IMG/VR virus record: IMGVR_UViG_3300043414_000189
Span: 1 to 35,575 of that record
Length of the DNA: 35,575 nucleotides
Strand: one strand, 5' to 3'
Origin: a virus
Lineage: Duplodnaviria > Caudoviricetes
In this document: piece by piece, positions 1 to 35,575 of the stretch
Position numbering within the stretch: the first letter of the stretch is position 1
How the letters are laid out: the number at the start of each line of letters is the position of its first letter
Notes under the pieces: generated by a model
The model's database searches: none
Told to the model about the DNA's origin: nothing
The model's input: the letters and a program-made list of their open reading frames with translations, nothing else
Translations under genes and position numbers: made by a program

Positions 1-430
1 AATTTTTGGCTTGCGTGCTGAATTATTGTGCACTAACATGGGTGGGCGTTGATCTCCTCCGTTTAACGCACCCCGCTAAACGGCGGCTTAAGCGTTGCGG
101 GCGCTCACCCGGCGGTCGCCGTTGCCTTACGAAAGGGCGCTTGTGGACTATCAGAAGAACGCCGCGCTGTTTGTGTCTGTGCTGTTTCATAGCGGCACGA
201 ATGCTCATTTCATGCACTTGCAGACGAAAAGTTTTAGCGAGCACAAGGCGCTTCAGAAATACTATGAAGGCATCGTCGACATTGTGGACCGCTGGGCCGA
301 GGCGTTTCAAGGCTGTTATTCAGTGATCGAAACGTATCCGGCCGATTTTCATATTGCCAAGTCACCGCTGAAATATCTGGAACAGATCAAAGACTTTGTG
401 GATTCGATCCGCAAGGTTCTGCCTGATGAC
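1..430. repeat. Terminal direct repeat, copy 1 (imperfect match to 35146-35575)
   Basis: Positions 1-89 are identical to 35146-35234. The rest is colinear with substitutions that increase toward the 3' end. Confidence 0.95.
11..39 (+). promoter_or_regulatory. Candidate sigma70-type promoter for the packaging/structural operon
   Basis: TTGCGT (11-16), 17-bp spacer, TAACAT (34-39), in an intergenic position. Confidence 0.5.
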
Positions 431-508
431 AGCCAGCTGCAAAACATTATTGATGAGGCGTGCGAGCTGATTGACTCGACGATCTACAAGCTGAAGGTGC
501 TGAAATAA
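143..508 (+). CDS. Ferritin/Dps-like four-helix protein (DUF5856-like)
   Basis: HxxHLQT..EHKAL..YYE....D...E.FQG and C-terminal NIIDE....ID.T.YKL motifs. GTG start at 143 follows GAAAGGG (the track starts at 95). Confidence 0.75.
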   Translation: MDYQKNAALFVSVLFHSGTNAHFMHLQTKSFSEHKALQKYYEGIVDIVDRWAEAFQGCYSVIETYPADFHIAKSPLKYLEQIKDFVDSIRKVLPDDSQLQNIIDEACELIDSTIYKLKVLK

Positions 509-798
509 TGGCCGACATTGAGAAACTGGTCGCCGCACTGATGGCATCAGAAAATCAAGATCGCGCAATGAAAATGCGGATTCAAGGCGGCGGCGGCTAT
601 GATAATGCTCGCGGCGCCAGCCTGCTAAGTGGTGGCGGTCGGGCAACGCTTGATATTCCCGTGTCTGATCGGTTGACGGTATCGCCGTGGCTTGGCGGTG
701 GTGGGGCAACAGGCAAAGTGCCGACACCGCAAGGCGATTTCAAAATCAACAAATTCGATCCGCAGTTTGGGGTCGGGTTAAATTATAAGTTTGATTAA
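508..798 (+). CDS. Hypothetical protein with outer-membrane beta-barrel-like strands
   Basis: 96 aa; TAATG-coupled to the upstream gene; ends ...TVSPWLGGG...FGVGLNYKFD. Confidence 0.7.
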   Translation: MADIEKLVAALMASENQDRAMKMRIQGGGGYDNARGASLLSGGGRATLDIPVSDRLTVSPWLGGGGATGKVPTPQGDFKINKFDPQFGVGLNYKFD

Positions 799-1089
799 AT
801 GGGCGCCGGTTATAAAAACCTAGGAAAAGCTGGCCCTGGTCGCCCCAAAGGGTTGCCAAACAAAAGCACAGCAAATGCCCGCGAAGCTATTACCCGTTTT
901 GTTGACGGCAACGCAGACCGGCTGCAAGAGTGGCTAGACCAGATCGCAGTGCAGGACGGGCCGCAAGCGGCTTTTAAATGCTTTTCCGATCTGCTTGAAT
1001 ATCATGTGCCTAAATTGTCACGCGCAGAGGTCAGCGGGCCTGATGGCGGCCCGCAGGTCGTTGAAGCTACTTGGCGGCTGGCCGAGTGA
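799..1089 (+). CDS. terS: Terminase small subunit
   Basis: N-terminal GPGRPKG.PNK, C-terminal PKL...EVSGPDGGP; lies immediately upstream of terL. Confidence 0.75.
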   Translation: MGAGYKNLGKAGPGRPKGLPNKSTANAREAITRFVDGNADRLQEWLDQIAVQDGPQAAFKCFSDLLEYHVPKLSRAEVSGPDGGPQVVEATWRLAE

Positions 1090-2423
1090 ACATCGTTAAA
1101 GTCGAGATCCCATACGCGCCCAGACGGGCGTTTATGCCTTTTCACAACCGCACGCATCGCTGGGCCTGCTTGGTCGCGCACCGCCGAGCCGGTAAGACCG
1201 TGGCGGCGATCAACGACATGATCCGCGCCGCCTTTACCAGTAAGGACTCAATGCCGCTTTACGGTTACGTGGCGCCGTATCGCAGTCAGGCTAAATCGGT
1301 GGTTTGGGATTACCTGAAGCACTACAGCCGGCCGATCAGCAAGGATGCCAACGAAGCCGAGCTGACGGTCACGCTGCTCAATAACAGCAAGATCCGGCTA
1401 TTCGGCGCTGACAATGCCGACGCCATGCGCGGGCTGGGCTTCAGCGGCGTTTACCTGGACGAATTCGGCGACTTCAAGCCGAGCGTATGGGGTAACGTGG
1501 TCCGGCCGGCGCTCAGTGACAAACAGGGCTGGTGCGTGTTTGGTGGTACGCCGAAGGGCAAAAATCAGTTTTACGACATACGCCAAACCGCTGCCAAGCA
1601 GAAAGACGACTGGTTCCTGCTTGAGCTGCCGGCCAGCAAGTCGGGCCTGCTGCCTGCCACCGAGCTGGACGCTGCCCGATCGCAACTGAGCAAAGACCAG
1701 TTCGACCAGGAATACGAGTGCAGCTTCGAGGCCGCGATCCTCGGCGCCTTCTACGGCGTCGAGATGCGCGAGGCGACCGACACCGGCCGCATCACCCGGG
1801 TGGATTACCAGCCCGAGGTGCCTGTGCATACTGCATGGGATCTCGGCTATCGTGACGATACCGCGATCTGGTTCTATCAGGTCATCCGCAGCGAAATCCA
1901 TGTCATCGACTACTATGCCGTCAGCGGCGCCAACATCACCGAGCTGGCCGCGGTGGTCACCGGCAAGCCCTACAAGTATGGCAAGCACTACCTGCCGCAC
2001 GACGCCCGCGCTAAAACATTGGCCGCCTCTGGCAAGAGCGTGATCGAGCAGATGGCCGAGCACCTGGGCATTAACAACATGGCGATTGTGCCGGATTTAG
2101 GCGTGCAGGACGGCATCCAGGCGGTGCGTATGATGCTGCCGTATACCTGGTTCGACGAGGATCGGTGCAGCGAGGGCATCGAGGCGCTGCGCCAATATCA
2201 GCGTGAGTATGACGAGGACAAGAAGGCGTTTAGGCAGACACCAAGACACGATTGGTGCAGCCACCCGGCAGACGCAATGCGAATGTTAGCGATTGCGTGG
2301 CGCGCCGAGCCGACGGTCAAGCCGCCGGACCGGATCAAACCGTTGATGGTCGGACCTGAGAACACAGTAACGCTCAACGATATGTGGTCAACAATGAAAA
2401 CAACTAGGAGTGGCAGATTATGA
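1086..2423 (+). CDS. terL: Terminase large subunit
   Basis: Walker A HRRAGKT, Walker B YLDE, coupling motif GTPKG, RNase H-like nuclease (WDLG..D, HPADA). GTG start overlaps the terS stop. Confidence 0.95.
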   Translation: MNIVKVEIPYAPRRAFMPFHNRTHRWACLVAHRRAGKTVAAINDMIRAAFTSKDSMPLYGYVAPYRSQAKSVVWDYLKHYSRPISKDANEAELTVTLLNNSKIRLFGADNADAMRGLGFSGVYLDEFGDFKPSVWGNVVRPALSDKQGWCVFGGTPKGKNQFYDIRQTAAKQKDDWFLLELPASKSGLLPATELDAARSQLSKDQFDQEYECSFEAAILGAFYGVEMREATDTGRITRVDYQPEVPVHTAWDLGYRDDTAIWFYQVIRSEIHVIDYYAVSGANITELAAVVTGKPYKYGKHYLPHDARAKTLAASGKSVIEQMAEHLGINNMAIVPDLGVQDGIQAVRMMLPYTWFDEDRCSEGIEALRQYQREYDEDKKAFRQTPRHDWCSHPADAMRMLAIAWRAEPTVKPPDRIKPLMVGPENTVTLNDMWSTMKTTRSGRL

Positions 2424-2728
2424 GTGGCGTAAGCAATCCGTATCGGTATCAATATGAGACAGTCGCAGCCAGCGTAACCGCGCAGGTATTGGGCGGCACA
2501 GGCGCAGTGGGTGATTACGTGCACCGGCTGCTAATCAACGTCATCACCGTTGCCAGCGCAGGTGTGACACTGAGCGACGGATCAACAAGCATTGTCATCA
2601 GCACCGCAGCCAGCGCAGTGCTGGGGCCGATCAGCCTTGAGCTAAACATGGCAGCAGTTACCGGACCGTGGAAGATCACCACCGGCGCAGGCGCTACCGT
2701 TGTCGCTGTTGGGATATTCTCAGCATGA
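2420..2728 (+). CDS. Hypothetical protein (possible virion protein)
   Basis: ATGA-coupled 102-aa ORF, rich in V/T/A/G. Confidence 0.7.
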   Translation: MSGVSNPYRYQYETVAASVTAQVLGGTGAVGDYVHRLLINVITVASAGVTLSDGSTSIVISTAASAVLGPISLELNMAAVTGPWKITTGAGATVVAVGIFSA

Positions 2729-2883
2729 ACAAGGCCGGGCTTTATGCCAATATTTTAGCCAAACAAGAGCGCATCAAAGCGAGGTCTGGCGAGCGTATGC
2801 GTAAGCCCGGCACGCCTGGTGCGCCGACTGCTGAGGCTTTTAAAGAATCAGCAAAGACCGCAAAGCCAGAGAAGAAAAAATGA
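2725..2883 (+). CDS. Small basic hypothetical protein
   Basis: MNKAGLYANILAKQERIK...; ATGA overlaps at both ends. Confidence 0.7.
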   Translation: MNKAGLYANILAKQERIKARSGERMRKPGTPGAPTAEAFKESAKTAKPEKKK

Positions 2884-3167
2884 GCGCCGCTTGGACACGC
2901 AAAGAGGGCAAGAATCCCAAAGGTGGACTCAACGCCAAAGGCCGAGCCTCTTACAAAGCCGAAACAGGTGGCACACTCAAGGCGCCTGTGAAAGCAGGCG
3001 ACAACCCGCGGCGTGCCAGTTTCCTTGCGCGTATGGGCAACATGCCGGGGCCGATGGAGAAGAACGGCGAACCGACCAGGTTGGCATTGGCGCTGCGGGC
3101 TTGGGGCGCATCCAGCAAGGCCGATGCTAAGAGTAAAGCCGCCGCAATCAGCGAAAGAAACAAATAA
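2880..3167 (+). CDS. Basic phage protein (DUF6321-like)
   Basis: AWTRKEGKNPKGGLNAKGRASY...RRASFLARM motif, recalled from phage proteins. Confidence 0.65.
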   Translation: MSAAWTRKEGKNPKGGLNAKGRASYKAETGGTLKAPVKAGDNPRRASFLARMGNMPGPMEKNGEPTRLALALRAWGASSKADAKSKAAAISERNK

Positions 3168-5462
3168 ATGGAACACACCGCAACCGGCGTGCAGAAATAC
3201 CTAAATGTCGTCAGTCAATACGATAACGAATTCAAGAAGTGGGAAGCGCGTGCAGAGAAGATCGTCAAACGCTATCGTGACGACAACCGCAGCCAACACA
3301 CGAACGAAACCGCAAAATTCAACATTCTGTGGTCAAACGTGCAGACGTTAATTCCTGCCGTCTACGCCAAACTGCCAAAAGCAGTGGCCGAGCGCCGGTT
3401 TGGTGATAACGATCCTGTGGGTCGCGTGGCGTCTGAGCTGATTGAGCGTGCGCTGGATTACGAGATTGAGCATTACCCTGACTTCAGAGCCACGATGCGT
3501 TACGCCGTCGAGGACCGGTTCCTCGGGGGCCGCGGCAGTGCTTGGGTGCGCTACGAGCCGCACGTTCGCACGCTTGACATACCCGAAGATGGTTTGCAGG
3601 TTACCGAGGACATTGACGATGAGCCAACAAAGGGCGCCGAGAATACCGAGAATCAGGACTACACCGCAGGCGGCGAGGCCGAGCCGCAAGAGGAAATCGA
3701 ATACGAGTGCGCCCCCACCGATTACGTTCATTGGAAGGATTTTGGCCACTCTGTCGCTCGCACTTGGGAGGAAGTAACCTGTGTGTGGCGCTGGGTCTAC
3801 ATGACTCGGGAAGCACTGACCGAGCGATTCGGCGAAAAGATGTCAAAGAAGATCCCGCTGGACTCAGGACCGGAAACGCTCAAGAGTTATGGCCAGAGCA
3901 ACAAAGAGCGCACCCGCGCCAAAGTGTGCGAGCTGTGGGATAAGGAAACTGGCAAGGTCTACTGGTTTACCAAGAACTATAACGAGCTGATTGACGAGCG
4001 CGACGATCCGCTTGAGCTGGAGGGATTTTTTCCCTGTTCAAAGCCGCTTTACAGCACCACGACCAGCGACACCTTGATTCCGGTGCCTGACTTCGTGCTC
4101 TACCAGGACCAGGCCAACGAGCTGGACATTCTCAGCGACCGTATTGATGGACTGGTCAAAGCATTGCGGATTCGTGGCGTTTACGACGCCAGCCAGCCGG
4201 CGCTGCAACGCCTGCTGACCGAGGGCGATAACAACACGCTGATTCCGGTGGACAAATGGATGGCATTTTCAGAGAAAGGCGGGCTTAAAGGCGCTATCGA
4301 CATTCTGCCAATCGACGAGCTGGCCAATGCGTTGCTGAACTGCTACCGCGCAAGGACCGAGATTAAAACGCAAATCTACGAGATTACCGGCATTTCAGAC
4401 ATTATTCGTGGCGCCTCAGCGGCAAGCGAAACTGCAACCGCGCAGCAGATCAAAGGTCAATACGCTGGCCTGCGCCTGCGCTCAATGCAGGAGGAAGTCG
4501 CACTGTTTGCCAGCGAGCTAATCCGGCTAAAAGCCCAGGTCATGTGCAATAAATTCCAGCCGCAAACAATTATGCTCTACGCCGCTGCCGGACAAATGAG
4601 CCAGCCCGATCAGCAGATGATTCCGCAGGCCATGCAACTGATGCAGGACAAGCCGCTGCGGAACTTCCGCATCGAGGTCGATGCCGACAGCCTGGTGCAG
4701 ATCGACGAACAACAGAACAAAAAAGACCGCGTCGAATTCCTGACCGCATTTGGTGGATTCATGCGTGAAGCATTGCCGGTCGGCCAGCAGTCGCCGGAAC
4801 TGGTGCCGATGCTGGTTGAGCTGATTAAATTTGGTATCGGTGGATTTAAGCAGGCTAAACCAATCGAGGGCGTGCTTGATGTGGCGCTGGAACAGATGAA
4901 ACAGAAACAAGCCGGACCACAAGAACAGAAACCCGATCCAGAAATGATGAAGATGCAGGCGCAACAGCAATCCGACCAGATGCGGGTGCAGGCCGACACG
5001 CAAGCCGCCCAGGCAAAGATGCAATCTGACATACAAATGACGCAAGCCAAAACGCAAGCAGAGATGCAGATCGAGCAGATGAAGATGCAATACGCAGGTC
5101 AACTGGAACAGCAAAAGCTGCAATTTGAGGGCCAGCTTAAAAACATGGAAATGCAGGCCGCAAAAGAGCGCACCGAACTGGAAGCGGCAACCAAGATTAT
5201 GGTGGCAAGGATCGGCGCCAATCCGGGCTTAGATATACCGATGATTGAAGCGCAGCAGGCCGCAAGCGAGAAGGTCAGCGCCGAGCTGGGCGAAAACGTC
5301 AAAATGGCCATCGACCACATGGCGGCAATGCACGAGAACATGGCAAACATGCATGGCGAAACCATGAACCGCATCGGTGGTGTCATGCAAACACTGGCAG
5401 CACCAAAACGCATTGTGCGCGGCCCTGACGGCAAAGCAGTTGGCGTGGAGGTGGCAGCATGA
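3168..5462 (+). CDS. Portal protein
   Basis: 764 aa downstream of terL; IYEITGISDIIRG...ETATAQQIK motif; Q/M-rich coiled-coil C-terminus like P22-type portals. Confidence 0.85.
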   Translation: MEHTATGVQKYLNVVSQYDNEFKKWEARAEKIVKRYRDDNRSQHTNETAKFNILWSNVQTLIPAVYAKLPKAVAERRFGDNDPVGRVASELIERALDYEIEHYPDFRATMRYAVEDRFLGGRGSAWVRYEPHVRTLDIPEDGLQVTEDIDDEPTKGAENTENQDYTAGGEAEPQEEIEYECAPTDYVHWKDFGHSVARTWEEVTCVWRWVYMTREALTERFGEKMSKKIPLDSGPETLKSYGQSNKERTRAKVCELWDKETGKVYWFTKNYNELIDERDDPLELEGFFPCSKPLYSTTTSDTLIPVPDFVLYQDQANELDILSDRIDGLVKALRIRGVYDASQPALQRLLTEGDNNTLIPVDKWMAFSEKGGLKGAIDILPIDELANALLNCYRARTEIKTQIYEITGISDIIRGASAASETATAQQIKGQYAGLRLRSMQEEVALFASELIRLKAQVMCNKFQPQTIMLYAAAGQMSQPDQQMIPQAMQLMQDKPLRNFRIEVDADSLVQIDEQQNKKDRVEFLTAFGGFMREALPVGQQSPELVPMLVELIKFGIGGFKQAKPIEGVLDVALEQMKQKQAGPQEQKPDPEMMKMQAQQQSDQMRVQADTQAAQAKMQSDIQMTQAKTQAEMQIEQMKMQYAGQLEQQKLQFEGQLKNMEMQAAKERTELEAATKIMVARIGANPGLDIPMIEAQQAASEKVSAELGENVKMAIDHMAAMHENMANMHGETMNRIGGVMQTLAAPKRIVRGPDGKAVGVEVAA

Positions 5463-5656
5463 TCGTCACCACGACCAAAGGCGAAATGGACGATGCACTG
5501 CTTGAAAAGCGGGAAGGGTCTGTCGACAACGACAACGAGAACACGACATGGGTAGAGTATTGGCTGGCCAACGAGCTGGTGCACAGATCCGCGCATGTCA
5601 GGCTGAAAAAACCGATGATTTCAATATCCGAGGCAGGGAGTTTTCCCAATGGCTAA
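5459..5656 (+). CDS. Hypothetical protein
   Basis: 65-aa ORF with a GGAGG SD, coupled to the portal gene. Confidence 0.7.
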   Translation: MIVTTTKGEMDDALLEKREGSVDNDNENTTWVEYWLANELVHRSAHVRLKKPMISISEAGSFPNG

Positions 5657-6104
5657 CACGCAGGCAATGTGCACCAGTTTTAAAGTAGAAATCCTTAACG
5701 GCATTCACGCGTGCGGAACAACGGTTATCCGGGCTGGAACGGGGGCCGACACTCTAAAAGCTGCGTTGTATTTGGCAAGTGCTACTGTAAACGCCTCTAC
5801 GACCGTCTACAGCGCCACTGGCGAGGTTTCTGGCACTGGCTATAGTGCTGGCGGGGTTACCGTGACAAACGCCACAGCGCCCACATCAACAGGTACCACA
5901 GCATTTTGGACACCAAGCGCGAGCTTTACCTACACAACCGTTACGCTGACCACATCGTTTGATTGCGTGCTCGTCTACAACAGCACCCAGTCGAATAAGG
6001 CTATTTCAGCCCACACCTTTGGCGCCCAAACGATCACCGCAGGCACGTTTGTGTTGTCGATGCCGACCAATGACGCCAGCAATGCACTTATCCGCATTGC
6101 CTAA
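5649..6104 (+). CDS. Putative virion structural protein
   Basis: Thr/Ala-rich, beta-type 151 aa (MANTQAMCTSFKVE...) in the head module. Confidence 0.6.
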   Translation: MANTQAMCTSFKVEILNGIHACGTTVIRAGTGADTLKAALYLASATVNASTTVYSATGEVSGTGYSAGGVTVTNATAPTSTGTTAFWTPSASFTYTTVTLTTSFDCVLVYNSTQSNKAISAHTFGAQTITAGTFVLSMPTNDASNALIRIA

Positions 6105-6107
6105 TCT

Positions 6108-6698
6108 ATGGCACAGGGCGCATGGGATACCGGCACCTGGGATGATGCCCTATGGGATAGTTTGCCCGTCACCGGCAATTCTGCAACCGGATCGCCGGGT
6201 AATGTCGGCGCGACCGTTACGATTGCGCTATCCGGCGTGCAGGCAACGGGTCAGGTTGGCAACGAGGACGAGGCCACAACGGTGCCTGTTACTGGCACAG
6301 GGGCTACCGGCGCCGCAGGCACTGTTGGCCTGGTCATCACGGTTTCATTGTCTGGAAACAGCGCCACTGGCGATGCTGGAACGGTCACGGTGGTGCCGCA
6401 GCCGGTCATCATTATTGATGACACGCACGACGGCCGACGTTTTAAAGAGCAGCTTGAGCGCGACCGCAAGCTCAGAGCAAAGAAAAAGCAGGCAATCCTT
6501 GACGCTTTTGAGCGCATCGTCGAAGGCCGACCAGAGATCGCCGAGGAAATCGCAGCACCTTATGTTGTCACCAGACCAAAGGCCAAATCGCCGCCAACAA
6601 TCAATTACGACGCGCTGTTTGCCGATCTGGACCGCGTGCAGCGGATCTGGGATACCCACCTTGAAATGGATGATGAGGACGTTCTGACACTGCTATGA
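6108..6698 (+). CDS. Hypothetical protein with WD.G.WD start and G..ATG..G.V repeats
   Basis: Repeated (V/L)(T/S)GxxATGxxGxV units; acidic C-terminus DDEDVLTLL. Confidence 0.65.
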   Translation: MAQGAWDTGTWDDALWDSLPVTGNSATGSPGNVGATVTIALSGVQATGQVGNEDEATTVPVTGTGATGAAGTVGLVITVSLSGNSATGDAGTVTVVPQPVIIIDDTHDGRRFKEQLERDRKLRAKKKQAILDAFERIVEGRPEIAEEIAAPYVVTRPKAKSPPTINYDALFADLDRVQRIWDTHLEMDDEDVLTLL

Positions 6699-7024
6699 GA
6701 AAACAATACGTGCAAATCAATGGCGAGCTGGTTGAAAAGGGCGATTACTACGCAGATCCGCTGGCACCAATCGTTATGCCCGACATTCAGCCTTATCAGT
6801 CAATGGCAGATGGCAGCATGATCACCAGCCGCAGTCATCACCGAGAACACTTGCGGGCGCACAATTGCATTGAGATCGGCAACGAAAGCATGGAAACCAA
6901 AGTCGCACCTCCAACAGACAACCGGCGCGAGATCCTGCGGGCGCAGCTCGACAATATGACGCATGACCAGGCTAATAAAATGCTCGCCAAAGCGCGAGAT
7001 GATTTACGCTTTACCCGTCGCTAA
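6695..7024 (+). CDS. Conserved phage hypothetical protein
   Basis: PDIQPYQSMADGSMITSRS.HREHL...NC.E.GNE motif, typical upstream of scaffold genes. Confidence 0.7.
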   Translation: MRKQYVQINGELVEKGDYYADPLAPIVMPDIQPYQSMADGSMITSRSHHREHLRAHNCIEIGNESMETKVAPPTDNRREILRAQLDNMTHDQANKMLAKARDDLRFTRR

Positions 7025-7047
7025 ACCAACCCCCACAGGGAGAACAA

Positions 7048-8034
7048 ATGTCAGATTTAACCGAGATAGTGCCAGTCGAAAACGCAGACGCTCGCCGCGA
7101 GCTGCTATCACAACAGTTTGATGAGGTTGAGGCCGCACCCGAGCCAGCCCAATTTGTGCAAGCCGATAAACCGCGGGATGAGGTTGGCAAGTTTGCAAAA
7201 GCCGCACCGACCGAGGTAAAGACTGAGGAAGATCCGGTCTGGCGCCGGCCGCCGGCAAGCTGGAAGAAGGACTATCACGAGACTTGGAATCTGGCAGACG
7301 ACAAACTAAAACAATACGCCTGGCAGCGCGAAAGCGAGATGAAGGCCGGAGTCGAGCCGTTAATCAGCAAAGCCCAGTTTGCCGACCAAATGCAGGAGGT
7401 TTTGAACCCCTACATGAATACCATTCAGGGCTTGGGCATTGACGCACCGAAAGCGGTTAAAGCATTGATGGAGGCCGATCACGCACTCAGATACAGTAAT
7501 CCGCAAGAAAAACGGCAGTATTTTGCTAGACTGGCGCAATCTTACGGTGTAAATTTAAACGATGTGGGTTACGACCTGCCACAACAGGTTAATGTTGATC
7601 CGACAATCTATGCACTGCAAAACGAACTAAATAATGTTCGTGGCGAGGTGCAAGGCTGGAAACAGCAACAGGAACAGCAGCAAAATCAAGCCTTACTTGG
7701 CGAAATCAACAATTTCAGCCAAAAGGCCGAACACTTCGAGGAAGCACGCCCGGCCATGATCCAGCTTCTACAAAGCGGCATGGCTACGGATCTCGATGAC
7801 GCATACGAAAAAGCAATACGCTTAAACCCCGAACTTTTTGATGCTGTTCAAAGTGGCCTACAAGCCCAAACGGATGCAACAAAACGAGCAGCAGCTAACA
7901 CTGCGGCGAAACGGGCGAGGGCGGCAGCGGTGAGCGTTAAAGGTTCTACACCCGGAACTGTTACGAATACCAAAGCGCAAGATCGCCGGTCCTTACTTGC
8001 CGAACAATTCGACAACATGAGCGACCGACTCTGA
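7048..8034 (+). CDS. Capsid scaffolding protein
   Basis: Acidic, helical 328 aa directly upstream of the capsid gene; PRDE.GKFA and PPASWKK motifs. Confidence 0.75.
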   Translation: MSDLTEIVPVENADARRELLSQQFDEVEAAPEPAQFVQADKPRDEVGKFAKAAPTEVKTEEDPVWRRPPASWKKDYHETWNLADDKLKQYAWQRESEMKAGVEPLISKAQFADQMQEVLNPYMNTIQGLGIDAPKAVKALMEADHALRYSNPQEKRQYFARLAQSYGVNLNDVGYDLPQQVNVDPTIYALQNELNNVRGEVQGWKQQQEQQQNQALLGEINNFSQKAEHFEEARPAMIQLLQSGMATDLDDAYEKAIRLNPELFDAVQSGLQAQTDATKRAAANTAAKRARAAAVSVKGSTPGTVTNTKAQDRRSLLAEQFDNMSDRL

Positions 8035-8056
8035 TAATTTTCTAAGGAGCTTCATT

Positions 8057-8983
8057 ATGGCTTTTGCCAATAGCTCGATCAGCGACATCATTGCGACCAA
8101 CATTCAAAGTCGTTCTGGTGAGCTGGCCGACAACGTAACAAACAACAATGCGCTTCTGCGCCGCCTCAAAGAACGCGGTAACGTGAAAACTTTTTCCGGT
8201 GGTAACGTAATCTTGCAAGAGGTTATGTACAACGACAGCACGACCAACAACACGAATTCTTATTCGGGTTACGAAGTGTTGAACGTCAGCCAAAACAGCC
8301 CGATCAGTGCGGCACAATACGGCATTACGCAATACGCTGCTGCGGTTTCGATCAGCGGTCTGGAAATGATCCAGAACAGCGGCAAGGAAGCGATCATCGA
8401 CCTGCTTGACGGCCGTATGAACGTTGCTGAAGCGCAACTGGCTAACCGTATCGGTGGCGATATTTATCTTGATGGTACGGGAAACTCCGGTAAGAACATC
8501 ACCGGACTGGCAGCTGCTGTGCCAGATAGCCCAACCACAGGCACTTACGGTGGGATTAACCGCGCTACGTTCTCATTCTGGCGCTCGGTTTCTTTCTCTG
8601 GTGTAACAACCGGTGGATCTGCTACTTCAGCATCGAACATCCAGCAGTACATGGATTCGGTTGCTGTGCAGCTGATTCGCGGAACCGACAAGCCGGATCT
8701 GATTGTTGCTGATAACAACTACTACCGTTTGTATCTGCAATCGTTGCAGTCGATTCAGCGTATCTCTGATTCGGGATCTTCGATGGCCGGTGCGGGCTTT
8801 GCTTCGCTGAAATATTACGGCGCTGGCATGGCTTCCGACGTTGTGCTTGACGGCGGTATCGGTTCGGCGGCAACTGCAAACCATATGTGGTTCTTGAACA
8901 CGAAATATATTTTCTTCCGGCCGCACGTTGACCGGAATTTCGTGCCGATTGGCGGCGAACGGCAAGCCGTAAACCAAGACGCT
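8057..8983 (+). CDS. Major capsid protein, exon 1 (309 codons, ends ...RQAVNQDA)
   Basis: Strong SD TAAGGAG; LADNVTNNNALL start and capsid-type sequence. The unspliced frame stops at 9001, five codons into the intron. Confidence 0.88.
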
Positions 8984-9223
8984 AAACCTACTTTGCATTA
9001 AATGGCGTCTATAAACCTTCTCTGATTGACTTGGAAGCCCGGAAGCGGGCGACAGGGCGCAAGCGAAAGCAGCGTGAACGACTAAGTGAGAGGGGCGCCG
9101 AAAGGTGCATGCGATAGTCTGAACACTGGTATAACTTTATTGAAGCCAGTGAGGGAGATCCGAAGCGGTTTCCCCGCCATCGAAAGATGGTCAGTAAGCC
9201 GAAAGGCTGAAAGTAACAGAATG
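8984..9223 (+). ncRNA. Group I self-splicing intron (240 nt, no homing endonuclease ORF) in the major capsid gene
   Basis: 5' exon ends in U. P1: AGACGCU (8977-8983)/GGCGUCU (9004-9010) with a U.G pair at the splice site. P3: CCUUCUC/GAGAGGG. P7: GACUA (9080-9084)/UAGUC (9115-9119). P5, P6, P8 and P9 hairpins, several with GAAA loops. Terminal G at 9223. Removal restores the frame. Confidence 0.9.
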
Positions 9224-9298
9224 ATTGTTAAGCTGATTGGGTGGGCGGGCAACATGTGCGCTAGCGGTCCGCAGTTTAGCGGTGTTTTGATCGCTTAA
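9224..9298 (+). CDS. Major capsid protein, exon 2 (IVKLIGWAGNMCASGPQFSGVLIA*); spliced product 333 aa
   Basis: In-frame join gives ...NQDA|IVKLIGWAGN..., a typical capsid C-terminal beta region. Confidence 0.85.
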   Translation: MVKLIGWAGNMCASGPQFSGVLIA

Positions 9299-9311
9299 AG
9301 GAGATATTGAA

Positions 9312-9860
9312 ATGGCTTATACTTTTGACGACAACAAAGCCGGCTTGCTTCAGATTGCGGTCATCGACACGGGCGTTACCAGCCCGAGTGGTGTCTCAAC
9401 TGGTAGCGCAGCCGTTATTCCAACCCCGCCTAATACGTTGGGTCAGGTCGAACGCGCTTTCGATCCGACCTATGGCGCCGGTGAATTCATCTTGTTGGTG
9501 GGCGTTGCTTCCACTACGGTTGGTTCGCTGGTCACCTACGACGGTACTACGTATCAGACGATTCTGTGCGCGACTACTAGCAACCAGGCTCGCCCGGTTG
9601 CGGTGGCAATGTCTGCTAATCTGGCCGGCACTTTCGGTTGGTATCAGATCGAAGGCACTGCGGTCTGCGCTAAATCCACTTCGTCAAACTTTGCGGCAAC
9701 CGTTGCGGTTGGCGTGAAATCGACCGGCAAAGTGGGCGCGACTGGTTCGGGTAAAGAAATACTCGGTGCACGCACTGCGAACGCTGCGACGGTTGCTTCT
9801 GCAACCACCACGGTGAACGTGGTGATGAACCGCCCGCATCTGCAAGGCCGTATCACCTAA
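9312..9860 (+). CDS. Putative capsid decoration/cement protein
   Basis: Follows the capsid gene; AAGGAG SD; T/S/A/V-rich; GWYQI.G motif. Confidence 0.6.
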   Translation: MAYTFDDNKAGLLQIAVIDTGVTSPSGVSTGSAAVIPTPPNTLGQVERAFDPTYGAGEFILLVGVASTTVGSLVTYDGTTYQTILCATTSNQARPVAVAMSANLAGTFGWYQIEGTAVCAKSTSSNFAATVAVGVKSTGKVGATGSGKEILGARTANAATVASATTTVNVVMNRPHLQGRIT

Positions 9861-9870
9861 AGAAAGGAGA

Positions 9871-9896
9871 GCAGGCCAGACGACAATCTGGCCTGC
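9871..9896 (+). promoter_or_regulatory. Perfect 10-bp hairpin between an SD and the start codon at 9903
   Basis: GCAGGCCAGA-cgacaa-TCTGGCCTGC, with no U tract. Confidence 0.6.
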
Positions 9897-9902
9897 AATC
9901 TT

Positions 9903-11204
9903 ATGGATATAGAAATCATTTGTAATACTAACGATGACGAATTATTTGCCAACGTTAAACTGAATTCTCGATCATGCGATCGCTGGATCGCCGAGGTTCC
10001 CGCGCACGATGGCCATGCTGTCATTGTTGGCGGTGGACCGTCTGTTGTTGACCAGCTTGACATGATCCGCAAACGGCACGCGCTAGGGCAAAAGATATTT
10101 GCTCTTAACGGCGCTGCCAAATTTTTAAACAAGAACAATATCGTGCCGGAATACCAGGTCATTCTTGACGCACGCCCCGGCAATATTGATTTAATCGGCA
10201 AAGCTGACGAGTATTTGATTTCTAGCCAGTGCCATCCTGCGCTGTTTGATGCCGTCGAAAACATTACCACTTGGCACCCAGCGGTTGATGGTTTGGACGC
10301 GCATTTGCCTGACTATGATGGCGAGTTTGCAATGGTCGGCGGCGGCACAACGGTTGGCCTGTCAACGATGTGCCTGGCTTACACAATGGGTTACCGAAAG
10401 CTGCATCTGTTTGGCTATGACTGCTCGCACCGCAATGCGATGGGTCACGCCTACAAACAGAAAATGAACGACAACGACGTTCTTTGCAAAGTGACGGTGA
10501 ATGGCAAAGTATTTACCAGCTCGCTGACAATGGCGCGGCAGGCCGAGCTGTTCCCGCAGGTTTGCAATAATCTGATGGATCTCGGGTGCGTAATCACAAT
10601 CGACGGTGACGGGCTAATTAAAGAGGTTGTAGCCGATATGCGCCGAAATGCCGTTCCAATGGCCGAGGACGAGAAATACCGGAAAATGTGGTCAATTCCG
10701 GCTTATCGTGACACCGCACCAGGCGAATTGATTGCCGAAACCTTTGTCAAGGTTGCCAATATCACAAAAGAGCAGAAAGTGGTGGATTTTGGTTGCGGAA
10801 CAGGCCGTGGAAGTAAGAAAATACACGAATTGACCGGCGCCACAATGCAGATGGTCGACTTCAGCAACAATTGCCTGGACTCGAATGTGACGTTTCCCCT
10901 GCTCATTGCCGATCTGACAAAGCCCATTGCCGCCACCGGTGATGTGGGCTATTGCACCGACGTGATGGAACATATCGCGCCCGAGAACGTCGACACCGTT
11001 ATCAAAAATATTATGGATTGCGTCGAATCGGCGTTTTTCCAGATCAGCCTTGTGCACGACAACATGGGTGCGTTGATCGGCCAGCACCTTCATTTGTCTG
11101 TTTTCCCCTATGCTTGGTGGTCAAATAAGTTTAAGGAATACCGCATTCTCTGGTCAGATCAAGATGCAATTAATGCAGTTTTTTATGTAAAAAAGGAGAT
11201 TTAA
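9903..11204 (+). CDS. MptE/DUF115 (Maf-like) domain fused to a class I SAM methyltransferase
   Basis: N-terminal IVGGGPS, ALNGA, GGTTVG, GYR.LHLFGYD; C-terminal VDFGCGTG and CTDVMEHI. Confidence 0.75.
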   Translation: MDIEIICNTNDDELFANVKLNSRSCDRWIAEVPAHDGHAVIVGGGPSVVDQLDMIRKRHALGQKIFALNGAAKFLNKNNIVPEYQVILDARPGNIDLIGKADEYLISSQCHPALFDAVENITTWHPAVDGLDAHLPDYDGEFAMVGGGTTVGLSTMCLAYTMGYRKLHLFGYDCSHRNAMGHAYKQKMNDNDVLCKVTVNGKVFTSSLTMARQAELFPQVCNNLMDLGCVITIDGDGLIKEVVADMRRNAVPMAEDEKYRKMWSIPAYRDTAPGELIAETFVKVANITKEQKVVDFGCGTGRGSKKIHELTGATMQMVDFSNNCLDSNVTFPLLIADLTKPIAATGDVGYCTDVMEHIAPENVDTVIKNIMDCVESAFFQISLVHDNMGALIGQHLHLSVFPYAWWSNKFKEYRILWSDQDAINAVFYVKKEI

Positions 11205-11206
11205 AA

Positions 11207-11566
11207 ATGGCTATTCCTTCACGCGTTTTGGCTTCAGGTAATTCACCGCTTTCCACAACCAGCATCTGCGGCGACGGCGCCACTGGCCTGGTTGCGGTTG
11301 GCAGCACGATTGCTGACGCGCTGCAACTGTCGGCGGTTTGGAACACGATCACTACCAGCTCGGCCAGCACCGGCGTTATTCTGCCGCCAACTGAAGCGGG
11401 CGCTATGATCGGCATCCGTAATGATTCCGGCCAAACGGTAACCGTTTACCCAAAATCAGGATCAACGATCAATGCTGGTGCTTCAACATTGTCTGTTGCA
11501 ACAGCGAAAACCGTTATCCTGTTTGCTACTAGCGCAACAACCTGGGCATCGGTTCTGACGGCATGA
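11207..11566 (+). CDS. Thr/Ser-rich virion protein, paralog 1
   Basis: MAIPSRVL...ICGDG..GL.A.GST.ADALQL...GV.LPPT..GA. Confidence 0.7.
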   Translation: MAIPSRVLASGNSPLSTTSICGDGATGLVAVGSTIADALQLSAVWNTITTSSASTGVILPPTEAGAMIGIRNDSGQTVTVYPKSGSTINAGASTLSVATAKTVILFATSATTWASVLTA

Positions 11567-11928
11567 CAATACCCTCGCGGGTTCTTGGGGCCGGTGCGTC
11601 ATCATTAATGACTGTTGCCATTTGTGGCGACGGCGTGGATGGTTTGACTGCAACTGGGTCCACCCGCGCTGATGCGTTGCAACTGACAAAGATTTACAAC
11701 TCGGTTGATACGGCAACTGCTGGCACTGGTGTAAAACTGCCGCCCACACAAATGGGCGCAACGATTTACATTGCCAATTCAGGCGCCAGCACAATCAAAG
11801 TTTATCCGTACGAAGCCGCTACAACGGTTAATCAGACTACATCGGCATCCATTCCGAAAGATCACACAAGCATACTGTTTGCGGTGACCAATGCCATGTG
11901 GTACAGCATCAACGGCACTAAAACTTAA
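11563..11928 (+). CDS. Thr/Ser-rich virion protein, paralog 2
   Basis: MTIPSRVL...ICGDG..GL.A.GST.ADALQL...GV.LPPT..GA; colinear with 11207-11566. Confidence 0.7.
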   Translation: MTIPSRVLGAGASSLMTVAICGDGVDGLTATGSTRADALQLTKIYNSVDTATAGTGVKLPPTQMGATIYIANSGASTIKVYPYEAATTVNQTTSASIPKDHTSILFAVTNAMWYSINGTKT

Positions 11929-11948
11929 TCCCCACAGGAGAAATCAAA

Positions 11949-12485
11949 ATGGCTTTAGATAGCGACATTCACAACGCAGATTCGCACCTTCACGTTGAAT
12001 TTTATTTAAACGAGGACGGCGAATTTAAGGCAAACCCGAAAGAGTTTGTGCGGATCATTGTGCCGGGTGACAAAACCAATGTCGTTGACCAGCCTGTGCG
12101 GGAGGATCACAAAGAGCGTTTTCCTCGTCAATATCTGTATTGGAAAATGCAGAACACCGATTCTTCTGTAATCGGCACGCCGCTGTTGCAATGGAATACT
12201 GATGATCCTGAAAAATTTAACGGCCACCAAATGGCCGAACTGCAAATACTTAAATTCCAAACCGTTGAGCAGCTTGCGACCGCTACGGATTCGCAATTGC
12301 AACGTGTAGGCATGGGGGCAACCGGCCTGCGCGAGAAAGCGCGACTGTATCTGACGAACAAGAATAAATCGCAAAGCGACACTGAGCTTGAAGAAACCCG
12401 CGCCCAGCTCAAACAATTGCAGGAACAAATGGCGATGCTGATGGAAACCCGCAAGCCTGGGCGACCGCGCAAAGAGGCCGAATAG
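11949..12485 (+). CDS. Conserved phage hypothetical protein
   Basis: 178 aa; TVEQLA...D..LQ..GMG (HhH-like); C-terminal coiled coil and KPGRPRK. Confidence 0.7.
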   Translation: MALDSDIHNADSHLHVEFYLNEDGEFKANPKEFVRIIVPGDKTNVVDQPVREDHKERFPRQYLYWKMQNTDSSVIGTPLLQWNTDDPEKFNGHQMAELQILKFQTVEQLATATDSQLQRVGMGATGLREKARLYLTNKNKSQSDTELEETRAQLKQLQEQMAMLMETRKPGRPRKEAE

Positions 12486-12497
12486 AAAGGTTGAATT

Positions 12498-13406
12498 ATG
12501 TCGAGCACGATGTTGCAACTGGTGCAGCAGGTCACGAACGAACTCGGCGTTTCGACGCCGACATATGTCGCTGGCAACACGAATCAGGACGTTACGCAGA
12601 TTCTGGCGCTAATGAACGCGACCGGCTACGAGCTGCTGCGCCGGCACAACTGGCGTGCGATGACAAAACAGTATGGTTTTTACACGCAATATCTGACCAC
12701 AACCGGCACCTGGACAACCGCGGCACGCACAATTACTGGAATTCCCAGCACCACCGGGTTAGATACTACTTACCAAGTGCAAGGCACCGGCATCAATCAA
12801 AACACCTATATTGAATCGGTTGATTCTGGAACGCAGGTTACGGTTAATCAAGACTTTGCCGCCGCTGGCACTGCTGCAACTGCTTATTTCCAGAAGATCC
12901 GCTACGATCTGCCTAGTGACTACGAAGCACTTGTGCCGCGCACAATGTGGGATAAATCCAAGCATTGGGAAATGTTGGGGCCAGAAGATGCACAGCAATG
13001 GGAATGGTTGCTTTCAGGCTATATCAGCACCGGACCGCGAATTCGGTGGCGCCTGTTGGGTAAGTATTTCCAGATTTGGCCTGGAACGTCTACCGCAGAA
13101 AGCCTCGGGCTTGAGTATCGCAGCAACGGTTGGGCAGAATCAGCAACCGGCACTGTCAAAACCAGCTTTACGGTCGACACCGACACCACGGTCTATCCTG
13201 ATCGCCTGATGGTGCTCTCGACAAAACTCAAATACTTTGAGGCCAAAGGTTTTGATACCACCGCAATGTATCGAAACTATATTGAGGAACTTGAAGTTTC
13301 GATGGCTCTTGATATGTCGAGTGCTAATCTGAGTTTTGCGCCGCGCCCCGGCACCGTGTTGATCGGATACGACAACATACCGGACAGTGGCTATGGCCCA
13401 AACTAG
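12498..13406 (+). CDS. Head-tail adaptor / tail tubular protein A-like
   Basis: Position; N-terminal TMLQLVQQV..ELG; YDLPSDY motif. Confidence 0.6.
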   Translation: MSSTMLQLVQQVTNELGVSTPTYVAGNTNQDVTQILALMNATGYELLRRHNWRAMTKQYGFYTQYLTTTGTWTTAARTITGIPSTTGLDTTYQVQGTGINQNTYIESVDSGTQVTVNQDFAAAGTAATAYFQKIRYDLPSDYEALVPRTMWDKSKHWEMLGPEDAQQWEWLLSGYISTGPRIRWRLLGKYFQIWPGTSTAESLGLEYRSNGWAESATGTVKTSFTVDTDTTVYPDRLMVLSTKLKYFEAKGFDTTAMYRNYIEELEVSMALDMSSANLSFAPRPGTVLIGYDNIPDSGYGPN

Positions 13407-14958
13407 AGCACTGGTTCAGCGTACTGCAGCCCGCGTGGCGTCAATTCCGGCGCCGGTGGGCGGCTGGAATGCCCGCGACTCCATCGCCAACATGGAACCG
13501 TTAGATGCTGTTCAATTAATTAATTTCTTTCCGACGATCAGCAATTGCGTGCTGCGTGGTGGATCTACAAACTGGGCGACCGGCATGACCGGCCAGGTGC
13601 AGACGATCATGGTCTACAACGGCGGCACCAGCAGCAAGATGTTTGCCGCGGTCGGCACGCCGGACCTTAAATTCTACGATGCCAGCACCGCTGGCGTTGC
13701 AACAGCAACTAGCGTTACCGGCCTGACCAATGCAATTTGGGAATACATCAACATCACGACGGCCGGCGGCACCTATTTATATGCTGTCAACGGCGTTGAC
13801 AAGCCGCGGCTTTATGATGGCACCAACTGGACCGCCATTGATGCCGCTTCGACGCCAGCCATTACCGGCGTTACGACAACAACGCTATCGAACGTAACGC
13901 TGTTTAAGAATCGTCTGTGGTTTATCCAAAAGAACACGCTCAAGGCGTGGTATTTACCGACAAGTGCAGTCGGCGGCGCCGCACAAGTTCTGGATCTGTC
14001 GGCCATTGCCAAATTTGGCGGGAACCTGGTAGATCTGGACACCTGGACCATTGATGCAGGTTATGGGGTCGATGACAACCTGGTATTCGTCACCAGTAAC
14101 GGCGAGGTTATTGTCTACCGAGGAACCGATCCATCCAGCGATGCCACTTGGGCGCTGGCCGGTGTTTGGAAACTGGGATCACCGATCGGCAACCGATCCA
14201 TGTTGAAGTGGGGCGGCGATCTGTTGATCCTGACGTATGACGGCCTGATGCCGATGGCGCAAAGCCTGCAATCTTCCCGACTAGATCCTCGAGTGGCGCT
14301 GTCAAACAAGATTCAAGGGGCCATCACGGCAGCGACAGCGGCCTACAGCAGCTCTACGGTAGGGTGGCAGGTCTATTACAACGCTCGCAGAAATGCCGTG
14401 TGGATCAATGTTCCGGTTGCAGTAGGTCAGCAAGAACAGTACGTAATGAACACTATTACGACAAGCTGGGCGCAGTTTCAAGGCTGGGCGGCTAACGTCT
14501 GGGAAACCTACAACGATAATCCGTATTACGGCGGCAACGGCGTGGTGGTTAGGGCGTGGGATGACACCTATGTCGATAACACATCCAATATAACAACAAA
14601 TGCTTTTCAAGCATTTAATTATTTTGAAAGCCGCGGCGTTAAAAAATACTTTACCCGGGCGCGACCGAGCATTTTTACTAATGGCTCGCCAGCTATATTT
14701 GTCGGCATAAATGTGGATTTTGACGTTGACGATACCGCAGCACCTCTTTCTTTATCGTCATCGTCTGTTGGTCTGTGGGATGCAGGAACGTGGGATTCTG
14801 CGTTTTGGGGATCTGGCTTAGAGATTACAAATAATTGGCAAGGCGTTACAGGGCTAGGTTATTGTGGATCTATTCAGCTTAAAAGCGCCAGCAGCGGGCT
14901 TCAAATTGAATGGGCATCGACAGACGTAGTATTCCAGGCCGGATGGGCAGGCATATAG
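13393..14958 (+). CDS. Tail nozzle / packaged-DNA stabilization protein (tubular B or P22 gp10-like)
   Basis: PAPVGGWNARD start; beta-propeller-like composition; FKNRLWF motif. Confidence 0.65.
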   Translation: MAQTRALVQRTAARVASIPAPVGGWNARDSIANMEPLDAVQLINFFPTISNCVLRGGSTNWATGMTGQVQTIMVYNGGTSSKMFAAVGTPDLKFYDASTAGVATATSVTGLTNAIWEYINITTAGGTYLYAVNGVDKPRLYDGTNWTAIDAASTPAITGVTTTTLSNVTLFKNRLWFIQKNTLKAWYLPTSAVGGAAQVLDLSAIAKFGGNLVDLDTWTIDAGYGVDDNLVFVTSNGEVIVYRGTDPSSDATWALAGVWKLGSPIGNRSMLKWGGDLLILTYDGLMPMAQSLQSSRLDPRVALSNKIQGAITAATAAYSSSTVGWQVYYNARRNAVWINVPVAVGQQEQYVMNTITTSWAQFQGWAANVWETYNDNPYYGGNGVVVRAWDDTYVDNTSNITTNAFQAFNYFESRGVKKYFTRARPSIFTNGSPAIFVGINVDFDVDDTAAPLSLSSSSVGLWDAGTWDSAFWGSGLEITNNWQGVTGLGYCGSIQLKSASSGLQIEWASTDVVFQAGWAGI

Positions 14959-15374
14959 TATCGGGGCCGGAGGTCGGCCGGTGGGTTGCACAGCGCGTTG
15001 ACGGTGGTTTCTTTGAGGGCAGGGCAACGGCAATAGGATTAAAACGAGATGATGAAATTATTGCAGGTGTCATTTATGAGAACTGGAACCACAAAAGCAT
15101 TTGGTGCCATTTCAGCATTGAGGGGCAACTGACACCGGCTTATTTGGCAGCAATATTTGATTATCCGTATAACATCTGCCAGGTCGAAAAGATCATTGTG
15201 CCGGTCGGCAGCGACAACGAACAAAGCGCAAAAGTGGTGACGAATATGGGATTTACAGAAGAAGGCAGGATCAAAGAAGGGCGCCCAGCGGGCGACATTG
15301 TGTTTTATACGCTGCGCCGTGATGACTGCCGGTTTTTAAACGAACGCTACAGCAAAAGGATAAATCATGGGTAA
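14943..15374 (+). CDS. GNAT-family acetyltransferase-like protein
   Basis: N.QSAKVVTNMGFTEEGR motif; located just before the ejection proteins. Confidence 0.7.
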   Translation: MGRHIVSGPEVGRWVAQRVDGGFFEGRATAIGLKRDDEIIAGVIYENWNHKSIWCHFSIEGQLTPAYLAAIFDYPYNICQVEKIIVPVGSDNEQSAKVVTNMGFTEEGRIKEGRPAGDIVFYTLRRDDCRFLNERYSKRINHG

Positions 15375-17301
15375 ATCGTCACCATCAGCACCGCCGCCAC
15401 CGGATTACGCAGGCGCCGCTGTCGCACAGGGTGCAGCAAACGAAGCCACTGCTCGATTACAAGGCCGGATGAGCAATCCAAATGTGATTGGTCCGTTGGG
15501 CAGCCAGACGGTGACTTTTGGTAATAATGATCAGCCGACCGTAACGCAAACACTGACACCGGCCGCACAGTCCACCCTGGACGCACAGCAGCGCGTACAG
15601 CGGGCTTTGGCAGGGCTAGGTGAGCAAGGTATCGGAACGGCCAGTAACGTGCTGGGGAACGCGTTTAATCCAAACCTTGCGGGCTTGCAGACCAATATCG
15701 GCAATGCTGGGCAAATCCCGCAAACACCGGATCTTGGTAGATATGGCCGAGCCACCGGAAATCTTGGTAATGATAATTTGGAAAACCCAGAAATTACAGC
15801 TAAATTTGCTGCGCTCAGAGCTGCTGGAATGGGTCCACAACCATCTAATCAGGCTAGCGGAAATCTTAGTGGTGATGATATTGCTGGTGCCACAACTGAT
15901 ATGACAAGAGGCAAAAACACACCGCCTCCATCTACCGGGTATGCAGACGGACCTTTGCGGGCGCCAGAACTTAGCGCGTATGGCATGGCAGGATCTAACG
16001 TCAACGCGCAGCCGGTGAACGCCGGACCGCAAAGCGGTCAGTATGGGATGGCAGGTGCAGGCCCACAGGCTGGACAATATGGATTTGCGGGCGGTGGTCC
16101 TGGCGGTGGGCAATACGGGCTGGCAGGTGCAAATGTGCAAGCTGGTGCAATCAATCAAGGACCGCAAACAAACCAATATGGGCTTGCCAGTGGTGCTTTG
16201 AACACCAGCAACATAGCAGCAATGCCGGTGAACGCAGGTATGACCGGCCAGCAGGCAATTATGAACCGCTTGGCGCCACAGCTTGAAAGAGCAGATGCAT
16301 CAACGCGGCAACGATTAATTAATCAAGGTTTGGTGCCGGGTGGCGAGGCGTACGAAAACGCCATGATTTCCCAAAACCAGCAAAAGAACGATCTGCTCTC
16401 GCAGGCGGCGTTGCAGGGCATTGGCTTGGACACTGCGGCAAACGCGCAGGGATTTGGCCAGGCGTTGCAAGCGGGGCAATATGGCAATCAAGCGGTAGCG
16501 CAAAACTTCAGCCAAGCGCAGGCCGCACAAGCCGCACAAAATGCCGCTCAGCAGCAAGGATACGCACAACAATTCGGGTTGGCTGGATTACAAAATCAAG
16601 CCGTTGGCCAGAACTTTGGTCAAGGCGTTACTGCACAACAATTGCAGAATGCTGGGATTGGGCAGAATTTTGCTCAAGGTCAAGCCGCAAACGCTGCTGG
16701 AAATCAAGCGGTGGGGCAGAATTTCGGTCAAGGACTGGCCGCACAGCAAGCGCAGAATGCCGCCTCGCAACAGCTCTACAATCAATATATGGGTGTGCAG
16801 GGATTGCAGAATCAAGCTGTTAATCAGAATCAACAGGCGGCATTGGCTCAATATCAAGCGCAGCTCGGTGGTCAGCAGCAAGGTTTTGGACAAAATGTCA
16901 CGCAGCGGCAGCTTGGCAATCAAGCCATTGCACAAAACCAACAAGCCGCATTGCAACAGCAGCAAGCCGCACTGGCCGCGCAGAATCAGCAATACAACCA
17001 GCTTTTGCAAGGCGCACAGTTTGGCAATACTGCCCAACAGCAAAGTTTGGCGCAGCAGCTCGCGTTGCGGAATCAACCGCTGAACGAGATCGCCGGTCTG
17101 ATGGCTGGCTCGCAGATCCAGATGCCGCAGTTTCAGGGCTATCAAGGGTCAAACATTGCGCCGGCACCAATCTTTGCAGGGGCGCAGGCGGCAGGGCAGT
17201 CTGCGATGGACCAATACGGCATCGCATCGTCAAACGTCAACGCGCAGAATGCCGGGCTTTATAACTTGGCAGGCACCGCAGGCATGGCGGTTGCGCTCTA
17301 A
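15367..17301 (+). CDS. Internal virion / DNA ejection protein, Q/G/N-rich
   Basis: MGKSSPSAPPPPDY start; repeats of GPQ.GQYG.AG and NQAVGQNFGQG. Confidence 0.7.
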   Translation: MGKSSPSAPPPPDYAGAAVAQGAANEATARLQGRMSNPNVIGPLGSQTVTFGNNDQPTVTQTLTPAAQSTLDAQQRVQRALAGLGEQGIGTASNVLGNAFNPNLAGLQTNIGNAGQIPQTPDLGRYGRATGNLGNDNLENPEITAKFAALRAAGMGPQPSNQASGNLSGDDIAGATTDMTRGKNTPPPSTGYADGPLRAPELSAYGMAGSNVNAQPVNAGPQSGQYGMAGAGPQAGQYGFAGGGPGGGQYGLAGANVQAGAINQGPQTNQYGLASGALNTSNIAAMPVNAGMTGQQAIMNRLAPQLERADASTRQRLINQGLVPGGEAYENAMISQNQQKNDLLSQAALQGIGLDTAANAQGFGQALQAGQYGNQAVAQNFSQAQAAQAAQNAAQQQGYAQQFGLAGLQNQAVGQNFGQGVTAQQLQNAGIGQNFAQGQAANAAGNQAVGQNFGQGLAAQQAQNAASQQLYNQYMGVQGLQNQAVNQNQQAALAQYQAQLGGQQQGFGQNVTQRQLGNQAIAQNQQAALQQQQAALAAQNQQYNQLLQGAQFGNTAQQQSLAQQLALRNQPLNEIAGLMAGSQIQMPQFQGYQGSNIAPAPIFAGAQAAGQSAMDQYGIASSNVNAQNAGLYNLAGTAGMAVAL

Positions 17302-17990
17302 TGCTTGGACTTGCTTTTTCTGGTGGTAAGGATTCTCTGGCTTGCTGGTATTTATCCAAGCATCTAAATCCTGTTGTTTTGTGGGTAAATACTGGCACAG
17401 GCTATCCAGAGACATTAGAAATTGTAAATGAAATAAAAAGCCAAGCATTTCAATTTGTAAAAATTAATTCTGATAAGCAAAAGCAAAATAATGAATGGGG
17501 TTTGCCATCGGATATTGTGCCAATTCATTTCACAAATACTGGAATGCAAATTAGTGGCATCAAACCCATAAAAGTGCAAAGTTATTTAGGATGTTGTTAC
17601 GAAAACATAGCAAATCCGTTGATGCAAAAATGCAAAGAAATGGGCATTACTGAATTGATCAGAGGACAACGATTAGACGAAAGTTATAAATCGCTTGCAG
17701 TTAATGGCTCAATGGTTGATGGCATTAAGTTTTTGCAGCCCATTGAAACGTGGAAAAAACAACAAGTTTTAGATTATTTGCTAGACCAGCGCGGCAGTTT
17801 GCCAGAACATTATTCGATAGATCATTCAAGCCTTGATTGCTATGATTGCACTGCGTTTTTAGAGCATTCAGCAGATCGGATTGCGTGGACAAAACAGCGT
17901 CATCCTGACCTTTACGAAATATATTCTAAAAAAATGGACGCACTGAAAATGACCTTAAAACCCAGTCTAAATGCAATGGGGATGATATGA
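17301..17990 (+). CDS. PAPS reductase-family (PP-loop) protein
   Basis: AFSGGKDS PP-loop, NTG..YPE, CC, RGQR..E, SSLDC..CT; AT-rich relative to its neighbours. Confidence 0.8.
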   Translation: MLGLAFSGGKDSLACWYLSKHLNPVVLWVNTGTGYPETLEIVNEIKSQAFQFVKINSDKQKQNNEWGLPSDIVPIHFTNTGMQISGIKPIKVQSYLGCCYENIANPLMQKCKEMGITELIRGQRLDESYKSLAVNGSMVDGIKFLQPIETWKKQQVLDYLLDQRGSLPEHYSIDHSSLDCYDCTAFLEHSADRIAWTKQRHPDLYEIYSKKMDALKMTLKPSLNAMGMI

Positions 17991-18241
17991 ACACCACTTT
18001 TAACTTCAATCCAGACGACAAGCGTATGCAACTTGCTGCGCTACTGCAAGATCCGACACAGCCGTATCAGCGAGCCAAGAATACGATGGGCGCCCCCAGC
18101 TCAGGCGGTGGCATGGGCGGGCTTAATGACATGATGATGAAGATGATGATGCAGAAAGCTGGAACGCAGCCCGGCGCCCCCGTTGTTGATCGGTCTGCAC
18201 CATACGATCCGAATTCCCAAAACTTTACGCCGTCTTACTAG
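17987..18241 (+). CDS. Small hypothetical protein (possible ejection protein)
   Basis: 84 aa, Met/Gly-rich, ATGA-coupled. Confidence 0.6.
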   Translation: MNTTFNFNPDDKRMQLAALLQDPTQPYQRAKNTMGAPSSGGGMGGLNDMMMKMMMQKAGTQPGAPVVDRSAPYDPNSQNFTPSY

Positions 18242-18250
18242 AGGCTCAAA

Positions 18251-19951
18251 ATGGCCGCTTCCGACTTTCAGAATCAAAATCTAACGCACGCTTTCAACCT
18301 GCCCAGCCCATACCAGGCTGATTTGGCAAAGATCGCCCAGCAGCAAAAGATGGCCGAGCTGTTGCAAGCGCAATCCATACAGCCCACAGAGCGTTACAGC
18401 TATAAGGGTATAGAGGCGCACACGCCAGCGACTGCGGGGCTTGCCAAGATACTGCAGGCAATGGGCGGGGCTTATTTGCAGAAACAGGGGCTTGAGGAAC
18501 AGAAGGCGCTGGGGGAAAGGTATCGTGCAGATCAATCTGCCGATTTTACCAATCTTGCAAAAATGCTAACTGCGCCTGCTGTTGCTGGTTCTGCTGCTGT
18601 TCCAGAAAGATTTGCTGAATTGCCAACAACGCCGTTTGATGACGAAGGCAATCCCATGCCAGGCGTATCGGCTGCACCTGCAATTCCTGCTGTTGCATCG
18701 CGCAGAGCTGGGCAAATTGATCCTGAAATGATTGGGCAATTTAAAACGCCAGAAACGCAACAAATGGCAATGGCGCAACTGTTGGCACAGATTGGTCCTA
18801 AAACTCCAATCAAAGCAGCTGCTGGCGATGTATTTTTTGATGCACAAGGTCGGGAACTTTTCCGCGCACCAGACAAAAAAGAATATGGCACAACGCCACA
18901 ATATGAAAAAGATGATACAAGCCCGACTGGTTATGTTGCGGTTCTGTATGGAAAAAATGGCGAGCGCAAAGTCGTGGGGCCAGCAAACCCAATGAACCAA
19001 TTTACAACAGGAAGTGTCGACGCACAGGCAAAACTTGCACAAGATCGTGCAATATCAGATCGAAACTTCAATCAATTATCTGCTAATCAACAAGCGCAAT
19101 TTAAAAATGAAGGGGCCAGACTTGGCATTAGCGCAGAGCAATTGTTTTTTGATACAGGCGTGCGCGCTGGCGGCGCTGCAATGCCGCCTGCTACTGGCCC
19201 TAGTTATTTGCCTGTTCCTACTGCCGCAGGGGCCGCACCTGCTGCGCCGGGTATGCCGCCAGCAGCTCGGCCTGTTGGTCAACCTGTGCCTAGTGCCGCG
19301 CCTGTGCAAGCCGCGCCTCGTATCGGCATGGCGCCAGCTCGTCCTGCTCAACCAACTGTTGCGTTTGCGCCTAATGCGGTTGGTCCTACTGGTCAAGCTG
19401 TGCAATCAAATCAACCTAATGTTATTCAAACCGCTGTCGGTCCTGTTCAATTAAGTGGGAGAGAACGTCAAAGATTAGCGGGTGCTACACTTGAAGCGCA
19501 ACAAAAGAAAGAACAAGGAATGTCTGGTCTTGGTGAAACCATTACTGAAGCCCGACAAATATTGACTGGCACAGATCCATTGACCGGAATGCCTGGACAA
19601 AAACCATTGCCTACCGCCAGCGGTGCCGGCAGTCTTGTTGATTATTTAGGAAATATTGGTGGTGTGGCACCTAGAGGGCAAAACGAAGCAAAACGACTTG
19701 AAGTTATTGCTGCAATATTGACATCAAAAGTGCCAAGAATGGAAGGTCCGCAATCTGATAGAGATGTTGAGCTTTACAAAAAAGCGTCTGGTGATGCTGG
19801 CAATTCTGGTTTGCCAATTAGCACCAGACTTGCTGCATTAGATACCATGCAAAAACTTTATGGAAAATATGAACGGTTCAACGCGCCCGCGGCAAATCAG
19901 CAAACGCAATCACCGCAATCAAATCAGCGTAGATACACGGTGGATTATTAA
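18251..19951 (+). CDS. Internal virion / ejection protein
   Basis: 566 aa; QQQKMAELLQAQ start; Pro/Ala-rich linker; GPQSDRD motif. Confidence 0.65.
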   Translation: MAASDFQNQNLTHAFNLPSPYQADLAKIAQQQKMAELLQAQSIQPTERYSYKGIEAHTPATAGLAKILQAMGGAYLQKQGLEEQKALGERYRADQSADFTNLAKMLTAPAVAGSAAVPERFAELPTTPFDDEGNPMPGVSAAPAIPAVASRRAGQIDPEMIGQFKTPETQQMAMAQLLAQIGPKTPIKAAAGDVFFDAQGRELFRAPDKKEYGTTPQYEKDDTSPTGYVAVLYGKNGERKVVGPANPMNQFTTGSVDAQAKLAQDRAISDRNFNQLSANQQAQFKNEGARLGISAEQLFFDTGVRAGGAAMPPATGPSYLPVPTAAGAAPAAPGMPPAARPVGQPVPSAAPVQAAPRIGMAPARPAQPTVAFAPNAVGPTGQAVQSNQPNVIQTAVGPVQLSGRERQRLAGATLEAQQKKEQGMSGLGETITEARQILTGTDPLTGMPGQKPLPTASGAGSLVDYLGNIGGVAPRGQNEAKRLEVIAAILTSKVPRMEGPQSDRDVELYKKASGDAGNSGLPISTRLAALDTMQKLYGKYERFNAPAANQQTQSPQSNQRRYTVDY

Positions 19952-21547
19952 ATGGCTTACGAGATTGAAACAAAAGACGGCATTGTTATCAGGAATATTC
20001 CAGATAACATCAAGCCCGATGATCCTAGCGTAAAAGCAAAAGTCACCAATGCCAGACAGGCCCGCATGGCAGAACAGGGCGCCACTGGTGAGCAACTCTC
20101 TGCACCCGGCATCAATCCAACTGAAGGCATGAGCACCGGGCAACGTTTTTTAGCAGGCACAGGCAAAGCATTTTCGGACATTGGCCGCGGCGTTGGGCAG
20201 CTCGTTGGCGCTGTTCCGCAATCTACCATTGATGAATCGGCAAGGCTGGATAAGCCGTTAATGAATACCGGCGCAGGAATGGCCGGTAATATTGTTGGCA
20301 ACGTGGCCGCATTGGCGCCCACTATGATGATCCCAGGCGCCAACACAATGGCGGGCGCCACAATCGGCGGCGGCTTATTGGGCGCCGCGCAGCCAGTCGA
20401 AACAGGACAATCAAGAGCACAAAACATTGGAACTGGCGCATTAGGGGGCGCTTTAGGTCAAGGCGTTGCTAATGTAATCGGCCGCGTAATCCGTCCTGTG
20501 CAGTCGCAGCTCACGCCCGAAATATCCGCATTAGCATCTAAAGCTGAAAATGTTTACGGCATTCCTTTGACCGCAGCAGATAAAACAGGATCAAGGCCGT
20601 TAAAAATTATTGAATCGGTTTTGGATCAATTGCCTTTAACTGCCGACCGTCAGGCATTGGCAAAAGAATTGCAACGATCTGCATTCAATAAAGCGGCGCT
20701 TGAAACAATTGGTGAATCTAGCACTAAGGCAACGCCCGAAGTGCTAAATGCGGCACGCACAAGGATTGGCGAATCGTTTAATGATCTATCGGGCAGGAAT
20801 ACTGTAACGCTTGCCGATGATTTTCTTGATTCATTGATAAACATTGAAAGCGGAATTAATCCGTTTACCAAGCCAGCAGTGCGTGAAGCAATAGACAAAG
20901 GGCTTGAACTTGCAACGCAAAAAACAATCAGCGGCAAGGATTATCAAAAGATCAGATCAACGCTTGGCAAACAGGGGAATGATGCGTTTGCCTCTGGCAA
21001 CAGCGAGCTGGGTCAAGCCTTAAAATCCCTTAAAGCTGGTCTGGATGATGCCGCGACTGGATCTGTGTCAGTAGCAGATAAAAATGCGTGGAATCTTGCT
21101 CGTAAGCAATGGCAGTCTTTAAAGGTTGTTGAAAAAGCTGCGGCGCCGACTTCTGCTGATGCTGTAGCCGGTAATGTATCACCGGCAAAGCTGGCGCAGG
21201 CGTTAATGTCTGTTGACAAAAAAGGATTTACTTACGGCACCAGCAATCAAACTTTGGGCGATATAGCTAGAATTGGTCAAGCTTTCGTTAAAGAACAGAT
21301 CCCAAATTCTGGAACCGCGCAACGCAGCTTTTATCAGAAATTGATGAACAATCCTATTACCGCAGTAATGGAGGGCGGCGTTGGTGGTTTGTCTGTGCCT
21401 ATGCAAAGAATTATGCAAAGTAAAGCAGGCCAGGCGTATTTGGGGCAGGGTCCGGTATCAGCAAAAACACTTGCACTTGCAAGAAAACTGCGTGAGGGCG
21501 CCGGTATTGTTGGCGGCGCCGCGTTACCGGGTTATGTGGAACAATAA
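19952..21547 (+). CDS. Internal virion / ejection protein
   Basis: 531 aa; Gly/Ala-rich hydrophobic segments; PNSGTAQR motif. Confidence 0.65.
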   Translation: MAYEIETKDGIVIRNIPDNIKPDDPSVKAKVTNARQARMAEQGATGEQLSAPGINPTEGMSTGQRFLAGTGKAFSDIGRGVGQLVGAVPQSTIDESARLDKPLMNTGAGMAGNIVGNVAALAPTMMIPGANTMAGATIGGGLLGAAQPVETGQSRAQNIGTGALGGALGQGVANVIGRVIRPVQSQLTPEISALASKAENVYGIPLTAADKTGSRPLKIIESVLDQLPLTADRQALAKELQRSAFNKAALETIGESSTKATPEVLNAARTRIGESFNDLSGRNTVTLADDFLDSLINIESGINPFTKPAVREAIDKGLELATQKTISGKDYQKIRSTLGKQGNDAFASGNSELGQALKSLKAGLDDAATGSVSVADKNAWNLARKQWQSLKVVEKAAAPTSADAVAGNVSPAKLAQALMSVDKKGFTYGTSNQTLGDIARIGQAFVKEQIPNSGTAQRSFYQKLMNNPITAVMEGGVGGLSVPMQRIMQSKAGQAYLGQGPVSAKTLALARKLREGAGIVGGAALPGYVEQ

Positions 21548-21595
21548 AATTGGTAATTTCCGCGCAGACTGTTACAAAATAAAGGAGTAAAAACA

Positions 21596-22735
21596 GTGTC
21601 CTATAATGGTTCGGGAACTTTTAACATCAACACAGCGGGCCAGCCTGTAGTCACCGGCACCGTCATTTCATCCACCGCTTTTAACGCCCTTACCGCGGAT
21701 CTGGGCACCGGGCTGTCTACTGCACTTACGAAAGACGGCCAGACGGTTGCAACAGCCAGGATACCGTTTGCACAGGGCATCAACAGCAGTCTGGTCACAG
21801 ACGCCACGAGCACGACGACAGGCTCGATCATCACCGCGGGCGGTGTGGGCATTGCGAAGGCGTTGTATGTGGGCACGACTTTAAACGTAACCGGTGCATC
21901 CACATTGGCTGGTATCACCGGCACATTTAACGGCACCGTAGGCGCAACCACCCCATCAACGGGTGCGTTTACGACGCTGAGTGCGACGGCGACAAATGCG
22001 GGTATTACGATTAATACCGTTGCAAACACAAATTTTGGACAACTTAATTTTAATACAACTAATGGCGTTTTGTTTCAAGCGTTTGATTCAGCTTACGCCA
22101 CAAGCGGCTCGGCAATGGCAAACAGTTTGCGTATTTATTCTACTGGCGCAAATGGCGTTAATGTAGTCGATACCGCTAGTGGTGGGCTAAATTATTACGA
22201 TAGCGCAACAAAAGCTGTTGGTATTAGCCCCTCGGGTTTAAAAATGTTTGCGGGTTATAACATTGGTGTTGGTGCCGCAACCCCAACTACTTCCGGTGCT
22301 GGCATCACCTTTCCCGCAACACAGTCCGCATCGACAGACGCGAATACGCTGGATGATTATGAGGAGGGAACGTGGACACCTGCTATGTCAACAACAACAG
22401 GTTCTATTTCTTTTTCTTCCGCTTCTGGAACTTATACAAAAATTGGCAGAATGGTTTATGTGAGGGGAAGTTTTGGTGGAACCGTAACAATTAGTTCACC
22501 AACTGGAGATTTAAAATTAACTAGTTTGCCCTTTACAATTGGATCACCAGAAGTCGGCGCAGGTTCTACAGCGCCTTACAATATGTCCGCTGGCGCATAT
22601 TTTATAACTTTAGAAACAATTGGTGGAACAACGACCGCATACATATTTAATTTTGCAAATGGAACAAGAAGTAGCGCACACAGTTATTTTCAAACTGGTT
22701 GTGCATTAAATATTTCTATGTGTTATCAAATTTAA
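21596..22735 (+). CDS. Tail fiber / receptor-binding protein
   Basis: MSYNGSGTF anchor; GITFPATQSAS.DANTLDDYEEGTWTP and G.YTKIGR.V motifs; GTG start with AAGGAG. Confidence 0.8.
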   Translation: MSYNGSGTFNINTAGQPVVTGTVISSTAFNALTADLGTGLSTALTKDGQTVATARIPFAQGINSSLVTDATSTTTGSIITAGGVGIAKALYVGTTLNVTGASTLAGITGTFNGTVGATTPSTGAFTTLSATATNAGITINTVANTNFGQLNFNTTNGVLFQAFDSAYATSGSAMANSLRIYSTGANGVNVVDTASGGLNYYDSATKAVGISPSGLKMFAGYNIGVGAATPTTSGAGITFPATQSASTDANTLDDYEEGTWTPAMSTTTGSISFSSASGTYTKIGRMVYVRGSFGGTVTISSPTGDLKLTSLPFTIGSPEVGAGSTAPYNMSAGAYFITLETIGGTTTAYIFNFANGTRSSAHSYFQTGCALNISMCYQI

Positions 22736-22755
22736 CTACACCGGATTAGTGTAGT
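22735..22755 (+). other. 7-bp hairpin immediately after the tail fiber stop
   Basis: ACTACAC-cggatta-GTGTAGT. Confidence 0.45.
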
Positions 22756-22772
22756 CAGACAAGGAGAAACAA

Positions 22773-23024
22773 ATGAGCATTACCAAAGAAACCGTAGTTG
22801 ACCAGATTACCGTCACCGAAAACGGCATCATCTTATACCGTGAAGCTACGCGCATCATCGAAGATGGCACCGAATTGACTAAGACCTACCACCGCAGCAG
22901 CTTGACACCAGCGCAAGACCTGACGGGTGTGCCGGAAAAGGTTGTGGCGATCTGCAACACGGCGTGGACACAGGAAGTAATCGACGCCTACAAAGCCTCA
23001 TTGCCGAAAGAAGAAGCTGCGTAA
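22773..23024 (+). CDS. Tail fiber-associated small protein
   Basis: 83 aa, AAGGAG SD, directly after the fiber gene. Confidence 0.65.
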   Translation: MSITKETVVDQITVTENGIILYREATRIIEDGTELTKTYHRSSLTPAQDLTGVPEKVVAICNTAWTQEVIDAYKASLPKEEAA

Positions 23025-23032
23025 GGATCAAC

Positions 23033-23203
23033 ATGATGGCATCTGTCACAGAAATTGAAGGCCGCGTGAACACGCATGAAGCTGTTTGCGAACTGCGGTA
23101 TGAAAGCATCAACGCTCGTTTAAAGCGCATTGAAGCCGTTGGCCTGACGGCGGCGGGTGCCATCATTATGTTGTTATTGCATCTTGTGACAAAGGCGGGG
23201 TAG
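23033..23203 (+). CDS. Small coiled-coil protein with a C-terminal transmembrane segment
   Basis: HEAVC..RYE.I..RL.RIE followed by a hydrophobic tail. Confidence 0.65.
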   Translation: MMASVTEIEGRVNTHEAVCELRYESINARLKRIEAVGLTAAGAIIMLLLHLVTKAG

Positions 23204-23746
23204 ATGATTAAATTCCTGACGTTGTTATTGTTCTCGACCAACGCGCTCGCCGGTGGCGTTAATCTAATGATGTGCAATGGCGAGTTTGCCTTGTGTGCAG
23301 CCTCGGCCAGCGTGCCGACCGGCAAGACGATCCGCGTAGACGGTAAAGAATTCCAAGAGGGCATGGCCGTCTGTCCGGTGCTGACCGGCAAATCCATTGC
23401 CAATGCGGATTTGATGAAGGGTAGCTGCAAAGCACCGCCGGGTAAGGTCTGGTCGTTGTTCTCAACGATCACCGAATACCCGCAGGCGCCGTCTTGGGCG
23501 GTGGTCACCATGACACCCAGGACGTTTGTCACCACGACCGCAGCCGGTGGGGGCATGTCAAACCAGTGGTCGTTTCTGTGTGACAAGCAAGCCAAAAAGG
23601 TCAACGGCGTGCAGCTCGCCAACTGCTACGGGCCGATCAACGAAAGCCCGTGGAATAACGGCCATGTGCCGCCGGGCAGCACTTCGTTCACCGCAGCGCC
23701 GGTCGGGGCGGCAAATCCCGTTGGCGGCAATGTGCCGAGCAAATAA
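23204..23746 (+). CDS. Secreted Cys-rich hypothetical protein
   Basis: Signal peptide MIKFLTLLLFSTNALA-G; six Cys. Confidence 0.7.
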   Translation: MIKFLTLLLFSTNALAGGVNLMMCNGEFALCAASASVPTGKTIRVDGKEFQEGMAVCPVLTGKSIANADLMKGSCKAPPGKVWSLFSTITEYPQAPSWAVVTMTPRTFVTTTAAGGGMSNQWSFLCDKQAKKVNGVQLANCYGPINESPWNNGHVPPGSTSFTAAPVGAANPVGGNVPSK

Positions 23747-24144
23747 TGTTCCCTCTCGCCGCAGTCCTAGACATCGGCAGCAAGCTAGTCGATAAGTTTT
23801 TCCCCGATCCGCAGCAAGCTGAACAGGCCAAGCTCAAACTGTTGGATATGCAGCAGAATGGCGAACTGGCGCAGCTCAACGCCGATGTAGCCGAGCAGCA
23901 CGAGCTGACCGAGCGCCTTAAAGCCGACATGGGCAGCGATTCGTGGCTGTCGAAGAACATTCGCCCCATGACATTGATTGCAATCCTCATTGGCTATTTT
24001 ACGTTTGCCGGATTGTCAGCAGCTAAGATCGACGTTAACGAGAGCTACGTGCAACTGCTTGGTCAATGGGGTATGTTGATAATGTCATTCTATTTTGGCG
24101 GCAGAACGCTTGAAAAGATCATGGACATGCAGGCCAAGAAATGA
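23746..24144 (+). CDS. Holin (3TM / GTA-holin-like)
   Basis: DK.FPDP, SDSWLSKNIRP, two transmembrane segments, FYFGGRTLEK. Confidence 0.75.
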   Translation: MFPLAAVLDIGSKLVDKFFPDPQQAEQAKLKLLDMQQNGELAQLNADVAEQHELTERLKADMGSDSWLSKNIRPMTLIAILIGYFTFAGLSAAKIDVNESYVQLLGQWGMLIMSFYFGGRTLEKIMDMQAKK

Positions 24145-24371
24145 AAGAAAAGCTCACTTTTGTAGTGACGACGATGGTGAGTTTTACCCTGTGCGTGGTC
24201 ATCGTTGGGATGGTTTTTGCTCTGTGCGTTGGACTCTTTGACAAAGAAGTGAACAACGAGGACATTTTCAAATTATTAGCCCCTGCGTTTCAAACCATCA
24301 TAGGCGGGTTCATTGGCTTACTGGCGGGAATAAAATTCTCAAACTCAAGCGAGGGTAACGATGTTAAGTAA
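24141..24371 (+). CDS. Small two-TM membrane protein
   Basis: Two hydrophobic helices, located in the lysis cassette. Confidence 0.65.
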   Translation: MKEKLTFVVTTMVSFTLCVVIVGMVFALCVGLFDKEVNNEDIFKLLAPAFQTIIGGFIGLLAGIKFSNSSEGNDVK

Positions 24372-24873
24372 CTGGCCTGCATCACTGGCGCTAATCTTAA
24401 AATCAGAAGGCGGCTTTGTGAATCATCCGCGAGATCCCGGCGGCATGACTAACCTCGGCGTGACGCGCAACGTCTGGCGCGACTGGGTTAAGCATGACGT
24501 TGACGAGGCAGAGATGCGCTCACTAACGCCCGAGCTGGTGACGCCGTTGTATAAACAACGCTATTGGGATGCTTGCAAGTGCGACGATCTGCCTCGAGGC
24601 GTTGACTACGCAGTATTCGACTCTGCCGTAAATATGGGGCCAGGACGCGCCGCAAAGCTGCTGCAAACGGCTTTGGGCGTAACCGCTGATGGCAGTATCG
24701 GCAGGGCCACGATCGCTGCTGCGACCGCTGCCGATCCCGTTGAATTGTTGGAAGCCTTCAGCCTGGGCAAAGAGGCGTTTTACCAATCCCTGCCGACTTT
24801 TGCGACGTTCGGCAGGGGGTGGCTAAATCGTGTGGCGCACGTGCAAGATGCGGCAGAACAGATGATGGGCTAG
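24361..24873 (+). CDS. Endolysin, glycoside hydrolase family 108 with peptidoglycan-binding domain
   Basis: EGGFVNHPRDPGG.TNLGVT, FD.AVN.G, FGRGWLNRV. Confidence 0.9.
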   Translation: MLSNWPASLALILKSEGGFVNHPRDPGGMTNLGVTRNVWRDWVKHDVDEAEMRSLTPELVTPLYKQRYWDACKCDDLPRGVDYAVFDSAVNMGPGRAAKLLQTALGVTADGSIGRATIAAATAADPVELLEAFSLGKEAFYQSLPTFATFGRGWLNRVAHVQDAAEQMMG

Positions 24874-25499
24874 GTTTTTTCTTTAAGGTCATAAAACCAG
24901 TCATCACCGGCAGACCATTTGCGTGTGCCGTCTACCGTCCATAGTCTTTGTGCTGCTTGGAAATCGGGGAATTTAGTCTCGGCAGGAATCAGGCTCTGGT
25001 CATACCACAGGCAACGGTTGTTCGGCTGGCAGGCAAACTGCCCATTTTCCAAAGCAATCCAGTTGAACGATTTGTGTTCCTCGGCCTGCTCTGTAAAGCC
25101 GGTGTCTAACGTCATTTCGTCAGCGCAGAAATCTACGGTAAACAGATAGCGCCCGAAGTGCCACTGTTTGTCTTTGCCCAAGAACTTCACGCCTAGATTA
25201 CGCAGGCCAATCTTTTCAATGACAGTAAATTGATACCCCATGCAATCCCACAACTGCAACACATCAACCGGCAGGTTGCCAGCGTCTTTGTGCCACACGT
25301 AAGCGTGGATCGGTAGCTTGTCATACAGCGCACCGTAGGCTGGCAACAGTGACTCAATGCGAAACACCTGACCGCGCAGGGCTTTTAGGCTTACCCATAT
25401 AGCCGGTTCTAATTCGTTATGGCCCTTGTGGTCGTTGTATAGAAACTCCCGTTTCACAAAGCATTTCAAAGGTGGCAACGACGCCACGATATAACTCAT
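24870..25499 (-). CDS. Conserved phage hypothetical protein
   Basis: 209 aa; GALYDKLP, LQLWDC, YLFTVD, EHKS, NGQFA.QPNNR. Confidence 0.75.
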   Translation of the reverse strand: MSYIVASLPPLKCFVKREFLYNDHKGHNELEPAIWVSLKALRGQVFRIESLLPAYGALYDKLPIHAYVWHKDAGNLPVDVLQLWDCMGYQFTVIEKIGLRNLGVKFLGKDKQWHFGRYLFTVDFCADEMTLDTGFTEQAEEHKSFNWIALENGQFACQPNNRCLWYDQSLIPAETKFPDFQAAQRLWTVDGTRKWSAGDDWFYDLKEKT

Positions 25500-25867
25500 G
25501 TGTTCTTCTCCCGCAGCTTGGCCTGAACGTCTGCTGCAAACTTACCCCAACCACTTAGTTTCATACCTTCTTCTTGATACTTAGCGTGTTCTTGATACAG
25601 CCGCAATATTTCCTCGTCCGTCAGCCCAACCCATTCCCGTGTATGGGCCATCGCAATCATGGCTCGATAGCATTCTTTCCAATCCTGAAGCTCATCTGTT
25701 GCGCTGTACGCATGTTGGAATGCTCTTACGCCGTTCAGCACCATTTCCTGCGTTGGTTCGCGAGGAACCATAACGTAATCATCCATTGTTCTCCTTAATG
25801 GCATTTGCCGACATCCACCTTTTTTTGTATACCCGCAGTCGCATCCGCAGCTTGGACATTGTTTCAT
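25496..25867 (-). CDS. Modular hypothetical protein (VPREPT..M; WVGLTDEE...AKLREKNT)
   Basis: ATGA-coupled; shares its C-terminal module with 25864-26412. Confidence 0.7.
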   Translation of the reverse strand: MKQCPSCGCDCGYTKKGGCRQMPLRRTMDDYVMVPREPTQEMVLNGVRAFQHAYSATDELQDWKECYRAMIAMAHTREWVGLTDEEILRLYQEHAKYQEEGMKLSGWGKFAADVQAKLREKNT

Positions 25868-26412
25868 GTGTTCTTCTCCCGCAGCTTGGCTTCAATAGCG
25901 TTAGCAAATACACGAAACCCTGCCCCCGCTGTAAGGTGTGAAGGTTCTAATTTATCGTATCCGTAATACCCCATTGCTTTTTTAATCATTGGTTGAAACT
26001 CCCTATCCGTCAGCCCAGCCCACGGGCGTTGAACTGTTAAGGAATCCTTAATAGCTGGTTCCGCAAGCGCGGCTTTGGGCTTCCATCTTCCATGCACTTT
26101 TCCCCATTCGCGATGGTCATGTCTGCGAACATTCTCACCGTGTTTGTCAGAATAATTCATCAACCAACTGTCAGCCCCGTTGTGTCCTACTGGGTATTTT
26201 TGTTTTATCAGAATAGACGCCCAATACAGCGCAGAAATCACAGACGCATCTTCAAACGGGTGCGCCACAGGTTTCTGTTCATCTGGTTCCGCAAGCGCGG
26301 CACGTAAAGCATTTGCACGTCCTTCAGCGCAATACCATTCTCCGTTCCTAAGCATGTAATCCATTGCGCTTAGGGCCGCTTTCGCGGCGGCTCTCAGTTT
26401 TTCAGTCATCAT
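25864..26412 (-). CDS. Modular hypothetical protein (AALAEP x2; WAGLTD.E...AKLREKNT)
   Basis: ATGA-coupled; internal repeated motifs. Confidence 0.7.
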   Translation of the reverse strand: MMTEKLRAAAKAALSAMDYMLRNGEWYCAEGRANALRAALAEPDEQKPVAHPFEDASVISALYWASILIKQKYPVGHNGADSWLMNYSDKHGENVRRHDHREWGKVHGRWKPKAALAEPAIKDSLTVQRPWAGLTDREFQPMIKKAMGYYGYDKLEPSHLTAGAGFRVFANAIEAKLREKNT

Positions 26413-26639
26413 TCACCCTTTCTGATTGCTGCGGCTGCGGACATTAGCCACCAATCCACTTTCCCTGAATTACCGTTGGCGCGTTTCTCGCACACCTTCG
26501 CGCACCGTTCACGCTCTTTCGATACAGCCTCTGCAAGTTCGCGCTCAAGCCGGTCAATCTTTGCAGTCAGGTGTGCGTATCCTTGTGGCTTGTCAAACTG
26601 GGGGTCGTAGTGCGCCCCCACATCGGTTATTTTAATCAT
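26409..26639 (-). CDS. Hypothetical protein (ERERCAKVC...AAAIR)
   Basis: ATGA overlaps at both ends. Confidence 0.65.
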   Translation of the reverse strand: MIKITDVGAHYDPQFDKPQGYAHLTAKIDRLERELAEAVSKERERCAKVCEKRANGNSGKVDWWLMSAAAAIRKGE

Positions 26640-26743
26640 CGCATCACCGCTGCCATGCCGATGATGACCAGCACGACAATCAAAATGCCGATCCTGCCGC
26701 AATCTGCAACTCCTTGTGTATAACCTTCATCAAAGCCGCTCAT
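26636..26743 (-). CDS. 35-aa membrane peptide (not in the ORF track)
   Basis: MSGFDEGYTQGVADCGRIGILIVVLVIIGMAAVMR*; ATGA overlaps on both sides. Confidence 0.6.
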   Translation of the reverse strand: MSGFDEGYTQGVADCGRIGILIVVLVIIGMAAVMR

Positions 26744-26880
26744 TTTTTAGCCTTATTAACTTTAGCTTTGCGCTTGTAAACTTTCATGCGGTCTTTAAGG
26801 CCGTCTGCCGACGTGTGCGTCGTGGCGCTGTGGTATTTGAACTTCTTGTCCGTTAATTTCAATGCCAGTTTTTCAGTCAT
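26740..26880 (-). CDS. 46-aa basic protein (not in the ORF track)
   Basis: MTEKLALKLTDKKFKY...KAKK*; ATGA overlaps on both sides. Confidence 0.6.
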   Translation of the reverse strand: MTEKLALKLTDKKFKYHSATTHTSADGLKDRMKVYKRKAKVNKAKK

Positions 26881-27140
26881 GATTTCCTCTCATTCCAGCG
26901 TTGGATCGCAACCTCGAGGGGCTGGTCCGTATCGTGGTGGGGGCCGATCACCTGACATTCTTCGCAGCAGATGGCGATCACATTGGGTTTCACTTCGTCG
27001 ACCACCACATCCTCATTGCCGCAAAACGGGCAGGGCAGGATGACGATCTTCTGTTTGCTGCGTTTTTCCCTGGCTGTTTCCCAGCGGTCGAGATCCTGGC
27101 TAAATTCGCGCTCAAGCTGGTCAAAGGCGTTTGTGCTCAT
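26877..27140 (-). CDS. Lar-family (restriction alleviation-like) zinc-binding protein
   Basis: LPCPFCG...CEEC...AIQRWN.R. Confidence 0.7.
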   Translation of the reverse strand: MSTNAFDQLEREFSQDLDRWETAREKRSKQKIVILPCPFCGNEDVVVDEVKPNVIAICCEECQVIGPHHDTDQPLEVAIQRWNERKS

Positions 27141-28273
27141 TTTGATTTCCTTTTTGGGCGACTGCAAATAATGTCAGGTTTGGCCTTTTCCCACGGCAGA
27201 TCGTCAACCAGATCCGCAAAGTGGTCAACCGGCTGTGCTGGCGTAATATCGCAATCAAACTCCGTTTTGATGCTGGTCAGGGCAAAATCGCCCAGTAATG
27301 ACTTGTCGGCCAAATTGGTTATGTCCTGGCTGGTATAAACTGGCTGGGCAAACTCGGTGCCGGTGATCTTGTTGCGGTAGGTCAGCAGGTTGTTGCTGGT
27401 CGCATCCATCAGCTCGGCAAACCGGCCGAGCAGTGTCGGAATGTGGCGGTGCTCTCCGCATCCGGCACGCTGGGCGGCTACATCCATGTCAGGTTTAGCC
27501 TGTGCACACGACCAGCGGGCCTCTCCGTCAGTCTCAGGGGTGCTGTGGGCGCAGGTTCGGCAGCTCACGTCGGGGGCTTCTGTCGAATAGCACTGGTCTT
27601 TGAAGCGGCAGAACTTGCAGGTAAAGTTTGTCGCATCGTCGGCCAGCGTGACGGCAGGTTCTGGGCTTGTGATGATGCGCTCGGCGCGTAAGTAAGCCAT
27701 CTCAAACGCATCTTTGTCGAATTCTATGCGCTCGGCGTGGATCTCGTCGGTGTCTTTGTTGACCATCAGATACATGGCGCGACTGAGCTTTGCCCAGCCC
27801 ATGTATACTTGCATCTGCACGTAATGCTGCAGCTTGGACTTCTTTACCCCATTTTTCACCATTGCGGCAAACGACTTTGCGTTTGCGGTCTTGAATTCAA
27901 GCAAATGCGGCGTCTTGGGCGCTTCCGGCAAGCCGAGGCCAACACCGTCAAGACTGCCTGCAAAGTGGCCGCCAACCGCCTTGTAACGCCACTGGTTGCC
28001 GTCTGCGTCTTTATCCCACACCTCGACACCTATGGCACGCAGGTCGGCGATCAGGCGCGGTTCCTGGTGGTTTCCGGTGTCAAACAAGCGCAGCATCCGG
28101 CCGTCAAAATCTTGTTGTTTTGCCCATCTAAAACTAAGCCACAGGTAGCGGTCGCATTCGTGGCCGATCTCAGATGCGCCGAGATGCGGGCGCCCCTGCC
28201 GGTCTGCGCTGGTTTCGTAATGCTTAAAAATGGCGGTTTTGGTGCTGTTCTGCGGTTCTGGTATCTCTGCCAT
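27137..28273 (-). CDS. Cas4-like PD-(D/E)XK exonuclease
   Basis: ASEIG.EC, G..DG, EFKT, Q.Q.YM, CKFC.....C (Fe-S cluster pattern). Confidence 0.8.
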   Translation of the reverse strand: MAEIPEPQNSTKTAIFKHYETSADRQGRPHLGASEIGHECDRYLWLSFRWAKQQDFDGRMLRLFDTGNHQEPRLIADLRAIGVEVWDKDADGNQWRYKAVGGHFAGSLDGVGLGLPEAPKTPHLLEFKTANAKSFAAMVKNGVKKSKLQHYVQMQVYMGWAKLSRAMYLMVNKDTDEIHAERIEFDKDAFEMAYLRAERIITSPEPAVTLADDATNFTCKFCRFKDQCYSTEAPDVSCRTCAHSTPETDGEARWSCAQAKPDMDVAAQRAGCGEHRHIPTLLGRFAELMDATSNNLLTYRNKITGTEFAQPVYTSQDITNLADKSLLGDFALTSIKTEFDCDITPAQPVDHFADLVDDLPWEKAKPDIICSRPKRKSK

Positions 28274-28316
28274 GATTCCTCCGTGACGCCGGGGCGTTGC
28301 CGCCCCAGCAGGTTGA

Positions 28317-28817
28317 TTACTTCTTCGCCCAGGGCGTGGCTGCCGCGACCTTGCCGGTTGCAAAAGCGGCTGGTGCTGTTGGTTTAGCTGCTGCCGGTTT
28401 AGCTTTCGGCGCCGGTGCGCCGTTAGCCTGGCTATACCCTTTGATGCGGTTTGTCATCTGGCCGGAATTGGGATTTAACTCTTGCACCACGTCCACGGTC
28501 AGCGGAATATTGTGCAATTCGTCACTGTCGCCGGGTTCCATAATGCCGACACAGTGGCAGATCGCCGACAGCTCGCGCTCGGCAATGCTCACCGCGGTCG
28601 CGTTGGGGTTGACCAGGTTAAGTCTCGTCCACAGTTTCCGGCCGCTGTGCTTGGTGTCACCGATCACTTCCATCGTCAACATCAAATACTCTCCGGTGCC
28701 TGCTTTGGTTTCTTTCATTTCGCTGTCGGTGATAATTACCTCGTAGCGACCGGCGGGGAGGGCGTCAAACGACTGTTGCGGTTCTACAGCTGCGGCATTG
28801 AAGTTAAGTGAGGCCAT
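28317..28817 (-). CDS. DUF669 single-stranded DNA-binding protein
   Basis: LPAG.Y...I..SE.K.TK.G.G.YL; low-complexity tail ending PW; lies between Sak4 and the exonuclease. Confidence 0.8.
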   Translation of the reverse strand: MASLNFNAAAVEPQQSFDALPAGRYEVIITDSEMKETKAGTGEYLMLTMEVIGDTKHSGRKLWTRLNLVNPNATAVSIAERELSAICHCVGIMEPGDSDELHNIPLTVDVVQELNPNSGQMTNRIKGYSQANGAPAPKAKPAAAKPTAPAAFATGKVAAATPWAKK

Positions 28818-28818
28818 T

Positions 28819-29574
28819 TTATTTTCCTTTGGTTTGGTTGGGTGCTGCGGTTGTCGTCATTGCGTCTGCAAGTGCCTGCCATTCAAACGGCAGATTGTCG
28901 GGTAGCGAATAGCGATTCTTTGCGAGATAAGCGGGTTTCTCGGACGTGTAAAGCAGGCGCTCGCCGGTTGAGATTCCGCGAGTAACCTTATTATTGAAGC
29001 CAACATCTGCGGTCTTGACCGTCGTTTTGTAATTGGCAAAGCCAACTACGTCGCAAAACTCTTGCAGCAAGGCACTGCTGCGACCTTGCAGCTTGGGCTG
29101 GTATCTCTCGAACGGATCGACCTCGGGGCTGTCAAAACGCTTGATTTCGCTGTGTGCCAGCAAGATGGATGCCATGCCGCGAGCACGCAGATCGTTGATG
29201 CCGTCAAGGATCTTGCGCCAGTAGTCGGCAGCAATCACCGCACCCTTGCCGAATCCCAACGCCTTTTCATCATACTTAGCGTTAATGTCTTGCCAGATCA
29301 GATTGTCAAGCCAATCAAGGCTGTCAATCACGACGGTTTGGAAATCGTGCTCGCCTTTCAGTGCAGCAAGCGCATCGTGCACATCTGACAGCTTGGTTGC
29401 CAGCGGGAAGTGGTCGACCTCCAGCTTGCCCAGGCCATCCTCGGTCAAGATGAAGATCGGCGCCGGACTACCGGCGGCAAAGGTGGTTTTGCCGATGCCA
29501 TGCACCGAATAGATCATGATACGTGGCGGTTGCAGCGTGGTATTGCGTGATACTGATTGCAGGTTAATTGCCAT
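28819..29574 (-). CDS. Sak4-like AAA_24 ATPase (single-strand annealing)
   Basis: HGIGKTT, TVVIDSLDWL, LLAH, CDVVGF, AKNRY.LP. Confidence 0.85.
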   Translation of the reverse strand: MAINLQSVSRNTTLQPPRIMIYSVHGIGKTTFAAGSPAPIFILTEDGLGKLEVDHFPLATKLSDVHDALAALKGEHDFQTVVIDSLDWLDNLIWQDINAKYDEKALGFGKGAVIAADYWRKILDGINDLRARGMASILLAHSEIKRFDSPEVDPFERYQPKLQGRSSALLQEFCDVVGFANYKTTVKTADVGFNNKVTRGISTGERLLYTSEKPAYLAKNRYSLPDNLPFEWQALADAMTTTAAPNQTKGK

Positions 29575-29585
29575 AAATCCTCCGT

Positions 29586-29675
29586 TTATTCCAGTGAGAA
29601 AAGTAAAACAACAAAAAGCCACAGTGATGCGAACGTCACTAACCCAAGAATGCAATCAAGAATAATCTGTTTCAT
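29586..29675 (-). CDS. 29-aa hydrophobic peptide (not in the ORF track)
   Basis: MKQIILDCILGLVTFASLWLFVVLLFSLE*; ATGA-coupled to the upstream gene. Confidence 0.55.
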   Translation of the reverse strand: MKQIILDCILGLVTFASLWLFVVLLFSLE

Positions 29676-30049
29676 ATTTGCCCCCTGTCGTCTGCCATTT
29701 CTTGCGCCATTTCCTCAAGCATGTCTGTGTCGGCAATGTCTTTTTTGAGCATGGCTTCCACCATGTCATGCAGGCGCTCGATGCGAATTTCCAGTGCCTG
29801 CTTGTTGGTGCTGAGTGCGGCGACCACTAGCTCAAAGGCGTAACTGGTGTCGAGGTTGTCAGCAATGAACTCGTAGAGATCGACTTGCGGTTTGCTATGT
29901 TTGGGGTAACTGCCGTAGTCGAGCACTTCCTCAACGATGGCATCGAGGGCGTCTGCGCGGTCATCGTCTGAGATTTCGCAGGCTTGACGGTTGAAGGGGA
30001 AACAACGCTTGCAGTCGTCGGCACCGCAGAGGCAGGGTTCTATTGTCAT
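29672..30049 (-). CDS. Acidic hypothetical protein with an N-terminal C.CG..DC..C motif
   Basis: Start MTIEPCLCGADDCKRC after an AAAGGA SD. Confidence 0.7.
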   Translation of the reverse strand: MTIEPCLCGADDCKRCFPFNRQACEISDDDRADALDAIVEEVLDYGSYPKHSKPQVDLYEFIADNLDTSYAFELVVAALSTNKQALEIRIERLHDMVEAMLKKDIADTDMLEEMAQEMADDRGQI

Positions 30050-30080
30050 GATTAAATCCTTTCGGTTGGTCGGTTGGGTG

Positions 30081-30096
30081 CGCCCCCGAGGGGGCG
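30081..30096. other. GC-rich hairpin between early genes
   Basis: CGCCCC-CGAG-GGGGCG. Confidence 0.5.
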
Positions 30097-30101
30097 GTTT
30101 G

Positions 30102-30278
30102 TTACGCTGCGATTGATTTTGCTTTGTTGATTGCTGCATCGGCAGTTTTGTAAATGAACATGCAACCGACGTTCATTTCTGCATCGTTGTCGCGCACGCC
30201 AACTGAGTAGCCAGTGGAGATTTTATAAACAACGACAGATACATTGTTTTCGATGTCTTTGATTTCGTGGATTAGCAT
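30102..30278 (-). CDS. 58-aa first early gene (not in the ORF track)
   Basis: MLIHEIKDIENNVSVVVYKIS...KAKSIAA*; AAAGGA SD; directly downstream of the leftward promoter. Confidence 0.65.
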   Translation of the reverse strand: MLIHEIKDIENNVSVVVYKISTGYSVGVRDNDAEMNVGCMFIYKTADAAINKAKSIAA

Positions 30279-30339
30279 TTTGTTTCCTTTTGGTTGGTAG
30301 GTCGGTTGGTTTCTTCTGTTGCGTTACTGCATGGCTCAC

Positions 30340-30368
30340 AATATAATCTGGTAGAATTAGGTTGTCAA
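30340..30368 (-). promoter_or_regulatory. Strong leftward sigma70 promoter
   Basis: Minus strand TTGACA, 17-bp spacer, TATATT. Confidence 0.8.
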
Positions 30369-30405
30369 CAACTTTATACAACTATTTTATAGGGGTTCAA
30401 ATTAG

Positions 30406-30609
30406 ATGCGAACAAGTGATGCGATTACATACTTCGAAGGGCGCCGAGCACTGGCCGAGCGACTAGGGATTAGCACCCAGGCGGTGGCAAAGTGGGGCGA
30501 TGCGGTGCCAGAGGGCGCCGCCTACAAATTGCAGATCCTGACGAACGGGCGCCTGCGGGTAGATCCGGCACTCTATCCTGGGCGGTGGCGCCGGAAGGCG
30601 GGGAAATGA
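30406..30609 (+). CDS. Cro-like HTH regulator
   Basis: DAI.YF.G..ALA..LGIS.QAV.KWG..VP...AY.LQ..T.G.L. Confidence 0.85.
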   Translation: MRTSDAITYFEGRRALAERLGISTQAVAKWGDAVPEGAAYKLQILTNGRLRVDPALYPGRWRRKAGK

Positions 30610-32042
30610 ATTATTTGTCAGTTTGTAGTGGGATTGAGGCGGCTACAGTAGGCTGGCATTCTTTAGGCTGGCAACCTGTTGCTTTTTCTGAAATCGAAAA
30701 ATTCCCGTGTTCTGCATTGGCACACCATTATCCAGATGTGCCTAACTGGGGCGATATGACTAAATTTAAGGAGTGGCCAGATGCAAATGTCAATGTTCTC
30801 GTCGGAGGAACCCCCTGCCAATCTTTCAGTGTCGCAGGACTCAGAAAAGGATTGGCAGACCCGCGTGGCAACCTCATGCTTACGTATCTTGCCATTGCTG
30901 CAAAGTATAGCCCCGAGTGGTTGGTTTGGGAAAACGTGCCCGGCGTCTTGTCCAGTAACGGAGGACGAGATTTTGCCAGCCTTCTTCGAGGGATAAGGCA
31001 ACTCGGGTATGGGTTCGCCTACCGAATTCTTGACGCTCAATACTTCGGAGTTCCCCAGCGGCGCAGACGCGTGTTCGTTGTCGGATGTGCTGGAGGTTGG
31101 CAACGTGCCGCAGCGGTTCTTTTTGAGCGCCACAGCTTGCAAAGGCATATTGCGCCGCGCAGAGAAGCGGGGAAAGGATTTACCCATTCAGTTGCTCCGA
31201 GCCTTACAAGCAGTGGCCGAGGCGTCGAGCGAGGCGGCGATACCAGAGGGCAAGACCCCGTAATCGCTTGTGACGTTGCCGGGGCGTTGGATACGCAATG
31301 CGGTGGCGGAAAACTTACCCATCAATCGGTTGTCAACGGGCACGTTTTGCCGGTTATGGGAACGCTAACGACGCGCACATTTACGGCACTTGGCGCGCGT
31401 GATATCGAGGAAGGCGCACTCGTTCCGATGATTTCCCACTCCTTGCGTGGCGAAGGCTTCGACGCTAGCGAGGACGGGACGGGGCGCGGGACGCCGTTGG
31501 TGCCGATCCAGAACGCGCTGCGCGGCAAGTCGCAGAACGGGTTAGGCATTGGCGAAGGTGGGGAGCCGATGTACACGCTGGACAAGGCGAGTCAGCACGC
31601 GGTTGCCTTTGCCCATCAAGCAGGCGGCACTCAAACCACGCTCGGCTACGACTCGGCGCGCGGCACCGCGCCTACGCTGCCGAAGTGTCAGACGCTGGCA
31701 GTGGCGATGTTTAAAAGCGGCCAAGGCGCGGCCGCGCGTAGCATCGGCTACAGCGAACACTTGGCGCCAACACTGCCATCGTCTGACGAAGGTAATCGCA
31801 CACCTACGCTTTTGCAAGCCATGCAAGTACGCCGCCTGACCCCGCGAGAGTGCGAGAGGCTACAGGGCTTCCCCGACGATTACACGCAGGTTCCATACCG
31901 CAACAAGCCAGCCGCTGATGGGCCGCGCTACAAGGCACTCGGCAACAGCATGGCGGTTCCAGTAATGGCATGGATCGGTAAACGAATTCAACAAGTGGAG
32001 GAAATAACATGCACCACAAAGCAAAAATACCATTCAGCATAG
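30606..32042 (+). CDS. DNA (cytosine-5) methyltransferase
   Basis: Motif I SVCSGIE, IV GTPCQ, VI ENV, VIII QRRRR, IX RRLTP.EC.RLQGFPD, X GNS. Confidence 0.92.
   Translation: MNYLSVCSGIEAATVGWHSLGWQPVAFSEIEKFPCSALAHHYPDVPNWGDMTKFKEWPDANVNVLVGGTPCQSFSVAGLRKGLADPRGNLMLTYLAIAAKYSPEWLVWENVPGVLSSNGGRDFASLLRGIRQLGYGFAYRILDAQYFGVPQRRRRVFVVGCAGGWQRAAAVLFERHSLQRHIAPRREAGKGFTHSVAPSLTSSGRGVERGGDTRGQDPVIACDVAGALDTQCGGGKLTHQSVVNGHVLPVMGTLTTRTFTALGARDIEEGALVPMISHSLRGEGFDASEDGTGRGTPLVPIQNALRGKSQNGLGIGEGGEPMYTLDKASQHAVAFAHQAGGTQTTLGYDSARGTAPTLPKCQTLAVAMFKSGQGAAARSIGYSEHLAPTLPSSDEGNRTPTLLQAMQVRRLTPRECERLQGFPDDYTQVPYRNKPAADGPRYKALGNSMAVPVMAWIGKRIQQVEEITCTTKQKYHSA
30781..31263 (+). pseudogene. Alternative-frame ORF inside the MTase (EcoHK31I beta-like), split by TAA at 30994-30996
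   Basis: Same-frame ORFs 30781-30996 and 31009-31263: ...GKTCPASC...EG*GNSGMG...CSLSDVLE...FLS...GILRRAEKRGK.LP. Confidence 0.55.
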
Positions 32043-32167
32043 TTCAGGAAGCCCGACACCAGCGGCAGCGGTTCGGCAGGGCATACTCGGTCATCGCTGC
32101 CTTTTACGATGTCAGCATGTGGACTGTGCGCGACTGGTGCGAGTATCGGACGAGGGTGGCGGGATGA
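32009..32167 (+). CDS. 52-aa HTH-like protein (not in the ORF track)
   Basis: GGAGG SD; MHHKAKIPFSIVQEAR...YSVIAAFYDVSMWTVRDWCEYRTR. Confidence 0.6.
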   Translation: MHHKAKIPFSIVQEARHQRQRFGRAYSVIAAFYDVSMWTVRDWCEYRTRVAG

Positions 32168-32358
32168 ACGTCAAAAGGGCAATTAGGCCGCCGGACATGA
32201 CCTGTTCTTTCTGCGGTGGCAAAGGATTCCAGACGGTCGAACGGGCGGCTGGACAGTCGTTTGTTTGCAAAGACTGCCGACGCACCTACAGGCGCAAATC
32301 AACGAGTGGCAGCGGTCAGATTGCGGGGCCGGTTTATCATCGGACGCGGGAATTATGA
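32164..32358 (+). CDS. Zinc-ribbon protein
   Basis: CSFCGG...CKDC; ATGA-coupled. Confidence 0.6.
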   Translation: MNVKRAIRPPDMTCSFCGGKGFQTVERAAGQSFVCKDCRRTYRRKSTSGSGQIAGPVYHRTREL

Positions 32359-32372
32359 ACCGGGGGGATAGC

Positions 32373-34466
32373 ATGACAGACACAGACAAAGGCGCTGTCA
32401 AAGCCAGCGTCAAAAACAGCGAATTCCTGCAACTGCTCTATGCCGGTATTCCCGATAAATCCTCGTTATGGGTTACCTCGTTCTACGGGAACCCCGATCT
32501 GACAGACAGCGGCAATTGGTTTGGCAGACCTTACAGGCCGGACCGTCATGCGCTGGTCGACTCGATGGTCACCGTAAATTCCTACTTCTCGGTAGCGGCA
32601 CTCTCGCCGACCGCCGATGGCGAGATCCGGCGCAGGAAGGCAAACTTTGAGCAGATACTGGTCCTGGTCGCCGACGATGCGCTGATCGACGACATAAAAG
32701 GCACCGTGTCCTATGTACTCAACACCTCACCCGGCAAAGCGCAGATCGGCATATTTATCGACAAGGACGATCCCGACGCCAAGAATCGCAGCCTGGTTGA
32801 CTCGATCGTCACGCGCATGGCTGAGAACGGCCTGCTGCGAGCTGACGCCAGCGGGAACAATTCGGTGCGCTACGTTCGGCTGCCGGTTGGCCAGAATCAG
32901 AAGCCGCGGGAAACGGGGCCGTGGGATCACCAGCTTGCGGTCTGGAACGCCGACTGCGTGCTCTCGTTGGCAGATGCCGCGTCGGTATTCGGTATTGACG
33001 TGGACGAGCTGCGGAAGATTAAAGAGGCGGCGCCAGCCGATGCCAAAAGCTCAATCTACGATGGCCAGGCCGATCTGCTGCGCTTGACGGCCAGCAATAT
33101 TGTGCGGGGCGAACGGTTGCACGAATCTATCAACGAGATGGCGTTCAGCCTGGTTGCCTGCGGCACGCACCCCGGCACTGTGGTGAGCACACTGCGCGGG
33201 TTGATGGAATCGTCACTGGTGGCGAAGGATGACCGCTGGAAGGCACGCTACGACGATATCCCGCGCTCTGTGACGACGGCGGTAGAGAAGCTCAAGGATA
33301 AGCAAATAAACGATCCTGACGCGTCTACGCTAGCGGGGAAGGGCAAATCAGAGATCATTGAGCGTCTGAAATCATGGAAACCGGCAGATGCAGCGCAGGT
33401 GACCGAGATCCGCGAGATTAAATATTATGTTGAGGGATTAATTCAATCCCATCTGGCCGGTAGTCTGGTTTCGCAAGGCGGCACCGGCAAAACCTCTATC
33501 CTGATGCTGCTGGGCATTGAAACGGCACTCGGCGGCGCCTGGTTCGGCATGACGGTTACACAGGGCGCTTTTGTTTTGCTCAGTCTGGACGACGCGCAAG
33601 AGGATCTCGACGCCTGCTTTGCCATGATCCTGCGGGAAAAGGCATTTACGGCAGTGCAGGTTGAAATTATCCGGGCAAATGTGCGGTTGATTTCCTTGCG
33701 GTCCATGAAAATTACCATTAAATTCGCCCAAAAGGATGGCCAGAGCTTTATGTCGACCGGCTTGGACCAGGCATTAATTGAGGGATTATCGGAAATTCCA
33801 AACCTGCGCTGCGTGGCGCTCGATACCCTGCGGCAGTTTGCGGGCGGCACGACCAACGACGACCAGCTCGTCACCGTGGCCACAAAAGCCATCACCAGCG
33901 TGGCAGACGCCTGCGGGTGTGCGGCGATCGTCAACCATCACGGCACCAAGCAGGGCGCCCGCGAGGGCGTGGTCGACCAATACAGCGGCGCCGGCAGCGG
34001 GGCGCTGGCCGACAATCTGCGTTTCGTGCTGAACTTGAGCACCGTGAAAACCGAGGATGCGCGGAAAATGCTCAATTTCTCGGTTCTGGACGATTTCGCG
34101 CTGGATCACGGATCGGTGGTGCTTGAGCTGGTCGACACCCGCGGCAGTCTGTTACGCCGCACCATTGATCCGGTCTACATCATGCGTGATGGGTATCGGT
34201 TCACGACGCTGGAAACGTCTAAAAAGACACCGGCGCAGAGGAATATGGAGAAATTCAAGCAGGTGGCCAAGATCATTAAGGACAAAGGGCCGCAGTCAAC
34301 TCGTAATTTACGTGAGGAGGTGAAGGTTAATACAGCCAATTTTAGCGTGATGATTAGTGGATGGATTGAGGATGGTTTTCTTATTTCTACCGGAAACGGT
34401 AGCAGCTCTTTGATCCATCTTACCGATTCTGGTAAAAAGGAATTAGGGATAACCTTTGGAGGCTAA
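32373..34466 (+). CDS. Primase-helicase (RepB-type primase plus AAA_25/RepA-type helicase)
   Basis: LVADD, TSPG..Q, RYVRLP.G.N.K primase motifs; Walker A QGGTGKT, Walker B ALDTL, NHH; short C-terminal wHTH-like region. Confidence 0.85.
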   Translation: MTDTDKGAVKASVKNSEFLQLLYAGIPDKSSLWVTSFYGNPDLTDSGNWFGRPYRPDRHALVDSMVTVNSYFSVAALSPTADGEIRRRKANFEQILVLVADDALIDDIKGTVSYVLNTSPGKAQIGIFIDKDDPDAKNRSLVDSIVTRMAENGLLRADASGNNSVRYVRLPVGQNQKPRETGPWDHQLAVWNADCVLSLADAASVFGIDVDELRKIKEAAPADAKSSIYDGQADLLRLTASNIVRGERLHESINEMAFSLVACGTHPGTVVSTLRGLMESSLVAKDDRWKARYDDIPRSVTTAVEKLKDKQINDPDASTLAGKGKSEIIERLKSWKPADAAQVTEIREIKYYVEGLIQSHLAGSLVSQGGTGKTSILMLLGIETALGGAWFGMTVTQGAFVLLSLDDAQEDLDACFAMILREKAFTAVQVEIIRANVRLISLRSMKITIKFAQKDGQSFMSTGLDQALIEGLSEIPNLRCVALDTLRQFAGGTTNDDQLVTVATKAITSVADACGCAAIVNHHGTKQGAREGVVDQYSGAGSGALADNLRFVLNLSTVKTEDARKMLNFSVLDDFALDHGSVVLELVDTRGSLLRRTIDPVYIMRDGYRFTTLETSKKTPAQRNMEKFKQVAKIIKDKGPQSTRNLREEVKVNTANFSVMISGWIEDGFLISTGNGSSSLIHLTDSGKKELGITFGG

Positions 34467-34631
34467 TTTGCCTCATTTCCGATCGTTTCCGTCCTTAGGG
34501 ATACGGAAACGGGAAACGATCGAGGAATGGGGTGGTGTGTGTTTTACAACACACCCACACCCTTTCCCTTATTCTCGTTTCCGGAAACAATTGGGAAACA
34601 GGAAACGATTGATTATTTATTAAGCAATTAA
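34467..34631. repeat. GGAAAC/GTTTCC repeat cluster with inverted repeats; candidate replication origin
   Basis: GGAAAC at 34505, 34512, 34583, 34594 and 34601; GTTTCC at 34485 and 34577; AT-rich flank. Confidence 0.6.
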
Positions 34632-34841
34632 ATGGAGAAAATAATGAATACTTTAAACAAATTAATTAATCCACATTTGAAAATGGACAAAATGGACATG
34701 CGCGATTATTTTGCAGGTCAAGTTATTTCTGCTTGTTGGAATTCGTTAGAAATAAACACATCGGGAAATGTGGCCGCAAAAAATGCCGCTAAAATTGCTT
34801 ATTTGATTGCAGACGAAATGCTTAATGAACGTCAAAAATGA
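34632..34841 (+). CDS. Hypothetical protein (M.MRDYFAGQ...AY..AD.ML..R)
   Basis: Common small phage protein motif; the start could be 34644. Confidence 0.7.
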   Translation: MEKIMNTLNKLINPHLKMDKMDMRDYFAGQVISACWNSLEINTSGNVAAKNAAKIAYLIADEMLNERQK

Positions 34842-35146
34842 CACCAACCCAGCGCAGTCTGGCCGCATTACGCGAACTCGGTTACCTGGTCGAAGTGGTT
34901 GAGAAATGGAATAGCTTCACCCGAACGCGTAAGGATCTCTGGGGCTGGGCCGATCTGCTGGCCATCCGGCGCGGCGAGGTGCTCGCAGTCCAGGTCACCA
35001 GTGAGGGCGTGGCCAACAGGGTTAAAAAGGTTATGGACTCGGAAACGATTGCCAGGGTGCGCGAGGCTGGGGTGCGAATTGAGGTTCACGGCTGGCGCAA
35101 GAACGTGAAAGGGCGCTACGTGCAGCGAATTGTCGATTTATCTTGA
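34838..35146 (+). CDS. Small PD-(D/E)XK nuclease (possible Holliday junction resolvase)
   Basis: L.ELGY.V..VE...DLWGWADLLA......AVQVTS. Confidence 0.65.
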   Translation: MTPTQRSLAALRELGYLVEVVEKWNSFTRTRKDLWGWADLLAIRRGEVLAVQVTSEGVANRVKKVMDSETIARVREAGVRIEVHGWRKNVKGRYVQRIVDLS

Positions 35147-35575
35147 ATTTTTGGCTTGCGTGCTGAATTATTGTGCACTAACATGGGTGGGCGTTGATCT
35201 CCTCCGTTTAACGCACCCCGCTAAACGGCGGCTTGAGCGTTGCGGGCGCTCACCCGGCGGTCGCCGTTGCCTTATGAAAGGGCGTTTGTGGACCATCAGA
35301 AGAACGCTGCGCTGTTTGTATCTGTGCTGTTTCATAGCGGCACGAATGCCCATTTCATGCACTTGCAGACGAAAAGTTATTCTGAGCACAAAGCACTTCA
35401 GAAATACTACGAAGGCATCGTCGACATTGTGGACCGCTGGGCCGAGGCGTTTCAAGGCTGTTATTCTGTTATTGATACCTATCCCTCGGACTTTCATATC
35501 GCAAAGTCACCGCTGCCTTACTTGGGAAAGATTAAGGATTTTGTGGACTCGATCCGCAAAGTGTTACCGGACGAC
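35146..35575. repeat. Terminal direct repeat, copy 2
   Basis: Colinear with 1-430. Confidence 0.95.
35288..35575 (+). CDS. Truncated second allele of the ferritin/Dps-like gene (runs off the window)
   Basis: MDHQKNAALFVSVLFHSG...RKVLPDD; 7 amino-acid differences from 143-430. Confidence 0.75.
   Translation, partial: MDHQKNAALFVSVLFHSGTNAHFMHLQTKSYSEHKALQKYYEGIVDIVDRWAEAFQGCYSVIDTYPSDFHIAKSPLPYLGKIKDFVDSIRKVLPDD

Follow-up and report, generated by a model that had tools for sequence, protein, structure and literature searches.

Why does the reading frame of a phage major capsid gene close early, with a capsid-like tail resuming in the DNA downstream, and what, if anything, does the DNA in between do for the phage? 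The window considered here is the whole virus record, 35,575 nt of podophage type, with terminase, portal, capsid, tail, ejection and lysis genes followed by replication genes. Its capsid reading frame (8057-9001) encodes 314 aa and ends in NQDA-KPTLH*. An earlier, sequence-only reading attributed this early stop to a compact group I intron and proposed that a spliced gene would encode 333 aa instead. The virion region of the same genome also holds a homologue of a starvation-inducible regulator (95-508), a fusion of MptE-like and methyltransferase parts (9903-11204) in place of which relatives such as L356 have two genes that are separate or shorter, and a gene with a PAPS-reductase domain (17301-17990).

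The capsid gene and its insert

The first part of the gene (exon 1, 8057..8983, plus strand, 309 codons) encodes a major capsid protein of the Mx8/BUCT555-like podophage type, 51% identical to those of Myxococcus phage Mx8 and Stenotrophomonas phage BUCT555. Residues 3-309 match the major head protein profile PHROG 9953 over positions 4-304 of 329 (E 1e-96), and NF033394 is matched at 270 bits (cut-off 80) over positions 2-285 of 311. Both matches stop short of the end of the profile, which indicates that some 25 residues are missing, the length of the downstream tail. That tail (exon 2, 9224..9298, plus strand) comprises 24 codons plus a stop and is contiguous with NQDA in intron-less alleles; joined to the 309 codons of exon 1, it gives 333 aa, exactly the length of 120/120 best listed database relatives of an intron-less allele. 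Both lengths given in the sequence-only reading are therefore borne out.

Comparison with other alleles defines the insert directly. Among the best 80 of the 598 capsid relatives in the part of IMG/VR that we scanned, NQDA runs straight into an IVKLIG-type tail in 73, as the capsid alignment proposed earlier had anticipated, and the remaining 7 carry a homologous insert of 231-239 nt at the identical codon boundary. Our family model R1 detects exactly those 7 alleles and no others among the 80. All four GenBank phages examined are contiguous across the site, and so is the window's nearest sister (98% aa identity), which lacks the intron. The insert is a 240-nt, phase 0, ORF-less group I intron (8984..9223, plus strand) that splits the Mx8-like major capsid gene between codons 309 and 310; exon 1 ends in U at 8983, and the intron-less alleles fix the position of the intron's terminal G at 9223. 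A search of the window genome with R1 returned no second copy.

How much does the interrupted tail matter? V311, G318, N319 and S323 are invariant in 111 capsid proteins with identity down to 36%. For an intron-less relative, two AlphaFold predictions reached mean pLDDT values of 33 and 42 and were discarded, and a PDB profile search returned just a weak capsid match (E 0.016) that did not cover the tail. The probable role of the last 24 residues is argued from their conservation. Translation of unspliced RNA would yield the 314-aa product without this conserved tail, which is likely to be defective as a capsid protein.

Ribozyme fold, predicted splice sites and probable splicing

The region folds more stably than any of 200 shuffles (z = -4.34), and the coordinates, helices and exon ends of the sequence-only reading could all be found again in the sequence. 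P1 pairs the end of exon 1 with the intron's guide over 7 bp (8977-8983/9004-9010), placing U8983.G9004 at the 5' splice site. Only 5 nt separate P1 from P3, in keeping with the earlier remark that there is no obvious P2, and the 240 nt contain no endonuclease ORF, again as had been noted. P3 (9016-9022/9088-9094) encloses P4 (9030-33/9053-56), P5 (9037-41/9046-50) and P6/P6a (9058-64/9069-74, with P6 at 9058-60/9072-74); P4 and P6 are additions to the helices first proposed. The P7 pseudoknot (9080-84/9115-19) gains a further pair, A9078-U9120, with C9079 bulged, and its G9080-C9119 pair is the predicted guanosine site, which we assume by analogy with known introns. P8 (9095-99/9104-08) is followed by J8/7 (9109-9114). 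The P9 domain (9124..9223) folds into four hairpins (9124-51, 9153-74, 9177-90 and 9197-9208), as proposed earlier, and ends in a conserved GUAACA motif and the terminal G9223. A possible 3-bp P10 (9001-9003 with 9224-9226) can be drawn from the sequence; the raw P10 potential ranges from 0 to 7 bp over 30 exon contexts.

Covariation across the family supports this structure. We reduced 123 distinct complete copies to 84 representatives at 90% identity and aligned 50 of them. Across the P3-P9 core, 98.1% of 1708 cells are paired (35 named pairs in 50 members), against 38-47% in slid controls, and two-sided changes occur in 23 of the 35 pairs, a level reached by none of 500 shuffles. The structure was drawn from the aligned sequences themselves, which favours the paired fraction but does not account for the compensatory changes in P3, P6 and P7. 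Pairs with two-sided changes number 5/7 in P3, 1/4 in P4, 4/4 in P5, 4/5 in P6/P6a and 5/6 in the first P9 hairpin. P3 is paired at 99.4% and P8 at 100% in the 50 sequences, the P4-P5-P6 scaffold at 96-100% (P4 having just 4 standard pairs), and P7 is fully paired in 50/50, one of its pairs exchanging A-U for G-C in 8. The window copy retains every one of the core pairs. Only 3 nt lie between P7 (which ends at 9084) and P3' (which starts at 9088), leaving no P7.1/P7.2; the same spacing holds in all 50 aligned members, but it was required by the search pattern.

The exon boundaries of the family point in the same direction. By protein homology we placed 64 junctions from 125 introns tried, with the 3' terminal G imposed, and exon 1 ends in U at 50 of the 64. 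For 30 contexts, the window included, that had U junctions and a strong template and were taken one per flank (a few share a codon with different flanks), the guide pairs with its own exon over a mean of 5.9 bp, compared with 3.0 bp in 858 swapped exon/intron pairs; a P1 of at least 5 bp forms in 23/30 true pairs versus 113/858 swapped ones. The guide thus appears to have been re-adapted to each new exon, as selection for splicing predicts. At the window's own site, 27/27 distinct intron-plus alleles have A at -7 and U at +3, versus 44/64 and 23/64 of intron-less alleles, respectively.

RNA evidence came from the contigs of 4 of 22 listed sequencing runs (18 of the 22 being RNA, none with half of the query words). 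Intron-covering contigs in the RNA run X1 are indistinguishable from DNA. Joined contigs in X2 (RNA) and X20 (run type unknown) were considered as a spliced junction and rejected, because they carry three other letters at the junction, which fit an intron-less relative, and because one occurs in a run of unknown type.

Group I introns are removed by a guanosine-initiated, two-step reaction (the general mechanism as outlined in PMC3984707). By this chemistry, guanosine bound in P7 would attack after U8983, held in P1, and the end of exon 1 would then attack after G9223, joining codon 309 to codon 310. The intron would in this way leave the late capsid transcript by self-splicing and restore the 333-aa major capsid protein, possibly with help from proteins. 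The retained fold and the matched guide indicate that the intron is very likely functional, and we hold with good confidence that the insert is a probably self-splicing group I intron that restores the full capsid protein and that, rather than a switch, it is probably a selfish element of near-neutral effect.

An optional element and how it could spread

An intron at this same site was found in 82 IMG/VR loci, with capsid identity down to about 55%. Contig ends truncate 2 of these copies; the other 80 are complete and span 231-248 nt, not enough to encode a nuclease. On a tree of 106 alleles, from which the last 99 nt of exon 1 were left out and whose intron-plus side was enriched by targeted search, presence and absence require at least 14 state changes. 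Shuffled states give a mean of 27.7 and a minimum of 21, so much of the inheritance appears to be vertical. Tip neighbours nonetheless differ in intron state, including the window and its neighbour L005. In the 15 nearest plus/minus pairs, which involve 5 distinct intron-less sisters, no sister ends exon 1 in GCT, and in the closest pair 9/800 distal bases differ versus 5/60 at the junction. Differences concentrated at the junction, together with the lost GCT codon, point to DNA exchange carrying short flanks. Precise loss through cDNA as the origin of the intron-less sisters is disfavoured, given that 0/5 keep the GCT codon. An optional intron gained and lost among near-identical alleles fits a selfish element, and a tolerated selfish element is what the window intron most likely is.

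We propose that this ORF-less intron moves between co-infecting phages by DNA recombination with short exon flanks, probably helped in trans by homing nucleases that cut the capsid gene, and that new sites are probably reached through rarer ectopic insertion. The part of the window's ORFs that was scanned contains no homing nuclease, no nuclease that cuts the intron site was identified, and none of the 80 complete same-site copies encodes a homing endonuclease, which some family members at other sites do.

A nuclease gene does lie close by in some relatives. In all 10 loci found with it, a free-standing HNH_3 gene directly follows a capsid gene of this family, and 2 of the first 80 loci have it there. 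These HNH_3-HTH genes lie after the capsid stop at L350:8-502 (minus strand), L415-L424, L050 and L051, even at 37% capsid identity (L424), and at +60 of the last exon the alleles with the HNH have a rare Gly codon in common, which is a candidate for an immunity mark in intronless homing. Could this HNH and the ORF-less intron have one target site in common and travel together, the collaborative homing described in PMC3984707? The two elements do meet at the same capsid 3' end, one contig (L350, the same as L415) holds both, and HNH-plus alleles lie among intron-plus alleles in one clade. They are nevertheless mostly apart: 9/10 HNH loci are intron-less, and an HNH occurs in 1/82 intron loci and not in the window. 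The base enriched with the HNH (7/8 vs 2/64) sits at +60 of exon 2, 60 nt away from where the intron inserts, so an intron there would probably leave the target open to cutting. The HNH may give the intron a lift, but neither the co-occurrence nor the +60 signature follows the collaborative-homing pattern, and we regard paired spread as unlikely.

The sequence-only reading raised the prospect that splicing gates capsid production, with low GTP, low Mg2+ or temperature slowing the reaction, favouring the 314-aa product and reducing virion output. The conservation of the tail in every relative examined and the concentration of the family in virion genes (59/69 copies) suit such a gate, and C. 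difficile has a group I intron that is regulated (PMC3984707). A gate is hard to reconcile, however, with an intron that is absent from 73/80 close alleles with the same gene order and that is gained and lost among near-identical ones; no aptamer-like extra domain or sensor element is seen in the 240 nt, and the capsid intron of phage LittleE yields normal capsid protein (PMC3706429). We find conditional gating quite improbable, and less plausible still is a dead or non-splicing relic, with the phage either making do with the 314-aa product or building a two-piece capsid by re-initiating translation at the AUG that the final three bases of the intron form. An ATG does lie in frame before the tail, at 9221-9223, the RNA contigs examined hold no splicing signal, and Rfam returns no match. 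The core pairs of the window copy are nonetheless intact, with compensatory changes through the family, P1 tracks each exon, and 38 distinct introns at this site all retain the terminal U and G (the U being required by the search pattern). The preferred reading remains a tolerated selfish intron that probably splices.

A lineage concentrated in virion genes

The window intron belongs to a sizeable lineage. We located 65 viral loci by a 25-nt core motif and, in the part of IMG/VR scanned, 125 by a degenerate P7-P8-P7' pattern, from which we estimate about 810 in the collection; the core pattern also occurs in 50 stretches of GTDB genomes, mostly short MAG contigs, of which 5 (L289, L294, L302, L311, L312) are on contigs binned as archaea. 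Members are mostly ORF-less and occur in cultured phages as well. Long inserts between P4 and P7 are present in 11/78 copies. Two of four antisense ORFs tested in family introns are LAGLIDADG, and the copy in a cultured Desulfovibrio phage has an HNH. Six N4-like capsid introns (L163, L179, L206, L217, L221, L232) carry antisense, single-motif LAGLIDADG-like ORFs in the P6 region, and in L146 the P8 region contains a sense ORF of 198 aa that has no Pfam match.

Host genes could be read for 69 distinct copies with a readable flanking frame among the first 80 loci of the P7-P8-P7' search. Major capsid genes hold 50 of them: 26 in N4-like, 10 in Mx8-like and 8 in P22-like capsids, 4 in a distant podophage family labelled below the profile cut-off, and 2 in others. 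Tape measure genes hold 6, portal genes 3 and a reductase gene 1, and 9 are in no assigned gene; these are raw counts, unweighted by gene or phage abundance, with labels taken from representatives. A 2025 paper still describes as mysterious why phage group I introns favour genes of nucleotide synthesis and DNA metabolism (PMC12350094), and this lineage shows the opposite bias.

Several further sites are worth recording. In the Mx8-like capsid, family introns also occur at residues 53 and 60, and L125 (about 500-745, reversed locus) has an IA-like intron with extra hairpins after P7 at residue 83 in an allele that also carries the site-309 intron. In L097, an N4-like capsid gene has two family introns close to its 3' end, with about 54 nt of exon between them. 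Ribonucleotide reductase genes hold family introns at L151:2001-2200, L152:2002-2206 and L297:1098-1319 (R1 101-121 bits); the carriers are the cultured Roseobacter phage CRP-118 (OR420741, intron near 35.0-35.3 kb), whose record does not annotate the intron, a Desulfovibrio phage, whose reductase gene has the intron with the HNH ORF plus an apparent intein, and Tepidiphilus succinatimandens DSM 15512. Targeting of conserved sites was rejected as a general rule: site 309 lies at the 96th conservation percentile of the capsid, but three other occupied sites lie at only the 17th-50th.

In the distant podophage capsid family, one intron (L176) occupies the NADA boundary, homologous to that of site 309, and has an identical 7-nt guide, and another (L099) sits one base further on. 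Several introns per gene (L176, L099, L175) cluster together in the intron tree, suggesting within-gene spread. A quick tree groups the L176 intron with introns of its own gene family (96% SH-aLRT), which disfavours common descent with the site-309 intron and weakly favours independent colonisation.

Family model R1 scores the window intron, which was in its training set, at 186.7 bits. A search with Rfam RF00028, suggested by the sequence-only reading as a check, did not bear it out: the window gives no match even at E<=10, and neither do five loci holding family members. RF00028 scores three introns of Staphylococcus phage Twort at 64-101 bits and the LittleE and BAKA introns at about 30 bits; published work notes that this model and the existing subgroups give poor coverage of phage introns (PMC11878797, PMC6125680). 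Conversely, R1 gives weak matches, with rough E-values, to the BAKA and LittleE introns and to all three from Twort; each match lies at the true position, and the elements P3, R, S, P9 and the 3' motif are correctly ordered. The family is homologous to proven phage introns yet distinct from them: P7.1/P7.2 are missing, its 4-bp P4 is preceded by two additional bases, and its J8/7 differs. P4 departs from the Twort pattern in being short, with 4 standard pairs and an invariant A.G.

P7.1/P7.2 between P7 and P3' are a defining feature of subgroup IA. P7.1 is listed among class features in PMC3984707. Their absence appears to set the family apart from subgroup IA, including IA2, and suggests a new group I subgroup. 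No published description of the lineage was found in the literature searched, which included few subscription papers; the intron tables that accompany PMC12880540 and PMC11835236 may list members.

The most far-reaching interpretation makes the window intron the type member of an undescribed, virion-gene-specialised subgroup, marked by the missing P7.1/P7.2, a remodelled J3/4-P4 and a J8/7 of AUGCGA, mostly without nucleases, that has occupied dozens of sites in at least four capsid families and one codon boundary twice independently. We put this forward tentatively and consider it doubtful as a whole. Were it true, the supposed preference of phage introns for DNA-metabolism genes would be overturned, and the lineage would be the best natural system in which to test whether introns transpose at the RNA level, by reverse splicing into whichever late mRNA is most abundant, or are mobilised in trans; reverse splicing is described as without direct experimental support in PMC3984707. 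Short of that, the lineage is of moderate interest, as a large, Rfam-invisible group that is structurally distinct from IA2 and biased to virion genes. Its many sites and cultured carriers offer material on how ORF-less introns reach new sites, and, at 190-280 nt, its members are compact ribozymes whose guides vary naturally. For annotation, the consequence is that Rfam overlooks an element splitting the capsid genes of a widespread phage group, whose capsid proteins are therefore recorded as truncated or fragmented.

The Twort introns, which we take to be subgroup IA2, offer a close structural comparison. Like the window intron, they are compact, ORF-less, late-gene introns in a virion gene (NC_007021, about 16.6-17.6 kb), and they share the P3 lead-in, the R and S elements, the P9 hairpins and the GUAACA..G end. 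Unlike it, they have about 90-105 nt extra around P7 (the P7.1/P7.2 region), a J3/4 two bases shorter and a different J8/7.

The sequence-only reading regarded a capsid gene as an unusual place for a phage intron, a view that does not hold in light of published examples. The LittleE major capsid intron has a spliced junction demonstrated by RT-PCR and virion N-terminal sequencing, and the ORF-less, 265-nt BAKA intron was shown to splice by RT-PCR (PMC3706429). Together with the BAKA/Optimus tail intron, LittleE resembles the window intron in being a virion-gene, group I-type intron with an exon-end U and an intron-end G that is optional among sisters (PMC3706429). BAKA matches R1 weakly (17 bits) and has P3, P7, P9 and the 3' motif in common with the window family. 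Both belong to another lineage, with a long insertion between P3' and J8/7, a different J8/7 and RF00028 matches (E 2e-4 and 9e-4); LittleE also has an antisense nuclease ORF and an HK97-like capsid in a siphovirus. In Lactococcus phage Tuc2009 (NC_002703), a group I intron likewise splits the major head protein gene (PMC3706429), but it carries an HNH ORF and gives no R1 match. The crAss-like phages similarly have group I introns in their major capsid genes, several per gene, although these were recognised through the endonucleases that they encode (PMC7886860). Short phage introns have also been seen spliced in metatranscriptomes (PMC12880540). Set beside these known capsid-gene introns, the window intron is ordinary as a kind, and the lineage to which it belongs is the more interesting part.
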